From an uncultured Rickettsiales bacterium (GTDB taxonomy: Bacteria > Pseudomonadota > Alphaproteobacteria > Rickettsiales > SXRF01), in the NCBI GenBank assembly GCA_964575095.1, contig CAZNPA010000008.1, forward strand, positions 11,559 to 75,558: a stretch of DNA of 64,000 nucleotides. Reading direction: 5' to 3'. The translations under genes and the position numbers were made by a program. This document shows, one piece after another, positions 1 to 64,000 of this stretch; positions within the stretch are counted from its first letter, which is position 1; every line of letters begins with the position of its first letter. The notes below the pieces were generated by a model, which was not told where the DNA came from, made no database searches, and worked only from the letters and a program-made list of their open reading frames with translations.

Positions 1-657
1 GTGAAACCCGTTCCGGCCGGGCACTGGCTGCGCGACACTCTCGTTGCGCCTTTCGCTGATTTTATGACCAACCGCCATTGGGTGCATCTCCTGCTCTTCA
101 TCATGCTCTATAAATTGGGCGATGCGTTTCTGGGCATCATGACCAATCCGTTCCTGCTCGAAATCGGTTTCACCAAAACCGACATCGCCACGGTGGTGAA
201 AGTCTATGGGCTGGCTGCAACATTGATCGGCGTGTTTTTGGGCGGCGTGATGACGCTGCGCCTCGGCACGGTAAGAACGCTCATGATATGCGGCATCGGC
301 CACGCGCTCACTAATTTGATGTTCCTGGTGCAGGCCAGGGCAGGGGCCGATATCCATATTCTGGCGCTGGGCATTTCCCTGGAAAATTTAAGCGGCGGCA
401 TGACGGCCTCGGCGTTCGTCGCCTTCATCAGCGGTCTCACCCATGCGCGCTACACCGCGACGCAATACGCGCTGCTGTCATCGCTCGCCGCCATGGGGCG
501 CACCTGGCTTACCACTACCGCCGGCTGGACCGCTGAGCGTTTCGGCTGGGAATGGTTTTTTATTATTTCCGTGCTGCTGGCCGTACCTGGCCTGGCGATT
601 TTGTGGTGGCTGCAGAAAGAATTTAAGGCCACTTCACCTCGGGCGGCAGAGACATAA
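1..657 (+). CDS. ampG: AmpG-family MFS muropeptide permease, C-terminal part (5' end lies outside the window)
   Basis: The frame is open from base 1 with no start codon. The TM-rich translation ([26 protein letters not shown] ... [16 protein letters not shown]) looks like the C-terminal half of AmpG/MFS permeases. It overlaps the convergent hemF stop by 35 bp. Confidence 0.7.
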
Positions 658-1588
658 GGATAGCCTCGGTATTGCCGCCGGTTTGCAGTCCGAATTTGGT
701 GCCACGGTCGTAGAGTAAATTGAATTCCACATAACGTCCGCGTTTTTTGAGCTGGTGCTCGCGTTGCTCCGACGTCCAGCTTTCATGCATATGGCGACGC
801 ACGAGCGCGGGATAAATATCGAGGAATGTTTTCCCGACGTCTTGCGTGAATTCAAAATCCTTCTGCCAATCGCCGGTGTTTACGTAATCGTAAAATATCC
901 CGCCGACGCCGCGCGGCTCGTTTCTATGCTTCAGGAAAAAATACTCATCGCACCATTTTTTAAATTTGGGGTAATAGTCGGGACTGTATCGATCGCAGAT
1001 TTTTTTGAACGCCGTATGGAAATCGGCAGTATCGGCATCATTCGGATACATCGGTGTAAGGTCAGATCCTCCTCCGAACCATTGTTTAGTAATGCTCCCG
1101 GAGTTTTCTGCTGAAAACTCCATGGAGCGCCGCTCAGGGCTGGCGCGGTCTGCTGACCGCGCTCCGCCGAGCACAATCATCCGCGTGTTCATATGTACCG
1201 CCGGCACCAATGGTGAACACATATGTGCCACCAAAGAAATGCCGCTGGCCCAGAATTGCGGATTCTCATTTGCGCCGGGAATTTCTTTTCGCATCGTCTC
1301 CGAGAATTCACCGTGCACTGTTGAGATATTGACGCCGACTTTCTCGAACACGCGCCCCTTCATCAACGACATCTCCCCACCGCCGCCTCCCTCACGGACC
1401 CATGGGGTTCGTATGAAGCTTCCTGGATCTGCGCGGTCAGCAGACCGCGCCAGCCCTGAGCCAGGTCCCATGGAGTTTTCAGCAGAAAACTCCGGGGACA
1501 TTTCTATTTTCTCAAACTCGGCGCAGACTTGATCGCGCAGTTTCCTAAACCAAGCGGCAGCTTCTTTCTTTTGCTCTTCGATGTTCAT
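623..1588 (-). CDS. hemF: Oxygen-dependent coproporphyrinogen III oxidase carrying two in-frame repeat insertions
   Basis: 321-aa ORF with HemF blocks [51 protein letters not shown] and [20 protein letters not shown]. Its start overlaps the trmL stop by 4 nt. Confidence 0.93.
1091..1162. repeat. Double-hairpin palindromic element, copy 1, inside hemF (MITE/RPE-like)
   Basis: GGAGTTTTC-TGCT-GAAAACTCC (1100-1121), a 21-nt spacer, then GCGCGGTC-TGCT-GACCGCGC (1143-1162). The flank AATGCTCCC is shared with copy 2. At 72 bp it equals 24 codons and is in frame. Confidence 0.85.
1431..1502. repeat. Double-hairpin palindromic element, copy 2, inverted relative to copy 1, inside hemF
   Basis: GCGCGGTC-AGCA-GACCGCGC (1431-1450), a spacer, then GGAGTTTTC-AGCA-GAAAACTCC (1472-1493). 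Its reverse complement matches copy 1 except for 5 mismatches in a 7-nt block of the spacer. Confidence 0.85.
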
Positions 1589-2022
1589 TGCGTTTGCCTT
1601 ATTGCTTCTCCCAGCACCATGCTCGCGGCCAGCGCTACATTAAGCGAGCGAGCGCCATTGTGCATGGGGATCTTTATCCGTATGTCTGCCGTATCATGCA
1701 CATACCCCGGCACGCCCGATGTTTCGCGGCCGAATAACAATATATCGTCTTTCCTGAATGTGCATTGCGTATAATTTGCTTCGGCGCGTGTGGATAATAA
1801 TATCAGTCTCCCTTGCTTCGCATCGAGAAATTTCTGCCACGAGCTGTGCCGCGTGATGCCTGCCAGATTATAATAATCGAGCGCGACGCGGCGCAGTTTC
1901 TTATCATCGAGCACAAACCCGCACGGTTCAATGATATGAAGAATAGCGCCCATGCAGGCCGAAAGCCGTATCATGCTTCCGGTGTTCTGCGGGATATCGG
2001 GCTCGAATAACGCAATTTGCAT
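1585..2022 (-). CDS. trmL: tRNA (cytidine/uridine-2'-O)-methyltransferase TrmL (SpoU family)
   Basis: [25 protein letters not shown]...HIIEP...LDYY is a typical TrmL/YibK N-terminus. I moved the start to the internal Met, though the ORF-track start at 2052 is also possible. Confidence 0.85.
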
Positions 2023-2128
2023 ATTTTTCAAATAGTTATAGCTGACGCACAAAATTCATAAAAAAGCGATATATGATGACGGTGATTTTTGGCACAATAG
2101 TCACAGTATTCAACTGCATTGTGACATT

Positions 2129-2341
2129 ATGATTGCCGACCCCCGATTCAATGTTTTCTTTCTGCTGACCGGCGCCACCTTTATCGCTTTTGCGTCCGGC
2201 TTCGGTGTCTGCCTGTTTAATCTGGATACCGTGAGTGCGTGCCTTGCCGTCTCGCGCGACTGGCTGGAAACGTTCCGTGACATGGGCGATCACATCATCC
2301 AGTGGGGCATTGCCATTGGACGCGGCGCGTTCAAATCATAG
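2129..2341 (+). CDS. Hypothetical small protein with one N-terminal hydrophobic segment
   Basis: 70-aa ORF in the trmL/petA divergent gap. GC-rich third codon positions look coding. There is no recognisable Shine-Dalgarno sequence and no recognised family. Confidence 0.35.
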   Translation: MIADPRFNVFFLLTGATFIAFASGFGVCLFNLDTVSACLAVSRDWLETFRDMGDHIIQWGIAIGRGAFKS

Positions 2342-2430
2342 AATAAAGGCCGGCAATAATTTCTTTAAGTTGCAAATCCACCAAATTTTGTTATAGAAAC
2401 AATTCGATACACCACTTATCGAGTTTTTTC

Positions 2431-2994
2431 ATGAATCCTCCTTCTGCGCCTTCTTCCGCACAAAATAAGTCTTCTGAACCTACCCGCCGTGACTTCATCG
2501 CGCTTACCGCCGCGTCGCTGGCCGGCGTCGGTGCCGCCGCCGCTGTCTGGCCGTTCGTACATAGCATGAACCCCGCCGCTGACGTGCTGGCGCTGTCTTC
2601 GGTTGAGGTCGATTTATCGCCGATTAAGGAAGGGCAGACGATCAAGGTCAAATGGCGCGGCATGCCGGTTTTCATCCGCCACCGCACCAAGGAAGATATT
2701 GAAGAATCGCGCAAAGTCAGCATGGGCGACCTCAAAGATCCCGAGTCCGACGACAAGCGCGTTAAAAAAGGCAAGGAACAATGGCTGGTCATGGTCGGCG
2801 TATGCACGCATCTGGGCTGCATCCCGCTTTCCGGCGCCGGCGAATATAACGGCAAGGACGGCGGCGGCTGGTTCTGCCCGTGTCACGGCTCGCATTACGA
2901 CACTGCCGGCCGCGTGCGCAAAGGCCCGGCGCCGAAGAACCTCGCCATCCCCGAATACGCCTTCCTCTCCGACAACCGCATCAAGATCGGATAA
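2431..2994 (+). CDS. petA: Ubiquinol-cytochrome c reductase Rieske iron-sulfur subunit
   Basis: Twin-arginine signal (TRRDFIAL) and Rieske boxes CTHLGC and CPCHGSHYD. It is the first gene of petABC. Confidence 0.95.
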
Positions 2995-2997
2995 ATC

Positions 2998-4266
2998 ATG
3001 GCAACCGCTCCTAAAAAACAAGAGCCCGGCATCAAAGGTTGGATTGAATACCGTCTGCCGATATTCTCATTTCTGGATAACAGTCTGGGCAGCAAATACC
3101 CGGCGCCGAAAAATTTAAATTATCTTTGGAACTTCGGTTCCATCGCGGGAATTATTCTGGTCTTGCAGATATTGACCGGCATTTTTCTGGCCATGCATTA
3201 CACGCCGGACGTCAGCAAAGCCTTCGATAGCGTCGAGAACATCATGCGCAACGTCAATTACGGCTGGCTCCTGCGCTACGCCCATGCCGTCGGCGCTTCC
3301 ATGTTCTTCGTCGCCGTCTATATCCACATGTTTCGCGGGCTTTATTATGGCTCCTATAAATCCCCGCGCGAAATATTGTGGTGGATGGGCGTCATCATTC
3401 TCATCGTCATGATGGCGACCGCCTTCATGGGTTACGTGCTGCCGTGGGGACAGATGAGTTTCTGGGGTGCGACCGTCATCACCAATCTGTTCTCGGCGAT
3501 TCCGGGGGTAGGAGAATCCATTGTCCACTGGCTGTGGGGCGGTTTCTCGGTCGATAACCCGACTCTGAATCGTTTCTTCGCCTTACATTACCTGCTGCCG
3601 TTCGTTTTGGTCGGCGTCGTGGTGGTGCATATCTGGGCGCTGCATACGCACGGCTCGAATAACCCGACCGGTGTCGATGTTAAAAGCGAAAAGGACACCA
3701 TCCCCTTTCATCCCTACTACACGTACAAGGATTATTTCGGTTTCGGCGTGTTCTTCCTCATCTTCGCCTGGTTTATTTTCTTCTCGCCCAATTCGCTGGG
3801 GCATCCCGATAACTATACGCCGGCCAACCCGATGGTGACGCCGCCGCACATCGTCCCCGAATGGTACTTCCTGCCGTTCTACGCGATACTGCGCGCCATG
3901 CCGGATATCGGCATTCCGTTTACCAATATCGTATTCATAGAATCGAAGCTGGCCGGAGTGCTGGGCATGTTCGGATCGCTCATCATCCTCTTTTTCCTGC
4001 CGTGGATCGACCGTTGCAAGGTAAGGAGCGGTCGTTACCGCCCCATCTTCAAGTGGATGTTCTGGGTGTTCGTTGTCGATTGCTTTATCCTCGGCTATGT
4101 CGGCGCCAATCCGCCGGACGGTTATTTTGTTCTGCTCGGCCGCGCATCGCTTGCCGTCTATTTCGGATTCTTTGCCCTGCTGTGGTTCATCAGCAAAAAT
4201 GAGAAAACATTGCCGGTGCCGGAAAGTATCAGCAAAGCAGTCGAACAAAGTCACGGCGGACATTAA
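2998..4266 (+). CDS. petB: Cytochrome b
   Basis: 422 aa and polytopic, with the motifs [18 protein letters not shown] and [14 protein letters not shown]. It starts 3 nt after petA. Confidence 0.95.
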
Positions 4267-4268
4267 TC

Positions 4269-5033
4269 ATGAAAAAAACAATCCCCTTAGTTGTTGCTGT
4301 AACGGCTGTAATCGTGGCCGGTTCGGTTTTGGCCAGCGGCAACGAGCAAAAAATGCCCAAACACACGGACTGGTCGTTTGACGGCATGTTCGGCAAGGTC
4401 GATAAGCCATCGGCGCAGCGCGGATTTCAGGTGTATAAAGAAGTCTGTGCCGCCTGCCACGGCCTGCAGCGCATTGCTTTCCGCAATCTAGCCGAAATCG
4501 GATTTACTGAAGCCGAAATCAAGGCGCTGGCTGCAAGTTATCAGGTAAAGGACGGTCCCAACGATTCCGGCGACATGTTCGAACGCCCGGGCAAGCCTTC
4601 GGATATTTTCCCGTCACCTTATGCCAACGAGCAAGCGGCGCGGGCGGCGCAAAACGGTGTGTATCCACCGGATTTAAGTCTTATTGTCAAAGCGCGGCAT
4701 GACGGCGCCAATTATGTCTATTCGCTTATGACCGGTTATGAAACCGCACCGGCTGATGTCCACATGGCACCCGGCATGCATTACAATCCGTACTTCCCCG
4801 GCGGCCAGATTGCCATGCCGGCGCCGCTTTCCGACGGCCGCGTCGATTACGCTGACGGCACCAAGGCTACGCTTGATCAGGAAGCGCGCGATGTGGTGGC
4901 GTTTTTGCAGTGGGCAGCCGAACCGGAAATGGAGGCGCGCAAGAAAATGGGCATCAAAGCGCTGGTCTATCTCCTGATTTTCACCGGCTTCATGTATGTC
5001 GCCAAGCGGAATCTCTGGCGGAAAATCCATTAA
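4269..5033 (+). CDS. petC: Cytochrome c1
   Basis: Signal peptide, heme-binding CAACHG motif and a C-terminal membrane anchor (ALVYLLIFTGFMYVA). It starts 2 nt after petB. Confidence 0.93.
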   Translation: MKKTIPLVVAVTAVIVAGSVLASGNEQKMPKHTDWSFDGMFGKVDKPSAQRGFQVYKEVCAACHGLQRIAFRNLAEIGFTEAEIKALAASYQVKDGPNDSGDMFERPGKPSDIFPSPYANEQAARAAQNGVYPPDLSLIVKARHDGANYVYSLMTGYETAPADVHMAPGMHYNPYFPGGQIAMPAPLSDGRVDYADGTKATLDQEARDVVAFLQWAAEPEMEARKKMGIKALVYLLIFTGFMYVAKRNLWRKIH

Positions 5034-5073
5034 AAGTATATTATACCGACGTTTCACCATCACGCGGTAAGGA

Positions 5074-7314
5074 ATGAAGCCTCCAGCGCGACTACGAACG
5101 TCTGTACACTTTAAAACGCAGTGCCTGCTGGGAGCGGCGGCGGTGCTTGGCCTCGGTGTCGGCGCGGTGCAAGCGGCAGGGGTGACCACCAAAGTCGAGC
5201 CGGGACCGGCGATGCCCAAAACGCGCTTCGTGAGCAAGCCGATGGCGTCGCCTGATGATCCGGTTCTGCTTGAGGCCGAACAAATCGATTACCAGCAGGA
5301 TAATGGCCTCGTTATCGCCTCCGGCCATGTCGCCGTTACGCAGGGCGACAGCATCCTTCTTGCCGATAACGTTGCCTACGATCAGGAGGGCGATCTTGTC
5401 ATCGCCCAGGGCAATGTCAGCCTGCTCGACCCTTCGGGCAACGTCATATTTGCTGATGAAATTGAATTGACCAACGACATGAAGGAAGGCATTGCGCGAC
5501 AATTCAAGGCGCGCTTCAACGACGACTCGGTGATCGCCGCGGCGTGGGCCAATAAAATCAACGAAAACAAAACCGAATTATTCAAAATGGCTTATACGCC
5601 TTGTAAATGTAACGATGACCGGACGCAAAAACCGATAAGTCCGATGTGGCGTATCACCGCCCGGCACGCGCTGGTGGACGAAGAGATCCAGAAAATCGTC
5701 TATAACGATACGTTGTTCAGCGTCTACGGCGTGCCGGTATTCTATACGCCGTATTTTTCCCACGCAACGCCGGGGGCAGACAATAAAAGCGGGATCTTAA
5801 TACCGGAATACCAGCATAATAATAACGTCGGCACCATCATCAAGGTTCCGGTTTATTACGCTATCGCTCCCAATCTCGATGCAACGATTACCCCTATTTA
5901 CACCAGCGACGCAGGATTGGTTATGGCCGGCGAATACCGCCATAAATTCGATAAGGGGCAGATGCGCTTAAGCGGCAGCATCACGCAGGTTGACAATACC
6001 ACCGCTGCAGGCGATCGCACCTTTGGGCAAAAAATACAGGGTAACATAGACGGCACGGGAGCATTTAAAATCTCACCCGATTCGGACTGGGGATTTGATA
6101 TCCACCGCACTACCGATGACACTTACCTGCGACTCTATGATTTTGACCAGGCGACATTGCTGACATCTAAAATGTACTGGCAAAGATTCAACCTGCCCGG
6201 CACCAACAATCGCTCCTATGCCGCCGTGACCGGCCTTGCGTTCCAGGGATTAACGGCGCAGGATAATGCCAGCAAGTCACCCATGGCGCTGCCGCTGGCG
6301 ACGTTCAATTACCAGAGTGACCCGCTGGCGTACAATTCGCGCTTCCTGCTTGATGGCAACGCATTAGTGGTTTACCGCGCCGACGGCGCGCAGAGCCGCC
6401 GCCTTTCCACCACTACCGGCTGGAAACTTCCCTATATCACCGACGACGGGCAGATCATCGAGTTCAATACGCAGCTGCGCGCCGACGCCTATTCCGTACA
6501 GGATGTACTGCTGGAAAGCGGCAATAGTTTCAGCGGTGTCACCGGGAGGCTCGTGCCGCAGGTTTCCGCCTTGTGGCACTACCCACTCATCAACCGCTGG
6601 GACGATTCGAGCCTCTTGATCGAGCCGGTGGTGATGATGGCCGTAAGCCCCGGCGGCGGCAATCCGGAAAAAATACCCAACGAGGATAGCGGCGTGCCGG
6701 AATTCACCGACACCAACATCTTCGATCCCAACCGCTTTGCCGGCTATGATCGCATCGAGAACGGCCTGCGCATCAGTTACGGCCTGCGCGGTCAGGCGCA
6801 GGTGCTTCGTAACAAATACCTCGACTGGCTGTTGGGGCAGAATTATCGCATCAGCAATGACCGCACCTTCCCGTTCTCCAACGATCTGTTGGGGCATTAT
6901 TCCGACTACGTCGGTAAAGTCGGCATCACCAGCAACCCGATAGCGCTGGCCTACCGGTTTCGTCTAGACCAGAACACCCTGTCGACGAAACGCGACGAAA
7001 TCATCGCCAGCTATTCGCGGCTGCCGCTGGATGCCTCCATCTCGTATCTTTCCTTGAACAACGATCCGGTGCTGGCCGACAAGAAGGCCGTCACCGGCAC
7101 GGCAACCGTCAATTTGACCAAGGAATGGTCGTGGAACATCAACGGCAGCAAGGACCTTGCCCTGCACCAGATTACCGGCGCCGGGACAGGGCTTACATTT
7201 CAGAACGAATGCGCTATCATCAGCGGCACTATGGTCAGGGAATTCACGCGCGATCGTGACTTGAAACCCTCGACCTCATTCTTGTTCAGGATATCGCTCA
7301 AAAATCTGGATTGA
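5074..7314 (+). CDS. lptD: LPS-assembly outer-membrane protein LptD (OstA family)
   Basis: 746 aa with a signal peptide, an OstA-like N-terminal domain (ADNVAYDQEGDLVIAQGNV) and a large beta-barrel-type C-terminal part. It lies immediately upstream of surA, as in many Proteobacteria. Confidence 0.85.
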   Translation: MKPPARLRTSVHFKTQCLLGAAAVLGLGVGAVQAAGVTTKVEPGPAMPKTRFVSKPMASPDDPVLLEAEQIDYQQDNGLVIASGHVAVTQGDSILLADNVAYDQEGDLVIAQGNVSLLDPSGNVIFADEIELTNDMKEGIARQFKARFNDDSVIAAAWANKINENKTELFKMAYTPCKCNDDRTQKPISPMWRITARHALVDEEIQKIVYNDTLFSVYGVPVFYTPYFSHATPGADNKSGILIPEYQHNNNVGTIIKVPVYYAIAPNLDATITPIYTSDAGLVMAGEYRHKFDKGQMRLSGSITQVDNTTAAGDRTFGQKIQGNIDGTGAFKISPDSDWGFDIHRTTDDTYLRLYDFDQATLLTSKMYWQRFNLPGTNNRSYAAVTGLAFQGLTAQDNASKSPMALPLATFNYQSDPLAYNSRFLLDGNALVVYRADGAQSRRLSTTTGWKLPYITDDGQIIEFNTQLRADAYSVQDVLLESGNSFSGVTGRLVPQVSALWHYPLINRWDDSSLLIEPVVMMAVSPGGGNPEKIPNEDSGVPEFTDTNIFDPNRFAGYDRIENGLRISYGLRGQAQVLRNKYLDWLLGQNYRISNDRTFPFSNDLLGHYSDYVGKVGITSNPIALAYRFRLDQNTLSTKRDEIIASYSRLPLDASISYLSLNNDPVLADKKAVTGTATVNLTKEWSWNINGSKDLALHQITGAGTGLTFQNECAIISGTMVREFTRDRDLKPSTSFLFRISLKNLD

Positions 7315-7318
7315 TTAC

Positions 7319-8572
7319 ATGAAGCTACGTGCATATGCATTACTGACGTTGACGCTGTTGCCGCTACCGGCGACGGCGGCGCCCAACCCGAAACTTGCCA
7401 TTGACGCCGTTGTCGGGTCGGAAGTTATTTCTTCGTATGACGTCAACAGCCGTTCGGCATTCATTGTCGCCACAGCGCACCTTTCCAGCACTCCGGATGC
7501 GATCGCCCATATCAGGCCACAAATCATCCGTATGCTAATCGACGAGCGGCTGCAAATGCAGGATGCCGAGAAAAACAAAATCGCCATCAGCGATCAGGAC
7601 GTCGCCGACACCATCGCCGCCATCGAGAAAGACCGCGGCATGCCGTCAGGAGGCGTGTTCCAGATGATGGCAGAAAAACGCATCCCCAAAGAAACGTTCG
7701 TGCAGCAGATCCGCGCGCAGCTGGCATGGCGCGAGATCGTGCGCCGAAAAATCCGCCCCTTCATCCGCATCAGCGACGAGGAAGTGAAATCAACGCCGGT
7801 TTCGGCAAATACCGCAACAACGGATTTGAAAATTGCTGTGCTGACCTTGCCGGTCGATTCGCCAAAACGTGAGGTCGAAGTGCAGCGTCTGGGCGAGAAG
7901 CTGGCTAAGGATATACGCGGCGGCGCCAATTTCGAAGAAGCGGCGCGACAGCTTTCGGTGAGGGCGGGCGGAGGAAGCACCGATACGTTCTGGGTGCGGC
8001 CGGAACAGCTGGACCCAGCCATGGCGCGTGCGCTGGCCGGAGCGGAGGCGGGCGCCATCACCAACCCGATACGGACCAGTGCGGGCTTTGTCATCGTAAA
8101 GATCTATGAGACACGTGCGCGTGACAGCGAGACGGCGCAGGATACCGAGGTGCAGCTTAAGGAAATACTGCTGAAACTGAAACCGGAAGCCTCACAGAAA
8201 GAAGCGGATGCGTTGCTGGCCATCAGTGAGGAGGTAGTAAAACACCCGGGCACATGCGAAGAAAAAACCATCGCCGGCGTTAACAACATCCCCGAATCCG
8301 ACATCGAGATAATCTTCCGCCGCGATATGGTATCGAACCTGCCGACGGCAGTGCGCACCATCGCCATGGGTCTTAAGGTAGGAGAAATCTCAACACCGTT
8401 TGCCAGCAGCCAGGGCATCCGGCTTTACATGCTCTGCGACAGGAAAGACACGTCTTCGGCCATCGCCGCCACCGAACGCGTGCGTACCCAGCTCTTCCAG
8501 CAGAAATTGGAACTGGAAGCGCAGAAATACATGCGCAATCTAAGGAAAGAAACGTTCATTGAAATCCGGTAA
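7319..8572 (+). CDS. surA: SurA-like periplasmic chaperone / parvulin-type peptidyl-prolyl isomerase
   Basis: Signal peptide, SurA N-terminal-type region and parvulin-like segments (SAGFVIVKI, SQGIRLYML). It follows lptD, which is the conserved position. Confidence 0.8.
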   Translation: MKLRAYALLTLTLLPLPATAAPNPKLAIDAVVGSEVISSYDVNSRSAFIVATAHLSSTPDAIAHIRPQIIRMLIDERLQMQDAEKNKIAISDQDVADTIAAIEKDRGMPSGGVFQMMAEKRIPKETFVQQIRAQLAWREIVRRKIRPFIRISDEEVKSTPVSANTATTDLKIAVLTLPVDSPKREVEVQRLGEKLAKDIRGGANFEEAARQLSVRAGGGSTDTFWVRPEQLDPAMARALAGAEAGAITNPIRTSAGFVIVKIYETRARDSETAQDTEVQLKEILLKLKPEASQKEADALLAISEEVVKHPGTCEEKTIAGVNNIPESDIEIIFRRDMVSNLPTAVRTIAMGLKVGEISTPFASSQGIRLYMLCDRKDTSSAIAATERVRTQLFQQKLELEAQKYMRNLRKETFIEIR

Positions 8573-8588
8573 TTAGAGCGAAAACGCC

Positions 8589-10388
8589 CTACGCCATCAC
8601 TTTGACGTAGCTGCCGGGCGCGTCTTCGATCGGCTTTAATTTTCCGGCGCCGATTTTGCGCGCCGGGACTTTCTTTCCTGAATGGGATTTCTGCCATTCC
8701 AGCCAATCCGGCCACCAGGAGCCTGGCTTTTCTTTTGCCGTTTTGAGCCAGCTTTCCGGCGATTTCGGCAATTTTTCATTGATCCAGTGACTGTATTTTT
8801 TCTTGGCCGGCGGGTTGACGACACCGGCAATATGGCCGCTGGCCGCAAGCACGAAGCGCACGGCGCCCTTATAGATTTGCGTCGCGGCATAGGTGGATTT
8901 CCACGGAGCGATGTGGTCTTCGCGCGTGGAAAGAATGTAGGTCGGCGTCGTGATCTTGCTAAGGTCGATGGCAACACCGCCGATTTTGAGCTTGCCCGGC
9001 TGCGCCAGCAGGTTTTTTTGATACATGTTGCGCAAATAGAAGCTGTGCATCTTGGCCGGCATCCGCGTCGCGTCGGCATTCCAGTAGAGAAGATCGAAGG
9101 GGAAGGGCTCCTTGCCCAGAAGATAATTATTGACGACGAACGACCAGATCAGGTCGTTGGCACGCAACATGTTGAACGTCATCGCCATGTCGGTGGCCTC
9201 AAGATAGCCGGTTTCCGACATGCGCCGCTCCAGATCATTGATTTGCTCTTCGTCGATAAAAACACCCAGCTCACCGGCCTCGGTAAAATCGACCATGGTG
9301 GTGAGGTACGTCGCCGTTTTGACACGATGCGCCTGTTTTTTAGCGGTAAGCCAGGCCAGCATCGCCGAAAGCAGCGTGCCGCCCAAACAATAGCCGGCGA
9401 CGCTGATTTCTTTTTCGCCTGTGATTTTTTCGATGACATCGAGCGCAGTCAGCGGCCCTTCGAACAGGTAATCATCAAACGTTTTTTTACTCAAGCGCTC
9501 GTCGGGATTGACCCACGACACCACGAACACGGTATGGCCGCGGTCGATCAGATGTTTCACCACCGAATTTTCCCGCTGCATGTCGAGGATATAATATTTA
9601 TTGATCCAGGCCGGCATGACGAGGAGCGGCGTTTTATACACGGTTTTGGTGGTGGGCGCATACTGGATGAGCTGCATCAGATCGTTCTGGTAGATGACCT
9701 TGCCCTTGGTCACCGCCAGATTTTTTCCAACCTGGAACGCCTTGGTGTCGCTCATGCTGATGCGCAGGTGGCCTTTGCCGCGCTCCATGTCTTTCAACAG
9801 GTTCTGCAAACCCTTGACTAGGTTCTCGCCCTTGCTGTCTATCGTCGCTTTGATCACTTCCGGGTTGGTCATCAGGAAGTTGCTGGGCGACATGGCGTCG
9901 ACGAACTGGCGGGTATAGAAATCGACCTTCTGCGCCGTATGCGCATCCATGCCTTCGACTTCACGGGCGGTGTTCTGCATCCAGCGGGCGGTGAGGAGGT
10001 AGGATTGTTTCAAAAAATCGAAGAGGGCGTTGTCGCGCCAGGCTTCGTCGCGGAAGCGGCGGTCCTTGGCTTCCGGCTCAACATAGGCCTTTCCATCCTC
10101 GCCCAGCATGCGCTGCGTCGCCGATTGCATCAAGTGCGTGTACTGCTCCCATAGCTCCCACTGTTTCTCCATCAGCTTGGCCGGATCACTCATCAACCGC
10201 GTCAGCAATTCGGTGAAGGCGCTGCTGATTCCCATCGGGTCGAACGGGGAGTTGCCCATGTCTTTAGCCTGCCGGCTCAGGAATTCCTGCATGACCTGCT
10301 GGCATTTCTCCGCCGCCGCACCCATGTTCTTGGCGAACTCGGTCGCGTCGTCAGGCGTTTTCTTATGCGATGCGGTGGTGGACGGCAT
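8589..10388 (-). CDS. phaC: Class I poly(R)-hydroxyalkanoate synthase
   Basis: 599 aa with a lipase-box-like GYCLGGT and the alpha/beta-hydrolase PhaC architecture. The N-terminal PhaC region (FDPMGISSAFTELL...) is present. Confidence 0.92.
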   Translation of the reverse strand: MPSTTASHKKTPDDATEFAKNMGAAAEKCQQVMQEFLSRQAKDMGNSPFDPMGISSAFTELLTRLMSDPAKLMEKQWELWEQYTHLMQSATQRMLGEDGKAYVEPEAKDRRFRDEAWRDNALFDFLKQSYLLTARWMQNTAREVEGMDAHTAQKVDFYTRQFVDAMSPSNFLMTNPEVIKATIDSKGENLVKGLQNLLKDMERGKGHLRISMSDTKAFQVGKNLAVTKGKVIYQNDLMQLIQYAPTTKTVYKTPLLVMPAWINKYYILDMQRENSVVKHLIDRGHTVFVVSWVNPDERLSKKTFDDYLFEGPLTALDVIEKITGEKEISVAGYCLGGTLLSAMLAWLTAKKQAHRVKTATYLTTMVDFTEAGELGVFIDEEQINDLERRMSETGYLEATDMAMTFNMLRANDLIWSFVVNNYLLGKEPFPFDLLYWNADATRMPAKMHSFYLRNMYQKNLLAQPGKLKIGGVAIDLSKITTPTYILSTREDHIAPWKSTYAATQIYKGAVRFVLAASGHIAGVVNPPAKKKYSHWINEKLPKSPESWLKTAKEKPGSWWPDWLEWQKSHSGKKVPARKIGAGKLKPIEDAPGSYVKVMA

Positions 10389-10489
10389 GTGATTCCTTAT
10401 GAATTAGGCAATTGCGCTCTTCTGCAAGCTACGGTATATTTTGCCTCAGAGTAAGGGTTTTTGTGCCCATCCGCAACCCGCCATAACGT

Positions 10490-11134
10490 ATGAAATACCG
10501 AATGATTTCCCTTAAACGCACTTGCATGTTGCTTTGCAGCATCATAACGCTTTCCGCCTGCAGCCAGAACGGTCGCCCCGAATGGGTTAAATCCATGCTC
10601 GGCGAGAGCGATCGCGATGACCGGAACATCGTCGTCGGTGCCAAACATGCCCCGGCATTCAACCCCAAGACCGGCGATGCGAATGCCTCGCGCGCGGGGC
10701 ATGCCATAACGCCACCGCCGTCCATGAAAACCAATCCTTACGATTATTTCGATGATTACGGCAACCCGATTACGCCGTCACCGTCAGCAATGCAGCCTCC
10801 ACCGCCGGCAAAGCCGGTACCCATGCCGCGCCGGAGTTTCCCCGGCAGCGCTCCCGAACCGCAATCATCGCTGCAGCCGCTGACCGTGCCACCACCGGTG
10901 CCGGTGACCGAAACGCCGGTAGCGCCGCCAGGCGCCGCAGAAAAAGATGCCGAAAAAGATCTGAGCTACCCGTCGCTGTCATCAGTGCCGAAGATACCGC
11001 CGCAAATGCAGGCGATAAAAGCCGGCAGACAACAGCAGATGGAGGACATGCGGCAAACCCACCTGCAGGCCGAAGAGCAGCGGCAGGCCATAGGCGCCGA
11101 GCCGATGCAAACACCCGCTGCAACCGCCCCCTAG
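10490..11134 (+). CDS. Proline-rich hypothetical lipoprotein
   Basis: Signal peptide with lipobox (ITLSAC) followed by low-complexity Pro/Ala-rich sequence. No recognised domain. Confidence 0.55.
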   Translation: MKYRMISLKRTCMLLCSIITLSACSQNGRPEWVKSMLGESDRDDRNIVVGAKHAPAFNPKTGDANASRAGHAITPPPSMKTNPYDYFDDYGNPITPSPSAMQPPPPAKPVPMPRRSFPGSAPEPQSSLQPLTVPPPVPVTETPVAPPGAAEKDAEKDLSYPSLSSVPKIPPQMQAIKAGRQQQMEDMRQTHLQAEEQRQAIGAEPMQTPAATAP

Positions 11135-11146
11135 CGTGGCACACTC

Positions 11147-12367
11147 ATGAACGATGCATTTTACCGTATCAAGCGGCTGCCGCCCTATGTATTCGCCGAG
11201 GTTAATACGGTGAAGGCCAAGGCGCGTGCGGCCGGAAACGACATCATCGATTTCGGCATGGGCAATCCTGACTCCAAACCGCCGGCGCACGTCATCGAAA
11301 AATTGAAAGAAACGCTGCAGGACCCAAAATCCAGCCGTTATTCGCTATCGCGCGGTATTCATGGATTGCGCAAGGCGCAAGCCGGATATTACAAGCGCCG
11401 GTTTGGCGTCGATCTCGACCCCGAATCGGAAATCGTCGTCACCATCGGCTCGAAAGAGGGGCTGGCGAATATGGCGCAGGCGATCACCGGCCCCGGCGAT
11501 ACCTTCATTGTGCCCGATCCCAGCTATCCCATCCATATGTGGGGATTCGTCATCGCCGGCGCGGCGGAAGTCTGCACCATTCCTAACACCACCGGCCCGG
11601 AATTTTTCATGGCGCTAAAAAAACTGCTGGAAACGTCGGCAAAGAAGCCGGTGGCGCTGGTGGTCAATTTCCCCTGCAACCCGACGACGGCGTGCGTCGA
11701 TCTGGCGTTTTACGAGCAGGTAGTGGAACTGTGCCGCCATCATGGCGTTTATGTATTATCCGACCTCGCCTACTGCGAGATTTATTTCGACGGCAACAAG
11801 CCGCCGTCGATTCTACAGGTCAAGGGCGCCAAGGACATTGCGGTGGAATTCACCTCAATCAGCAAAACCTATTCCATGGCCGGCTGGCGCATCGGTTTTG
11901 CGGCAGGAAATAAAAAGCTGATAGCAGCCTTGACCAAGATAAAATCCTATCTCGATTACGGCACGTTCCTGCCGGTGCAGGTGGCGGCGGCGGCGGCCAT
12001 CAATGGCCCGCAGGACTATGTCGTGAATATCCGCAAACTGTATAAAGAGCGGCGTGATATCCTGGTCGAAGGGTTGATCGACGCCGGGTGGGACAACGTC
12101 ACCGCGCCCAGCGGCTCGATGTTCCTGTGGACGCCGATACCGCAGGCCTACCGCCATCTCGGCAGCCTGGAATTCTCGAAACTTCTATTGCAAAAAGCCG
12201 ATGTCGCCGTGGCGCCCGGTGTCGGGTTTGGCGCCGGCGGCGAAGGCTATGTGCGCATCGCCATGGTCGAGAACAAGCACCGTACGCGCCAGGCCCTGCG
12301 CAATATCAAACAATTCATGGCCGGGAAAACGGAAAAAAACATCCGCAAAACAAGGAAAATAAAATGA
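11147..12367 (+). CDS. Class I/II pyridoxal-phosphate-dependent aminotransferase (AlaC-like family)
   Basis: RLPPYVFAEVN, GMGNPD, and a PLP-lysine region SISKTYSMAGWRIGF. It overlaps the hom start by ATGA. Confidence 0.88.
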   Translation: MNDAFYRIKRLPPYVFAEVNTVKAKARAAGNDIIDFGMGNPDSKPPAHVIEKLKETLQDPKSSRYSLSRGIHGLRKAQAGYYKRRFGVDLDPESEIVVTIGSKEGLANMAQAITGPGDTFIVPDPSYPIHMWGFVIAGAAEVCTIPNTTGPEFFMALKKLLETSAKKPVALVVNFPCNPTTACVDLAFYEQVVELCRHHGVYVLSDLAYCEIYFDGNKPPSILQVKGAKDIAVEFTSISKTYSMAGWRIGFAAGNKKLIAALTKIKSYLDYGTFLPVQVAAAAAINGPQDYVVNIRKLYKERRDILVEGLIDAGWDNVTAPSGSMFLWTPIPQAYRHLGSLEFSKLLLQKADVAVAPGVGFGAGGEGYVRIAMVENKHRTRQALRNIKQFMAGKTEKNIRKTRKIK

Positions 12368-13656
12368 CCACACCGCTTCAGATCGGCATCGCAGGGCTCG
12401 GCACCGTCGGCAGCGGGACGCTCAAAATCCTAAGCGAAGACGCGGCGCTGCTTGAAGAGCGCGCGGGGCGGGCGATTGTCATTTCCGGCATCAGCGCCCG
12501 CGATAAAAACAAAAAACGCGATACCGATATTAAAAAACTGCGCTGGTTCGATGATCCATTACAGATGGCAACAGATAAGGCTATCGATGTCGTTGTCGAA
12601 TGCGTCGGCGGCGAAGGCGGCGTGGCAAAAGCGCTGGTCGAAAGCGCGCTTACGGCAGGAAAGCCGGTGGTCACCGCCAACAAAGCGCTGATCGCGCAAC
12701 ACGGCATTGCGCTGGCAGGACTTGCCGAAAAAAACCATACGGTATTGGCGTTCGAGGCGGCGGTATGCGGCGGCATACCAGTCATCAAAACCTTGCGCGA
12801 AGGACTTTCTGCAAATCGCATCACACGCATCGCCGGAATTTTAAACGGCACCTGCAATTATATCCTGACTTCGATGGCCGAGCGGGGGTGCACTTTCAAC
12901 GACGCGCTGAAACAGGCGCAGGCCAAAGGCTATGCCGAAACCGACCCCAGTTTCGACATCGATGGCACGGATACGGCGCATAAGCTCGCCATCCTCGCCG
13001 GCCTCGCTTACGGCGCGGCGCCGGCGCTGGATAAGATTCACATCGAGGGCATACGGCAGATCACCGCCGCCGATATCGCCTTTGCCGCCGAGCTGGGATA
13101 TGCGGTGAAGTTGCTCGGCATCGCCGCCATGGAAAGCGGCGCATTACTCCAGCGCGTGCATCCATGCCTGGTTCCGCTGGCGGCGTCGCTGGCGAATGTA
13201 CGCGGCGTGTTTAACGCCGTGGACATCGACGGCAGCGCGAGCGGCCCGGTGTTTTTCGAGGGTTATGGCGCGGGGGCCATGCCAACAGCGTCATCGGTGG
13301 TGGCCGATATCGTCGATATCGCGCGCGGAGCGGCCTATAAACCCTTCATCTTGCCGGTTGACCGGCTGAAATCGCTGGCCTACGCTAGCATTGGGACGCT
13401 GATTTCTCCCTATTACCTGCGGCTTTCGGTGATCGACCGACCGGGTGTTCTGGCCGAGGTGACGGCGATTCTGAAGAATGAACAGATTTCGGCGCGCTCG
13501 TTCCTGCAGCATTCGCGCCAGCCCGGCGAGACGGTGGAGGTGGTGATGACGACGCATGAAACGAGCGAAGCCGCGATGCAAAAAGCGGTGGGCGCCATTG
13601 CAAAACTGGAAAGCGTGAAAGAGCAACCGTGCATGATAAGGATTGAAAACCTATGA
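12364..13656 (+). CDS. hom: Homoserine dehydrogenase
   Basis: NAD-binding N-terminus IGIAGLGTVGSG, catalytic core and a C-terminal ACT-like domain. I reassigned the start from the ORF-track 12088 to the Met at 12364, which forms an ATGA overlap with the upstream gene. Confidence 0.92.
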   Translation: MTTPLQIGIAGLGTVGSGTLKILSEDAALLEERAGRAIVISGISARDKNKKRDTDIKKLRWFDDPLQMATDKAIDVVVECVGGEGGVAKALVESALTAGKPVVTANKALIAQHGIALAGLAEKNHTVLAFEAAVCGGIPVIKTLREGLSANRITRIAGILNGTCNYILTSMAERGCTFNDALKQAQAKGYAETDPSFDIDGTDTAHKLAILAGLAYGAAPALDKIHIEGIRQITAADIAFAAELGYAVKLLGIAAMESGALLQRVHPCLVPLAASLANVRGVFNAVDIDGSASGPVFFEGYGAGAMPTASSVVADIVDIARGAAYKPFILPVDRLKSLAYASIGTLISPYYLRLSVIDRPGVLAEVTAILKNEQISARSFLQHSRQPGETVEVVMTTHETSEAAMQKAVGAIAKLESVKEQPCMIRIENL

Positions 13657-14678
13657 GCGCAGCCGCCAAGAAAAAACAAACAGCCAAGCAAATCTCTTTC
13701 TGGTCGGACCGAAATCTGGCCTTGGAGGCCGTGCGCGTCACCGAAGCAGCAGCACTTGCCGCCTCGCGCTGGATGGGGCAGGGCCAGGAAAAAGCCGCCG
13801 ACCGCGCGGCGGTGAATGCCATGCGCGAAGCGCTAAACGGGCTATCGATTGATGGCACCGTAGTTATCGGCGAAGGCGAGCGCGACAAGGCGCCGATGCT
13901 CTATATCGGCGAAAAAGTTGGAAGCTCCCCCGGCGGCGGGCGGCAGATCGACATCGCGCTCGATCCGCTGGAAGGCACCACCATCTGCGCCAAGGGCGGC
14001 GTCAATTCGCTGGCGGTCATCGCCATGGCGGAGAAAGGCGGCTTCCTGCACGCGCCGGACGTTTATATGAACAAGATCGCCGTCGGCGGCGGATTGCCGG
14101 AGGGCGTCGTCGAGCTTGATAATAGCCCGGCCACCAATTTAAAGCGCCTCGCCAAGGCAAAAAAATGCGAGATTTCCGATCTCGTCGTCTGCATACTGGA
14201 ACGCGATAGACACGAAGCACTGATCGCCAAAACGCGCGAAGCCGGCGCCCGCATTAAACTGATTTCCGATGGCGACGTGGCCGGCGTCATCGCCACCTCG
14301 GTGCCGGAAGCGGGCATCGATCTTTACATCGGTATCGGCGGCGCGCCGGAAGGCGTGCTGGCGGCGGCGGCGCTGCGCTCGATCGGCGGCCAGATGCAAG
14401 GACGATTGCTGTTCTCCAAGCAGGAAGAAAAAACCCGCGCCAAGCGCATGGGCGTCTCCGACCTGAACAAAACCTACCATCTCGAAGATTTGGCCAAGGG
14501 CGACGTCATGTTCGCCGCCACCGGCGTCACCGATGGCTCAATGCTGAAGGGCGTTCGCCGTTTTCCCGGCGGCGCCACCACGCACTCGATCGTCATGCGC
14601 TCCAAGACCGGCACCGTCCGCACCATCGAGGCGCGGCATAATTTCACGAGAAAGACGTGGGGGGATCCTCAGTCGTAG
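13653..14678 (+). CDS. glpX: Class II fructose-1,6-bisphosphatase
   Basis: GlpX blocks DRAAVNAMREAL, GEGERDKAPML, DPLEGTT and IGGAPEGVLAAAAL. ATGA overlap with the hom stop. Confidence 0.92.
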   Translation: MSAAAKKKQTAKQISFWSDRNLALEAVRVTEAAALAASRWMGQGQEKAADRAAVNAMREALNGLSIDGTVVIGEGERDKAPMLYIGEKVGSSPGGGRQIDIALDPLEGTTICAKGGVNSLAVIAMAEKGGFLHAPDVYMNKIAVGGGLPEGVVELDNSPATNLKRLAKAKKCEISDLVVCILERDRHEALIAKTREAGARIKLISDGDVAGVIATSVPEAGIDLYIGIGGAPEGVLAAAALRSIGGQMQGRLLFSKQEEKTRAKRMGVSDLNKTYHLEDLAKGDVMFAATGVTDGSMLKGVRRFPGGATTHSIVMRSKTGTVRTIEARHNFTRKTWGDPQS

Positions 14679-14686
14679 ACAGCATG

Positions 14687-15112
14687 ACAGATTTTCGTAG
14701 CAAAGAAACCAAGCGGCTGGAGGACAAAAATATCGACCTGGTGGCAGCGTGGAACGAGATGAAAATTTTTCTTAGGAAACGGCTCAGAGAAGGGCGCGAA
14801 CAAGGTATCTCTGACGGCAGTGGCCATTACCAAATACGGGGGAAATCGGTGTATTTGCCCACCGGCACTACTTATTTTTTCCAGGCGCAGCAATTGCCCA
14901 CCGCCTGGAAACCCTTCATTGATTGCCGCGGGACGATGTTTGAAATACACCTTGAAAGATTACGCCAAGGCGCCCTTGAAAAAGGTATCATCACCGGCAA
15001 TAACCGTTATGCGGAAGATAAAATATTTAACGCACTGGTTGAGCGCATCACCGCCGGCCGCACGGCGTTTATGGCCCACGGGCAGTCGGTGGTAAGCCCG
15101 GTCTATCGCTAA
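14687..15112 (+). CDS. Hypothetical protein
   Basis: ORF with no recognised family. I placed the start at the first ATG after glpX; the ORF track starts at GTG 14657, inside glpX. G+C is slightly lower than in the neighbours. Confidence 0.45.
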   Translation, partial: TDFRSKETKRLEDKNIDLVAAWNEMKIFLRKRLREGREQGISDGSGHYQIRGKSVYLPTGTTYFFQAQQLPTAWKPFIDCRGTMFEIHLERLRQGALEKGIITGNNRYAEDKIFNALVERITAGRTAFMAHGQSVVSPVYR

Positions 15113-15115
15113 ACG

Positions 15116-15709
15116 CTAATGCAGATTTCCTGGAAACGGAATGACGTTTTCCGGCGGCATGACGACTTTTTCGCCGCCGCCCAATAGCGGCCGGTAAAAT
15201 TCCATATCCCCACCGTTGATACGCTGAAGAAAATCGGCCAGGGTTTCCTGCACCCCCACTTCGGCGCGAAGATTATCGACATGATCGGGGTCTTCAAGTG
15301 GTTTAGGCACAAAGCAACCGTTGGTGACTTCGCGCACCTGCGTGCCGAAACGCTGATGGCGCTCGAGATTGCACAAAATACGGTCGGTAAGACAGGCAAG
15401 GTAGGAAAGCTTTAGGCGGCCTTGCTTGGCCAGCTGCAGCATGAGCTGATGGCATAGCATCTGGAACTCAGGATCGTAATCGGAATGCAGCACGACCAAA
15501 AACGACGCTTCTTCCATCTCCAGGTCGAATTTGGCAGCGCTCGGCCAGCCGTTTTCGGCAATGAAGGATTTCAGCGCCTCACTTTTCTTGCGGTGGATGC
15601 CCTCTAGAAAGCGCAGCGAGCTTAGGTTATAAGCCGGACTTACCCGCGGTGGCAATTCGGCAGCGGTTTTAAGGCTGAATAGATGACTAATGTGTGCGGC
15701 GTCGAGCAT
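15116..15709 (-). CDS. Hypothetical protein
   Basis: 197-aa ORF convergent with the previous one, carrying the motif LVVLHSDYDPEFQ...YLACLTDRILCNLERHQRFGTQ. I cannot assign a family without a search. Confidence 0.55.
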   Translation of the reverse strand: MLDAAHISHLFSLKTAAELPPRVSPAYNLSSLRFLEGIHRKKSEALKSFIAENGWPSAAKFDLEMEEASFLVVLHSDYDPEFQMLCHQLMLQLAKQGRLKLSYLACLTDRILCNLERHQRFGTQVREVTNGCFVPKPLEDPDHVDNLRAEVGVQETLADFLQRINGGDMEFYRPLLGGGEKVVMPPENVIPFPGNLH

Positions 15710-15800
15710 TTTTTGGTGTTTCTTTAGTTCATTATAGCGTAAATTTTACGGGCTGTCATCGCCGTAAAACCCTAAAAGCCGCAGTTTTTAAGGCTATTTC

Positions 15801-17057
15801 ATGATTGCTTGGACTAAACATCTTTATATTCAGGTTATTATCGCCATCGTTCTTGGGGTCGCTTTTGGCTGTATGATGCCGCACGAGGCGGCAGCGATGA
15901 AACCGCTGGCGGATGCGTTTATCAAGCTCATCAAAATGCTGATCGCTCCCATCGTCTTTTGCACGGTGGTAACGGGTATTGCCGGCATGAAGAATATGGC
16001 CACCGCCGGACGCATCGGCCTTAAGGCTATTATTTACTTCGAGGTGCTGACAACGCTGGCGCTGCTCATCGGGCTGGCCGTGGCGCACCTGCACCAGCCC
16101 GGACTCAACCTGCATATCGATATGAGGACGCTCGATGCCGGTAGCATGAAAGACTATACCGCAAAAGCTGCTGCAACCGGCTCCGGCGTAGATTTTTTTC
16201 TGCATCTCATCCCGACAACGATCGTCGACGCCTTCGCCAAGGGCGACATGCTGCAGGTTCTGCTGATATCCGTTCTCTTCGCACTGGCGTTGATGAGTCT
16301 GGGCGGGCGTGGCGAAGCGGTTCACAATTTTATCCACCAGCTTTCCGCCGTTTTATTCACGATGATGGGCTGGGTCGTGCGGCTGGCGCCCATCGGCGCC
16401 TTTGCCGCCATGGCCTTTGCCGTCGGGAAATACGGCGTCGATATATTGACGTCGCTGGCGGCGCTGATGCTGGATTTTTACCTGACCTGCATTGTATTCA
16501 TCGCCGTCGGTCTGGGCGGCGTCATGCGCCTGGCCGGGCTCAGGCTGTGGCCGTTCCTCAAATATATCAAAGAGGAAATCGTGCTGGTGCTCGGCACTTC
16601 ATCGTCGGAAGCGGCGCTGCCGCGCATGCTGGATAAAATGGCGAAACTCGGCTGCGCCAAACCAGTCGTCGATATGGTGATCCCGACCGGCTATTCGTTC
16701 AACTTGGACGGCACCTGCATTTACCTCACCATGGCTGCGCTCTTCGTCGCTCACGCCACCGGCACCGAACTGACCTTTGCCGACGAACTCACATTACTGG
16801 CCGTGTTGCTCTTAACCTCCAAGGGCGCGGCGGCGGTCACCGGCGGCGGGTTCATCGTGCTGGCGGGAACGCTTTCCGCCATCGGCCATATTCCGGTCGA
16901 AGGGCTGGCGCTTATTCTGGGCGTCGATCGCTTCATGTCGGAGGGGCGCGCCATCACCAACCTCATCGGCAACGGCGTCGCCACGCTCGTCGTTTCCAAA
17001 TGGGAGCGGGCGCTGGATATGAAAAAAGTAAAAGCGGGATTGGGAATTCGGGATTAG
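15801..17057 (+). CDS. dctA: C4-dicarboxylate transporter (dicarboxylate/amino acid:cation symporter)
   Basis: Typical DAACS/DctA sequence throughout (KMLIAPIVFCTVVTGIAGM, GTSSSEAALP, IPTGYSFNLDG, TSKGAAAVTGGGF). The last codons (GLGIRD-stop) lie in the heptamer palindrome. Confidence 0.93.
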   Translation: MIAWTKHLYIQVIIAIVLGVAFGCMMPHEAAAMKPLADAFIKLIKMLIAPIVFCTVVTGIAGMKNMATAGRIGLKAIIYFEVLTTLALLIGLAVAHLHQPGLNLHIDMRTLDAGSMKDYTAKAAATGSGVDFFLHLIPTTIVDAFAKGDMLQVLLISVLFALALMSLGGRGEAVHNFIHQLSAVLFTMMGWVVRLAPIGAFAAMAFAVGKYGVDILTSLAALMLDFYLTCIVFIAVGLGGVMRLAGLRLWPFLKYIKEEIVLVLGTSSSEAALPRMLDKMAKLGCAKPVVDMVIPTGYSFNLDGTCIYLTMAALFVAHATGTELTFADELTLLAVLLLTSKGAAAVTGGGFIVLAGTLSAIGHIPVEGLALILGVDRFMSEGRAITNLIGNGVATLVVSKWERALDMKKVKAGLGIRD

Positions 17058-17117
17058 GGATTAAGAATAGTGATTTCTTTTTTCCTAATTCCCAATCCCG
17101 AATTCCCAATCCCTAAC
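17036..17117. repeat. 82-bp palindrome built from GGGATTN heptamers (MITE-like; possible bidirectional terminator)
   Basis: Left arm GGGATTGGGAATTCGGGATTAGGGATTAAG, an A/T-rich ~22-nt centre, and right arm CCTAATTCCCAATCCCGAATTCCCAATCCC, which is nearly the exact reverse complement. It spans the overlapping stops of the convergent dctA and EamA genes. Confidence 0.85.
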
Positions 17118-17974
17118 TTTGCCTCACGGCGGGCGATATAAACCGTACTGATGACGATGAGAAGCGCGCCCATCAATGTCGAAACCGTGATCGTCTCCCC
17201 GAACATTATATAGGCAAGGATACCGGCAAAAATCAGCCGCGTGAAATCGAACGGCATCAGGACTACCATGTCGGCACGCATGAAGGCACGCGTCAGCGCC
17301 AGGTGCGCCAGGGTCGAAAGCAGGGCGATTAAAAACACCAGCCATAACTGATAGGGCGTAACATCGTGCCAGTAAACAATAGCGGGCGGCACCGACCACG
17401 GAATCATAAAGAGCGCCATATAAAAGACGATAGTCTCCGGCGGTTCGGTACGCGTCAGCGTTTTCACCAGCACACCGGCTACCGCCATCATCGCCGACGA
17501 CATCAGCACAAAACTGGCGGCCGGGCTGATGCCACCGATGTCCGGCCGCATGATCACCAGCATCCCGGTAAAACCCAGCACGATGGCGCCCCAGCGATGC
17601 AGGCCGGCTTTTTCGCGCAGGAACAGGATGGCAAAGATGGTGGAGAAAATGGGCGTCGTGAACGAGAGCGCCGTCGCCAGCGTGATCGGCATGATCGAGA
17701 GCGAATAAAACCACAGCTCCATCGACACCACCCCCACTGCCGCGCGCCAGAAATGGCTTTTAAGGCGTCGGGTCGGAAAACGCGGCGAGCGGCGCTGCAA
17801 CGCCGCCGCCCAGACGACGATAATCACGAGGCTCATGACGTTGCGTAAAAACACCATCTCGGCCGGGTGCATGGTAAAGGACAGCAACCGGACGACGCTG
17901 GTCATAGCGGCGAAAAGCGCCATGCTGGCCAACATCAGGCCCATGGCGACGATGGTTTTCGAGAATGTCGGCAT
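17054..17974 (-). CDS. EamA/DMT-family transporter
   Basis: 306 aa with about 10 TM segments and two EamA-like halves. The C-terminal ~20 aa (LGIGNSGLGIRKKEITILNP) are encoded by the heptamer palindrome. Confidence 0.85.
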   Translation of the reverse strand: MPTFSKTIVAMGLMLASMALFAAMTSVVRLLSFTMHPAEMVFLRNVMSLVIIVVWAAALQRRSPRFPTRRLKSHFWRAAVGVVSMELWFYSLSIMPITLATALSFTTPIFSTIFAILFLREKAGLHRWGAIVLGFTGMLVIMRPDIGGISPAASFVLMSSAMMAVAGVLVKTLTRTEPPETIVFYMALFMIPWSVPPAIVYWHDVTPYQLWLVFLIALLSTLAHLALTRAFMRADMVVLMPFDFTRLIFAGILAYIMFGETITVSTLMGALLIVISTVYIARREAKLGIGNSGLGIRKKEITILNP

Positions 17975-18016
17975 AGTGTTTGGATTGCTAAAAAATCACT
18001 GTATCATAGCGGCCGT

Positions 18017-20680
18017 ATGACCGCCATCGCCACTTTTTCCACACCAACACTACATGAACAGCTGACGAATTTCATGGACGCCGATCGTGAAAAAATGCTG
18101 GCGCATATCCGCCGCTGGCTGGCGACGGAAAAGCATCGCCTCAGAAACCGGTTTGTGTCCGACGGCGATGTGGCCTACCTGCTTTCGGGCGAGACTGCTC
18201 TTATCGACACACTGATAGCGGCGCTGTTCGGCCTTTACCACCGCGACAGCGAGGCGCCGGTGGCGCTGGTCGCTGTCGGCGGCTACGGGCGCAAGGAATT
18301 ATTCCCGTATTCGGATATCGATCTTTTGTTTTTGCATGACGGCAGAAACGGCCGCACGGCGGAGCACATCGCTAAGAATATCCTGTACGTATTGTGGGAT
18401 CTTGGGCTTGCCGTCGGCCAGGCGCACCGCACTATTGATGAGGCCATAGCGCTGGCCAAAGACGATATTACCATCAGAACGTCGTTACTCGATGCAAGGC
18501 TGGTGGCCGGCGACGCTAAAATACTTGAGCGTTTTCAGTCACGGTTCCGGCAGGAAATCATTTCAAAAACCATCCCGCAATTCATCGAGGCTAAATTGGC
18601 CGAGCGCGACGAGCGGCATCATCACTTCGGCGATTCGCGTTATGTGCTAGAGCCCAACGTCAAAGAAGGCAAGGGCGGGTTGCGCGACTTGCACACGCTG
18701 GCATGGCTGGCGCGTTACAGCACCCCCATCCACGACCTGAAAGACCTGATCAAAAAAAACATACTCACGCGTGAGGAATACGCCGCGTTTGAAAACGCAC
18801 AGCAATTTCTAAGCAAAGTGCGGGCGCATCTGCATATTCTGGCCGAACGCGGCGAAGAGCGGCTGACGTTCGACCGTCAGCACGCAGTGGCGGTGGCGAT
18901 GGGTTATGCGCACGCCAACCCCAACCGGGCGGTGGAGCGGTTCATGCGCCGGTATTTCGCCGCCGTGCGCGTGGCGGGGAACGTGACGCGCGTATTCTGC
19001 GCCTTGTTTGAAGCCATGCACCGGCCGGAGCCGCGCAAGCTGCTGACATGGCCGTGGACACCGGGTAAATTCAAGCGCGAAGGAAAGCGTCTTACTATCA
19101 AGAGCGCGCAGAGTTTCTCGCGGCAGCCCATTTTGATGCTGGAATTGTTCCACCTAAGCCGGATACAAAATCTTGATATTCATCCCGAGGCGCTGCAGGG
19201 GATCGCGCGGAATCTTTTCCGCATCGATCATAAACTTCGCAACGATCCGCGTGCCGGCGAGATATTTCTCGACCTGTTGTTGACGGAAAACGGCGCCGAA
19301 ACGAGCTTACGTAAAATGAGCGAAGCCGGGGTACTGGGACGGTTCATCCCGGAATTCGGCCGCGTCGTCGGCCAGACGCAGTTCAACATGTACCACGTCT
19401 ATACCGTCGACGAGCATACGTTGGTGGCGATCGGCATCCTGCACGCCATCGAAAATGGCGAATTCAAGAAAACGCTGCCGCTGGCCAGCCTTCTCTTTCA
19501 TCGCATAAGAATGCGGCGCGTGCTGTATCTCTCGCTGTTCTGCCACGACATCGCCAAGGGCAGGGGCGGCGACCATTCGACGCTGGGCGAAAAAATTGTG
19601 ACCAAGCTGGCGCGGCGTTTTGGATTCTCCGAAGAGGAGGCCGATACCGCCGCCTGGCTGGTGCGCCAGCATCTTCTTTTTTCCAACACGGCATTCAAAC
19701 GCGATATCGACGACCCTAAAACCATCGAGGATTTCGTCGCCGAGGTGAAATCGCCGGAACGATTGAAGCTGTTATTGCTGCTGACGGTGGCCGATATGCG
19801 CGCCGTCAGCGCCACGGTATGGAACGCATGGAAAGCGGCGCTGTTAGAAGAGCTTTATCACGCCGCCGAGCAGATGATGGCCCAGGGCGAAGTCGTGCGC
19901 GAGCGGCAACAGACGAAAGAGTTGCGGCATGGTTTAATTGCGGCGCTTCCCGGCTGGGAAGAAAGCGCCATCGACGCCTACATTGAACAGGCGCCCGCCG
20001 GATTTCTGACTGGCCTGCCCGCCGCGCGCCATGCCGCTATCGCCCGCATGCTGAAGGAATCGGCACCGCTATTACTTGATACTGCACATGATTACGAACG
20101 GGCGATGACGGAGATCACCGTGGCCACGCCCGACCGGCCGGGATTGTTTTCCAAACTCGCCGGCGCGATGTCGCTTTCGGGCGTCAACATTATCGGCGCC
20201 AAAATTTTCACACTCAAGAACGGCATGGCGATCGACGTCTTTCAGGTGCAGGACACGGCCGGCGATGTCTTCGACCGCACCGACCGGTTGGCCAGAATGT
20301 CGGCTGCTATCGAGCAGGCGTTGTCGGATGAGCTTAACCTGCCCAAGGCGCTTTCCGGACAACGCAAGCATTACGGCCGCACCAGCCGCGACGCGCATGC
20401 TGCCGCCGGGCAGGTGTTCATCGATAACAACGCCAGCAATATTCACACCGTGATCGAGATCACCGGCCACGACCGCCCGGGATTTTTGTATCAGGTGACG
20501 CATGCTATCGCCGTGCTGGGGCTGTCTATTGCCAGCGCGCACATCTCGACCTACGGCACGCAAATCGCCGACGTGTTTTACGTTAAAGACGCTTTCGGTA
20601 TGAAAATTCTGCACGACGCCAAAATAAAAGAGATACGCGACACCATCCTGGCTGCGGTCAATAGCCCAGCGTCTGTTTGA
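18017..20680 (+). CDS. glnD: [Protein-PII] uridylyltransferase / uridylyl-removing enzyme
   Basis: Nucleotidyltransferase motif (GGYGRKELFPYSDIDLLF), HD domain (LFCHDIAKGRGGDH) and two C-terminal ACT domains. I moved the start to the Met at 18017 because the ORF-track extension overlaps the EamA gene. Confidence 0.93.
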   Translation: MTAIATFSTPTLHEQLTNFMDADREKMLAHIRRWLATEKHRLRNRFVSDGDVAYLLSGETALIDTLIAALFGLYHRDSEAPVALVAVGGYGRKELFPYSDIDLLFLHDGRNGRTAEHIAKNILYVLWDLGLAVGQAHRTIDEAIALAKDDITIRTSLLDARLVAGDAKILERFQSRFRQEIISKTIPQFIEAKLAERDERHHHFGDSRYVLEPNVKEGKGGLRDLHTLAWLARYSTPIHDLKDLIKKNILTREEYAAFENAQQFLSKVRAHLHILAERGEERLTFDRQHAVAVAMGYAHANPNRAVERFMRRYFAAVRVAGNVTRVFCALFEAMHRPEPRKLLTWPWTPGKFKREGKRLTIKSAQSFSRQPILMLELFHLSRIQNLDIHPEALQGIARNLFRIDHKLRNDPRAGEIFLDLLLTENGAETSLRKMSEAGVLGRFIPEFGRVVGQTQFNMYHVYTVDEHTLVAIGILHAIENGEFKKTLPLASLLFHRIRMRRVLYLSLFCHDIAKGRGGDHSTLGEKIVTKLARRFGFSEEEADTAAWLVRQHLLFSNTAFKRDIDDPKTIEDFVAEVKSPERLKLLLLLTVADMRAVSATVWNAWKAALLEELYHAAEQMMAQGEVVRERQQTKELRHGLIAALPGWEESAIDAYIEQAPAGFLTGLPAARHAAIARMLKESAPLLLDTAHDYERAMTEITVATPDRPGLFSKLAGAMSLSGVNIIGAKIFTLKNGMAIDVFQVQDTAGDVFDRTDRLARMSAAIEQALSDELNLPKALSGQRKHYGRTSRDAHAAAGQVFIDNNASNIHTVIEITGHDRPGFLYQVTHAIAVLGLSIASAHISTYGTQIADVFYVKDAFGMKILHDAKIKEIRDTILAAVNSPASV

Positions 20681-21293
20681 CAAACGGGATCGTCAGGCGC
20701 CGATGTTCAGCCAGAGCCTTCCGGTCAAGCGCATCGACAATTTCCGCCACGCATGCAAACGAGCGGTCAATGCGAGGCAGCAGGAAAAGGATGACGTCTT
20801 CGTCGACCTTGAGCTGTCGATCAGAGAATTGCTTGCGCAGGGCGGCGGAGAGAACTTCGTCGTCGGGTGCGGTGATGCCGACGGAAGAAAGCGCCTTAAG
20901 CCGTGACGTAAGATCAGGCAGCGTAAACGGCAATTCAGAGGACGGCAGCGCCGATGTCAGGAGCAGGGAAAATTTCCGTTCGCGGCTGTAATTTATCAGA
21001 TGCAGAAATTGGCGCTCATCACCGATACGTTCGATATTTTCAATCAGCGCATGCGTTTGTAATGCGTCGGGCACGGGCAGGGCATCATAAACTTCGGCGT
21101 TCGTATGCGCTGCCCAGATATGACCAAGATGCGTTTTACCGGCACCGCCCGGACCATGAAGCAACAGGGCGGAAGACGGCCAGTCCGGCCAGCGCGCGAT
21201 CCACGCGTGCGCATCGCGGTTGCAGGTTGAGACATAAAAACTGCTTTCGGAAAATACCGGCGGCAGCTGGAGTGTGAGCGCGTATTGCGACAT
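20658..21293 (-). CDS. hdaA: DnaA-regulatory inactivator HdaA
   Basis: DnaA-domain-III-like AAA+ protein of 211 aa (LLLHGPGGAGKTHLGHIW). Size and position next to an AI-2E transporter are as in other alphaproteobacteria. It overlaps the convergent glnD by 23 bp. Confidence 0.85.
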   Translation of the reverse strand: MSQYALTLQLPPVFSESSFYVSTCNRDAHAWIARWPDWPSSALLLHGPGGAGKTHLGHIWAAHTNAEVYDALPVPDALQTHALIENIERIGDERQFLHLINYSRERKFSLLLTSALPSSELPFTLPDLTSRLKALSSVGITAPDDEVLSAALRKQFSDRQLKVDEDVILFLLPRIDRSFACVAEIVDALDRKALAEHRRLTIPFVKQTLGY

Positions 21294-21302
21294 AGGCGAT
21301 AT

Positions 21303-22364
21303 CTATTTCTTCGCGCGATCGCTGGTGTAATAACCGCTGTCAAGATACTGATCAAGAGCGAAACGGATCAATACGCCGATAACCGCCGTCACCGGCACCG
21401 CCAGCAAAATACCGACGAAACCGAACAGCGCCGCGCCGGCCAGCATACCGAAAATAATCCACACCGGATGCAGGCCGACCTTGCTGCCGACCAACTTCGG
21501 CGTCAGAAAATAGCCTTCGAGCACCTGCCCGATCAAAAATACCGCCGCCACCGCCCCGATTTGCGCATAATTGTCGAACTGGAACAAGGCAACGCCCAAA
21601 GCCACCAGGAGTCCGAACAGCACGCCGACGTAAGGCAGAATGACAAGAAATCCGGTGATAGCGCCGATGACGATGCTAAATTTAAGCCCGGTCAAGCCAA
21701 GGCCGATGGAATAGTACGCTGCTAAAATCAAGCAGACATTGATCTGCCCACGCAAAAACCCGGCCAAAGTGTGATTAATGACGGAAAGTTGCTGACGAAT
21801 GGTGTGCGCATGCGCTTTGGGCAGCAGCCGGTTCAGGCGCGCCAGCATACGATCCCAGTCGAGCAGCAGGTAGAAAGTAACAACCGGAGTAATAAGAAGC
21901 AGCGACAGCAGGTTGACGATGACAATGCCGGACTGGAATACTCCGCTCAGGAAATCGCCGACCAGTTTAAGCAGCACGCCGGAAATATTGGTGATCGCCT
22001 GCTGGATGTCGGCCGCCGGCGCCGCCGGCAGCTTGCCGATAAAGCGCGAGATTTGATCGCCGTACTGCTGGCTGATGGCATTGGCGTATTCAGGTAGCGT
22101 CGAAATCAGGCCGGAAAACTGATCGATCACTATCGGCGTGATCCACAGGCAAAGCAGGATGAGCACAAAAAAGAAGCAGGCGGTGATAAGAAGCGTCGCC
22201 AGCCCGCGCGAAAGTCCTTTGGCCTCCAGTTTGTCCGCCGCCGGATCGAGAAAATAGGCGGTCATGACGCCAACCACGAACGGCAGCAATATGCTGCGAA
22301 TGAGATAAAGGAATACGAAAAAAACGATTCCGAGCGAAAGCCAAAACATCCAGCGTTTAGTCAC
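21303..22364 (-). CDS. AI-2E family transporter (PerM-like permease)
   Basis: 353 aa and polytopic, with a typical AI-2E C-terminal half (LGLTGLKFSIVIGAITGFLVILPYVG...VGLHPVWIIFGMLAG). Confidence 0.88.
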   Translation of the reverse strand: MTKRWMFWLSLGIVFFVFLYLIRSILLPFVVGVMTAYFLDPAADKLEAKGLSRGLATLLITACFFFVLILLCLWITPIVIDQFSGLISTLPEYANAISQQYGDQISRFIGKLPAAPAADIQQAITNISGVLLKLVGDFLSGVFQSGIVIVNLLSLLLITPVVTFYLLLDWDRMLARLNRLLPKAHAHTIRQQLSVINHTLAGFLRGQINVCLILAAYYSIGLGLTGLKFSIVIGAITGFLVILPYVGVLFGLLVALGVALFQFDNYAQIGAVAAVFLIGQVLEGYFLTPKLVGSKVGLHPVWIIFGMLAGAALFGFVGILLAVPVTAVIGVLIRFALDQYLDSGYYTSDRAKK

Positions 22365-23454
22365 GTGAGATTACCCAATATTTGTCGTTTTTCACCAGGC
22401 GCAACCCGCTGCCGGTAATGCCTCCAGCTAGAGATTCCAGCGAGCCGCGGTAATGGATGACCATATCCACCTGCTGTGAGGACATGGCCAGCATTTCGAG
22501 CTGCTCGATCATGGGTAGCCCGGCCAGCTTCGCCTTAAGTTGCGTCCACGAACCCAGGGTCGTGATGCTGGCCAGCACCATGATCTTGCCTTTTTCGCCG
22601 CCGCGCACGCCCTGCGTGTTCGATATTTCTTCGTTCTTTTTATTTTGCAAATTGTCGGCGATATCGCGGGCGGCGCGCGCCAGCAGCATATCTCGCGTTT
22701 CCTGCGCATCGGCGCGGAAGCTGAGCGCATTGACTTCATTGGCAGCGCGGCTGATGCGGCGCTTGAATACGGTTAATACCATGTCCGGATTTTTCGTGTA
22801 TTTCGCCTGCAGCAGGATAACGTCGCTGACGCCGTAGCGCACGGTCATCGGCGCCAGCATGGCGTAGGTAGGGTTGGCCATGGTTTTCGCGTCGATGGTG
22901 GCCTGATCGTTATTGTCGCCGTAGGGAACGATGATGTCGCCGGTGCTGCTTTCAAGCCCCAGCATTTTCCAGACGTTGCGCCACGGGTTGCGCTCTTCCC
23001 ACAGCAACACCGTGCCGTCCTCCTCATAGGAAGTAATAAACAAAAACGAGCTGGTCTTCGACGGCACGTCGCTCTTATCGGTGCCGATGCCGAACTTGCT
23101 GATCAGGTTGCTGACTTCATCGGCGTCGAAACTGACGAGAAGCCGGGCGCGATAGCGGTTATCGGTGATTTTTTCCTCAAGCACCTCCGTGCCGCGCGTC
23201 ATGGCGGCGATTTTCTTCTGGTCGAGCGTGGCCATGATGTTGTCGGCCTGACCGGGTGATGCCAACTTGTTCAGGAGATCGGTCAGCGCGTCGGACGCAG
23301 CTTTGCCCATGGCGATCTGGCGCGCATCGACAGCGTCCTTGCCGACAGCGTCCACCGACACTTCGCTGTTAACGATGGCTTCGCCGGCCTGCGCTGCGAT
23401 AGAATGGAGCATGCCAACTATCAGCAATAACCCAATATATTTTGTGTACCGCAT
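22357..23454 (-). CDS. Secreted hypothetical protein (conserved position between the AI-2E transporter and purM; possibly DUF2066-like)
   Basis: I set the start at MRYTKYIGLLLIVGMLHSIAAQA, which is a signal peptide. The ORF-track N-terminal extension to 23619 runs through a palindromic repeat and is rejected. Confidence 0.72.
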   Translation of the reverse strand: MRYTKYIGLLLIVGMLHSIAAQAGEAIVNSEVSVDAVGKDAVDARQIAMGKAASDALTDLLNKLASPGQADNIMATLDQKKIAAMTRGTEVLEEKITDNRYRARLLVSFDADEVSNLISKFGIGTDKSDVPSKTSSFLFITSYEEDGTVLLWEERNPWRNVWKMLGLESSTGDIIVPYGDNNDQATIDAKTMANPTYAMLAPMTVRYGVSDVILLQAKYTKNPDMVLTVFKRRISRAANEVNALSFRADAQETRDMLLARAARDIADNLQNKKNEEISNTQGVRGGEKGKIMVLASITTLGSWTQLKAKLAGLPMIEQLEMLAMSSQQVDMVIHYRGSLESLAGGITGSGLRLVKNDKYWVISRD

Positions 23455-23472
23455 CCTTACCCTACATTCGTC

Positions 23473-23555
23473 ATCCCCGCGACTCGCCTTGGCGAAGCCT
23501 TGGATAATATTTCCTAAGTAGGAAAATGCCAAGGGCGTAGCCAGGAGGCGGGGAT
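23473..23555. repeat. Imperfect 83-bp palindromic element with ATCCCCGC...GCGGGGAT ends (MITE/REP-like)
   Basis: The ends ATCCCCGC (23473-80) and GCGGGGAT (23549-55) are inverted. Inside are CCTTGG/CCAAGG pairs and a central TTTCCTA-AG-TAGGAAA (23510-23525). It lies in the divergent intergenic region upstream of purM. Confidence 0.65.
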
Positions 23556-23594
23556 CCAGAGCCAAACGGATACGTCCATCCATGCAGCCCCGGA

Positions 23595-23613
23595 CCCCGC
23601 AACAAGTGCGGGG
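23595..23613. repeat. Short GC hairpin CCCCGCA-ACAAG-TGCGGGG next to the palindromic element
   Basis: Perfect 7-bp stem with a 5-nt loop. It shares the CCCCGC motif with the neighbouring element. Confidence 0.5.
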
Positions 23614-23687
23614 TGACAACCATTCATCGCTTGAATCCTGCCTTGGCTTCTTGTACCTAGAAACCAGCCAAATCGCAAGGATATTGG

Positions 23688-24740
23688 ATGAGCACGCAGG
23701 GAGAAGCCACCTATAAAGACGCCGGGGTCGATATCGATGCCGGCGATGCGCTGGTCGAACGGATCAAGCCCTTTGCCAAGGCAACGCGGCGTTTAGGCTC
23801 GATGGATGATCTCGGCGGGTTCGGCGCGCTGTTCGATCTCAAAAAAGCCGGGTACAAACGCCCGCTGCTGGTATCCTCCACCGACGGCGTCGGCACCAAA
23901 CTTAAAATCGCGCAGGCGGTGGGAAAGCACGACACGATCGGCATCGACCTTGTCGCCATGTGCGTTAACGATCTCATTGTGCAGGGCGCCGAGCCGTTAT
24001 TCTTCCTCGATTATTTCGCCAGCGGAAAACTGGACGTCAAGGTTGCAACGCAAGTCATCAAAGGCATCGCCGACGGCTGCGAGCAAGCCGGTTGTGCGTT
24101 GGTCGGCGGTGAAACGGCGGAAATGCCGGGCATGTATACCGGCGGCGACTACGACCTTGCCGGATTTTCGGTGGGCGCCGTCGAGCGCGGAAAAACGTTG
24201 CCGCGCGGAAATCTTAAAAAAGGCGATATGGTATTGGGGCTGGCTTCAAGCGGTGTGCATTCCAACGGCTATTCGCTGGTGCGCCATATTGTCGCCAGAC
24301 AAGGTCTTGATTACGGCGCAAAATCGCCGTTCGATAAAAACAAAACGCTGGGGCTCGGCCTGCTTGCGCCCACGCGCATTTACGTAAAGTCTTGCCTCAA
24401 GGTCATCCGCAAATTCCCAAAAGGCATGAAGGCGCTGGCGCACATCACCGGCGGCGGGCTGGTCGAGAACCTGCCGCGCGTGCTGCCGAAAACGCTGGGC
24501 GCCAGTATTGACCTGTCAGCATGGGAGACGCCACCGGTATTCGAATGGCTGCAACAGGCCGGAAATGTGCCGTGGAACGACATGTACCGCACCTTCAACT
24601 GCGGCATCGGCATGGTGCTGGTCGTGGACAAAAAATACGCCGATAAAATTGCCGCCAACCTCAGGAAAGGCGGTGAGCAGGTATTTTACATCGGCGAAAT
24701 CACGGCACGAAAATCCAAGGCCGTTGTGTTGCATGGCTAA
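23688..24740 (+). CDS. purM: Phosphoribosylformylglycinamidine cyclo-ligase (AIR synthetase)
   Basis: [21 protein letters not shown] and GGETAEMPG motifs over 350 aa. An AAGGA Shine-Dalgarno sequence lies upstream. Confidence 0.95.
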
Positions 24741-25308
24741 GAAAAAAATCGCCGTCCTGATTTCCGGCAGCGGATCGAACCTGCAGGCGCTGATCGATGC
24801 TGCAGCAGCGGCGGATTACCCGGCCGAAATTGTGGTGGTTATCTCCAATAAAGCAGAGGCTTATGGCCTTATCCGCGCCAAAAATTCCGGCATAGCTACG
24901 CATGTCATCAACCACAAAGATTATGACAGCCGCGAGGCGTTTGATAACGAAATCCAGCGGATTTTGCTTGGATATGGTGTCGATATCGTATGTTTAGCCG
25001 GGTTTATGCGCATGCTTTCGCCGCAGTTTGTCAACCGCTGGCCGGGGAAAATGCTTAACATCCATCCGTCGCTGCTGCCTGCCTTCAAAGGCGCGCACGC
25101 CGTGCATGACGCGCTGGCGGCCGGCGCAAAAGAAACCGGCTGCACCGTGCATTTCGTCACCGAAGAGATGGATGCCGGACCGATCGTGTTGCAGGCGCAA
25201 GTGCCCGTACTGCCGAGCGATAGCGAAAAAACATTGCTCGAACGTATCCACGCCGAGGAACATCGCATCTACCCGCTGGCGCTCCGCAAAATTGCCGAGT
25301 CCTTATAA
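24733..25308 (+). CDS. purN: Phosphoribosylglycinamide formyltransferase
   Basis: [30 protein letters not shown] and a GCTVHFV..E.DAGPI region. The start at 24733 overlaps the purM stop; the ORF-track start at 24508 is an out-of-frame extension through purM. Confidence 0.93.
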
Positions 25309-25323
25309 AATCCAAATGCACGC

Positions 25324-25353
25324 TTGACAGACAAGGTTAAAAAGTGCTTAACT
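25324..25353 (+). promoter_or_regulatory. Candidate sigma70-type promoter (TTGACA, 18-nt spacer, TTAACT)
   Basis: Exact -35 hexamer TTGACA at 25324-25329 and a weak -10 TTAACT at 25348-25353, 16 bp after the purN stop. This is a sequence match only. Confidence 0.35.
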
Positions 25354-25359
25354 TTTGCC

Positions 25360-25512
25360 ATGCAATACACGCATAGCTCATTTGATGGTTCTTTCCGCGC
25401 CGCCGCGCCGCGTGCTGCCATGCGTATGCGTTTTTTTTATGCGGCAGCACAACTGGTAATGGTCGTGATTACCGTTGTGGGCATTCCAGGGGGCGGTGTC
25501 GTGGTTTTATAA
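25360..25512 (+). CDS. Possible leaderless small hydrophobic protein (50 aa); alternatively part of a non-coding RNA
   Basis: The ATG at 25360 is about 7 nt after the candidate -10 and has no Shine-Dalgarno sequence. The translation is MQYTHSSFDGSFRAAAPRAAMRMRFFYAAAQLVMVVITVVGIPGGGVVVL, with a hydrophobic C-terminus. Internal hairpins are present. Coding status is unproven. Confidence 0.25.
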   Translation: MQYTHSSFDGSFRAAAPRAAMRMRFFYAAAQLVMVVITVVGIPGGGVVVL

Positions 25513-25530
25513 TCTAAAAAAATCCAGACA

Positions 25531-25568
25531 AAAACCCGCCCCTCCCAACAAAGGAAGCGGGTTTTTTT
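25531..25568 (+). terminator. Rho-independent terminator
   Basis: AAAACCCGC ... GCGGG stem followed by a T7 run (25562-25568), 26 nt upstream of the next start codon. Confidence 0.7.
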
Positions 25569-25593
25569 ATGGTCATAACTTTCGGAATAAACA

Positions 25594-26472
25594 ATGTCTG
25601 AGCAGGTTGAAAATTTATACATCGTCGTCGGCGCCCGGGAAGAAACCGGCGCCCGCTACCGATCGGCATTGGCTGAAAAGCGCGGGAATCTCTGCCTCGG
25701 CATCGACCGCAATCTGGGCTCTTCGGAAGTGTATTGGGAAACGCGCGACAAAGGCATGTTGCGCATCGACTGGCAAAACACCAGTGATGAAAAAATCGAC
25801 CGCGAGCTGGAAGCATTCATCGACACGCATTGCACGGCGCTGCCCAGGCAGGTCACCCTCTTATTCGCCAGCAACGCGCCGACGGCAACCGCCCAGCGCG
25901 TGGACGAAAAAACGCTCAAGGCCGACGAGCTGGCGCTCAAGAACCTAACGCTCAAAGTGAATAGCCTGCTGGAGCAGCGCGCCCGAGGCGAACAGCGGCC
26001 GGTATCCTTAAACGTCGTCGCTTTAAGCAGCGCCGAAGTCACACATCCCGGCACGGCACTCGCCCCTTCGTACGCATTATCGAAAGCGCGCATGGAATCT
26101 TTCATCCGGACGTTCGTCCATAACCCATCTTCGCCGCATGTCAAAAAAAGCGGCCTGGCGCTGCGCACGCCGCTGCTTGCCGCCGGGACATCCCTGCATC
26201 ACGACTCGGATATAACCGCAGAAAAATTGGTGGATATCACCTTGCCGGCCATCTGCTCACCGGAAGAGGGAAACAACCGCATATTTGATATCGAAAGCGG
26301 GGCACAGGCATCGCCGCCGCAAGCCAAACCGCGCGAAGCATTAGGGTTCGGATCGATCGATAGCTCGATAGTGGGCTCTTCGCTCAACACGCTGACCGAA
26401 ATGGCCAGAACCGGGCGCATCGGCCATCCGCACGCCACCTTACTGGTAAAATCCGGCCAGGCGCTTAGTTAG
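25594..26472 (+). CDS. Hypothetical protein, distantly SDR-like (S...YxxxK present, glycine-rich NAD motif degenerate)
   Basis: 292-aa [34 protein letters not shown] resembles the SDR catalytic Ser/Tyr-x3-Lys region, but the N-terminus [15 protein letters not shown] lacks TGxxxGxG. The stop overlaps the convergent ndk by 4 nt. Confidence 0.6.
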
Positions 26473-26891
26473 CCAACGATTTCACAATCACTGAAGAAAA
26501 AGCGGATTTCTTTTTCCGCATTTTCGGGCGAATCGGAACCGTGGATGGCGTTACGCTCGATGCTTTCGCCGAATTCTTTGCGGATGGTTCCGACGGCGGA
26601 TTTCGCCGGATCGGTGGCACCCATGATTTCGCGGTTCTTGAGAACGGCGTTTTCACCCTCAAGCACCTGCGCCACCACCGGGCCGGAGACCATGTACTCC
26701 ACCAGCTCGTCATAGAACGGGCGCTCCTTGTGCACGGCGTAAAATTCACGCGCCTGCAGGCGCGAGAGGCGCGTGCGTTTCTGCGCGACGATGTGCAGCC
26801 CCTGCTCCTCGAATTTGGCGTTGATTTTTCCGGTGATATTGCGCGCGGTGGCGTCGGGTTTAATCATCGAAAACGTACGTTGTTTGGCCAT
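26469..26891 (-). CDS. ndk: Nucleoside-diphosphate kinase
   Basis: [10 protein letters not shown], the family motif NAIHGSD and a length of about 140 aa. I chose the second ATG because its spacing to GAAGG is better; the ORF-track start at 26897 is possible. Confidence 0.95.
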
Positions 26892-26998
26892 GGTCATTTA
26901 CCTTCATTGTTATTGCTGCCGGGCTTATACGGCCTATGTGAAGATAAGGCAATATTTTTAGCCCTATACAACCGAAATAAATCCGCTATGTTACTTTT

Positions 26999-27835
26999 AT
27001 GCGCCCCTTTATCCTGTTGTTTTCGCTGTTATTACTGGCCGGTTGTGGCCATTTGCAGCAGCTGCAGGTTTTAAATCCCGAAGCCAATGATTTTTCGAGT
27101 TCGCTTTCGGCGGAATACCTGGCCTATGCCAGCGCCGAAGCCGAGCAGGGACATGCGCTTAATGCTGATTACTTCGCCGGCAAAGGGCTTCAAGCCTGGC
27201 GCGGCGACCCGGTTGAACTGGAGCCGGTTGATGCCACGCTTCCAAAACCGGCGCAAGCCAAACTGAATTACGCCCGCAACATGCTTTCGGCACTTTTAAC
27301 CGACGATGTCAAACACGTAGCGGCGCAGAAAGCGGCACGGGCGCAACTGCTGTTCGATTGCTCGGTGAAGCAGGCGGCGCTCAAAACGAAACCAACCACC
27401 GTTTGCAGCGAGGAGCTACAGCAGGCGCTGCTCGATATCGAGACCGTCGCCTCGTCGTTCATGCTCGGCAAGGAAACGATGCATGAGATACGTTTCTCCG
27501 CAGGCAGCGCATCTTTAAGCAAGGCGGCGCTGGCGCTGGTCGATGAAATCACCGGTTATGTGCAGGACGAAACGGCGTTTGCCATCGATCTTGAGGGCCG
27601 TGCCGACAACGCCGCCGGCAAACAGCTGTTTGAAAAACGAGCAAGCGCGCTGCGCAAAGCCTTCGCCGCACGCGGCATCATGGAAGACCATATACAAATG
27701 CAAAGTACCGGCAGCGCCAACGGCAAGGCCGTGTATTTAAGCTGCGACGATACGGTCAAAGATAAAAATAAGATCCGCGTCACCATCCGCGTCTTCGGTC
27801 AGGATAAAAAAGAAACGGGAGCGCAAACGTCATGA
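26999..27835 (+). CDS. OmpA-like domain lipoprotein (paralogue 1)
   Basis: Lipobox LLLAGC. The C-terminal region IRFSAGSASLSKAALALVDEI...GRADNAAGKQLFEKRASALRKAFAARGI resembles OmpA/MotB peptidoglycan-binding domains. The N-terminal domain is similar to that of the next gene. Confidence 0.7.
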   Translation: MRPFILLFSLLLLAGCGHLQQLQVLNPEANDFSSSLSAEYLAYASAEAEQGHALNADYFAGKGLQAWRGDPVELEPVDATLPKPAQAKLNYARNMLSALLTDDVKHVAAQKAARAQLLFDCSVKQAALKTKPTTVCSEELQQALLDIETVASSFMLGKETMHEIRFSAGSASLSKAALALVDEITGYVQDETAFAIDLEGRADNAAGKQLFEKRASALRKAFAARGIMEDHIQMQSTGSANGKAVYLSCDDTVKDKNKIRVTIRVFGQDKKETGAQTS

Positions 27836-28848
27836 AGCGCTGGCTGAAAATAGCGGGACTAATGGTGCTGGTGGCCGGCCTTTCCGGTTGCTGCGTTTAC
27901 CGCATGGAGGAGCTTCGCCGGGCCGAACCGACCGGCACGCCGTTTGAAAAGGCGCTAACCGCAGGCTATCGCGATTTTGTCGCTATCGAAGAAGAGGAAT
28001 ATGACTGGTCGGCGGCGGCGTATTTTGCCGAAAAAGGGTTGCTGACGGCCTATGGCGTCGACGTCGAACCGGAACATCCCGAGGCCTGGGGCATTCAGGA
28101 GGCGTTATCCGAATTGAAAAAGGCGCGGGCGCAGTTAATGAAAGCATTGACGCGCAGCACGAAATCGATGTGGCCGGAATTAGCAGCAAAAGCTCAGGTA
28201 TCCTATGATTCCTGGGTTGAGCAGCAGCACGACGGCTGGCAACGGCTGAAAATCAAAGAAGCCCGCGATGCATTCAACGATTCCATGAAAAAAATATCCG
28301 CCGCGCGCGAAGCGCTGCATAAAAAACCAAAAGCAAAGGTAGCGGCAAAACACGTGAAGCATAAAGCCGCCGTGAAAAAACCGGCAGCGAAGAAACCGAT
28401 AGCGAAAAAATCCGCGATAAAAACAAAGCCAAAGGCGGTAGCCAAGCCTGTAGCGGCAGCGGTAGAAAAGCCTGCGCCGACGGCTTTCAATCCGCCGCCG
28501 ATCGTGTCGGAAACCAAGGAGGCGGAAAAGGCATCTTACATGGTGTTCTTTACCCCCGGCACCGGCGAATTATCGCCGGTCAGTCAGAAAATTATCGATG
28601 CCGCCGCCGAATCGCTGATGGCGCTGCATTCGTACCATATCACCATTGACGCCGGCGCTGATCTCCCGGCGGGCGCCGACCCGACGCTGGCGATGGCGCG
28701 GGTCGAGGCGGTTAAGGAGCGTCTGCTCGTCGCCGGAATCAAGAGTTCGGCCATTGACATCGTGGCACAAGGTGGGGCAAAGTCCCCGACACCTGCCGCC
28801 ACCCCGATACCGGTGGAACGCAAGGTGGAAATATTTATAACCGAGTAG
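27832..28848 (+). CDS. Lipoprotein with Lys/Ala/Pro-rich linker and degenerate OmpA-like C-terminus (paralogue 2)
   Basis: Lipobox VAGLSGC and an ATGA overlap with paralogue 1. The N-terminal segment aligns with paralogue 1 ([10 protein letters not shown] vs ADYFAGKGLQ). The linker reads [43 protein letters not shown]. Confidence 0.65.
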
Positions 28849-28858
28849 TTTTTCCGGC

Positions 28859-30406
28859 ATGACCGACCGCATTCTTATTCTCGATTTTGGAGCGCAGTAC
28901 ACCCAGCTCATCGCACGGCGCGTGCGCGAGAACAACGTCTATTGCGAAATCCGCCCGTTCAATATCCCCGATGCGGAAATTGTGACATTCGGCGCCAAGG
29001 GCATCATTCTTTCCGGCGGCCCAGCCTCGGTGCACGAGGAATTCTCACCCACCATCAGCACAAAAATATTCACGCTCGGCGTGCCGATTTTAGGCATCTG
29101 CTACGGCGAGCAGCTTATGTGCCAGCTTCTGGGCGGCAAGGTCGAATCAGGGCATCACCGCGAATTCGGCCGCGCCATGGTCGACGTCGTTTCCGACTGC
29201 GCGCTGCTCAAAGGCGTCTGGAATGCCGGCGACAAAAAACAGGTATGGATGAGCCATGGCGACAAAGTCACTGCCATTCCGGAAGGCTTCAAGGCGGTGG
29301 CAACCACCCCCAGCGCGCCGTTTGCCGCCATCGCCAACGACGCCCGCCGCTATTACGGTATCCAGTTTCACGCCGAGGTCGCGCACACACCCGACGGCGG
29401 CAGGCTGCTCAAAAATTTTACGCATACGATCTGCGGTTGCCGCGGCGACTGGACGATGGCCGCCTTCCGCCAGACCGAGATCGCGCGCATACGCGATCAG
29501 GTCGGCAGGGGCAAGGTCGTCTGCGGCGTCAGCGGGGGTGTCGATTCCTCGGTCGTGGCGGCGCTGTTGCACGAAGCCATCGGCGACCAGCTGGTGTGCA
29601 TTTTCGTCAATACCGGCCTGTTGCGCGAAGGCGAGCCGGAACAGGTGGAAAAGCTGTTCAAGGAGCATTTCCATATTCCGTTGATCCATGTCGATGCCAG
29701 CTTATTATTTTTGCAGCGCCTGCAAAGCGTCAAAGACCCGGAGCAAAAACGCAAGATCATCGGCGAGACGTTCATTGAGGTGTTCGAAAAAGAAGCCGAA
29801 CATGCCGGTGGCGCCGATTTTTTGGCTCAGGGCACACTTTACCCCGACGTCATCGAGTCAGTCTCGTTCACCGGCGGGCCGTCAGTCACCATCAAATCAC
29901 ACCACAATGTCGGCGGGCTGCCCGCACGCATGAAGATGAAGCTGGTCGAACCGCTGCGCGAACTGTTTAAAGACGAGGTCAGAAAGCTGGGAAAAGAACT
30001 GGGCATGCCCGAGAGCATGGTCGGACGGCATCCATTCCCGGGACCGGGGCTGGCTATCCGCATCCCGGGCGAAATCTCCGCCGATAAGCTGGCGCTGTTG
30101 CGCAAGGCCGATGCCATCTATATCGAAGAAATCCACAGCGCCGGGCTTTATAAGGAAATATGGCAGGCGTTTGCCGTGCTGCTGCCGGTCAAAACCGTGG
30201 GCGTCATGGGTGATGCCAGAAGTTACGATTTCGTCTGTGCCCTGCGTGCCGTAACATCGACCGATGGCATGACGGCGGATTCTTACCCCTTCCAGCATGA
30301 ATTCTTGAGCCGGGTCAGCAATCGTATTATCAATGAGGTGCGCGGCATCAATCGCATCGTCTACGATGTCACGAGCAAGCCGCCGGGAACGATCGAATGG
30401 GAATGA
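28859..30406 (+). CDS. guaA: Glutamine-hydrolysing GMP synthase
   Basis: GATase domain ([11 protein letters not shown]) and ATP-pyrophosphatase P-loop (SGGVDSSV), with the family C-terminal ending PPGTIEWE. Confidence 0.96.
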
Positions 30407-30407
30407 C

Positions 30408-31058
30408 ATGAGCGAATTATTACGCGAGCTGCAGGAAGACCTGCACCAGGAGCGGCTGCACAGACTGTGGCACAGCTTCGGCAAAGTCATCATCGGCCTC
30501 AGCATCACCATCATCTTGGGAACGGTGGTGATGGTGGCGTGGCAGAATTATTCGCGCGCGAAAGCGGCGGGCTATACCGGCCAGCTGATGAAAGCCGCCG
30601 ACCGCATTAAGGTTGAAGATTACAAAGGCGCCATCGTCGTGTTCGATGAGCTTACCAAAACGCCGGGTGGGCGCTATTATTCGATCGCCATGCTGCGCAA
30701 AGCGGAAGCGCAAACGGCGCTGGGTACGAACGACGCGGCCATGGCCACTTACCGGACGTTGGCGCAGAACAGCGGCAATGACGCGTCGGATTCTTTCGGG
30801 GCGCTGGCCAAGCTGCTGGCGGCAAACGATGCGGATGCGCCCATTAGCGTCAACGAGGATTCGGCATTCCACCACTCCGAACGCGAGCGCCGGGCATGGC
30901 AGCTGCTTGCCGCCGGCAAAAAAACCGAGGCGGCGCATGAGCTCTCACTGTTACGCGACAACGACGCCGCACCGCAAAGTCTGCGCCTGCGCGCGGCAAT
31001 GGCGCTTAATACCTTGCCGCCGGCGAAAACGGATGCGAAAGCCGTCGAAAATGAATAG
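30408..31058 (+). CDS. YfgM-like membrane-anchored TPR protein
   Basis: N-terminal TM anchor (VIIGLSITIILGTVVMVAW) followed by a TPR-like domain. It sits immediately upstream of bamB-der, matching the E. coli yfgM-bamB-der order. I reassigned the start to 30408. Confidence 0.7.
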   Translation: MSELLRELQEDLHQERLHRLWHSFGKVIIGLSITIILGTVVMVAWQNYSRAKAAGYTGQLMKAADRIKVEDYKGAIVVFDELTKTPGGRYYSIAMLRKAEAQTALGTNDAAMATYRTLAQNSGNDASDSFGALAKLLAANDADAPISVNEDSAFHHSERERRAWQLLAAGKKTEAAHELSLLRDNDAAPQSLRLRAAMALNTLPPAKTDAKAVENE

Positions 31059-32388
31059 GCGGTTTCTTGCTATTGCACTTCTGTCAGCGATGGCGCTGGC
31101 GGGCTGTAGCCATCTGCCATCGTGGATGGGCGGCAAAAAAGAGGAGCCGACAAAGATCGGCGGCGACCGTCTGGCTGTGCTTTCGGAAAACACGCCGTTA
31201 ACGCCGGATGCCGCGCTTAAATCAACGGCTTTTGTCTTGCCGCCTTCGACCAATAACGCCGACTGGGCGCAGCACACCGGCATGCTTACCGCTACCTCTA
31301 GCAATCTCAGTTTTTCCGGCGCGCTGGATAAAAGCGAGAGCGCACGCATTGCCGGCGGCAACGATTTCGAGCATACGCTGATTCCGCGGCCGGTGGTTGC
31401 CGGTGGCATGGTGTTCGCCATGGACGCGGTGGGAGAAATCTCGGCGCATGACGCCGCCAACGTCAGCAGCACGCGCTGGCAATCGAACGGTGTCGCCGAA
31501 GAGGACGAACCGGACGTTTATGGCGGCGGACTGGCTTACGACCAGGGTAAATTATATGCTGTTTCCGGTCGCGGTATGGTCGCCGCCTTTGATGCCGCCA
31601 CCGGCAAGGAATTATGGCGAAAAGCGTTGCGCGTGCCGTTCCGCTCGGCGCCGCGCGTGGATGCCGGCAAGCTGTTCGCGCTCACCATCGACAGCCAGTT
31701 TTTTGCTCTGGATGCAGCCACCGGCGCCGTTCTCTGGACGCATCGCGGCATTTCCGAAACCACCGGCATGATGAACTCTGTCTCTCCTGCCATCGCTTCC
31801 GGCACCGTAATCGTGCCTTACGGGTCGGGCGAGATTTATGCGCTGGGGGAAATCAACGGCACTCCGATCTGGGGCGACTCACTGGTGCAGACAGCGCAGA
31901 CCGTGGGTAGCAATTCGTTTTCCGGCATCGGCGGCGACCCCATCATTGACGGCGAAGCGGTGTTTGCCGTCAGCGCCGGCGGCAGGCTTGGCGTATTCAA
32001 TCTGGCCGGCGGCCAGCGCCTGTGGGACATGCCTGTCGCTTCGATCAACACGCCATGGCTGGCGGGGGATTATTTGTTCGTGCTTTCTTCCGACAACACG
32101 GTGGCGGCGCTGGTAAAATATACCGGCCACGTGCGCTGGGCAACGAAGCTCCCCGATTTCGAAAATGAGGAAAAGAAAAAAGACCCCATCGTCTGGCGCG
32201 GACCGGTGCTTATCAACGGCAAACTGACGGTCGTCGGGTCGAATGGGCAATTGCTGCTGATTTCTGCCGCCGATGGAACTATCCTCGAAACCAAATCCAT
32301 CCCGGATAAAATTTATACCGCACCCGTCGTCGCTGGCGGTCGTATGTACCTGATCGACCAGAGCGCGATGCTGTATTCATTGCAGTAA
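31051..32388 (+). CDS. bamB: Outer-membrane protein assembly factor BamB (PQQ-like beta-propeller lipoprotein)
   Basis: Lipobox ALAGCS and repeated beta-propeller blades (GKELWR, GAVLWTH, GQRLWD). Located between yfgM-like and der. I reassigned the start from 30613 to 31051. Confidence 0.88.
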   Translation: MNRRFLAIALLSAMALAGCSHLPSWMGGKKEEPTKIGGDRLAVLSENTPLTPDAALKSTAFVLPPSTNNADWAQHTGMLTATSSNLSFSGALDKSESARIAGGNDFEHTLIPRPVVAGGMVFAMDAVGEISAHDAANVSSTRWQSNGVAEEDEPDVYGGGLAYDQGKLYAVSGRGMVAAFDAATGKELWRKALRVPFRSAPRVDAGKLFALTIDSQFFALDAATGAVLWTHRGISETTGMMNSVSPAIASGTVIVPYGSGEIYALGEINGTPIWGDSLVQTAQTVGSNSFSGIGGDPIIDGEAVFAVSAGGRLGVFNLAGGQRLWDMPVASINTPWLAGDYLFVLSSDNTVAALVKYTGHVRWATKLPDFENEEKKKDPIVWRGPVLINGKLTVVGSNGQLLLISAADGTILETKSIPDKIYTAPVVAGGRMYLIDQSAMLYSLQ

Positions 32389-32392
32389 TTTT

Positions 32393-33754
32393 ATGACGTT
32401 CACCGTTGCTATTGTCGGCCGGCCCAATGTCGGTAAATCGACATTATTTAACCGCTTAACCGGCAAGCGCCGGGCACTGGTCGATGACGAGGCGGGGACG
32501 ACGCGCGACCGGCGCGAAGGCAAGGCCAAGCTGGGGCCGTTGGAATTTCGCATCATCGATACCGCCGGGCTGGAAGAGGCGAAAGCGGAGACTCTGGCAG
32601 CGCGCATGACCAGCCAGACCAAAGAAGCCCTCAAAGACGCCGACGTCGTGCTGATGATGATCGACGGCCGCGCCGGTGTGACGCCGATGGACCGGCACTT
32701 CGCCGAAATCGTGCGCCGTGCGCAAAAACCCGTGGTGCTGGCGGTCAACAAGGCCGAGGGCAAGGAATCGAAAAGCGCCATCGCCGAGGCGCACGCGCTG
32801 GGGCTCGGCGCGCCGGTGCCCATTTCCGCCGAGCATAACGAAGGCCTCGCGGATTTGTACGAGGCGCTGGCACCTTTTGAGAAAGGAAGTGGGGATTCGG
32901 GATTCGGGATTAAGGAAGAAGAAACAAATTTTATTCCCCCCAATCCCCCGCTTTCTATAGCCATCATCGGCCGGCCCAATGTCGGTAAATCGACGCTGAT
33001 GAACCGCATTTTAGGCGAGGAGCGGATGCTGACCGGCCCCGAGGCGGGTATCACGCGCGATGCGGTGATGGTGGAGCACGCATTCGAGGGGCGCCCTCTG
33101 GCGCTGGTCGATACCGCCGGGATGCGCCGCAAATCGAACGTGAAGGAAAAAGTCGAGAAATTGGCGGTCGCCGACGCGCTGGAGTCGCTCAAATACGCCG
33201 AGGTAGCGGTTCTGGTGATGGATGCCGAGATGCCGCTCGAAAAACAGGACAACGACATCGCGGCGCTGATCGAGCAGGAGGGTCGTGCTGTCGTCATCGC
33301 CGTCAATAAATGGGATATGGTCGAAGATGAGAAGGCGTTTCTTAAAGCCTTCCGCCAGCGGCTGGAATACGTGCTGCCGCAGGTGGCGGGTGTCGCCATC
33401 GTGCCGGTGTCGGCGGAGAAGGGGCAGGGCATCTCGAAGCTGCTCAAGGAATGCATCAAGGCGCATGCGGTGTGGAACAAGGAAATCTCGACCAGCCAGT
33501 TAAACCGCTGGCTGGAAGAGGCGCTTGCCGCCCACGCGCCGCCGCTGGTCAACAAGCGACGCGTCAAGATCCGCTACATGACGCAAAAAACGGCGCGGCC
33601 GCCGACGTTCATCTTATTCGCCAACACCGGCGACATTCCAGAGAGCTACATACGCTATCTGGTCAATTCCATGCGCGAGCACTTTCATTTGCCCGGCACG
33701 CCGATCCGCATTAAAATCCGCAAAGGGAATAATCCGTATGCCGGCCGCGATTGA
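32393..33754 (+). CDS. der: Ribosome-biogenesis GTPase Der (EngA), with a repeat-derived interdomain linker
   Basis: Two GTPase domains (GRPNVGKSTLFN and GRPNVGKSTLMN, each with DTAG and NK.D) and a KH-like C-terminus. Confidence 0.95.
   Translation: MTFTVAIVGRPNVGKSTLFNRLTGKRRALVDDEAGTTRDRREGKAKLGPLEFRIIDTAGLEEAKAETLAARMTSQTKEALKDADVVLMMIDGRAGVTPMDRHFAEIVRRAQKPVVLAVNKAEGKESKSAIAEAHALGLGAPVPISAEHNEGLADLYEALAPFEKGSGDSGFGIKEEETNFIPPNPPLSIAIIGRPNVGKSTLMNRILGEERMLTGPEAGITRDAVMVEHAFEGRPLALVDTAGMRRKSNVKEKVEKLAVADALESLKYAEVAVLVMDAEMPLEKQDNDIAALIEQEGRAVVIAVNKWDMVEDEKAFLKAFRQRLEYVLPQVAGVAIVPVSAEKGQGISKLLKECIKAHAVWNKEISTSQLNRWLEEALAAHAPPLVNKRRVKIRYMTQKTARPPTFILFANTGDIPESYIRYLVNSMREHFHLPGTPIRIKIRKGNNPYAGRD
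32891..32949. repeat. GGGATTN-heptamer element copy inside der
   Basis: GGGGATTCGGGATTCGGGATTAAGGAAGAAGAAACAAATTTTATTCCCCCCAATCCCCC. The left arm and A-rich centre match the 17036 palindrome, and the right arm is degenerate. It is translated as GDSGFGIKEEETNFIPPNPP. Confidence 0.75.
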
Positions 33755-34670
33755 GATAAAAAAACTCCACAAAACCTACGGCAGCGACAAAAAATCTGCC
33801 ACGAAAGTCGCGCTTAAAGGTATTGATTTAGATGTCCCGCGCGGCTCGTTTTTCGGGTTGCTGGGCCCTAACGGCGCCGGGAAATCGACGATGATCAACA
33901 TCCTGGCCGGACTGGTACTCAAAACCAGCGGCGAGGCACGCATCCTGGGCCATGACATCGAAAAAAACATGCGGCAGGCGCGGCTTTCGCTCGGCGTCGT
34001 GCCGCAGGAGCTGGTGCTCGACACGTTCTTCACCGTGCGCCAGGCGCTCGACATCCATGCCGGTTATTACGGCGTGCCTAAGCCTAAGCGCAAAACCGAC
34101 GAGATCATCGCGGCGCTGGGACTTACCGACAAGGCCGACATCAATTCGCGGCGACTGTCGGGCGGCATGCGGCGGCGGCTCTTGGTCGCCAAGGCGCTGG
34201 TGCATTCGCCACCGGTATTGATTCTGGACGAGCCGACAGCGGGTGTAGATGTCGAGTTGCGCACACAATTATGGAATTATGTGCGCGCGCTGAACAAGCA
34301 GGGAACCACGGTGCTGCTTACCACGCATTACCTGGAAGAAGCCGAGGAGCTCTGCGACACCATCGCCGTCATCAACCACGGCGAGGTGGTGGCGTGCGAC
34401 AAAAAATCGACGCTGCTCAAGCAGTTCGACAGCAAGCAGATGGTCATCACATTGCCACAAAAATTGACGGAAATTCCGGCGGCGCTGGCATCATGGCCGG
34501 CAACGATTGACGGCGAGGGCAGGCTGGTCATCAGCTACAAGCCCAGCAAAAACTCGATGCAGGATATTTTGGACGCCGTGCGCACGTCCGGCCTTAGCAT
34601 ATCGGACATGACGACACGCGAGGCCGACCTTGAGGAAGTGTTCATCCACTTAACGCGCGCGGCGGCGTAA
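33738..34670 (+). CDS. ABC transporter ATP-binding protein (ABC-2/YadG-like)
   Basis: Walker A GPNGAGKST, signature LSGGMRRRL and Walker B VLILDEPT. It overlaps the der end by 17 bp. No permease gene is adjacent. Confidence 0.9.
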   Translation: MPAAIEIKKLHKTYGSDKKSATKVALKGIDLDVPRGSFFGLLGPNGAGKSTMINILAGLVLKTSGEARILGHDIEKNMRQARLSLGVVPQELVLDTFFTVRQALDIHAGYYGVPKPKRKTDEIIAALGLTDKADINSRRLSGGMRRRLLVAKALVHSPPVLILDEPTAGVDVELRTQLWNYVRALNKQGTTVLLTTHYLEEAEELCDTIAVINHGEVVACDKKSTLLKQFDSKQMVITLPQKLTEIPAALASWPATIDGEGRLVISYKPSKNSMQDILDAVRTSGLSISDMTTREADLEEVFIHLTRAAA

Positions 34671-35845
34671 TGCTGTGCCGCTTGCGCCTTAAAAAAGGCA
34701 AGGATGCCGCCATCCGTGATGGCTTTCCGTGGATTTACGCCAACGATATCATCGATTCTTCCGAGTGGAAAATGGCTCCAATTGGTAGTTTGGCGCAGAT
34801 TGAAACGGTGCGCGGAGAATTTATCGGAATCGGCTATGTCAACGCCGCGTCACAAATTGTCGGGCGTGTGCTCTCGCTCAAAAACGAAAAGATCGATGCG
34901 GCGTTTTTTACAGCGCGGATTAAAGCTGCGCTGGCGCGGCGGGAAAAAATCATCGGCGTGCCCTATTACCGGCTGGCGCATTCCGAAGCCGACGGGCTGC
35001 CGGGGTTACTCCTGGACAGGTTCGGCGACATCGTCGTCGCACAGGTGGGAACGGCGGGCATGGAGCGGTTGCAGCCATTATGGATAGAGGCATTGGAAAA
35101 AGTTGTTTCGCCGAAAATCATTGTACTGCGTAACGACGCCGGCGCGCGGAAATTGGAGGGGTTGAAACAGGAGACAACCATATTGAAAGGCGAGGCAGCG
35201 GGTGTAATCGAAGTCCGCCAAAACAACCTTGTCTATTTCGCCGACCTGGTGAAAGGCCAGAAGACCGGCTGGTTTTACGACCAGCGCGACAACCATGCGC
35301 TGGTGGCGAATATGTCTAAAGAAAAAACCGTGCTCGATGTTTACGCGCACTCCGGCGGGTTCGGGCTGCTGGCGGCAAAACACGGCGCGGCAGAGGTCAC
35401 CATGGTCGACAGCTCGGCGCTGGCTTTGGATTTAGCCAAGAAAGCGCAGGCGGAAAATAATCTAAAACATTGTGATTATATTCAAGGCGACGCGTTTGAA
35501 ATAATGGAGAAATTAGCGGGCGAGGGCAACCGCTACGATATCGTCATCACCGACCCGCCGCCCTTCATCAAAACCAAGAAAGACATCGCGTCGGGGTTGA
35601 AAGGCTATGCCAAGATGGCAAAATTGGCAGCTGCGTTGGTTAACCCCGCCGGACATTTATTTGCCGCCTCCTGCTCGCACCATGCCTCGCGCGGCGCGTT
35701 TAACAACGCGGTGATGGAAGGCATTGGGAAAGCCGGACGCGCGTCCACGCTGCTTAAGCAAACCGGCGCCGCGCCCGACCATCCCATTCACCCTAAATTA
35801 CCGCAAAGTGAGTATTTGAAAGGCCTGCTGGTTCGGCTAGACTAG
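34670..35845 (+). CDS. rlmI: Class I SAM-dependent 23S rRNA (cytosine-C5) methyltransferase, RlmI-like
   Basis: PUA-like N-terminus (GFPWIYANDI), QKTGWFYDQRDN and the SAM fold (VLDVYAHSGGFGL ... DIVITDPPPF). Confidence 0.88.
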   Translation: MLCRLRLKKGKDAAIRDGFPWIYANDIIDSSEWKMAPIGSLAQIETVRGEFIGIGYVNAASQIVGRVLSLKNEKIDAAFFTARIKAALARREKIIGVPYYRLAHSEADGLPGLLLDRFGDIVVAQVGTAGMERLQPLWIEALEKVVSPKIIVLRNDAGARKLEGLKQETTILKGEAAGVIEVRQNNLVYFADLVKGQKTGWFYDQRDNHALVANMSKEKTVLDVYAHSGGFGLLAAKHGAAEVTMVDSSALALDLAKKAQAENNLKHCDYIQGDAFEIMEKLAGEGNRYDIVITDPPPFIKTKKDIASGLKGYAKMAKLAAALVNPAGHLFAASCSHHASRGAFNNAVMEGIGKAGRASTLLKQTGAAPDHPIHPKLPQSEYLKGLLVRLD

Positions 35846-35864
35846 CGGCAACTAAGGAGGGATT

Positions 35865-36275
35865 ATGCTCAACGAATTCAAGCAATTCATCGCCCGCGGC
35901 AACGTCATTGACCTCGCGGTCGGCATCATCATGGGCGCGGCGTTTACCGGTATCGTTAGCTCGCTGGTAAAAGACATCCTCATGCCCCCCATCGGCAAAA
36001 TCATGGGCGGTATCGATTTTTCCAATTTCTTCGTCAATTTGTCCGATGGCAGCTACGCCACGCTGAAAGCGGCGCAGGAAGCCGGTGCTGCGACGATCAA
36101 TTACGGTATCTTTTTAAATCAGGTCATCAATTTCCTGATCGTCGCCTTCGCCGTGTTCATACTGGTCAAGCAAGTCAACCGCTTCCACCGCCGCGAGGAC
36201 GCCAAGCCCACCGTCGCCCCGCCGCGGCAGGAAATGCTGCTCGAAGAAATCCGCGACCTGCTGAAACGGAAATAG
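35865..36275 (+). CDS. mscL: Large-conductance mechanosensitive channel
   Basis: MLNEFKQFIARGNVIDLAVGIIMGAAFT is the canonical MscL N-terminus; 136 aa. Confidence 0.95.
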   Translation: MLNEFKQFIARGNVIDLAVGIIMGAAFTGIVSSLVKDILMPPIGKIMGGIDFSNFFVNLSDGSYATLKAAQEAGAATINYGIFLNQVINFLIVAFAVFILVKQVNRFHRREDAKPTVAPPRQEMLLEEIRDLLKRK

Positions 36276-36279
36276 CGTC

Positions 36280-36690
36280 GTGTCGAAAATTAAAAATATG
36301 TGGTCGGCTTTGGTCGGGAAAAAGGGCCCAAAAGAGCGGATCGAACAACAGCGGGAAATTCACAAGGATTCGGATTTGTTGCTTCAGGTGCTCGATTTCA
36401 TGCTGGCCAAGCGCAACACGTGGGAGTTAACCGCGGACGAGTTTGAGCGGATCAGCGCCATCGGCCGATCCGTTAAAGGGGATGCAAAAGAGATACGCGG
36501 CGCCGTTGTCCAGGCGCTTATTTCCATGCATCAGGAATTCGCCGCCGACCTTGATGACATCGTTTCCGGCCGCAAGCGTTCGACAAGCGGCGGGACGGAA
36601 CAACTAAAAAAGCATGTAGAGGAAGACCTCTTGGCCGGCGAGTTGTTGGTATCCAAGTCTTCTGGTCCCGATAAATCCCAGGGACGGTAA
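36280..36690 (+). CDS. Hypothetical protein
   Basis: 136-aa ORF with a GTG start (alternative ATG at 36298), 4 nt after mscL. No recognised family, and moderately lower G+C. Confidence 0.45.
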   Translation: MSKIKNMWSALVGKKGPKERIEQQREIHKDSDLLLQVLDFMLAKRNTWELTADEFERISAIGRSVKGDAKEIRGAVVQALISMHQEFAADLDDIVSGRKRSTSGGTEQLKKHVEEDLLAGELLVSKSSGPDKSQGR

Positions 36691-36692
36691 CG

Positions 36693-39600
36693 CTAATTTT
36701 CCCCCGAAAGCAGCGCCAGATTCCCGCCGATGGCGGTGGTGTTGATGGTGAGGGTGCGTTCGTTCAAAAATTTCAGCAAATAATGCGGGCCGCCGGCTTT
36801 GGGGCCGGTGCCGGACAAACCCTCGCCGCCGAAGGGCTGCACGCCGACCACCGCGCCGGTCATGCCGCGGTTGACGTACATGTTCCCGGCCTTGATACGC
36901 GAAGCAAAGAAATCAATGTGATCCTCGATGCGGCTTTGCAGCCCGAACGTCAGGCCGAAGCCGGTCGAATTGATGTCCTCCGCTACCTGCTCGAGCTCGG
37001 AGGCCTTGAAACGGATGATGTGCAGCACCGGCCCGAAGACTTCGCCCTCCAACTGGCGGATATTTTTTATCTCGAAGGCGTGCGGCGCCACGAACGACCC
37101 GGCGGCGGCGATGGCGGGCGCGACGGGCGAGGCAGCAACCAGGCTTGCTTCCTGCTGCATACGCTCGATGTGCCGGTAAAGCTCGCGCCGCGCTTCGCCG
37201 TCGATCACCGGGCCGACGTCGGTGGCAAAATCCATCGGGTGGCCGAGCCTCAGTTCCTGCATAGCGCCCGCCAATAAATCCATCAGCGGCTCGGCAATGT
37301 CTTCTTGAACATACAGCACGCGCAGTGCCGAACAGCGCTGCCCGGCGCTTCCGAAGGCCGAGAGCACGATGTCGTCCACCGCCTGCTCAAGCAGCGCCGA
37401 GCTGTCGACCACCATGCAGTTCTGGCCGCCGGTCTCGGCGATGAAGGCCGGGATAGCGCCTTTTCGCGCCGCCAATGCCCGGTTGATCGACTGCGCCGTT
37501 TCCATCGAACCGGTAAAGACGATGCCGCTGATGCGCCCGTCTTCGGTCAGCGCCTTGCCGATGACGCTGCCGCTGCCGGGAATGAGTTGCACCGCCTCGC
37601 GCGGGATGCCGGCCTCGTGCATCAGGCGCACGGCATAGGCCGCCACCAGCGGCGTTTGCGCGGCAGGCTTGGCGAGCACGCAGTTGCCGGTGGCGAGCGC
37701 CGCCGCCACCTGACCGGTGAAGATCGCCAGCGGGAAATTCCATGGGGAGATGCAGCCGAACACGCCGCGCGGGACGAGGCGGAGCGTATTGCTCTCGCCG
37801 GTCGGCCCGGCCAGCGTTTCCGGTTCATGCATCAATTTTTTTGCTTCCGCCGCGTAGTAGCGGCAGAAATCGGCGGCTTCGCGGACTTCGGAAATACCGT
37901 CGGCGATGGTTTTTCCCGCCTCGCGCGAAAGCAGGGCGATCAGCTCGGCAGCGTTTTCCTCCATGCGGTCGGCGACGCTTTCCAGCATCTCGGCGCGCAC
38001 CGCCACCGGCGTTTTTGCCCAGCCTGCGAACGCCTTATGCGCCGCCTCGATGGCGCGCGGCAGTTCCTCGGCGGCGATATTGGTCGCTTCACCGACGATA
38101 TTTTCCAGCCGCGCCGGTTCGACTATTTCGCGCGCGATGCCCGCTGCTTTACCGGAAGCACAGGACGGCGCAGCTTGCCACTTTTTCTGCCCGAAGGCAG
38201 CAAGCTGCGCCTGCAGCCGGTCGCACATGTCCAGATTGCCGAGGTCGTAGCCGCCGGAATTCTTGCGCGCTTTTCCATAAATGCCGCGCGGCAACGGGAT
38301 GGCGCTGTTGGGAGTTGCGCCGCCTTGCCTGGTTTTTGCCACCGGATCGGCGAGCAGCACGTCGAGCGGCGTTTCCTCATCCATCAGCAAATTGACGAAC
38401 GAGGTGTTGGCGCCGTTTTCGAGCAGGCGGCGGATGAGGTAAGCCAGCAAATCTTTATGCGGACCGACCGGCGCGTAAATGCGGCAGGGATGACCTACGA
38501 CCGCCGCGTCGTATAGCCCTTCGCCCATGCCGTGCAGCCGCTGGAATTCAAATTCTTCCTTGTTCACGCGGTGATGTTTTGCCATCTGCCCGATAGTGGC
38601 GAAGCTGCGCGCGTTATGCGTGGCGAACTGGGCGTAAAAACAATCGTGGGCGGCCAGTATTTTATCGGCGCAGGCAAGGTACGACACGTCGGTGTGCTCC
38701 TTGCGCGTGAATACCGGGTAGGCGGGATGCCCCCCCACCTGCGCCCATTTGATCTCGGAATCCCAGTACGCGCCCTTGACCAGCCGGACGGGGATGACTC
38801 GGTGGTAGCGGCGCGACAGCACGATTAAATAATCGATGACGTAAAAAGCGCGCTTCTGGTACGCCTGCACGACAAAGCCGATACCGTTCCAGCCGGTAAA
38901 CGCCGCATCGGCGAAAATTTCGGAGAAGAGCAGCATCTCGATATCGAGCCGTGTGGCTTCCTCGGCGTCGATGGAGACGGTGATGCCATATTGCTTGGCC
39001 AGCAATAATATTTCCTTGAGGCGCGGCAGCAATTCTTTCAGCACGCGGTCTTTCTGCGAGAACTGGTAGCGCGGATGCAGCGCCGAGAGCTTCACCGAAA
39101 TGCCGGGCGCTTCGAACAGAGGCTTGCCTTTGGCGGCCTTTCCGATTTCGGCGATGGCGTGGCGGTAAGCGGCGACGTAGGCCTGGGCCTGGACGTCGCT
39201 TCTGGCGCCTTCGCCCAAAATATCGTAAGAAAAGCGGTAGCCCTTTTCGCCGTAAGATTTGGAGCGGGTGAGCGCCTCATCAATGGTTTCGCCCAAGACG
39301 AACTGCGTGCCGATGAAGCGCATGGCGGATTTTAGCGCTTCGCGGATCACCGGATCGCCGAATTTGGATACGAGCTTGCCTAAGATATGGGCCGGTTTTG
39401 CCTCCGTGCCCGCGCCGAGCTCAACGACTTTGCCGGTGAGTAACAACCCCCAGCTCGAGGCGTTGACGAACAGCGATTCGCTGCCGCCTAAATGTTTTTC
39501 CCACTCGGTGCTTTCGAACTTGTCGCGGATCAGGCGGTTGGCGGTTTCGGAATCGGGGATGCGAAGCAGTGCTTCGGCCAGGCACATGATGGCGACACCC

Positions 39601-39884
39601 TCGCGCGTATCGAGCCCGTATTCGTGCAAGAATGCCTCGACGCCGATGGCGGATTTATGGGCGCGGATTTTGCCGACCAGCGCCTCGGCCTCGCGGCGTA
39701 TGTCCTTCTCCATGCCGGAAAGATGCGCGAGTTGTACGAGCAGCCGCTCCACGCTCTCCTTTTCGGGAAGCCAGGCCTTGCCGCTGATGTCCTGCTGCAA
39801 TGCCAGGGGCGACGCAGCCTCTGCCGTATGTATTGCCGGTTTTGCCATAGGGGGCGTTTTACTCGGGAAAGCGCCGGTTTGCAA
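36693..39884 (-). CDS. putA: Bifunctional proline dehydrogenase / L-glutamate-gamma-semialdehyde dehydrogenase
   Basis: 1063 aa with a PRODH TIM-barrel region (FEFQRLHGMGE) and an aldehyde dehydrogenase domain (FTGS..T, ETGGQN, CSALR). Confidence 0.95.
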   Translation of the reverse strand: MQTGAFPSKTPPMAKPAIHTAEAASPLALQQDISGKAWLPEKESVERLLVQLAHLSGMEKDIRREAEALVGKIRAHKSAIGVEAFLHEYGLDTREGVAIMCLAEALLRIPDSETANRLIRDKFESTEWEKHLGGSESLFVNASSWGLLLTGKVVELGAGTEAKPAHILGKLVSKFGDPVIREALKSAMRFIGTQFVLGETIDEALTRSKSYGEKGYRFSYDILGEGARSDVQAQAYVAAYRHAIAEIGKAAKGKPLFEAPGISVKLSALHPRYQFSQKDRVLKELLPRLKEILLLAKQYGITVSIDAEEATRLDIEMLLFSEIFADAAFTGWNGIGFVVQAYQKRAFYVIDYLIVLSRRYHRVIPVRLVKGAYWDSEIKWAQVGGHPAYPVFTRKEHTDVSYLACADKILAAHDCFYAQFATHNARSFATIGQMAKHHRVNKEEFEFQRLHGMGEGLYDAAVVGHPCRIYAPVGPHKDLLAYLIRRLLENGANTSFVNLLMDEETPLDVLLADPVAKTRQGGATPNSAIPLPRGIYGKARKNSGGYDLGNLDMCDRLQAQLAAFGQKKWQAAPSCASGKAAGIAREIVEPARLENIVGEATNIAAEELPRAIEAAHKAFAGWAKTPVAVRAEMLESVADRMEENAAELIALLSREAGKTIADGISEVREAADFCRYYAAEAKKLMHEPETLAGPTGESNTLRLVPRGVFGCISPWNFPLAIFTGQVAAALATGNCVLAKPAAQTPLVAAYAVRLMHEAGIPREAVQLIPGSGSVIGKALTEDGRISGIVFTGSMETAQSINRALAARKGAIPAFIAETGGQNCMVVDSSALLEQAVDDIVLSAFGSAGQRCSALRVLYVQEDIAEPLMDLLAGAMQELRLGHPMDFATDVGPVIDGEARRELYRHIERMQQEASLVAASPVAPAIAAAGSFVAPHAFEIKNIRQLEGEVFGPVLHIIRFKASELEQVAEDINSTGFGLTFGLQSRIEDHIDFFASRIKAGNMYVNRGMTGAVVGVQPFGGEGLSGTGPKAGGPHYLLKFLNERTLTINTTAIGGNLALLSGEN

Positions 39885-39887
39885 GCA

Positions 39888-40982
39888 TCAGAGGGAGGGA
39901 TTAAGCCCTTGTTCCGGCGCGATTTGCATGCGGCTTTGCCAGTTCTCAGCCAGCGCCGGGGATTGTTTTTGGCTCACTAAAACCAGTTTTTTATGCAGCA
40001 AAGAAGCGATCTCCGGCGCGGTTTTCTTGATCTCCGGCTGGCTGGATAAATAGCCAGCGATATTCTGTACTAGGGCTTCCTGCAATTCAGGATGCTGTGC
40101 GGCGATAACCTTAGCGGAAACATCTGCTAATGCAGAAACTGCGTTATCGGTGGATTTTTCTCTGGCGCCAGCGCCAACATTGTCTTTAGAGGACAATGTG
40201 AGCATACTATTTGCAAAAAGATAGCAGGCAACGGTAAGGAATTTGAACAGATAGCTTTTGTTTTTGGTGTCCTTTCTTGCCCCGAAGTAATCTTTTCTTT
40301 CTCCATAGGCGCTGAGTGTTAGGGCCACGTTGTTGGCCATATATAATGCGCCAGTTAACCGTAATGGTTTCTCGCGTATCCAATCCATTGCTTGCGCGAT
40401 AGCGCCATGCGGTGGGTGATCGGAATCCGATTTTCCTTCAGTAATCAGCAATCCTGCAAGTCCACCGGCAGTCACACATACGCCGGCAACGGCATCCCAA
40501 GGTTTGTTCTTTTTCCTTCCAGATTGAAATAATTGGGTGCCGCCATAAGCAAACATAAGATTTAAAATTTGTGTTGGATATTTATATAAAAAAGTCGTGA
40601 TATGCTCGAGCAATCCCCCCGGTTTTACCATATCCACTGTGGTAGGAGACTTTGGAATCTCAACGCCCTGCTTTTTGAGATAATCACCCAACCGTCGAAT
40701 TAGAAGCTTTAATTGTTTGTCGGCGCTGGGGTTGCCAAATAAAGCGCAAAGTACTCCACCTAAAGCATAAAGCGCACCAGCATTTGCTTCTTTATTTCGT
40801 CCGGCCATTCTCCCTGAAACAAATAGCGAAGCATCGCCTGCTAGATAAGCAAGACCTGAGGCCTTAAGACTAATGTCCCTAAGGTGACTATGGGTTTTTT
40901 CTTCGGATTCTTTATCCAAATTTTTTGCCATAAGCATTACGCACTCTTGTTCATCTTCTACTATACCATTCAAATGTGACAT
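39888..40982 (-). CDS. Hypothetical low-GC membrane protein with internally repeated TM-hairpin units
   Basis: 364-aa ORF ending 3 bp before the putA start. Hand counts of lines 40501-40620 give about 33-38% G+C, against about 65% in putA. Repeated units LFVSGRMAGRNKEANAGALYALGGVLCALFG and LFQSGRKKNKPWDAVAGVCVTAGGLAGLLI. No recognised family. Confidence 0.65.
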   Translation of the reverse strand: MSHLNGIVEDEQECVMLMAKNLDKESEEKTHSHLRDISLKASGLAYLAGDASLFVSGRMAGRNKEANAGALYALGGVLCALFGNPSADKQLKLLIRRLGDYLKKQGVEIPKSPTTVDMVKPGGLLEHITTFLYKYPTQILNLMFAYGGTQLFQSGRKKNKPWDAVAGVCVTAGGLAGLLITEGKSDSDHPPHGAIAQAMDWIREKPLRLTGALYMANNVALTLSAYGERKDYFGARKDTKNKSYLFKFLTVACYLFANSMLTLSSKDNVGAGAREKSTDNAVSALADVSAKVIAAQHPELQEALVQNIAGYLSSQPEIKKTAPEIASLLHKKLVLVSQKQSPALAENWQSRMQIAPEQGLNPSL

Positions 40983-41044
40983 TTTTATGGCGATGGCTGA
41001 AATATAAGTGTATATAAAACAAAACCTTATAAAAGGAGCCGGTT

Positions 41045-42442
41045 ATGGAGCCCTCTAACATCTCTGGATTTGAGCATTATTTCGGGGTGGTGACCGATGC
41101 CATGGCGTCGGTGCTGTTTTTCAACATCGGCGGGTTTCCGTTCATTGTGTTGTGGCTTACGGTGGCGGCGGTGTTTTTCACCGTCTATCTGCGCGGCGTC
41201 AATTTCCGGCTGCTCCGGCACGCGCTCCAGGTCGCCATGGGCAAGTTCGATAAAAAGGGCGAGGCGGGAGAGATCAGCTGCTTCCAGGCGCTGATGTCGG
41301 CGCTGGCTGCCACCGTCGGCCTTGGCTCCATCGCCGGCATCTCGGTCGGTGTCGCCATCGGCGGGCCGGGCGCGGTGTTCTGGATCGTTGCCGCCGGCTT
41401 GCTCGGCATGGCCACCAAATTCGCCGAGGTCACGCTCTCCATGTGCTACCGTAAAATTGATGCCGACGGTAAAGTGTTCGGCGGGCCGTTCCAATATATC
41501 GAGCGCGGGCTGCAGGACATCGGCAAGCCCGGCCTGGGCCGCGCGCTGGCGCTGCTCTTTGCCGTATTCTGCTTAGGGGGCGCGCTGGGCGGCGGCAACA
41601 TGTTCCAGTCCAACCAGGCGGTCAAGATCATGACGCAAACCTTCGCGCCGCTTGCCGATTTAGGCTGGCTTCTGGCGCTTATATTCGCCGGCTTCGTGCT
41701 GGTCGTGCTTTTGGGCAGCATCAAGCGCATCGCCAAGGTCGCCGACGTCATCGTGCCGATGAAGGGTTTTCTCTATCTCGCCTGCGCCGTCGTCATCGTC
41801 GCCGCCAATATCGATAAGCTGCCGGCGGCGCTGTCGCTCATCGTCAGCAACGCCTTTACCGGCGCTGCCGCCACCGGCGGATTTATCGGCATGATCAGCG
41901 TCGCTTTCAAGCGCGCCAGCTTCGCCAACGAAGCGGGCCTGGGCTCGGCGCCCATCGCGCACGCCACCGGCCGCACGCAGGAACCGGTGCGCGAAGGCGC
42001 GATTGCGTTGCTTGAGCCGTTATTCGCCGCCATCATCGCGCTCCTAACCGGCCTCATCGTCGTCGTCACCGGCGCCTATGACGGCGCCACCGCCGAGCAG
42101 GGAGTGATGATCGCCAGCCACGCCTTCGGCACGGTCGCGCCGTGGTTCCCGATGCTTTTGGCGCTCAACGTATTGGTCTTCGCCTATTCGACCACCATCG
42201 GCTGGAGCTATTACGGCGAGATCGCCTGGTCGTACCTGTTCGGGCGCAAGGCGATAAAACTGTATTATCTGGTGTTCTGCACGGCGACGTTTTTAGGCGG
42301 TATCGTGCATTTTGGCGTCGTGCTCGATTTCTCCGACCTGCTGATTCTAGGAATGTCGTTTCCGAACTTAATCGTGGTTTACCTGCTGCGCGGCCGCATC
42401 AGGAGCGAGATGGACGCTTATATTAAAAAGCACGCGCTTTAG
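41045..42442 (+). CDS. Alanine/glycine:cation symporter (AGCS family)
   Basis: 465 aa and polytopic, with AGCS blocks (SCFQALMSALAATVGLGSIAGISVGVAIGGPGAVFW, NEAGLGSAPIAHA). An AAGGAG Shine-Dalgarno sequence lies upstream. Confidence 0.92.
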   Translation: MEPSNISGFEHYFGVVTDAMASVLFFNIGGFPFIVLWLTVAAVFFTVYLRGVNFRLLRHALQVAMGKFDKKGEAGEISCFQALMSALAATVGLGSIAGISVGVAIGGPGAVFWIVAAGLLGMATKFAEVTLSMCYRKIDADGKVFGGPFQYIERGLQDIGKPGLGRALALLFAVFCLGGALGGGNMFQSNQAVKIMTQTFAPLADLGWLLALIFAGFVLVVLLGSIKRIAKVADVIVPMKGFLYLACAVVIVAANIDKLPAALSLIVSNAFTGAAATGGFIGMISVAFKRASFANEAGLGSAPIAHATGRTQEPVREGAIALLEPLFAAIIALLTGLIVVVTGAYDGATAEQGVMIASHAFGTVAPWFPMLLALNVLVFAYSTTIGWSYYGEIAWSYLFGRKAIKLYYLVFCTATFLGGIVHFGVVLDFSDLLILGMSFPNLIVVYLLRGRIRSEMDAYIKKHAL

Positions 42443-42879
42443 AACGGCTTGAAAACGACCAGCAATACGATGCCGACCAGGAGCACGGCCGGCACTTCGT
42501 TGAAGAGGCGGAAAAACCTCTCGGATTTTTTATTTTCGCCGCGTGCGAAGGCCTTGCGGTAGCGCGACATCATGGCGTGGGCGACCTGCATCGCCATCAC
42601 CAACCCCAGCTTGGCATGCAGCCAGCCGCCGTTGGCGGGGTCGAAGGCGTTGACAGTAAAGGCCAGCCACAGCCCCAATATCCAGGTCGCGATCATCGCC
42701 GGATTGATGATGAGGCGAAGGAGCTTCTTCTCCATTTCCTGAAACATCTTATCGGTCTCGCTGCCGACAGCCACGCGCGTGTGATACACAAACAGCCGCG
42801 GCAGGTAGAGCATCCCCGCCATCCAGGAAATCACGGCGATGAGATGCAGGGCTTTCAGCCAGTGGTAGGTCAGATCCAT
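42439..42879 (-). CDS. hemJ: Protoporphyrinogen IX oxidase HemJ
   Basis: WLKALHLIAVISWMAGMLYLPRLFVYH is the HemJ (UPF0093/CopD-like) signature; about 146 aa with 4 TM segments. I set the start at the internal Met, which overlaps the hemH stop. Confidence 0.85.
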   Translation of the reverse strand: MDLTYHWLKALHLIAVISWMAGMLYLPRLFVYHTRVAVGSETDKMFQEMEKKLLRLIINPAMIATWILGLWLAFTVNAFDPANGGWLHAKLGLVMAMQVAHAMMSRYRKAFARGENKKSERFFRLFNEVPAVLLVGIVLLVVFKPF

Positions 42880-43913
42880 TGTTCTTCCTCGCGCAGGCAG
42901 GCGCATTTTTCAAAATTGCGCGGGCAGAGTATGCCACCGGTCGAGGAATGGGTGCCCTCTTCCTTGCCGACGGTCGTGCATAGGTTGGCCAGCGCCTCAA
43001 TGAAAAGCGGGTCGGCGGAAAGCGTCGGCACACGCCAGTAACCACTTACACCCTGTGCGTCGGCCAATTGGCGGTACTCGATATCAAGCTCGACCAGCGT
43101 CTCCGAATGTTCGGAAACAAAACTGACCGGAACAACCACTACCGGAACTTTGTCCTGACCGGCGCGCAAGATTTCCTCTTCGGCCGAAGGCGCGAGCCAC
43201 TCAAGCGGGCCGACGCGGCTCTGGTAACAGACGGTGTAATCCAGCGCATCAATCGCCAGCACTTTGACGATGGCGGCCACCGTTTCTTTTATCTGCCACG
43301 GATAGGGATCGCCGTCGTTGGCGATGCGCTCGGGCAGACCGTGCGCGGTGAAGAGCACGCGCGGCTTTCCGGCTTCGGACGCTTTCCAATACACGTCTTT
43401 TATCAATCGGGCGTGCGCGGCGATGAAATGATTATCGGTGGGATAGCAGCAAATTTTTGTGACGGGCGCCGTAAGCCCGGCGCCTTTGGCCGAAACATCC
43501 CAGGCATCGAAAGAAGAGGCGGTGGTGGTGGTGGAAAATTGCGGATAGAGCGGCAGCAGAATCACACGGTCAGGCGCGTAGGCATTGACGTTTTTGGCGA
43601 CGATATCGCTCATCGGGTTCCAGTAGCGCATGGACACGAACACTTTGTGCTCGCCTTTTTCCTTTAGCATTTCTTCCAGTGCTTTTGCCTGTGCCTGTGT
43701 TCCCTCCAGTATCGGCGATCGGCCGCCGATCTGCTGATAAATGGCGCGCGCCTTGGGCGCGCGAGCGCGGGCGATGACCCATGCCAGCGGCTTTCTTAAG
43801 AACGCCGGCAGGCGGATAATCGCCGGGTCGCTAAAAAGATTATTGAGGAACGGCCGAACGGCTTCCAGATTATCCGGCCCCCCGAGATTAAATAAAACGA
43901 CAGCTGTTTTCAT
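42870..43913 (-). CDS. hemH: Ferrochelatase with a C-terminal Cys-X6-Cys-X-Cys motif
   Basis: VVLFNLGGPD, LPLYPQFS, FTAHGLP and SFVSEHSETL motifs. ATGA-type overlap with hemE. Confidence 0.93.
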   Translation of the reverse strand: MKTAVVLFNLGGPDNLEAVRPFLNNLFSDPAIIRLPAFLRKPLAWVIARARAPKARAIYQQIGGRSPILEGTQAQAKALEEMLKEKGEHKVFVSMRYWNPMSDIVAKNVNAYAPDRVILLPLYPQFSTTTTASSFDAWDVSAKGAGLTAPVTKICCYPTDNHFIAAHARLIKDVYWKASEAGKPRVLFTAHGLPERIANDGDPYPWQIKETVAAIVKVLAIDALDYTVCYQSRVGPLEWLAPSAEEEILRAGQDKVPVVVVPVSFVSEHSETLVELDIEYRQLADAQGVSGYWRVPTLSADPLFIEALANLCTTVGKEEGTHSSTGGILCPRNFEKCACLREEEQWI

Positions 43914-44944
43914 GATGACCGCTTTAAGAATTCAGATAACGCCTGCATATGCTCTACCGGCGTCGGCGGCAAAATACCATGCCTTAGGTTAAAGACAAAA
44001 GGTTTGTCCAGTGTTGAGAGAATTTCTTTTGCCTCGGCGAGCATCCCGGCTTTGTCCTCCGCCAGCAGGGCGTTGCTCAATGCGCCCTGCACCACACATA
44101 GGGGCTGCAGGTGTTTTTTCACCCAGATGAGGGATACGCTGTTATCGAAACTCACGACATCGACGCCGGTTTCTTTGGCGTAAGCCGCGAATTTTTCTCC
44201 CGATTGGCGCGGAAAGCCTATAATCGGAACCTCGGGATGTTTTTCCTTGATCGCGGCAACGATACGGCGCGTGGGCGCGATGATATAATCCTGATATTGC
44301 CGGTCGCTGGCCATCCCTGCCCAGGAATCGAAGATCTGTATGATTTCAGCGCCGGCCTCTATCTGGTTGAGCAGATGCTCAATAACCGCATGTTCCAGCA
44401 CCTCTATCAGGCTTGAAAAAAACTTTTCATCGGCGGCGGCCAGCGCGGTTACGGCGGCAAAATCCTTACTGCTTTTACCTTCGATAACGTAACAGGCGAG
44501 CGTCCACGGCGCTCCGGCAAACCCGATTAATGCCGTTTCTTCCGGCAATGATTTTCTGGTAAGTCGTAACGCTTCATATACCGGCGTCAGTTTGGCTGTT
44601 ATCTTCGAGACGCCCAGCGTTGCCAATGCTTGTGTATTCCTTAGGGGTGTGAGCACCGGGCCGATGCTTTCCTCGAAGCGTACGTCCACCCCCAGCGCAT
44701 GTGGAACGACGAGAATGTCGGAGAAGATGATGGCGCCGTCCATGCCGAAGCGGCGGATGGGTTGCAGCGTGACTTCACAGGCAAGCTCCGGTGAATAGCA
44801 AAACCGGAGAAAATCTTTTTGTTTCTCACGAATCCGGCGATACTCGGGTAGGTACCTGCCGGCCTGACGCATGAACCAGAACGGTACCCGGTCAGTTTCT
44901 TTTCCCTGACAGGCAAGAATGAGACGCTTCTTACTACACTTCAT
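43910..44944 (-). CDS. hemE: Uroporphyrinogen decarboxylase
   Basis: PFWFMRQAGRYLPEYR signature; 344 aa. Confidence 0.95.
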   Translation of the reverse strand: MKCSKKRLILACQGKETDRVPFWFMRQAGRYLPEYRRIREKQKDFLRFCYSPELACEVTLQPIRRFGMDGAIIFSDILVVPHALGVDVRFEESIGPVLTPLRNTQALATLGVSKITAKLTPVYEALRLTRKSLPEETALIGFAGAPWTLACYVIEGKSSKDFAAVTALAAADEKFFSSLIEVLEHAVIEHLLNQIEAGAEIIQIFDSWAGMASDRQYQDYIIAPTRRIVAAIKEKHPEVPIIGFPRQSGEKFAAYAKETGVDVVSFDNSVSLIWVKKHLQPLCVVQGALSNALLAEDKAGMLAEAKEILSTLDKPFVFNLRHGILPPTPVEHMQALSEFLKRSS

Positions 44945-45263
44945 TCTTTATATATAAATAAGGTAGTAGTAGTTGAAAGCGGTATATTGAGGGTGGATTT
45001 TTATCCCGGGAGATAAGCACAGAAACACAGGAGAGAAATTTTTGTGAATAACAGATGTATTAAATATATAGTATGTTGAATAATATGATTAATTATAAAA
45101 TATGAATTATGGGTATTTTTATTATTTTATCACTCGCCCACAACGCAAGAAAAAAATATTCACCTGTGGACGGATATGTGGAACCGGTTCATAAATATTT
45201 GGACACAAAACCGCACAGCTTTTACAACGGCACTTATACAAATGTTATTCACATGAGCGCCGC
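44945..45263. other. Probable chromosomal replication origin (oriC)
   Basis: 319-bp non-coding gap with an AT-rich core (45055-45130). DnaA-box-like 9-mers TGTGAATAA (45043-51) and TTATTCACA (45245-53) each match TTATCCACA at 8 of 9 positions, and weaker boxes lie at 45156-45185. The flanking synteny hemE | gap | DUF299-aroE-coaE-dnaQ is that of alphaproteobacterial origins. Genes diverge from the gap. Confidence 0.7.
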
Positions 45264-46088
45264 ATGAAAAAATTCAGCCTGCATCTGGTGTCCGATTCGA
45301 CGGGAGAAACCGTAGGCGGGGTGGCGAGAGCGGCGCTGGCGCAATTCGATAACATCGAACCGGAAGAATTCACCTGGACGCTGGTAAGAAGTGACGCGCA
45401 AATCGAAAGGGTCATCGACGGCATTCGCCAGAATCCGGGCGTGGTTATGTATACGCTGGTCGATAACGCCCTGCGCGACAAACTTAAAATGGAATGTGCG
45501 CGGCGCGGCCTGCCGTGCATTGCCGTGATCGCCAACGTCGTCAACGAGCTTTCCTCCTATCTCGGTCAGGAGACGCACGCGTTGCCCGGGAAACAGCATG
45601 CGCTTGACGAAGAATATTTCCTGCGCGTCGACGCCGTCAATTACGCGTTGGCGCACGATGACGGCCAGGCGCACTGGGAGCTGGGCGACGCCGACATCGT
45701 GCTGGTCGGCGTGTCGCGCACGTCCAAATCCCCCACCTGCATGTATCTGGCTTATAAGGGCTACAAAACGGCCAACGTGCCGTTCGTGCTCGATTGCCCG
45801 TTGCCGACAACGCTGACGGAAATCAAAAAACCGCTGATCGTCGGGCTTATCATCGGCACCGACCGGCTGCAGCAGATACGGAAAACGCGGCTGCAATCGC
45901 TCAACACCGAAAAAGACACCAACTATGTCGATCCCGATCAGCTGCAGCGAGAGATCGCCGAATCGCGCAAGCTGTTCAACCAGCATAAATGGCCGGTGAT
46001 CGACGTTACCAAGCGCTCGGTCGAAGAAACGGCGGCGACGATCCTGCAGCATCTCAAAAAACACCAGGATAAGCAGGATGGCGCCTAA
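45264..46088 (+). CDS. Pyruvate, phosphate dikinase / PEP synthase regulatory protein (DUF299, PDRP/PpsR family)
   Basis: LHLVSDSTGET N-terminus and the P-loop-like VGVSRTSKSPT; 274 aa. Confidence 0.88.
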   Translation: MKKFSLHLVSDSTGETVGGVARAALAQFDNIEPEEFTWTLVRSDAQIERVIDGIRQNPGVVMYTLVDNALRDKLKMECARRGLPCIAVIANVVNELSSYLGQETHALPGKQHALDEEYFLRVDAVNYALAHDDGQAHWELGDADIVLVGVSRTSKSPTCMYLAYKGYKTANVPFVLDCPLPTTLTEIKKPLIVGLIIGTDRLQQIRKTRLQSLNTEKDTNYVDPDQLQREIAESRKLFNQHKWPVIDVTKRSVEETAATILQHLKKHQDKQDGA

Positions 46089-46902
46089 AGCCGGGATCAT
46101 CGGCTGGCCGGTAGCGCACAGCCTGTCGCCCAGACTGCACCGCTATTGGCTGGATGCGTATAACATTCCCGGCGAATATGTAATGCTGCCGGCCGAGCCG
46201 AAAGATCTGGCAAAAACCATGGCGTCATTACCGACGCAGGGCTTTTGCGGTGCCAATATCACCGTGCCGCATAAAGAAACGGTGATGAAGCTGTTGGATG
46301 AGACGGATGAAACCGCGCGCGCCATCGGCGCCGTCAATACGGTCATTATCAAAGGCGGAACATTGCGAGGCACCAATACCGATGCGTATGGTTTTGTCGA
46401 AAGTTTGCGGCAGGGCGGCGGGCTTGGCGTCAGGGGCAAGGCGGTGGTGCTGGGCGCGGGCGGTGCTGCGAAGGCCGTATGCAAGGCGCTTAGCGACGAG
46501 AATTTCTCCGGCGTTATCGTTGTATGCCGGTCGCCGGAAAAGGGATTCGGGATTCGTGATTCAGGATTCGGTAAGAAGAAAAATATAGCAATTAAAGCAT
46601 GGGAAGAGCGCAATACCGTTCTTGCCGGCGCCGATTTGCTGGTAAACGCCACCAGTCTGGGCATGCAGGGCAAAGAGGCGTTGGATATAGATTTAGCATT
46701 ATTGCCGACATCGGCGACGGTGATGGATCTGGTCTATGCGCCGCTTATCACGCCGCTCCTGGTGCAGGCGCAAAAGCGCGGCCATAATGTCATCGACGGG
46801 TTGAATATGCTGATTCATCAGGCAGTGCCGGCGTTCGAGGCGTGGTTCGGAGTGCGGCCGCAGGCGGATAAAGAAACAAGGGAACATTTGCTCCATGGGT
46901 AA
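46078..46902 (+). CDS. aroE: Shikimate dehydrogenase, with a repeat-derived segment after the NADP-binding glycine loop
   Basis: GIIGWPVAHSLSPRLH, NITVPHKE, GAVNT, LGAGGAAKA and NATSLGM motifs over 274 aa. Confidence 0.9.
   Translation: MAPKAGIIGWPVAHSLSPRLHRYWLDAYNIPGEYVMLPAEPKDLAKTMASLPTQGFCGANITVPHKETVMKLLDETDETARAIGAVNTVIIKGGTLRGTNTDAYGFVESLRQGGGLGVRGKAVVLGAGGAAKAVCKALSDENFSGVIVVCRSPEKGFGIRDSGFGKKKNIAIKAWEERNTVLAGADLLVNATSLGMQGKEALDIDLALLPTSATVMDLVYAPLITPLLVQAQKRGHNVIDGLNMLIHQAVPAFEAWFGVRPQADKETREHLLHG
46542..46590. repeat. GGGATTN-heptamer element copy inside aroE
   Basis: GGGATTC GGGATTC GTGATTC AGGATTC GGTAAGAAGAAAAATATAGC. Four heptamers plus an A-rich tail like the other copies, translated as GFGIRDSGFGKKKNIA. 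Confidence 0.75.
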
Positions 46903-47497
46903 GCGCACATTGGTCATCGGCCTGACCGGCAGCATCGGCATGGGGAAAACCGTGCTGGCCAAGCAGCTGGAGTCTCTGGGCGCCAAGGTTTGCCATGCCG
47001 ACGATATCGTGCACCGGTTGCTCGCTAAAGGCGGTGCGGCAGTAGAGGAGGTGCGACAGCATTTCCCGTCGGCTGTCCAAGGCGATGCGGTTGATCGTGC
47101 GGCGTTGGGGAAAATCGTATTTAGCGACGGCGCGAAGCTAAAGATTTTGGAGCAAATAGTGCACCCCAAGGTGGCGGAGGAAGAAAATCGGTTTATTGCC
47201 GAACAAAAACAGGCGGGCGCAACGCTCATCGTGCTCGACATCCCGTTGTTATTTGAAACACAGGCGGAGAAACGCTGTGACGCGGTGATAGTTGCCAGCG
47301 CTCCGCATTTTATCCAGCGGGCGCGGGTGATGAAGCGTCCGGGTATGACGCAGGAAAAATTCGCACGTATCCTGAAAAACCAGATGCCTGACAGCGAAAA
47401 ACGCCGCCGCACGACTTTTGTCGTGCAAACGGGCCTGGGGCGGGCGTATAGTCTGCACCGGCTTAAAAAAATATTAACGGCGTGCTATGCAACGTGA
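46895..47497 (+). CDS. coaE: Dephospho-CoA kinase
   Basis: P-loop [11 protein letters not shown] and DIPLLFE; 200 aa. It overlaps the aroE end. Confidence 0.9.
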
Positions 47498-48167
47498 AAT
47501 CATCCTCGATACGGAAACGACCGGCGTCGACCCCGGCAGCGGCCACCGCATCGTTGAGATCGGCTGTCTGGAGATCATCGGCGGCGCCAGAAGCGGCGAG
47601 TTTTTTCATACTTACTTGAATCCCGAACGCGACATGCCGGTCGAAGCCGAGCGCGTACACGGTCTGACCGAAAAATTCCTGAGCGACAAGCCGCTCTTTG
47701 CCGAAAAAGTCGAAGAGTTCCTGGAGTTTATTGGCGAAGCGGCGCTCGTCATTCACAATGCCGCGTTCGATCTGAAATTCATCAACGCCGAGCTGGTGCG
47801 GCTGGGGTTCCCTCCCGTCCCGTTTTCGCGCGCAGTGGACACTCTTATGATTGCCCGCAAGAAATTCCCCGGGTCGCCGGCAAGCCTGGACGCGCTGTGC
47901 AAGCGGTTCAACATTGATGCCACAGCACGCACGAAGCACGGCGCGCTGCTTGATGCGGAGCTTTTGGCCGAGGTCTATGTCGAGCTTTCGGGTGGCAGGC
48001 AAGTCGCTTTATCGCTTGGCCCAAATCGCGTTGCGGAAGTCGTGCAAGGTGCGGCGATGGAGAAAGCCGCGCTCGCTGCGCGCGAATTCCCCATTCCCCC
48101 GGGAGAGCTCGAAGCGCACGCGCGCATGTTGGCCAAACTTAAAAACCCGCTGTGGGAAGAGCAATAA
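47487..48167 (+). CDS. dnaQ: DNA polymerase III epsilon subunit (3'-5' proofreading exonuclease)
   Basis: Exo motifs [16 protein letters not shown] and [14 protein letters not shown]; 226 aa. Confidence 0.93.
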
Positions 48168-48196
48168 AAAAGGGCTCCCGAAGGAGCCCTTTTCGT
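48166..48196. terminator. Bidirectional rho-independent terminator
   Basis: AGGGCTCC-CGAA-GGAGCCCT (48171-48190), preceded by an A-run and followed by a T-run. It lies between the convergent dnaQ and an OmpA-family gene. Confidence 0.8.
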
Positions 48197-48213
48197 TTAG
48201 TATCGAATCTAGC

Positions 48214-48792
48214 TTATTTTACGAAGTTAAGCTCGATTTCAACGCGGCGATCAGCGGCCATGCACTTAATTTTTTCAGCACGGCTTGTGTCCGTATCGCA
48301 GCTGGTGACGGAGTTTTCGTCGCCCATGCCGTCAACGCGGACTTTATTGGTTTTCAAGCCCTTGCCGGCGAGGAAGGACTTCACCGTTCCCGCACGTTTC
48401 ATCGAAAGCGCCTTGTTGTAGCCGGCCTTACCGATCTTATCGGCATGACCGACGATGGTAACGCTCGCCACATCTTTGGAGGAGGCGATGATTTTAGCAA
48501 CGCTGTCCAGCTTCTTTTTCTCGGCGGCGTTTAAGGTCGATTTATTGAAATCGAAATAAACGGTGCGCTGTTCGCGGGTCAGCATGCGGGCGTTGCCGTA
48601 TGCCTTGCAGTCGCTGGTGGCCGCGGTCCACTTGGTGATAACGCAGTTGCCGTTGGTGCTGGTGACGGAGTTGCCGTTCGTATCGCGAACGCTGGTGTGT
48701 ATGGAACCGTGTTCGACAGCGAAGGCGCCGACGGGGAGGAGCATTGCGGCGGCGAGAGTCGCCAGCAAGCGGATTTTTTTAGATTGGGTCAT
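48214..48792 (-). CDS. OmpA-family periplasmic/outer-membrane protein
   Basis: Signal peptide (LLPVGAFA) and an OmpA C-terminal domain (VYFDFNKSTL...GHADKIGKAGYNKALSMKRA...RRVEIEL). Confidence 0.8.
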   Translation of the reverse strand: MTQSKKIRLLATLAAAMLLPVGAFAVEHGSIHTSVRDTNGNSVTSTNGNCVITKWTAATSDCKAYGNARMLTREQRTVYFDFNKSTLNAAEKKKLDSVAKIIASSKDVASVTIVGHADKIGKAGYNKALSMKRAGTVKSFLAGKGLKTNKVRVDGMGDENSVTSCDTDTSRAEKIKCMAADRRVEIELNFVK

Positions 48793-49038
48793 GACTTCAG
48801 TCCTTTTTAATTAGTTAAAACAGTGAGTAGGGTCGCCATTTATGCGCGGAAAGTAGTGCAACCCCACCCCAAAGGCAATGTATATTTTGTTTGCTGCAGC
48901 GATACCTTAGCCACCGCATAGTACTGTAAATTAAAAATATTATTTATCTTTATCCCCTGTTTCCAATAAGGCGCTGGCGGTAGAAATCTATGCAACTGAT
49001 GCCGGATTGCCACAGGCATGTAGCTGTTAAACATCAAT

Positions 49039-49482
49039 CTAAGGCGTTACCGCGGCTTTATTTTTTAAATAGAGGGCGTGAAAATCAATCGGGTCGAGCA
49101 TAAGCGGCGGGAAACCGCCGTCGCGCGTGACATCGGCGATGACACGGCGGGCGAAGGGGAACAGCACGAACGGGCAGTCGACAAGGATAATCGGCTCAAT
49201 GCGGTCGTCGGCGACGTTGCTGATTTGGAAAATGCCGGCATAGGAAAGCTCGACCAAAAACAGCGTGTTGCCTTCGGAAGCGGCGCGGGCGGAGATGCGC
49301 AACGTCATCTCATAGACCGAATCCTGCAGCTTCTGCGCCTTGATGTCGACGTTGACTTCAATGGCGGGCTTGGCGCCTTCCATCATCAGGCTGCCGGGCG
49401 CGTGCGGATTTTCAAACGACAGGTCTTTTACATACTGTCCTTTGACGACGAAACTGGAAGTGCCGGCGGCGGGTTGGTTCAT
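49039..49482 (-). CDS. secB: Protein-export chaperone SecB
   Basis: YVKDLSFENPHAP and CPFVLFPFARRVIADVTRDGGFPPLML are typical SecB sequences; 147 aa. Confidence 0.9.
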   Translation of the reverse strand: MNQPAAGTSSFVVKGQYVKDLSFENPHAPGSLMMEGAKPAIEVNVDIKAQKLQDSVYEMTLRISARAASEGNTLFLVELSYAGIFQISNVADDRIEPIILVDCPFVLFPFARRVIADVTRDGGFPPLMLDPIDFHALYLKNKAAVTP

Positions 49483-49561
49483 TATTCTATTCCTTCACCG
49501 AGAAATTTTATTTATGCTGGATATATAGCAAAAAACCAAACGGTCACTAACTATTTATTCT

Positions 49562-50230
49562 ATGTCCGAAGGAATTCCCTACGCTGATATCGTGATACTG
49601 GCGCTGATTGCCGGATTTGTCCTGCTGCGTCTGCGCAGCACGCTGGGCAGGAAACCCGACGGCGAGGACGATTTCCTGCGCCGTCTGCAGCCGATGGCTG
49701 ATACCGGCGGCATCGTGCAGATTGACCGGGTGCCCAAATCAAAGCCGAAAGAAGAGGCCGATAGCTATTTGGCCGCGCTCAAGGACGGCGAGACAAAATC
49801 GGCCTTGCAATCAATCAAGGCCAAAGACCCGCAATTCTCGGCGACGCAATTCCTGACCGGCGCCAAATTCGCATTCGAGATGGTGCATGACGGCTTTGCT
49901 AAAGGCGACAAGTCGCCGCTCAAGATGCTTCTATCGGAGGCGATATTTAAAGCATTTTCCGACGAGATCGACACCCGCGCCGATCAGGAAACCCGTACGG
50001 AAACAACGCTGGTTTCAGTTGCGCCCAGAGACATCGCCAAGGCTTCGCTCACGGGGAACACGGCGCGGCTGACGGTGACGTTCATCAGTGAACAGATCAG
50101 CATCGTGCGTAATAAGAAAAGCGAGATCGTCGAAGGCAATCCGTCCGAAACCCATCAGGTTGAAGACGAATGGAGTTTCGAGCGCGACGTCACTTCCAAG
50201 AACCCCAACTGGAAAATCGTCGAAATTTAA
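49562..50230 (+). CDS. Tim44-like domain protein
   Basis: N-terminal TM segment and a C-terminal Tim44-like domain (FLTGAKFAFEMV...WSFERD...NPNWKIV). It is divergent from secB, as in many alphaproteobacteria. Confidence 0.8.
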   Translation: MSEGIPYADIVILALIAGFVLLRLRSTLGRKPDGEDDFLRRLQPMADTGGIVQIDRVPKSKPKEEADSYLAALKDGETKSALQSIKAKDPQFSATQFLTGAKFAFEMVHDGFAKGDKSPLKMLLSEAIFKAFSDEIDTRADQETRTETTLVSVAPRDIAKASLTGNTARLTVTFISEQISIVRNKKSEIVEGNPSETHQVEDEWSFERDVTSKNPNWKIVEI

Positions 50231-51330
50231 TGACACGCGCCCGGCTTAGTCTGCTGCTGTTATTCTGGTGCAGCGCCTGCGCCTTCTTCCAGCCCAAGGA
50301 TCATTTCGGCACGCGGCCGGTGTCGTTTGCCGCGCTTTCCGGCTGGCAGGAGGACAATCATCTCATGGCGCTGAAGTCGTTCCTGGCGTCGTGTCCGGCG
50401 CTTTCGGCCAAGGCCCGGCCTGCGACCGAAAGTAGCGGCGTCCGCATACCGGAGGCGGTGTGGCAATCACTCTGTGCCGACGCGCGGCAATCAGAAGCCA
50501 GCCCCGTGCTTGCCCGCCAGTTCTTCGAGCGCCGGTTTGTGCCCTACCGTGTCACCAACAACGGCCGCGACGAAGGATTATTCACCGGTTATTACGAACC
50601 GGTGCTCTATGGCGCTTATCGGCAATATGGCGATTTCCAGTACCCGGTCTATATGGCGCCGCCGGAGCTGAAGGACAGCCGTTCCTATTACACACAAGCC
50701 GAGATCAACCGCGGCGCGCTCGAAGGCCGCAAGCTCGAAATGGTCTGGGTCGACGATCCGGTGATGCTGTTTTTCCTGCAGGTGCAGGGAAGCGGCCGGA
50801 TAAAGCTCACCACCGGCCAACAGCTCTATATCGGCTATGCCGGAAAAAATAACCAACCCTATATCAGTCTGGGCAAGGTCATGGGCGATGAGGGATTGCT
50901 GCCCAAGGACCAGATCAATTTCTTCACCATCCGCCAGTGGCTCTACCAGCATCACGATCAGGCGTTTCGCCTGATGGAAAAGAATCCGTCCTATGTCTTT
51001 TTTAAAACCCGCAAGGAGCCGGGAGCGGTGGGCGCCATCGGCGCCGTCCTGACGCCGATGCGGTCGCTGGCGGTGGATAACAGTTATATCCCCTATGGCT
51101 TGCCGCTTTTTCTTGAGACTGAATTGCCGCCGGAGCCGCAATTTGCGCCGGAACCCTTCCGCCGCCTGCTGATCGCGCAGGATACGGGCGGCGCCATTAA
51201 AGGGCCGGTGCGGGGCGATATTTTCTTCGGGCACGGCGACGAAGCCGAATTTTTTGCCGGGTACATGGCAAAAAAAGGCGTCTATAGTATATTGGTGCCG
51301 CGTGAGATAACATCGCAACTGGCGCAATGA
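50230..51330 (+). CDS. mltA: Murein transglycosylase A
   Basis: Lipoprotein-type N-terminus (LLLFWCSAC) and MltA/3D-domain blocks (FTGYYEP, GSGRIKL, AVDNSYIPYGLPLFL, AQDTGGAIKG). The start at 50230 forms a TAATG overlap with the Tim44-like gene. Confidence 0.88.
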   Translation: MTRARLSLLLLFWCSACAFFQPKDHFGTRPVSFAALSGWQEDNHLMALKSFLASCPALSAKARPATESSGVRIPEAVWQSLCADARQSEASPVLARQFFERRFVPYRVTNNGRDEGLFTGYYEPVLYGAYRQYGDFQYPVYMAPPELKDSRSYYTQAEINRGALEGRKLEMVWVDDPVMLFFLQVQGSGRIKLTTGQQLYIGYAGKNNQPYISLGKVMGDEGLLPKDQINFFTIRQWLYQHHDQAFRLMEKNPSYVFFKTRKEPGAVGAIGAVLTPMRSLAVDNSYIPYGLPLFLETELPPEPQFAPEPFRRLLIAQDTGGAIKGPVRGDIFFGHGDEAEFFAGYMAKKGVYSILVPREITSQLAQ

Positions 51331-51331
51331 T

Positions 51332-52021
51332 ATGGCCGAAGACAAACCGCATATTCTGATTGTCGACGACGACGACCGCCTGCGGGCGCTGCTCAAGCGT
51401 TTTTTGAGCGGCGAGCAGTATATGGTTACCGCCGCCGCCGATGCGGCCGAAGCGCGGCGGCTGATCAAATGGTTCACGTTTGACGTCATGGTGCTCGATA
51501 TCATGATGCCGGGCGAAGACGGCCTCTCGCTGCTAAAATCGATTGCGCGCGAGCGGCGATTGCCGGTCCTAATGCTGTCGGCGATGGGCGACGCCAAAGA
51601 CCGCATCAAGGGGCTTGAGATCGGCGCCGAGGATTACCTGCCCAAGCCGTTCGAGCCGGCGGAATTATTGCTGCGCATCAAGACCATTTTGCGCCGCCAG
51701 CCGCCGCCGCACAATACGGCGACGGCCATCGCTTTCGGCGATTGCCGGTTCGAGCCGGCCGCCAGCCGTTTGATATGCAAGGGCGAGGATATTTCCCTGA
51801 CATCGAGCGAGGCGGCGCTGCTTATGCTGCTCGCGCAATCGCCCGGGTCGCCGATGTCGCGTGGGGCGCTGGCAGCCGCCATGCCCGGCAGCGGCAGCGA
51901 GCGCAGCGTTGACGTGCAGGTTACGCGCCTCAGGAAAAAAATCGGCGAGCCGGAGGGAAAGCCCCTCCATCTAAAAACCGTGCGCGGCGCCGGATATGTG
52001 CTGTATGGTAAGCCCGCATGA
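51332..52021 (+). CDS. OmpR-family response regulator
   Basis: Receiver domain (ILIVDDD...DVMVLDIMMPGEDG...KPF) and a winged-helix output domain (VDVQVTRLRKKI...TVRGAGY). Confidence 0.9.
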   Translation: MAEDKPHILIVDDDDRLRALLKRFLSGEQYMVTAAADAAEARRLIKWFTFDVMVLDIMMPGEDGLSLLKSIARERRLPVLMLSAMGDAKDRIKGLEIGAEDYLPKPFEPAELLLRIKTILRRQPPPHNTATAIAFGDCRFEPAASRLICKGEDISLTSSEAALLMLLAQSPGSPMSRGALAAAMPGSGSERSVDVQVTRLRKKIGEPEGKPLHLKTVRGAGYVLYGKPA

Positions 52022-53328
52022 TCGGAAAACAATTATTGCCCAAAACCCTGTTCGGACGTTCGCTCCTGATATTGCTGCTGCCGACGGTGCTCATTCAGGT
52101 GGTGATGACCTATGTCTTTTTCGATCGCCACTGGGATAACGTCACCCGCCACATGTCGCGCGCGCTGGCCGGCGAAACGGCGTTTCTGACTCGGCAACTT
52201 GAAAACAAATCTTCGGCGCAAGTGCCGCCGGCGGTGACGGCGTTTGACAAAATCACCGACATCGATATTTTTTTCGACCCGGCGGCTTCTTTTGATCCGG
52301 CGGCGGGCAGCAGCGAATTCCCCGAATTTCAGGAGCAGCTGCGTTCGCTGATAAAACAGCCGTTCACTATCCACAAAACCAACAGCGGCAGCACTATACA
52401 GGTGCGCGTGCTGTTAGCCAAAGAAGTGCTGCGCGTCGAAGCGCCGGTCAAGCGGCTGGAAAGCCCGACGACGGGGATACTCGTCGGCTGGATGCTGGGC
52501 ACGACGATCATATTCCTGCTGATCGCCGTTGTTTTTCTACGCAACCAGATCCGCCCGATACGAAGACTGGCCAAGGCGGCGGATAGTTTCGGCCGCGGCA
52601 TTGACGATGTGGATTTCCGGCCGTCGGGCGCGTCGGAAGTGCGCGTGGCGGCGCGCGCCTTCATCACCATGCGCGAGCGCATCAAGCGCCAGCTTAAGAC
52701 GCGCACGGAAATGCTGGCCGGCATTTCGCACGATTTACGCACGCCGCTGACGCGCATGAAATTGCAGTTGGCGATGCTGAAAAACGAAGAAGCGGCGCAC
52801 GGACTGGCCGAAGACGTCGAGCAGATGGAAAATATGATCGAGGAATACCTCGATTTCGCCCGCGGCGATAATCGCGAAGACGCAAGCCTGGTTAGTCTCA
52901 AAGCGCTTCTGAATAACGTCATCGAGGATTATCATCGCCAGCGCGCCGACGTGACGCTGGTGATGGAAGGCGATGTCATGGCCGAGCTGCGCATCCTCAG
53001 TTTCCGCCGCATGCTGCATAATCTGATCGACAACGCCATTCGTTACGGCAAGCGTTGTCGGGTCACATGCAGGTCCACGCCCAGCAGTTTCGATTTGCTT
53101 GTCGACGACGAGGGCACGGGCATTCCCGCCGATAAGCACGAGGAAGTGTTTCAGGCGTTCCGGCGGCTCGAGCAATCGCGCAACATCAAAACCGGCGGTG
53201 TCGGCTTGGGGCTCACCATCGCCCGCGACATCGTCATGGTGCATGGCGGCACGATCACGCTGGCCGATTCGCCCGCCGGCGGTCTGCGTGTGATCGTACA
53301 TCTGCCGCTGCATAAGGACCACGCATGA
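52018..53328 (+). CDS. EnvZ-like sensor histidine kinase
   Basis: Two TM segments, a HAMP region, an H-box (GISHDLRTPLTR), and N, G1 and G2 boxes (NLIDNAIRYG, DDEGTGIP, GGVGLGLTI). ATGA overlap with the regulator gene. Confidence 0.88.
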   Translation: MIGKQLLPKTLFGRSLLILLLPTVLIQVVMTYVFFDRHWDNVTRHMSRALAGETAFLTRQLENKSSAQVPPAVTAFDKITDIDIFFDPAASFDPAAGSSEFPEFQEQLRSLIKQPFTIHKTNSGSTIQVRVLLAKEVLRVEAPVKRLESPTTGILVGWMLGTTIIFLLIAVVFLRNQIRPIRRLAKAADSFGRGIDDVDFRPSGASEVRVAARAFITMRERIKRQLKTRTEMLAGISHDLRTPLTRMKLQLAMLKNEEAAHGLAEDVEQMENMIEEYLDFARGDNREDASLVSLKALLNNVIEDYHRQRADVTLVMEGDVMAELRILSFRRMLHNLIDNAIRYGKRCRVTCRSTPSSFDLLVDDEGTGIPADKHEEVFQAFRRLEQSRNIKTGGVGLGLTIARDIVMVHGGTITLADSPAGGLRVIVHLPLHKDHA

Positions 53329-53546
53329 TGCAATTCATACTATTTCGTTTCTGGCCGGCGCTGTTGCCTTTATTGATTTACTGGCTGTGGCATCGGCTGG
53401 CGGTGCGCCGCGCCGTAAAAACCGGGCAGCCGGTGCCAAAATTCCGCGACGGCCCGATCTACTGGGCGGTGCTTTCGGGCCTGCTGATCGCCATCATTTG
53501 CTTTCTTTGGCTGGGGGCGCATTTAGAGCCGGGGCACGTCGAATGA
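53325..53546 (+). CDS. Small two-TM membrane protein
   Basis: 73-aa ORF with ATGA overlaps to both the kinase stop and the cca start, and two hydrophobic helices. No family recognised by eye. Confidence 0.5.
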   Translation: MMQFILFRFWPALLPLLIYWLWHRLAVRRAVKTGQPVPKFRDGPIYWAVLSGLLIAIICFLWLGAHLEPGHVE

Positions 53547-54745
53547 CACCGGCATGGCTCGACTGGCCGGAAACCAGAACGCTGATAAAGGCGTTTGCGT
53601 CTAAGCCGGAGTCGCTCAGGTTTGTCGGCGGCGCCGTGCGCGATGCGTTACTCAAAATTCCGGTCGAGGACATCGACGCCGCGACGACGCTGGAACCGCA
53701 GGCGGTAATGGCATTGCTGACGGCAGAGCGCATCAAGGTCATTCCGACCGGCATCGACCACGGGACGGTGACGGCGGTCATTGATCAAAAATCCTTTGAG
53801 ATTACGACGCTGAGGAAAGACGTCGAGACCTTCGGCCGACACGCCACCATCAAATATACCGGCGACTGGCAGCAGGATGCGCTGCGGCGCGATTTCACCA
53901 TCAACGCGCTTTATCTTTCGCCCGAAGGCGCGCTGTTCGATTATTTCGGCGGCGAGGCGGATTTGAAAGCCGGGCGTGTGCGGTTCATCGGCAAGGCCGA
54001 AGAGCGCATTCGCGAGGATTACTTACGCATCCTGCGCTTCTTCCGTTTTTACGGCCGCTTCGGCACGGGCGCGCCCGATGCGGCGGCGCTGGCGGCCTGT
54101 AATGATGCCGCTCCCCACATCGCCGGGCTTTCCGGCGAGCGCATCCAGACGGAGATGATGAAACTGCTGGCGGCGCAAAAACCGTCGGTGGCGCTGTCGC
54201 CGATGCAAGGCGGCATCGCGCGGCAGGTGTTCGGCCTTGATATTTCGCTCGATGTCGTCGAAGCGCTTGAGCGCATTGAGGAAGAACAGGCCATTGCGCC
54301 GCAGGCAATGACGCGGCTGGCGGCACTACTTCTGCCTTCGCCCAAGATGGCTACCGTGTTGGTGCAGGCGTGGAAGCTCTCCAATGCCGACGGCAGACGG
54401 CTGCAGAAATTATTGGCGCATATCAGGGAAATGGATTCAAAATTACCGCTCCCGGCACAGAAAAAGTTATTGCGCGAGACCGGCGCGGGGTTGTTCCGGC
54501 AATTGGTGACACTGCGTTGGGCAATGGACGGTGCCGCTGCCGAAAAAGCATATCTTCCTATGCTGGAATTGGCGGATAGCTGGGAACTGCCGACATTCCC
54601 GCTTTCGGGCGAGGATTTGAAAGCTATCGGCATGATCGAAGGAAAATCGCTGGGCGAGGTACTGAAGCGTCTGGAAGAGCTGTGGGAAGCGAGCGACTAT
54701 CAGCTTACGCGCGAGCAGCTGCTCATCAAAGCTAAAATGAACTAG
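53543..54745 (+). CDS. cca: CCA-adding tRNA nucleotidyltransferase / poly(A) polymerase family protein
   Basis: FVGGAVRDALL..P..DIDAAT head motif, RRDFTINAL and EDYLRILRFFRF. I reassigned the start from 53387 to 53543. Confidence 0.88.
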   Translation: MTPAWLDWPETRTLIKAFASKPESLRFVGGAVRDALLKIPVEDIDAATTLEPQAVMALLTAERIKVIPTGIDHGTVTAVIDQKSFEITTLRKDVETFGRHATIKYTGDWQQDALRRDFTINALYLSPEGALFDYFGGEADLKAGRVRFIGKAEERIREDYLRILRFFRFYGRFGTGAPDAAALAACNDAAPHIAGLSGERIQTEMMKLLAAQKPSVALSPMQGGIARQVFGLDISLDVVEALERIEEEQAIAPQAMTRLAALLLPSPKMATVLVQAWKLSNADGRRLQKLLAHIREMDSKLPLPAQKKLLRETGAGLFRQLVTLRWAMDGAAAEKAYLPMLELADSWELPTFPLSGEDLKAIGMIEGKSLGEVLKRLEELWEASDYQLTREQLLIKAKMN

Positions 54746-55479
54746 GACGCCGAGGCGTCGGGTTCCGGGTCGGCGAATTTTTCGCCGGTCAGGTTTTCCT
54801 CGAGCGCATAACCGGCCGAGCGTACGGTGCGGATCATGTCCAGCTGCTTGCCGTCGTAATCAAGCCCCTTGCGCAGGCGGCGCACATGCACGTCGACTGT
54901 GCGCAGCTCGACGTAAATGTCGTGTCCCCATACCGCATCGAGCAATTGTTCGCGCGAAAAGACGCGGCCGGGATGTTCGAGCAGATAACGCAGCAGCGAA
55001 AATTCGGTGGGCGAAAGATGCACTTCGGCGCCGTCGCGCGTGACCTTGTGGCCGGCGACGTCCATTTTAATGCCGCCGAACGACAGTATTTTTTCTGAGA
55101 GCGCCGGACGCAGGCGGCGGAACACGGCGCGGATGCGTGCGATCAGTTCGGCCGGGGAAAACGGTTTTACGACATAATCATCGGCGCCGGCGTCCAGACC
55201 GCGGATGCGGTCGCCCTCTTCGCCGCGGGCGGAGAGCATGATGATGGGGATAGTTTTGGTGTCGGGGCTCCAGCGCAATTGCTTGCAGATCTCGACGCCG
55301 GACATGGAAGGCAGCATCCAGTCCAAGACGATGATGTCGGGCTTGTAATCTTTCACCATGCCGACGGCTTCCTCGCCGTCGCCGGTCGAATAGACGCGGA
55401 ACCCTTCGCGCTCGAGATTGTAGCGCAGGAGGGTTACGATAGCGGCTTCGTCTTCGACAATCAGTACGGAAGTTTCCAA
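54742..55479 (-). CDS. phoB: PhoB-like OmpR-family response regulator
   Basis: VLIVEDEAAI...IVLDWMLPSMSGVEIC...LSARGEE.DRIRGLDAGADDYVVKPFSP and a winged-helix output (VDVHVRRLRK...IRTVRSAGY). It most resembles PhoB, but there are no pst/phoU/phoR neighbours, so the symbol is tentative. Confidence 0.75.
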   Translation of the reverse strand: METSVLIVEDEAAIVTLLRYNLEREGFRVYSTGDGEEAVGMVKDYKPDIIVLDWMLPSMSGVEICKQLRWSPDTKTIPIIMLSARGEEGDRIRGLDAGADDYVVKPFSPAELIARIRAVFRRLRPALSEKILSFGGIKMDVAGHKVTRDGAEVHLSPTEFSLLRYLLEHPGRVFSREQLLDAVWGHDIYVELRTVDVHVRRLRKGLDYDGKQLDMIRTVRSAGYALEENLTGEKFADPEPDASAS

Positions 55480-55545
55480 GGCATCGTCCTTAAGTTACTC
55501 AGCGGCTCACTTTAAAACACTTTAGGGGCAATTGTAAAGCTAGTG

Positions 55546-56817
55546 TTAGCCCGTCTTCTTTAAGGCGCGCCAGCCGATGTCGCGGCGGCAAAAGCCTTGC
55601 GGCCAATCGATGCGGTCGACGGCTTGATACGCCTTAACTTGCGCCGCTTCCAGCGTGGAGCCAAGCGCGGTGACGCCGAGCACCCGCCCGCCGGTGGCGA
55701 TAATGTCGTTGCCCTTCTTTTCTGTTCCGGCGTGGAAGATTTTTACACCGTCGATTGCGGCGGCCTTATCCAGGCCTAAAATCCGCGAGCCTTTTTCATA
55801 CGCGCCGGGGTAACCTTTTGCCGCCATGACGACGCAAACGGCGGCCTCTTCCGCAAAAGAAATATCGGCGCTTTTCAAATCACCCGCCGCGCACGCCAGC
55901 AACGTTTGATAAAGGTCGCCGTTAAATCGCATCATCAGCGTTTGCGTTTCCGGATCGCCGAAGCGCACGTTGTATTCGAGCAGCTTCGGCCCTTGCTTGG
56001 TCAGCATCAGCCCGGCGAACAGAACGCCCTTATACGGCGCCCCTTCTTTTTTCATGCCGGAAACGGTGGGAAGAATAATTGTTTGCATGACCTGCTCGCG
56101 TAAGCTTTCGGTCATGATGGCGCTCGGCGCATAGGTGCCCATGCCGCCGGTGTTGGGGCCCTTGTCGCCGTCGAAGGCGCGCTTGTGATCCTGGGCGTAG
56201 CCGAATTCGATGGCGTTTTCGCCGTCCGATAGCGCAAAAAAACTGACTTCCTCGCCGTCTAAAAATTCTTCGATAACGATCGATTTTCCGCTGTCGCCGA
56301 ACTGGCCGGAAAACATGCCGAGGGTGGCATCCACCGCCTCTTTTTCGCTTTCTGCGATGATGACGCCTTTACCCGCCGCCAGCCCATCGGCTTTGATGAC
56401 GAGCGGATAGCTTTTCCCGACCAAAAATTTCTTTGCCGCCGCCGCATGCGTAAAGAAACCATAGGCGGCGGTGGGGATGCTGTATTTCTTGCAGATGGAT
56501 TTCATGTAGCCTTTGGAGGCTTCGAGCGCCGCCGCTTTTTGCGACGGTCCGAATACGGGAATGCTCGCCGCCGCCAGCCTATCGCTCAAGCCCTCGACCA
56601 GCGGTTGCTCCGGGCCGATCACCACCAGGGAAATCGCGTTTTCTCTCGAAAAACGAACGATATCCTCATGCGATGTCAGCGCCACGCACGTGGCATCTTC
56701 AGCAATGCCGCCGTTGCCGGGTGAGCAAAACACTTTTTCCACCCGTGGCGATGCCTTAAGCCGCCAGCATAGCGCGTGCTCCCTGCCGCCGGAGCCGATT
56801 ACCAGGACATTTGCCAT
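55546..56817 (-). CDS. purD: Phosphoribosylamine--glycine ligase
   Basis: VLVIGSGGREHAL, an ATP-grasp core, and the family motifs GPNTGGMG and EYNVRFGDPE. Confidence 0.95.
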   Translation of the reverse strand: MANVLVIGSGGREHALCWRLKASPRVEKVFCSPGNGGIAEDATCVALTSHEDIVRFSRENAISLVVIGPEQPLVEGLSDRLAAASIPVFGPSQKAAALEASKGYMKSICKKYSIPTAAYGFFTHAAAAKKFLVGKSYPLVIKADGLAAGKGVIIAESEKEAVDATLGMFSGQFGDSGKSIVIEEFLDGEEVSFFALSDGENAIEFGYAQDHKRAFDGDKGPNTGGMGTYAPSAIMTESLREQVMQTIILPTVSGMKKEGAPYKGVLFAGLMLTKQGPKLLEYNVRFGDPETQTLMMRFNGDLYQTLLACAAGDLKSADISFAEEAAVCVVMAAKGYPGAYEKGSRILGLDKAAAIDGVKIFHAGTEKKGNDIIATGGRVLGVTALGSTLEAAQVKAYQAVDRIDWPQGFCRRDIGWRALKKTG

Positions 56818-56847
56818 ATTTGTTGAATTCTCCTAAAGTTAGAGCTT

Positions 56848-58137
56848 ATGCCCGAACCCGCCGCCGAATTCAATCACAACCAGCCGATTTATACCGTCAG
56901 CGAAATTTCGCAGGCGGTAAAGCGTGTGCTTGAGGACCATTTCGGCGTCGTGCGCTTGAAGGGCGAGATTTCCGGCTGGAAGGGGCCGCACAGCTCCGGC
57001 CACGGGTACTTCTCGCTTAAAGACGAAACCGCGGTGATCGGCGCCGTCGCCTGGCGCGGTACGCTGGGAAAACTGCAGCACAAACCGGAAGAGGGGCTCG
57101 AGGTCATCGTCACCGGCCGCATCACGGCCTATGGCGGCAAATACCAGATCGTCGTCGAGCAGCTCGAGCCGGCGGGGCTGGGGGCGCTCATGGCGCTGCT
57201 CGAGAAACGCAAAAAACAACTCGAAGCCGAAGGGCTTTTCGATCCCAAACGTAAAAAACCGCTGCCGTTTTTGCCGCGCGTCGTCGGTGTGGTGACCTCG
57301 CCGACCGGCGCCGTCATCCGCGATATCTTGCACCGCCTGGGCGACCGGTTTCCGGTGCATGTATTGGTGTGGCCGGTGGCGGTGCAGGGTGAGGGCGCTG
57401 CCGAGCAGGTGGCGGAAGCCATCATCGGATTTAATGCCATGAAAAACAAACCCGACGTGCTGATCGTTGCGCGTGGCGGCGGGTCGATCGAAGATTTGTG
57501 GGCGTTCAACGAAGAGATCGTCGTGCGTGCGGCCGCCGCCTCGAAGATACCGCTGATTTCCGCCGTCGGCCACGAAACCGATACGACGCTGATCGATTTT
57601 GCCGCCGACAGGCGCGCGCCGACGCCCACCGCCGCTGCCGAGATGGCCGTGCCGGTGCGCGAGGATTTATTGCAGGCCGTGCACGAGCTGGAAGCAAGAT
57701 TGCGCTCGGTCTCGTCGCGTCTGTTTGAAGCCGTGACGCAGCGGCTGGACGACTGGAGCGAACGGCTGCTTGCGGCGCTGCCTTCCATGCTGGAGAAAAA
57801 AACACAGCAATTGGCGGTGGTTGCCGCAAAGCTGCATCCGCGCGTGCTGTTTTCCGAAATAAAAATGATTCTCGATCGGTTGAATGATTTGCAAAAGCGC
57901 ATGTCGCTGGCGGCATTTAGGTTGCTCGATGCACGGCAGGAAAAACTGGCGCATTTGGCCGCGTTCTTAGAAAGCGTCAACGTCCAGCGCGTGCTCGAAC
58001 GCGGGTTTGTGTTGGTTAAAGACGAGACGGGGAAGCTGGTCGGCTCGGTCAAGCAAGTGCAAAAAGAAAAAACACTGTCACTGACGTTTAAGGACGGGGA
58101 GATAAGAGCTATTCCCTCCCCCCTCAAGGGGGGCTAA
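56848..58137 (+). CDS. xseA: Exodeoxyribonuclease VII large subunit
   Basis: OB-fold N-terminus (VSEISQAVKRVLED...V.LKGEIS....SGH.YFSLKD), VGVVTSPTGA and ARGGGSIEDLWAFNEE. It is divergent from purD. Confidence 0.9.
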   Translation: MPEPAAEFNHNQPIYTVSEISQAVKRVLEDHFGVVRLKGEISGWKGPHSSGHGYFSLKDETAVIGAVAWRGTLGKLQHKPEEGLEVIVTGRITAYGGKYQIVVEQLEPAGLGALMALLEKRKKQLEAEGLFDPKRKKPLPFLPRVVGVVTSPTGAVIRDILHRLGDRFPVHVLVWPVAVQGEGAAEQVAEAIIGFNAMKNKPDVLIVARGGGSIEDLWAFNEEIVVRAAAASKIPLISAVGHETDTTLIDFAADRRAPTPTAAAEMAVPVREDLLQAVHELEARLRSVSSRLFEAVTQRLDDWSERLLAALPSMLEKKTQQLAVVAAKLHPRVLFSEIKMILDRLNDLQKRMSLAAFRLLDARQEKLAHLAAFLESVNVQRVLERGFVLVKDETGKLVGSVKQVQKEKTLSLTFKDGEIRAIPSPLKGG

Positions 58138-58985
58138 GTTTTTGGCCACCGCTGATGCACCCAGAACCATTGCTCGGGATGCTCGCGTATCCATGATTCC
58201 AGCAGGGCATTGATGGCGGTCATGATGGCGAGCGCGTCTTTTTCCTCATCGCCGGTTTTTTCATACGTCAACGGCGGATAGAGCGTCCCTTCAAAATGGC
58301 ACCCGCCCGTTCGCACCACCCGCGCCGGGATAATCGGCAGATCGTAGCGCAGGGCGAGTTGCGCCACTGCCGGCGCGGTCATGGCCGGGCGTCCGAAGAA
58401 CGGCACCGGAATTCCCTCGTTCATTTTCTGATCGACCAGCATTGCCAGCGATTCGCCGCTCTTGATAGCGCGCAGCATGCGGATGCTGCCGCCGCTGCTT
58501 TTGGAGAACCGGTCGGTCGAGTGCCGGGCGCGTATGTTTCCCACCATACGGTCGATAAAAGGGTTATTGATGTGCCGATAGATCAGCACGGTGGGAATCC
58601 CATGCGCATGTGCGATGGGATACGTTATCTCCCAGTTGCCGAGATGGCCGGAGATGAAAATTGCGCCCTGCCCGGGCTTGGGCAGGTTCTCCAGGCCTGT
58701 TGCGTTGATGCGCCGCATCAGCGACACTCCGATGAGGTGCGGCATTTCGGCGGCGGTGCGGCCGAGATTATCCCACATGCCGGCGATGATTTCGCGGCGT
58801 TTTTCTTCCGGGAGATCGGGAAAGGCCATGGCCAGATTTTTTCGGGCTGTCTCGTGCGCGCGCATGAAAGGGCCAATATTCCGGCTGATAAATCCGCCGA
58901 GTGCCGAGGCAGCGTCGAGCGGCAGCAATCGCAGCACGGCGAACAGCAGTCCCACGGCCATCGCTTCTAGGGCATAGCGTATCAT
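58134..58985 (-). CDS. lpxL: Lipid A biosynthesis (lauroyl/late) acyltransferase, LpxL/HtrB family
   Basis: N-terminal TM segment and an acyltransferase HX4E-type motif (GHLGNWE); 283 aa. It is the last gene of the msbA-waaA-lpxK cluster. Confidence 0.8.
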   Translation of the reverse strand: MIRYALEAMAVGLLFAVLRLLPLDAASALGGFISRNIGPFMRAHETARKNLAMAFPDLPEEKRREIIAGMWDNLGRTAAEMPHLIGVSLMRRINATGLENLPKPGQGAIFISGHLGNWEITYPIAHAHGIPTVLIYRHINNPFIDRMVGNIRARHSTDRFSKSSGGSIRMLRAIKSGESLAMLVDQKMNEGIPVPFFGRPAMTAPAVAQLALRYDLPIIPARVVRTGGCHFEGTLYPPLTYEKTGDEEKDALAIMTAINALLESWIREHPEQWFWVHQRWPKT

Positions 58986-59950
58986 GGGCGCTCCAGCGCT
59001 TTATCGACGAGCGCCCGCAATTTTTCCGGTGCGGCCACCGTGAGCGAAATATCGACCACCGTCACCAGCGGCTTTAAATCCGGCGTCAGGCGCACGGCGT
59101 CCTTGGCGGTGGTGACCAGTATCGCCTGCTTCTGCCGCGCGCGCTCGGCCAGTTTTTTGATGTCATTGGCGCCGTAAGGGTAATGATCGGGGAAACTCAC
59201 CGTATCCACCACGTGCGCGCCGAGCGCCGAGAGCGTATCGAAGAATTTCTGCGGGTACCCGATGCCGCAGAACGCCAGCAGTTTTTTCCCTTTCAGTGAT
59301 TTTGCTTCCGCCGACGGCTCGGTGACGGCGGCAATCACCGGCAATGTTTTTGGGAGCTCCAGTGTCCGGCCGGAAGGATTGACGACAACGACGCCATCGG
59401 CCCGCGCGAATCCGGCGGCGGGAAGTTCGCGCAGCGGCCCAGCCGGCAATAGCCTGCCGTTGCCGAAGCCGTAGGCGCCGTCGATAACGAGCAGCGATAG
59501 CGTTTTTGTCAAAGCATTATTCTGGAAACCGTCATCCATGACGATGACTTGTGCGCCGCGCTCGATAGCGAAGCGCGCACCGGCCAATTTATCTTTGGCG
59601 ACGACGGTGGGGAGTTCGCGCGCCAGCAGCAATGCTTCGTCGCCGACTTCGCGGGCGTTGTGCATGTGGATATTGACCTCAACCGGCCCCAGGAGATTGC
59701 CGCCATAGCCGCGGGTCAAAAAATAGGCGCCGCAGTTTTTTTGCTTGAGATATCGGCCGATATAAAGCGCCAGCGGCGTTTTTCCGGCACCGCCGGCGGT
59801 AAGGTTGCCGACGCAGATCACCGGCGCCGAAAGCGTTTCCGGTTTCGCCCGTTTTTGATTCAGCTGCCGGATGGCGCCATAGAGCGCTGCCAGCGGCGAA
59901 AGCATGGCCGCTGCTTTATTTTCCGATTGCCAGAAGCGGGGAGCTCTCAT
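58982..59950 (-). CDS. lpxK: Tetraacyldisaccharide 4'-kinase
   Basis: MRAPRFW N-terminus and P-loop VGNLTAGGAGKTP. I reassigned the start from 60325 to 59950, which forms an ATGA overlap with the waaA stop. Confidence 0.88.
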   Translation of the reverse strand: MRAPRFWQSENKAAAMLSPLAALYGAIRQLNQKRAKPETLSAPVICVGNLTAGGAGKTPLALYIGRYLKQKNCGAYFLTRGYGGNLLGPVEVNIHMHNAREVGDEALLLARELPTVVAKDKLAGARFAIERGAQVIVMDDGFQNNALTKTLSLLVIDGAYGFGNGRLLPAGPLRELPAAGFARADGVVVVNPSGRTLELPKTLPVIAAVTEPSAEAKSLKGKKLLAFCGIGYPQKFFDTLSALGAHVVDTVSFPDHYPYGANDIKKLAERARQKQAILVTTAKDAVRLTPDLKPLVTVVDISLTVAAPEKLRALVDKALERP

Positions 59951-61218
59951 GCGGCGTTCCGTGGCGGGAAAAATAGCGGCCCTAATTCGTCCAGAATCCG
60001 CCCTGTGGCGCCGGACCGGCTTTCCGCCCATGCCGCTGCCGCCGTTTGCAGCGCCTGTTTTTTTACAGCAGCGCCAAGCAGCGTGCCGATTTGCGCCGCC
60101 AAATCTTCGGCGCTGCTGACGCGCAGACAGGCGCCGGACTTTTCCATGTCCTGATAGATATCGGCAAAATTGTGCGTGTGCGGCCCGGTCACCACGGCGC
60201 AGGAAAGCCGAGCCGGTTCCAGCGGGTTCTGGCCGCCGTGATTCACCAGTGAGCCACCCATGAAGACGATATCGCCCAGGCGGTAAAACAATCCCATCTC
60301 GCCCAGCGTATCGGCGACATAGCATTGCGTCGCCGGAGTGACGGCGTCGCCGCGTGAGCGCAGGGCGGTGCGCAATTGTTTCGATAGTTCAGCGGCGACG
60401 GTTTTGCCGCGCTCGGGATGGCGCGGAATGATAATCGTCAGCACGTCCGGCCGCGTGGCGGCCAGCAGCCGGTGCGCTGCCGCGATTTTTGCTTCCTCGC
60501 CGGGATGCGTGCTGGCAGCCAACCATAGCAGGCGGCTGCCGATGCTGTTTTTCAGAGAGAGCAACGCGCTTTCGTCGTACGGCAGTTTTTCGCCGTCGTA
60601 TTTTATGTTGCCGACGCAATCGATATTTTTTACGCCGAGCGCGCGAAGGCGCTGGGCGTCGCCTTCGCTCTGGGCGAAAACCATCTGGAAGCAGGAAAGC
60701 ATTTTGGTGATCAGCGCCGGATGTTTTTGCCAGAAAGAAAAAGATTTCACGCTCATGCGCGCATTGACGACGCAAAGGAAACAATACCAGCGCCGCGCCG
60801 CGAAAAGCAAATTAGGCCAGAATTCCGATTCAACGAAAAAGCCGATATCCGGCCGCCAGTGGCGCATGAACCGCCAGGCGGCGTCTTTGGTGTCGACCGG
60901 CACGTACTGGTGGATGACGCCTTTGGGCAGTCGTTTTTGCATCAGCGCCGCCGAGGTGCGGGTGCCGGTGGTAAGCAGAAGCCGCATCTGGGGCCAGCGC
61001 GCGCGCAATTCTTTTATCATCGGCAGCACCGACGCCGCTTCGCCGACGCTGGCGGCATGAATCCAGAGCAGCGTTCCTTGCGGCCGCGCTACGGTGGCGA
61101 ACCCAAGCCGCTCACGCAGGCGATGCCCGTCTTCCTTGCCGATGATCCAGCGCCAAAGCAGCCACAGCGGCACCAGCGGCGACAGCACATAGCCGATGAC
61201 GGCGTAGGCTTTATCCAT
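59947..61218 (-). CDS. waaA: 3-deoxy-D-manno-octulosonic acid (Kdo) transferase
   Basis: LWIHAASVGE motif and a glycosyltransferase-N/GT-B architecture (FMGGSLV..GGQNPLEPA); 423 aa. Confidence 0.92.
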   Translation of the reverse strand: MDKAYAVIGYVLSPLVPLWLLWRWIIGKEDGHRLRERLGFATVARPQGTLLWIHAASVGEAASVLPMIKELRARWPQMRLLLTTGTRTSAALMQKRLPKGVIHQYVPVDTKDAAWRFMRHWRPDIGFFVESEFWPNLLFAARRWYCFLCVVNARMSVKSFSFWQKHPALITKMLSCFQMVFAQSEGDAQRLRALGVKNIDCVGNIKYDGEKLPYDESALLSLKNSIGSRLLWLAASTHPGEEAKIAAAHRLLAATRPDVLTIIIPRHPERGKTVAAELSKQLRTALRSRGDAVTPATQCYVADTLGEMGLFYRLGDIVFMGGSLVNHGGQNPLEPARLSCAVVTGPHTHNFADIYQDMEKSGACLRVSSAEDLAAQIGTLLGAAVKKQALQTAAAAWAESRSGATGRILDELGPLFFPPRNAA

Positions 61219-61882
61219 AAAGAAGGCTTTCGGCTCTATCCATCAGCGTGTTCATTTCCTGCTCGACGTGCAGGCGCATGGTTTCGTCGTCGGTGATCAT
61301 GGTTTGAGGTATCACGATCGGCGCGCCGACGCAAAAAACAATGCGGCCAAACGGCAGCGCCAGCATGAAATGGTCCCAGCTGTTAAGTCGGACGGCGCTG
61401 CTGCTGGCGAACGTCACCGGCAAAATAGGCTTTCCGGTCAGGCGCGACAGCGTGACGACGCCTTTGCTCATGACGTGGGCGGGGCCGCGCGGACCGTCGG
61501 GTGTGATGCCGATATTATCGCCCTTCTCCAGCGCGCGTAGGATCTCGCCGGCGGCCTTTTGGCCGCCCTTGCTGGTTGATCCGACGACGGTTTTCTGGCC
61601 GAAATGCGCGATCACGCGTGAGATCAGCACGCCGTCGCGGTGGCGCGAAATCAGCACGCGCATCTGACGCTTGGGCGGGCAGCCGGCGGGCAAGAGCATC
61701 ATGCGTCCGTGCCAGAAAGAAAAGATCGCGTTGTCTATGCCGCGTATGTAAGGAAGGGCTGCCGTCTGGATATCGTAACGCTTGCTGCTGGTGGCGTAGA
61801 CCAGGCGGATATAGAGCGATAGCAGCCAGGCGACGACGATTTGCATCGCTTTTGATTTCAGGATTTTTTTTACGGTGGGCAT
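61211..61882 (-). CDS. DUF374-type lysophospholipid acyltransferase-family protein
   Basis: FWHGRMM...SRHRDG...VVGSTSKGG...ITPDGPRGP pattern. It sits upstream of waaA, the conserved position. Confidence 0.8.
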   Translation of the reverse strand: MPTVKKILKSKAMQIVVAWLLSLYIRLVYATSSKRYDIQTAALPYIRGIDNAIFSFWHGRMMLLPAGCPPKRQMRVLISRHRDGVLISRVIAHFGQKTVVGSTSKGGQKAAGEILRALEKGDNIGITPDGPRGPAHVMSKGVVTLSRLTGKPILPVTFASSSAVRLNSWDHFMLALPFGRIVFCVGAPIVIPQTMITDDETMRLHVEQEMNTLMDRAESLLYG

Positions 61883-61891
61883 GGCCGCGTT

Positions 61892-63643
61892 TTAAAACTC
61901 ATTGTGCGAGTAAAGCTGGGCGTATTTCCCGCCGCTTTGCATCAGTTGCTGGTGGCTGCCGCTTTCGACGACGCGGCCGCCGTCAACGACGTAAATGACG
62001 TCGGCATTGACAATGGTGCTCAGGCGATGGGCGATCACCAGCGTCGTGCGCCCACGCATCAATACCGCCAGCGCCTCCTGGATGCTGCGTTCGGATTCGT
62101 TATCGAGGGAGGAGGTGGCTTCGTCCAGGAGCAATATCGGCGCGTTCTTGAGCATCGCGCGCGCGATCGCCAATCGTTGGCGCTGACCACCGGAGAGCCT
62201 GACGCCGTGCGAGCCGATCAGGGTGTTGTAGCCGTCGGGCAGCTGGCGGATGAAACCGTCCGCCGCCGCGTTCACCGCCGCTTCGACAATTTCGCTGTCC
62301 GTGGCGCCGACCTTGCCGTAGGCGATGTTGGCTTTGACCGTATCGTCAAACAGCATCGATTCCTGCGGCACGAAGGCCATGGCTTCGCGCAGAGACGCCA
62401 GCGTCACGTCACGGATGTCCTGACCGTCAATGCTGATGCCGCCGTCCTGTATCTCGTAGAACCTGAGCAGCAGGTTCATCAATGTCGATTTGCCGCCGCC
62501 GGAAAGCCCCACCAGCGCTGCCGTTTTCCCCGCCGGAACGTCCAGCGTCACGCCATCGACACCGGCGGCGCCGGGCGCATAATAGAAGGTGACGCCGGAA
62601 AATCGTATGGCGCCGTTTTTGATTTTAAGCGGCACGGCATCGGGTTTGTCGGCAATAGAGGGCGGCGTGTCGAGGACGTGGAACAGGCGGTTGGCGGCGG
62701 CCAGCCCTTCCTGCATCACGGTGTTCAGGCCTGACATCGCCCGCACCGGCTTATAGGCCATGAGGAAGGCGGCGATGAAGGAGAAAAACGCGCCGGGGCT
62801 TGTTTCGCCGTTTAAGACCTGGGTGCCGCCGTACCAGATGACGCAGGCGATGGAGACGCCGCTTAAGACTTCCATCATCGGCTGCGCCGCCGCCTGGACG
62901 CGAGTGCCCTTGAAATAGAGCGTGTATAGTTTTTTGATGATGCCGGACGCGCGTTCGATCTCGAAGGCTTCGCGGTTGTAGGCCTTGACCGTGCGCACGC
63001 CCTGAAACGCCTCATCCAGCGCCGATACGAATTCTCCCATCTGCTGTTGCGTCGAGTCGGAGATGCGGCGCATGCGCTTGCCGAGCCGGATCACCGGATA
63101 GATGCCGAGCGGAAATATCAGCGCCGCCACCAGCGACAGCTCCGGGTTCTGATGCAGCATGACGCCGATCAGAAATATCAGCGACAGGCTTTCCTTGGCC
63201 AGCGACGTCAGCACGGTGGTGAACGATACGCGCATCAGCGCGATGTCGTTGGTGAAGCGCGAAATCAGCTTGCCGGAGGACTCTGAATGAAAGAGCCCGA
63301 TATCGCTTTGCATCAGGTGCTTAAACAGCCGCACCTGCAGGCTCGCGATCATGCGCTGGCCGACATAGCGCATCGAAAGCGTATTGCCGTAATTGGCGGC
63401 GGCGCCGACGATGGCGATCGTCACCACGGCAAAAGGGATTATGACCAGCATCGCGCGGTCTTTTTCGATGAAAATTTTATCCAGCGCCGGCTGCATCATC
63501 CAGGCGTTAAGCGCCGTGCAGCTGGCGACGATCACCATGCAGGCCACCGCCAGCAGCAATTGCCGCCGGAAGGGCAGGATGTGTTCGCGCAGCAATCGCT
63601 TAATCAGCGCGCGCGCGGGATACTGAAAAGGCGTTTCTGTCAT
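61892..63643 (-). CDS. msbA: Lipid A export ABC transporter, fused permease/ATPase
   Basis: Six-TM ABC exporter domain plus an NBD (GLSGGGKST, LSGGQRQRLAIARA, ILLLDEATS). I chose the Met at 63643 as the start; the ORF track extends to 63682. Confidence 0.9.
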   Translation of the reverse strand: MTETPFQYPARALIKRLLREHILPFRRQLLLAVACMVIVASCTALNAWMMQPALDKIFIEKDRAMLVIIPFAVVTIAIVGAAANYGNTLSMRYVGQRMIASLQVRLFKHLMQSDIGLFHSESSGKLISRFTNDIALMRVSFTTVLTSLAKESLSLIFLIGVMLHQNPELSLVAALIFPLGIYPVIRLGKRMRRISDSTQQQMGEFVSALDEAFQGVRTVKAYNREAFEIERASGIIKKLYTLYFKGTRVQAAAQPMMEVLSGVSIACVIWYGGTQVLNGETSPGAFFSFIAAFLMAYKPVRAMSGLNTVMQEGLAAANRLFHVLDTPPSIADKPDAVPLKIKNGAIRFSGVTFYYAPGAAGVDGVTLDVPAGKTAALVGLSGGGKSTLMNLLLRFYEIQDGGISIDGQDIRDVTLASLREAMAFVPQESMLFDDTVKANIAYGKVGATDSEIVEAAVNAAADGFIRQLPDGYNTLIGSHGVRLSGGQRQRLAIARAMLKNAPILLLDEATSSLDNESERSIQEALAVLMRGRTTLVIAHRLSTIVNADVIYVVDGGRVVESGSHQQLMQSGGKYAQLYSHNEF

Positions 63644-63769
63644 AAAACACATCTGTGTAGATGAGTTTATGCATTTTCGCAACGCATCAGCTAAAAAAAC
63701 GCCGCCTCCGGCCTAAAAACCGCGATTATGATTGAATATTAAGCCTTAACGTCTAGATTGTTCCCGCCT

Positions 63770-64000
63770 ATGACCGCGCATATCGCCCACATGGCTAACG
63801 TATCCAGGCCCAAAGTACACCGCCTGCCGCGTCGCGCGCATGAGACTCGCCGACTGCAACTGATGGCAGCCATCCTGAGTTACGGCAACGCCGCCAAATT
63901 CATTTTTACCTTAAGCAGCTTGGTTCTGGCGCTGGTGCTGTCGGTGCTGTTTTTAGGCCGTCCGCTGGCGCTGATGACATCTGATTCCGCCAAAAAACCG
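63770..64000 (+). CDS. Hypothetical membrane protein, N-terminal fragment (runs off the window end)
   Basis: From the ATG at 63770 the frame stays open to base 64000 (77 codons, not in the ORF track). The translation is MTAHIAHMANVSRPKVHRLPRRAHETRR...FIFTLSSLVLALVLSVLFLG, with one hydrophobic segment. It is divergent from msbA. Confidence 0.35.
   Translation, partial: MTAHIAHMANVSRPKVHRLPRRAHETRRLQLMAAILSYGNAAKFIFTLSSLVLALVLSVLFLGRPLALMTSDSAKKP

Follow-up and report, generated by a model that had tools for sequence, protein, structure and literature searches.

Two probable copies of a small double-hairpin palindromic element lie in-frame in hemF of an uncultured alphaproteobacterium

Main

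The hemF gene in the 64-kb stretch of DNA analysed here (the window) contains two additional in-frame segments, both probably copies of one palindromic repeat that is small and non-autonomous. This element is composed of two hairpins. It defines a new palindromic family, short in length and inserting in-frame, in a lineage of uncultured Alphaproteobacteria. Palindromes that code for protein in-frame were initially regarded as peculiar to Rickettsia, and scattered intragenic REP dimers have been reported elsewhere. The setting described here is different in two respects: the lineage is a moderately G+C-rich, uncultured member of the Alphaproteobacteria, and the element is different from, and much shorter than, the Rickettsia palindromic elements (RPEs). 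As the same protein loops are filled in many genomes, it becomes possible to separate peptide selection, selection or a mechanism acting on the hairpins, and repeated insertion.

hemF carries two inverted copies of a double hairpin

hemF, an essential gene of haem synthesis, occupies positions 623..1588 on the minus strand (ORF list) and encodes an oxygen-dependent coproporphyrinogen III oxidase of 321 aa (Pfam PF01218, E 1.1e-95). All invariant HemF residues are retained in the window protein, as judged by alignment with its homologues, and its AlphaFold2 (AF2) model matches solved oxidase structures with TM 0.70-0.77. The stop of a SpoU-family RNA methyltransferase gene (1585..2052, minus strand) overlaps the hemF start, so that the two genes are likely to be co-transcribed, and the same gene order is found in L005, L009, L011, L012 and L015. 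The neighbour on the stop side of hemF is a truncated MFS transporter gene; on the other side, the SpoU-family gene is followed by cytochrome bc1 genes on the opposite strand. Window G+C is about 57% overall (about 52-61% locally) rather than the roughly 60% given in an earlier note on this DNA.

Both copies of the element are located inside the hemF ORF, in opposite orientations, and the reading frame is intact through both. The copy at hemF site 2 (copy 1; 69-nt core at 1094..1162, with the model strand on the plus strand, antisense to hemF; 100.2 bits with the covariance model) encodes hemF residues 143-165 in exactly 23 codons. The copy at site 1 (copy 2; 69-nt core at 1431..1499, with the model strand on the minus strand, in the hemF sense; 99.5 bits) encodes roughly residues 31-53 (23 aa). 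Similarity between the two reaches out to 1087 on one side and 1506 on the other, and a repeat search returns inverted arms of 76 nt (1087-1162 versus 1431-1506) that are 89% complementary and 268 nt apart. The hairpins of the two copies match exactly; the differences amount to 5 positions in one spacer patch and 2 flank bases.

In copy 1, positions 1100-1121 read GGAGTTTTC-TGCT-GAAAACTCC and form a perfect 9-bp stem-loop (1100-1108 with 1113-1121, loop 1109-1112). This inner stem is enclosed by an outer stem, GCTCC/GGAGC (1094-1098 with 1124-1128), to give an extended hairpin 1 at 1094..1128 on the plus strand. Hairpin 2 (1143..1162, plus strand) reads GCGCGGTC-TGCT-GACCGCGC, a perfect stem-loop with an 8-bp G+C-rich stem. 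In copy 2, hairpin 2 (1431..1450, minus strand) is the reverse complement of its counterpart in copy 1, and extended hairpin 1 (1465..1499, minus strand) has its inner stem-loop at 1472-1493 and its outer stem at 1465-1469 with 1495-1499. Both loops of the element are C-TGCT-G on the same strand, and the hairpins are separated by a conserved spacer of about 20 nt.

These results uphold the basic observation of the earlier note, which had described a double hairpin with TGCT loops at 1100-1162 and its reverse complement, with 5 spacer differences and a common flank, at 1431-1493, both in-frame in hemF and oppositely oriented. The flank common to the two copies, AATG(C/T)(T/C)CCC, is likewise as described there. 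The proposed unit of about 72 bp and 24 codons gives way to a family core of 69 nt and 23 codons, and hairpin 1, correctly recognized as a stem-loop, turns out to be longer through its covarying outer stem. Fuller copies of the element span about 85-90 nt (the model has 88 nt), and in some relatives the element is prolonged at both ends.

The hairpins are not a product of chance, the expectation in dinucleotide shuffles of the window being 0.00 matches for hairpin 1 and 0.05 for hairpin 2, and each 86-nt segment containing the element has a fold z-score of about -6. Hairpins are not unusually common in the window overall: it holds 15 perfect ones, compared with 2-14 in shuffles, and 4 of the 15 are those in hemF. 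As the earlier note had it, the pair in hemF is the only one, and no third copy was detected in the 64 kb by a pattern search, an iterated nhmmer profile or the covariance model with filters off. The covariance model also gave a match at 43739-43841 (13.7 bits), which we discarded as native sequence of the ferrochelatase gene.

In each copy, four of the six frames lack stops. Each hairpin is its own reverse complement, and the mirrored frames therefore give the same peptides in either orientation; the orientation-neutral coding noticed previously is thus real and follows from palindromy. The antisense ORF that runs through both copies (1005..1532, plus strand, 175 aa; ORF list) is a by-product of these mirrored open frames, and nothing marks it as a gene.

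The segments are lineage-specific insertions in HemF loops

We aligned 32 HemF homologues and took a census of 120 HemF clusters. The segments are missing from the solved oxidases of bacteria, yeast, Leishmania and human, and alignments with these sequences are interrupted at site 2. Close relatives that are 77-82% identical to the window protein (for example P0029, P0049 and P0062) also lack both segments, and many HemF relatives have short native linkers at both sites, with the site-2 linker reading VVG-D/E-x-x-K-Q. A codon alignment shows site 2 to be empty in L005 and site 1 to be empty in L007, L009 and L013. The site-1 insertion is shared with L005/P0003 and P0017, and site 2 is absent from the nearest relatives, P0003 and P0022. 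The alignment of orthologues therefore bears out the proposal that the segments are lineage-specific insertions.

In the AF2 model, which was built on the HemF alignment and is in other respects that of a normal coproporphyrinogen oxidase, the inserts fall in loops of low confidence (pLDDT 35-67 overall). The site-1 insert (residues 30-52) is a coil following a helix at residues 3-29, with pLDDT 48-67, and the site-2 insert (residues 141-167) forms a loop between strands 130-140 and 168-177, with pLDDT 35-45. This marks two places in HemF as permissive for insertion, the loop that follows residue 29 and the one joining strands 130-140 and 168-177.

Decayed remnants of the element are present in P0040, P0092 and P0021, indicating that it is dispensable. 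Unrelated short palindromic families occupy the same HemF loops in relatives, and in L013 one lies adjacent to or nested with the element. Other short palindromic families are inserted in-frame in der and aroE of the window and in the HemF and Der proteins of relatives, which suggests that this lineage is generally tolerant of such insertions. Where they go unrecognized, in-frame inserts of this kind make proteins longer and disturb both annotation and alignment.

Copies in related genomes are concentrated in hemF

Further copies were sought in about 320 kb of DNA around nine HemF and two Der homologues, using an iterated nhmmer profile and a covariance model of 18 aligned copies. Related genomes do contain them, as the reading in the earlier note requires. 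In hemF, site 2 is filled in eight genomes, in a single orientation throughout. Six genomes have site 1 filled, with either orientation represented, and L016 has a copy at a third site in the gene. Site 2 is filled at the same place in many genomes that have no inverted copy at site 1. Outside hemF, the element is inserted in-frame in hisF of L001 and L003 (101 and 99 bits), two related metagenomic genomes. A shortened copy lies in an oppD-like ABC ATPase gene (L013 5344-5431, 47 bits), where it adds 18 aa relative to the L014 orthologue, and an intergenic copy is found in the SpoU-hemF spacer of L011. All the hemF, hisF and ABC ATPase genes that bear the element are intact ORFs, and 17 of the 18 aligned copies are intragenic. 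Public records label the carrier lineage 'Rickettsiales' or 'Alphaproteobacteria bacterium', and contigs of the relatives encode PHA synthase and flagellar genes.

The element thus occurs in three reading frames, in both orientations and at three hemF sites. The site-1 copy of L012 is read in a different (third) frame, giving an unrelated peptide. Stem variants specific to one genome are common to both copies within that genome in two cases, the window and L016.

Members of the family are thinly spread, with a strong concentration in hemF. Genome and metagenome collections very seldom contain the exact hairpin-1 22-mer: a scan of one genome per species returned it once, in-frame in hisF of a metagenome-assembled 'Rickettsiales bacterium', and a metagenome scan returned the same hisF insertion in a second assembly. 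These exact-pattern scans also gave two unrelated lone hairpins, in L002 and L004. In about 270 kb of non-hemF DNA of the relatives there is one further copy, which is degenerate. Searches with peptide profiles for both orientations recognize the element in 22 of 120 HemF clusters; of 120 Der clusters from genomes of a similar kind, 0 have it (Fisher p 2e-7), and Der homologues have uniform lengths with no family-A insert. The covariance model (R1) can be used for a census of the element in metagenome-assembled genomes.

Searches with the encoded peptides were less productive. A 52-aa concatenation of the peptides in both orientations, compared with a database of 5.8 billion proteins, gave 6 candidates, none of which scored. 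The 32-aa window peptide, searched by phmmer against 50%-identity representatives, in which clustering hides insert-bearing members, gave just two chance matches, the repeat proteins P0121 and P0122. A broader spacer pattern had no match in viral contigs, blastn had none in plasmids, the whole window had none in Rfam at gathering thresholds, and no transposase gene is present among the called genes of the fetched loci.

Hairpins, loops and spacer are conserved at the nucleotide level

Both hairpins are maintained by compensatory changes. Across the 18 aligned copies, standard pairing over both hairpins is found in 89.5% of cells, compared with 72% in shuffles, and 13 of 17 pairs show changes on both sides. 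Covariation in hairpin 1 involves 8 of the 9 inner and 4 of the 5 outer pairs, and double-sided changes are seen in 5 of the 8 hairpin-2 pairs. The covariation score of 0.445 compares with 0.118 in shuffles (0 of 500 reach 0.445) and falls to <=0.08 with the partners slid. RNAalifold recovers the hairpin-1 stems together with the covarying outer stem, which brings hairpin 1 to 14 bp, and 6 of the 8 hairpin-2 pairs. Most copies have a tandem mismatch in hairpin 2, and the window copies have a perfect stem.

The loops and the spacer are conserved in sequence. Among the eight genomes with a site-2 copy, mean pairwise identity is 79% for the whole element, 76% for the stems and 86% for non-stem positions, compared with 44% at the four-fold degenerate sites of flanking hemF, with the conservation figures being biased upward because copies were recognized by similarity. 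Separated by codon position, identity in the site-2 element is 76% at position 1, 79% at position 2 and 83% at position 3, so that the third position is the best conserved, the opposite of what peptide selection would be expected to produce. This conservation points to constraint at the level of DNA or RNA, or to recurrent re-insertion, and not to selection on the peptide. It can accordingly be read in two ways: as constraint acting in place on a structure, or as renewal by re-insertion or conversion from conserved masters. The identity of the element tracks that of its host weakly (Mantel r 0.45 with amino-acid identity, p 0.03; r 0.28 with four-fold sites, p 0.2).

Imperfect palindromes can be corrected on a hairpin template, an established mutational process that could yield paired changes in the absence of selection. 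The conservation of loops and spacer would not follow from it.

Discussion

In the explanation we prefer, copies of the element family would have entered hemF at permissive surface loops. They may persist there because the length of the element is a multiple of three, because four of its six frames are stop-free, and because the 23 extra residues are placed in disordered loops outside the enzyme core. A trans-acting enzyme might recognize the folded DNA or RNA of the element, by analogy with REP elements and IS200/IS605 ends, and such recognition would explain both the compensated stems and the sequence-conserved loops and spacer. The element would be selfish and mobile, and its inserts are presumably translated and neutral for the enzyme.

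This explanation has to accommodate several observations. The bias towards hemF is not predicted by an element that inserts at random, and the fetched loci show no hallmarks of transposition among those looked for (terminal inverted repeats, target-site duplication, a GTAG/CGTC tag or a transposase gene). Several factors are likely to contribute to this bias: loops that are very permissive, local copying after an old insertion, and a pull of resident palindromes on new elements. Insertion sequences are known to target REPs (PMC1525189). The single orientation at site 2 and a level of conservation above that of neutral sites also fit selection in place rather than mobility.

Selection in place would mean that the double hairpin is a functional RNA or DNA structure, for example a signal in the hemF transcript for protein binding, processing or stability, or else a site acting at the DNA level. 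An old site-2 insertion would then have been passed on by vertical descent. Its uniform orientation at that site in eight genomes, its strong association with hemF, stem changes that are solely compensatory and a modest correlation with host identity (the Mantel r of 0.45) are all as such a signal would have them, as are the excess of element identity over four-fold sites, with non-stem positions highest, and the lead of the third codon position. Yet the same element occurs in hisF and the ABC ATPase gene, these positions in many close relatives are vacant or hold decayed remnants or palindromic families unrelated to it, and the two orientations at site 1 would present complementary loops in the mRNA. 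Rfam offers no match, and the choice of copies by similarity inflates the apparent conservation; we consider this explanation unlikely. Two of our results, conservation at the nucleotide level and the preference for hemF, were nevertheless not expected, and on their account we keep alive a broader reading, in itself fairly unlikely, in which the double hairpin is a structured nucleic-acid module actively maintained in coding sequence across family-level divergence. It would be either a homing-type element that re-targets the same hemF loops, or a cis-acting RNA or DNA signal (C-UGCU-G / C-AGCA-G capped stems plus spacer) under purifying selection, with the peptide free to drift. By either route, a maintained module would be a rare case of strong nucleotide-level constraint overriding codon structure in a housekeeping gene.

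A different history would have a single insertion in the window genome, with the second copy made by inverted duplication within hemF or overwritten by gene conversion, and with the stems kept by quasipalindrome correction and no selection. The identity of the two window copies in both hairpins, with differences confined to a 5-nt patch and 2 flank bases, is suggestive of local copying. So is the site-2 copy of the window, which has the perfect GCGCGGTC/GACCGCGC stem typical of site-1 copies (the window and L005) where seven other site-2 copies have the tandem mismatch, and site 2 is missing from P0003 and P0022. Templated correction, although established, accounts for the paired changes and not for the conserved loops and spacer; site 2 is filled in many genomes without an inverted partner at site 1; and the hisF and ABC ATPase copies are left unexplained, which makes this history quite unlikely. 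The segments could also be ancestral or adaptive parts of HemF selected as peptides, and the peptides do recur at the same loops in 22 of 120 clusters. The codon-position pattern and the presence of the same DNA in other genes already contradict this idea, and we regard it as very improbable: solved oxidases and many close relatives do without the segments, the peptides drift while the stems stay paired, one copy is read in another frame to give an unrelated peptide, and disorder is predicted for the segments. Assemblers can be misled by inverted repeats, so that an artefact might have created the repeat in the window contig. Against this, the reading frame is intact through both copies and the same sites are filled in independent assemblies from different sources (L005/L006, L007/L008 and L009/L010). 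As a class, the insertions are therefore not errors of assembly, and an artefact is exceedingly improbable, in agreement with the earlier note's treatment of the repeat as genuine. Insertion of a palindromic element remains the probable origin of both segments.

Comparison with known elements

Several classes of palindromic or structured repeat share individual features with the element. It differs from the enterobacterial and neisserial MITEs with open frames (ERIC, YPAL and the 107-bp Correia element), which fold into one long stem-loop, have inverted repeats at their termini and duplicate a TA target. None of this is seen here: we found no terminal inverted repeats, and no direct repeat at filled versus empty junctions in the codon alignment. 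Readings of the element as integron attC-like or as a regulator box were rejected, its stems varying in sequence and inverse-core motifs being absent. PARCELs are coding DNA with dyad symmetry that gives similar peptides from both strands (PMC2996958), and in both of these properties the element resembles them. They are, however, built as tandem arrays of an amphipathic domain of 25 residues and belong to accessory surface proteins, whereas the element occurs as single insertions in housekeeping enzymes.

A parallel to the paired stem-loops is provided by REP/BIME repeats. Intragenic REP dimers encode 20-30 aa, and some ORFs carry two of them, for example in Opitutus terrae and R. conorii (PMC3733652). 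REPs are imperfect palindromes of 20-40 bp that frequently form dimers with a spacer of 20-100 bp; the element similarly pairs short hairpins (35 and 20 nt) across a conserved spacer and, like REPs, retains its structure while the stem sequence varies. It is distinguished from them by hairpins that are unrelated in stem sequence and arranged head-to-tail, and by the lack of the GTAG or CGTC tetranucleotide that is conserved at one foot of REP palindromes; neither tag nor complement has a consistent position in any of the 18 copies. REPs are also present in many copies and are mainly extragenic, downstream of genes, whereas 17 of the 18 copies of the element are intragenic and no high copy number is seen. 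REPs flank a cognate transposase gene, RAYT (Y1), and the called genes of the loci fetched here include no transposase.

Mobile elements of the IS200/IS605 type have differing subterminal hairpins at their ends, lack terminal inverted repeats and target duplication, insert beside a fixed short target, and are recognized as folded single-stranded DNA. The element resembles them and their gene-less derivatives (palindrome-associated transposable elements) in having different hairpins at its ends, no inverted termini and no duplication, but is much shorter than typical derivatives. Its flanks are A/T-rich (TTTAAA, TTTGAA), and no conserved target tetranucleotide is established.

In its behaviour the element matches the RPEs, palindromic repeats that lie in-frame in Rickettsia genes, are translated at fold-compatible loops, also occur outside genes and decay (PMC2229807, PMC10969869). 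Like RPE-1 to RPE-10, it is found in-frame in conserved housekeeping genes of an alphaproteobacterium, at loops, and also outside genes, and it decays. The likeness to Rickettsia palindromic elements drawn in the earlier note therefore applies to in-frame behaviour and does not extend to architecture. RPEs are 105-146 bp long and form one long stem-loop closed by terminal inverted repeats (PMC2229807), whereas the element has a 69-nt core with two local hairpins and ends that are complementary over <=5 nt, with no terminal inverted repeats. RPEs are found in dozens of copies per genome in A+T-rich Rickettsia; the host of the element has about 57% G+C and carries it at low density, centred on hemF. 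As RPEs are described, the element is set apart from them by its architecture and its length.

A second repeat family built on a GGGATTC heptamer

The window contains a second repeat family whose building block is the heptamer GGGATTC, with 13 matches to the heptamer pattern observed against 2.6 expected. One member is a 78-nt palindrome (17036–17113; arms 17036–17067 and 17082–17113, 91% complementary) that sits exactly between the convergent genes for a dicarboxylate symporter (15801..17057, plus strand) and an EamA transporter (17054..17974, minus strand). For each of the two genes this palindrome encodes the C-terminus of the protein and provides the stop codon, and it therefore probably serves as a bidirectional terminator.

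Two further copies lie in-frame within genes on the plus strand. The copy in der (32885–32950; gene 32393..33754) encodes the peptide GSGDSGFGIKEEETNFIPPNPP and occupies the linker joining the two GTPase domains of Der; that in aroE (46542–46573; gene 46078..46902) encodes GFGIRDSGFG within shikimate dehydrogenase. Linkers resembling GSGDSGFGIKEEETNFIPPNPP are present in some Der relatives (P0124 and P0136); in most Der relatives the linker is acidic instead.

Other features of the window and related loci

Rfam searches across the whole window (1–64000) returned no family at gathering score, tRNA included. The covariance model built from 18 aligned double-hairpin copies gave a weak match at 43739–43841, which we rejected as a copy of the element; it is native sequence of the ferrochelatase gene (42870–43913, minus strand; hemH-like N-terminus MKTAVVLFNLGGPD), about 41 kb away from hemF. 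Among loci from related genomes, L009 has two genes inserted (15544–17559) in a hemF neighbourhood that is otherwise syntenic, one for a DNA cytosine methyltransferase and the other for an NgoBV-type restriction enzyme; a HipA-like kinase gene adjoins hemF in L012, and HicAB is present in L007.

Diverse and combined inserts in HemF loops

HemF ranges from 271 to 392 aa within the clade (homologues P0001–P0120), whereas Der, in the same kind of genomes, spans only 441 to 465 aa. In these HemF homologues three loops (sites 1–3) hold at least five unrelated short insert families, apparently palindromic, with peptides such as WRNEE..SSIPQFPNSSIP, SPHPHIPTSPHP, CEPEGERAISPQ..CERQQTR and PHPNPLPERERES..SPFQGEGRDEG. 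A 25-aa insert peptide (related locus L015, 10144–10239; HemF of P0014, P0025, P0031 and P0067) was considered as a separate family and rejected, being instead a subfamily of the double-hairpin element in which the stem of hairpin 1 is wholly different and still perfectly paired (CGCGAAAATC/GATTTTCGCG).

Inserts also occur together. At related locus L013, a heptamer-family element (NKNPESRILNPES; 10457–10500) directly adjoins a double-hairpin element in the same loop (site 2 of HemF P0009), and other insert combinations and remnants are found in P0016, P0021 and P0018. These nested and combined arrangements suggest that resident palindromes draw in further insertions.

Follow-up and report, generated by a model that had tools for sequence, protein, structure and literature searches.

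Two convergent transporter genes of an uncultured alphaproteobacterium, dctA and a gene for an EamA/DMT transporter (eamA), run into one hairpin of heptamer repeats and stop inside it, their stop codons having 2 nt in common. What kind of element is this hairpin, and how did it come to write the ends of two proteins at once? We addressed this within the window, which is the whole 64-kb stretch of DNA that was analysed, and by comparison with related contigs and with repeat classes described from other bacteria.

The hairpin and the reading frames that end in it

The junction element is an inverted repeat of GGGATTN heptamers (Table 1). The sequence-only reading had described its sequence correctly and had sized it at 82 bp, a figure that included the adjoining TAAC; the structured core is 78 bp (17036-17113), and the outer edges of the palindrome read GC/GGGATT and AATCCC/TAAC, the slash marking the boundary. 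A local inverted-repeat search gave two 32-nt arms that are 91% complementary (29 paired bases out of 32) and separated by 14 nt; these arm figures come from the local search, as the window-wide search (seed 8, maximum distance 40) does not list the element. TRF reported a period of 7 with 4.0 copies at 17036-17063 and 4.1 copies at 17082-17110. With up to three mismatches allowed, GGGATTNGGGATTNGGGATT occurs 11 times in the window, where shuffles predict 0.07. Folding of the RNA, a check suggested in the sequence-only reading, gave a stable hairpin on both strands, with predicted energies of -48.6 kcal/mol on the + strand (z = -8.6) and -54.9 kcal/mol on the - strand (z = -9.0), and none of 200 shuffles reached an equal fold. 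A search of the whole window against Rfam gave no match at the gathering score. Plant microRNA precursor models, which surfaced for the hairpin at permissive E-values, were rejected as generic long-hairpin matches far below their thresholds.

Assembly chimeras can generate palindromes and the source contig is of metagenome type, which raises the reading that the palindrome is an assembly artefact or chance simple sequence. That reading is effectively refuted by the position of the element inside an 88.9-kb contig, by the identical sequence in a separate Logan assembly (L001, possibly built from the same reads), by a related copy at the same junction in a different sample (L123), and by repeat counts and fold energies that shuffles never attained.

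Table 1. Positions in the window of the junction element, the gene ends that it encodes and its sister copies
Feature	Position	Strand	Sequence or product	Remarks
dctA ORF	15801-17057	+	ends ...KAGLGIRD	stop TAG at 17055-57
EamA/DMT transporter ORF	17054-17974	-	ends ...LGIGNSGLGIRKKEITILNP	stop at 17054-56
U-rich run	17022-17035	-	GCUUUUACUUUUUU	10 U in 14, read from the sequence; follows the hairpin immediately on its 3′ side in the eamA transcript; in dctA these bases are the codons for K K V K A
Left arm	17036-17067		GGGATTG GGAATTC GGGATTA GGGATTA AGAA	+ strand G-rich; + strand G4 motif at 17036-17059
Repeat-coded end of dctA	17037-17057	+	codons G L G I R D	followed by stop TAG at 17055-57
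Repeat-coded tail of EamA/DMT	17054-17116	-	LGIGNSGLGIRKKEITILNP	followed by stop TAA (TTA on the + strand, 17054-56)
Loop	17068-17081		TAGTGATTTCTTTT	
Loop with neighbouring inner arm bases		-	AGG AAA AAA GAA	purine-rich; RKKE of EamA
Right arm	17082-17113		TTCC TAATTCC CAATCCC GAATTCC CAATCCC	reverse complement of the left arm (29/32 bases pair); - strand G-rich; - strand G4 motif at 17091-17113
Second copy, in der/engA (ORF 32393-33754)	32885-32950	+	GGAAGTG GGGATTC GGGATTC GGGATTA, purine-rich centre, CCCCCCAATCCCC	in frame in the GD1-GD2 linker
Third copy, in aroE (ORF 46078-46902)	46541-46571	+	GGGATTC GGGATTC GTGATTC AGGATTC, then GGTAAGAAGAAAAA	in frame; no right arm

The ORF coordinates confirm that the dctA stop lies in the left arm and that it shares 2 nt with the eamA stop. 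The sequence-only reading had gone further, suggesting that a single inserted hairpin remodelled both C-termini, and had proposed an alignment of orthologues as the test; that alignment returned repeat-free orthologues with different, unconserved tails, and all 60 EamA and 30 DctA relatives in the alignments lacked the tails of the window proteins. EamA homology ends exactly at ...YIA(H/R)REA(K/R), which is ...REAK in the window protein, so that all 20 residues of the EamA tail are repeat-coded, as claimed. For DctA the claim was overstated, because homology extends to ...KWERALDMKKxKxxL, here ...KKVKA, and only about six last residues (GLGIRD) are new. The word 'single' is likewise not established, heptamer pairs coming and going quickly at permissive sites in this clade.

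The position of the stops follows from the units themselves. Six-frame translation per unit type showed that the G-, C- and T-type units (GGGATTG, GGGATTC and GGGATTT) are open in all six frames and that stop codons occur only in the GGGATTA unit, with TAG and TAA on opposite strands. The stops of dctA and eamA overlap because the TTAG of this unit supplies both, one for each strand. The 7-residue peptide period noticed earlier holds as well, (GGGATTC)3 encoding GIRDSGF.

That both genes read into the hairpin is explained by the state of the junction in relatives, where the 3′ ends of the two genes were already overlapping or abutting. Where the repeat is absent, dctA and eamA overlap by 8 nt (L124), 12 nt (L126) or 41 nt (the 6.3-kb JGI contig of P0002/P0126, sample 3300071358), or lie 5 nt apart (L128); P0002, the closest EamA relative at 75% identity, has the 41-nt overlap with dctA and, according to gene coordinates and proteins, no repeat-like tail. 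Both genes will therefore read whatever DNA lands at such a junction. Without the repeat the junction is 58-72 nt long, versus 104-113 nt with it, a net gain of 41-55 nt. In L123 the copy at this same junction is decayed, with most of its pairing gone (z = -1.1 and -2.8). The organism represented by L123 and L129 stands next to the window in the der tree and does not do so in the EamA tree, where closer EamA relatives are without the repeat; descent of the window and L123 copies from one insertion may thus be read from the first tree and not from the second.

Sister copies and heptamer pairs across the clade

GGGATTN loci number three in the window (17036, 32885 and 46541). The two further copies that the sequence-only reading had placed at 32891 and 46542 thus exist, in amended form, as in-frame segments inside der and aroE. 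In der the palindrome has decayed (z = -1.9); the copy in aroE consists of a left array only, forms no hairpin (z = +0.3) and substitutes for a helix of equal length. The hairpin shows no consistent selection: L129 has an intact der copy where that of the window is decayed, and for the eamA/dctA copy it is the window that has the intact form and L123 the decayed one. The purine-rich centre of the der copy resembles the native acidic linker, in a sequence of too low complexity to decide whether this centre belongs to the element.

Pairing of arrays is common in the clade to which this genome belongs. Across 944 kb, a partner array of the reverse-complement unit lies no more than 300 nt away for 24 of 31 heptamer arrays, versus three in a control. 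These pairs are built from at least nine unrelated units; the unit is specific to the locus, and the two arms of each locus match. Paired arrays enclose a centre of 13 to 200 nt, which in some cases is native sequence, coding or intergenic, and some pairs bracket 180-200 nt of native sequence. At the same der linker site, relatives carry heptamer pairs with at least five different units, and near-identical der genes differ in having or lacking an array pair. The idea of one heptamer type per genome was ruled out, as three types occur on contig L211 by itself. Alignment of the one recent event covered, between L211 and L212 (93-97% identical), showed about 32 nt replaced at equal length on one side and 25 nt added on the other, which looks more complex than simple slippage. 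P0254 and P0296 form another pair of this kind. A genome scan found GGGATTN arrays at no fewer than 120 loci in many phyla, among them Xanthomonas itself (L008, L031, L040, L045 and L096), and among the matches listed 45 of 120 GGGATTN loci have an AATCCC array within 200 nt downstream.

Several dispersed copies (eamA/dctA, der, aroE) that agree in their unit and resemble one another in a purine-rich centre, array pairs present in one and absent from another of two near-identical genes, and a junction lengthened by the repeat would all fit a non-autonomous element of the REP/REPIN or MITE type that a transposase encoded elsewhere in the genome copies into further sites, the junction copy being one insertion. 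We consider this improbable. No GTAG or CGTC head marks either end of the junction palindrome, there is no evident target-site duplication, and the arms may bracket long stretches of native sequence. Units also differ between loci even on one contig while the arms of each locus match, a pattern that a copy-pasted master element would not give. REP/BIME/REPIN sequences are short dispersed intergenic palindromes with proposed roles in termination and mRNA stabilisation (PMC3733652, PMC3116915), and REPs in particular are extragenic, 20-40 bp long, headed by GTAG or CGTC and tied to RAYT transposases (PMC3733652). The junction element resembles them as a short dispersed palindrome between genes; it differs in its length of 78 bp and in being translated from either strand.

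The same pattern of matched arms and changing units could instead reflect a general, hitherto undescribed process that generates matched heptamer arrays to either side of a centre, irrespective of the unit, with the junction hairpin as one of its products. We regard such an active mechanism as unlikely. If it existed, structural mutation in bacteria would have a new source, one that acts in essential genes as well, and the candidates would be a dedicated enzyme or a specific replication or repair pathway working on hairpins.

A described class of repeats and its neighbours

Rehm et al. (PLoS One 2015; PMC4692102) described G-rich heptamer repeats of Xanthomonas (GGGAATC, or heterogeneous (GGGANTN)n) and Nostoc (GGGGA(C/T)T). 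In Xanthomonas, four units per array are preferred, 70-75 arrays per genome (of 186 and 183) stand in convergent inverted pairs, and arrays lie some 28 nt beyond the upstream ORF, with 7-11% of them overlapping ORFs; no function is known (PMC4692102). The junction hairpin adds an example to this class, which has been described but not yet explained, and does not represent a new kind of element. It has the tandem 7-nt array, the reverse-complement partner, the dispersed copies and the gene-boundary position of the broad inverted-pair class. It is filed in this broad kind only and not in the narrow Xanthomonas family, because GGGAATC is absent from its units (GGGATTG, GGAATTC and GGGATTA); in the left arm, GGGANTN is matched by three units of four, the exception being GGAATTC. 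Shared with the Xanthomonas and Nostoc repeats (PMC4692102) are a 7-nt unit fitting GGGANTN, about four units per array, a G4 motif, many dispersed copies, frequent convergent inverted pairs able to form stem-loops, and a place at ORF 3′ ends with a minority overlapping ORFs. The differences lie in the host, an uncultured alphaproteobacterium, in the lack of canonical GGGAATC, in the short 14-nt loop, and in coding use: the junction element is translated from both strands and gives both stops, and its sister copies are in frame in der and aroE.

Related Xanthomonas units form G-quadruplexes (G4) in vitro, again with four units preferred (PMC4692102), and within the 64-kb window the (G3N1-7)3G3 motif occurs just twice, once in each arm of the junction element and on opposite strands. 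The selected feature might then be a DNA or RNA G4 folded from the four G3 tracts of each G-rich arm. This is very improbable. Any G4 faces competition from the hairpin, as each G-rich arm has its complement after it, and relatives build the same architecture, even at the same der linker site, from units that have no G tracts (CGGTCAG, CAGTTGC, AGTTGAT, TTAGTTG and GCGAATG). G4 potential therefore cannot be the common denominator.

Other heptamer arrays are mainly direct repeats, such as TAACTGA in Beggiatoaceae, cyanobacteria and Bacteroidetes, which lies mostly upstream of start codons (PMC4679880). Like the cyanobacterial STRR and TAACTGA-type heptamers (PMC4679880), the class seen here consists of dispersed tandem heptamers, mostly at gene boundaries, patchy across phyla and of unexplained origin; as with STRR and other heptamer repeats, several unit types are possible in one genome. 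It differs from those mainly direct arrays in being defined by a matched inverted pair and by its coding use. STRR (short tandemly repeated repetitive) heptamers are said to occur also inside a cyanobacterial functional RNA gene.

Rickettsia palindromic elements (RPEs) are about 100-150 bp long, are not built from heptamers and form sequence families with a consensus. Ogata and colleagues reportedly described them in Science in 2000 as tolerated in frame in protein genes at structurally permissive positions. The repeat studied here shares with RPEs its alphaproteobacterial host, its palindromic form and the in-frame placement of the der and aroE copies inside conserved protein genes; the likeness drawn here is one of form and placement, and the junction element, at 78 bp, is shorter and built of heptamers.

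Tolerance and possible termination at the junction

In a bidirectional intrinsic terminator one hairpin serves two convergent transcription units. The junction element is similar in that one hairpin, a stable stem-loop in the predicted fold of the transcript, is common to two convergent units with a U-run on one side; it departs from such terminators in its 32-bp stem, its 14-nt loop, the lack of a U-run on the dctA side and the location of both stops in the stem. The hairpin could have been selected as a bidirectional terminator or 3′ end protector where there is no intergenic space, acting against 3′ exonucleases and collisions of converging polymerases. Its great stability on both strands, its near-perfect arm pairing and the U-run that follows it on the eamA strand (GCUUUUACUUUUUU) would suit that role, as would the placement of both stops inside the hairpin, through which a 3′ end just beyond it still leaves complete ORFs; the class as a whole also sits just 3′ of ORFs (PMC4692102). 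On the dctA strand, however, the hairpin is followed by UAACUUUGCC, which has no U-run, and the ribosome on eamA must melt nearly the whole stem before its stop. Relatives whose gene ends overlap get by without a hairpin of this kind, and the L123 copy at this junction is decayed. A consensus scan made no call at the hairpin, although the genome has ordinary terminators (for example at 25524-25572); with its loop limit of 8 nt, shorter than the 14-nt loop here, that absence is uninformative either way. Rehm et al. could not find a regulatory role for the heptamer repeats (PMC4692102). Selection for termination or protection is thus rather unlikely, to our judgement, as the reason for the hairpin. 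As a by-product, it probably pauses or ends transcription, more likely for eamA, with its U-run, than for dctA.

We favour, with a probability of roughly 60%, the explanation that the junction hairpin is a local member of the heptamer class that arose or landed between overlapping convergent genes, is tolerated as such members are at permissive sites, and is likely near-neutral. The element is made of GGGATTN units, four per arm around a short purine-rich centre, in a class that often forms convergent inverted pairs, and it would have arisen or landed where the two transporter genes meet. DNA added at this junction is translated because it falls upstream of at least one stop, the genes overlapping or abutting in relatives; both reading frames run on through open units until the first GGGATTA. 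The repeat is tolerated because both transporter tails are unconserved, and the same holds for the in-frame copies in the der linker and in aroE. We read this as filtering for permissive sites, as with Rickettsia palindromic elements. As to origin, arrays could grow by replication slippage and be mirrored to the other arm by hairpin-templated strand switching, and slippage with strand switching would keep the two arms of each locus matched.

As judged from sequence comparison, near-neutrality is the most likely selective status of the junction element. The near-perfect pairing in the window (29/32) is hard to reconcile with pure neutrality if the copy predates the L123 split; at that age, selection, ongoing homogenisation or recent re-insertion would be needed.

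The locus offers a sequence-level account of how one repeat rewrites two protein ends at once, the ingredients being overlapping convergent gene ends, a repeat open in six frames and one unit type with stops on both strands. It extends a poorly understood class of heptamer repeats to uncultured Alphaproteobacteria, where these repeats are tolerated in frame in the housekeeping genes der and aroE, much like Rickettsia palindromic elements. The paired units of related lineages that are not G-rich argue against the G-quadruplex as the unifying property of the class, and the question of its origin is pointed towards hairpin-related DNA transactions. For annotation, gene callers will output odd tails and linkers rich in Gly, Ile, Arg, Asp and Ser that are derived from the repeat.

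A GGGATTN hairpin where dctA and eamA converge

The element at the convergent ends of dctA and eamA is real, and the structural claims of the sequence-only reading are correct. At 17036–17113, the window reads GGGATTG GGAATTC GGGATTA GGGATTA AGAA, then TAGTGATTTCTTTT, then TTCC TAATTCC CAATCCC GAATTCC CAATCCC. A repeat finder placed two arms that are 91% complementary with 14 nt between them, Tandem Repeats Finder gave a period of 7 with about four copies per arm, and a loose pattern of three GGGATTN units matched 11 times in the window versus 0.07 expected. The inverted repeat therefore stands; its reported length of 82 bp does not, as the structured core spans 78 bp. Folding of the RNA, proposed as a check, yielded a strong hairpin on both strands (+, −48.6 kcal/mol, z = −8.6; −, −54.9 kcal/mol, z = −9.0), and no shuffled sequence was equally stable. 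A second assembly, from Logan (run SRR14271334) and possibly derived from the same reads, has an identical hairpin. Pfam confirmed the SDF and EamA families for the two open reading frames (ORFs), whose stop codons overlap inside the repeat as described, with 2 nt in common. The 64-kb window holds only two canonical G-quadruplex (G4) motifs, (G3N1-7)3G3, both in the element and one per strand. At the other end of eamA, the mechanically called GlnD ORF, which starts with GTG at 17867, overlaps this divergent gene at its 5′ end (17867–17974); glnD itself probably begins further downstream.

Features of the junction and of paired heptamer arrays in the window and in related contigs (L) or proteins (P)
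Feature	Source	Position	Strand	Length or unit	Remark
Left arm	window	17036–17067		32 nt	repeat finder
Right arm	window	17082–17113		32 nt	repeat finder
dctA ORF	window	15801–17057	+		end ...KAGLGIRD, TAG at 17055–57
EamA ORF	window	17054–17974	−		end ...LGIGNSGLGIRKKEITILNP, stop at 17054–56
G4 motif	window	17036–17059	+
G4 motif	window	17091–17113	−
aroE copy	window	46541–46571			left array only
der linker	window	32885–32950		GGGATTN
der linker	L129	8590–8682		GGGATTN
der linker	L142	5278–5353		GGGATTN
der linker	P0250, P0254			GGGATTN	inferred from peptides
der linker	L130	10488–10575		CGGTCAG/CTGACCG	z = −6.1
der linker	L131	10032–10104		CAGTTNG with CTGCCAT
der linker	L211	10490–10575		CAGTTGC-like
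der linker	P0274			GAGTGTG/CACACTC	inferred from peptide ECGVWSV...TLHTPHS
eamA/dctA 3′ overlap	L124 (GCA_964645205.1)			8 nt	no repeat
eamA/dctA 3′ overlap	L126 (GCA_964469525.1)			12 nt	no repeat
eamA/dctA 3′ overlap	contig of P0002/P0126			41 nt	no repeat
eamA/dctA 3′ gap	L128			5 nt	no repeat
Inverted pair	L135	7702–7725, 7902–7928		GGATTCA/GGGATTC
Inverted pair	L143	13711–13744, 13944–13969		TTAGTTG/CAACTAA
Inverted pair	L211	16975–17075
Inverted pair	L211	5555–5640
Inverted pair	L131	2655–2720			purine-rich centre
Inverted pair	L205	4268–4343			purine-rich centre

Stop codons and protein tails at the junction

The gene order GlnD–EamA–DctA–DUF6624 is kept in relatives, and where the repeat is absent the convergent ends overlap or abut; in one contig, L122, dctA is wholly absent. 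With no intergenic space, DNA added here gets translated in both genes. The distance from the conserved REA codons of eamA to the WE codons of dctA is 58 nt in L124 and 72 nt in L126; with the repeat, it is 104 nt in L123, a contig of Logan run SRR29564156, and 113 nt in the window. By six-frame translation, arrays of GGGATTC, GGGATTG or GGGATTT leave all six frames open, and GGGATTA arrays bring a stop on each strand (G strand, TAG; C strand, TAA). Both stops fall within the single TTAG formed by one GGGATTA unit and the G after it, so their overlap is a built-in property of the unit and not a coincidence.

The claim that the hairpin remodelled both C termini holds for EamA, where the change is large, and modestly for DctA. 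Sixty EamA relatives were alignable through ...STVYIA(H/R)REA(K/R), beyond which their tails are unconserved and 5–17 residues long; the window tail has 20 residues, all repeat-coded. Thirty DctA relatives were alignable as far as ...KWERALDMKKxKxxL and, for the most part, stop no more than a few residues later (for example, ...MKKAKKTLGL); only about the last six residues of the window protein (GLGIRD) are repeat-coded. Tails that look heptamer-coded also occur in a DctA relative (P0138, ..LGMKGIGD) and two EamA relatives (P0026 and P0020; GKGISDKG, KKMPPSGLPAAGL), which suggests that the same gene ends may have been colonised repeatedly in other lineages.

L123, whose EamA is 70% identical to that of the window, carries GGCATTC GGCCTTC GGGATTA GGGATTA AGGAAAGTTTTTAA CCCCCCTGATGCCCAATCCC at this junction. 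Here, too, the repeat is read by both genes, and the two stops overlap in the TTAA of the centre; arm pairing is mostly gone (z = −1.1 and −2.8). The window and L123 do not group in the EamA tree, and the nearer EamA relatives P0002–P0004 lack the repeat; the der tree groups the window organism with that of L123 and L129.

Paired arrays in der, aroE and across the clade

Further copies of the repeat had been noted in the window, and both lie in frame inside genes. In der/engA, the copy forms part of the linker that joins the two GTPase domains (...FEKGSGDSGFGIKEEETNFIPPNPPLS...), with two decayed arms (z = −1.9). The aroE copy (...PEKGFGIRDSGFGKKKN...), which forms no hairpin, takes the place, with no change in length, of the helix that comes after the NRT motif of the NADP site (CRS in this protein), as judged from 47 homologues and the solved structure 2egg.

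The der linker heptamer pair is absent in most relatives; those present comprise at least five unrelated units across different relatives and are, as a rule, placed directly after the conserved F-E-K codons, the L142 pair starting earlier. A der tree computed with the linker left out shows the array types scattered, and very near relatives can differ in whether they carry an array (P0281 versus P0276; P0254 versus P0296). For the first pair (L211 and L212), the der DNA is 93–97% identical; L211, which bears the array, has 25 additional nt on the left, lacks 4 nt in its purine-rich centre and, on the right, has about 32 nt exchanged with no change in length. Permissive sites tolerate arrays, and turnover is rapid. 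In L129, from the sample of L123, der (78% identical) holds an intact palindrome of 4 + 4 GGGATTN units (z = −4.1). Junction and der therefore show opposite states in the two lineages, each being intact in one and decayed in the second, a pattern that speaks against strong selection for the hairpin at particular sites.

Within 944 kb of the clade, period-7 arrays number 31 and use at least nine unrelated units; the L211 contig alone has three unit types. A reverse-complement partner lay within 300 nt for 24 of the 31, versus 3 in a permuted-unit control. The L135 pair, inside the gene for a 1161-aa oxidoreductase, encloses about 180 nt of apparently native coding sequence for an FAD-binding domain. 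That of L143 encloses an entire 200-nt intergenic region with two hairpins, and one array encodes MTNNQ, the start of a 710-aa ORF whose sequence, judged by eye, resembles polyphosphate kinase. The four remaining pairs have the units AGTTGAT, CAGAGTC, CAGTCTC and GCGAATG; the AGTTGAT pair presumably adjoins a tRNA gene. Because most units in the clade are not G-rich, G4 potential is not the common basis of the architecture.

A described class and a possible origin

G-rich heptamer repeats are described in Xanthomonas and Nostoc (Rehm et al. 2015, PMC4692102). Xanthomonas GGGAATC and mixed arrays fit (GGGANTN)n, number 186 and 183 per genome and favour four units; convergent pairs with stem-loop potential occur in 70–75 cases per genome. 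The mean distance of arrays to the upstream ORF is 28 nt; 16% fall between convergent ORFs and 7–11% overlap ORFs. They form G4 in vitro, most of them are transcribed, and the study identified no function for them (PMC4692102). The same literature also treats the TAACTGA repeats of Beggiatoaceae, the heptanucleotide repeats of cyanobacteria and the observation that, among long repeat units, heptamers are the most over-represented. The window units fit GGGANTN except for GGAATTC, whereas canonical GGGAATC is absent; we therefore place the element in the broad kind and not in the narrow Xanthomonas family. It is a further example of a described yet unexplained class.

A genome-collection scan for GGGATTNGGGATTNGGGATT returned at least 120 loci, with about 17 chance matches expected by our own estimate (596 Gb, both strands). 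Hosts among the matches listed include Xanthomonas, Lysobacter, Rhodanobacter, Dokdonella, Nostocales and other cyanobacteria, Chloroflexota, Acidobacteriota, Planctomycetota and Bacteroidota; an AATCCC array followed within 200 nt downstream in 45 of the 120 loci listed. Long perfect GGGATTN runs occur in some distant bacteria (L009, L029 and L120): Rubripirellula has 11 copies of GGGATTA and then GGGGTTA units, an Aeromonas MAG has 14 copies of GGGATTC, and 17 copies of GGGATTT lie at the end of an Oscillochloris contig.

At each locus, the two arms match one another. For the junction copy of the window, pairing so close to perfect requires recent formation, homogenisation or selection. Slippage together with hairpin-templated strand switching could have produced such arrays; mutation through template switching that corrects quasipalindromes is well established. 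The sequence-only reading had proposed a bidirectional terminator. An effect on transcription would be a by-product, likelier for eamA, because GCUUUUACUUUUUU follows its hairpin, than for dctA, which has UAACUUUGCC. Terminator-like hairpins of the ordinary kind are present in this genome as well, for example at 25524–25572 (CCAGACAAAAACCCGC ... GCGGGTTTTTTTATGG). The most interesting lead, reaching beyond the original finding, is the paired architecture that is independent of the unit, together with its recurrence in the der linker.
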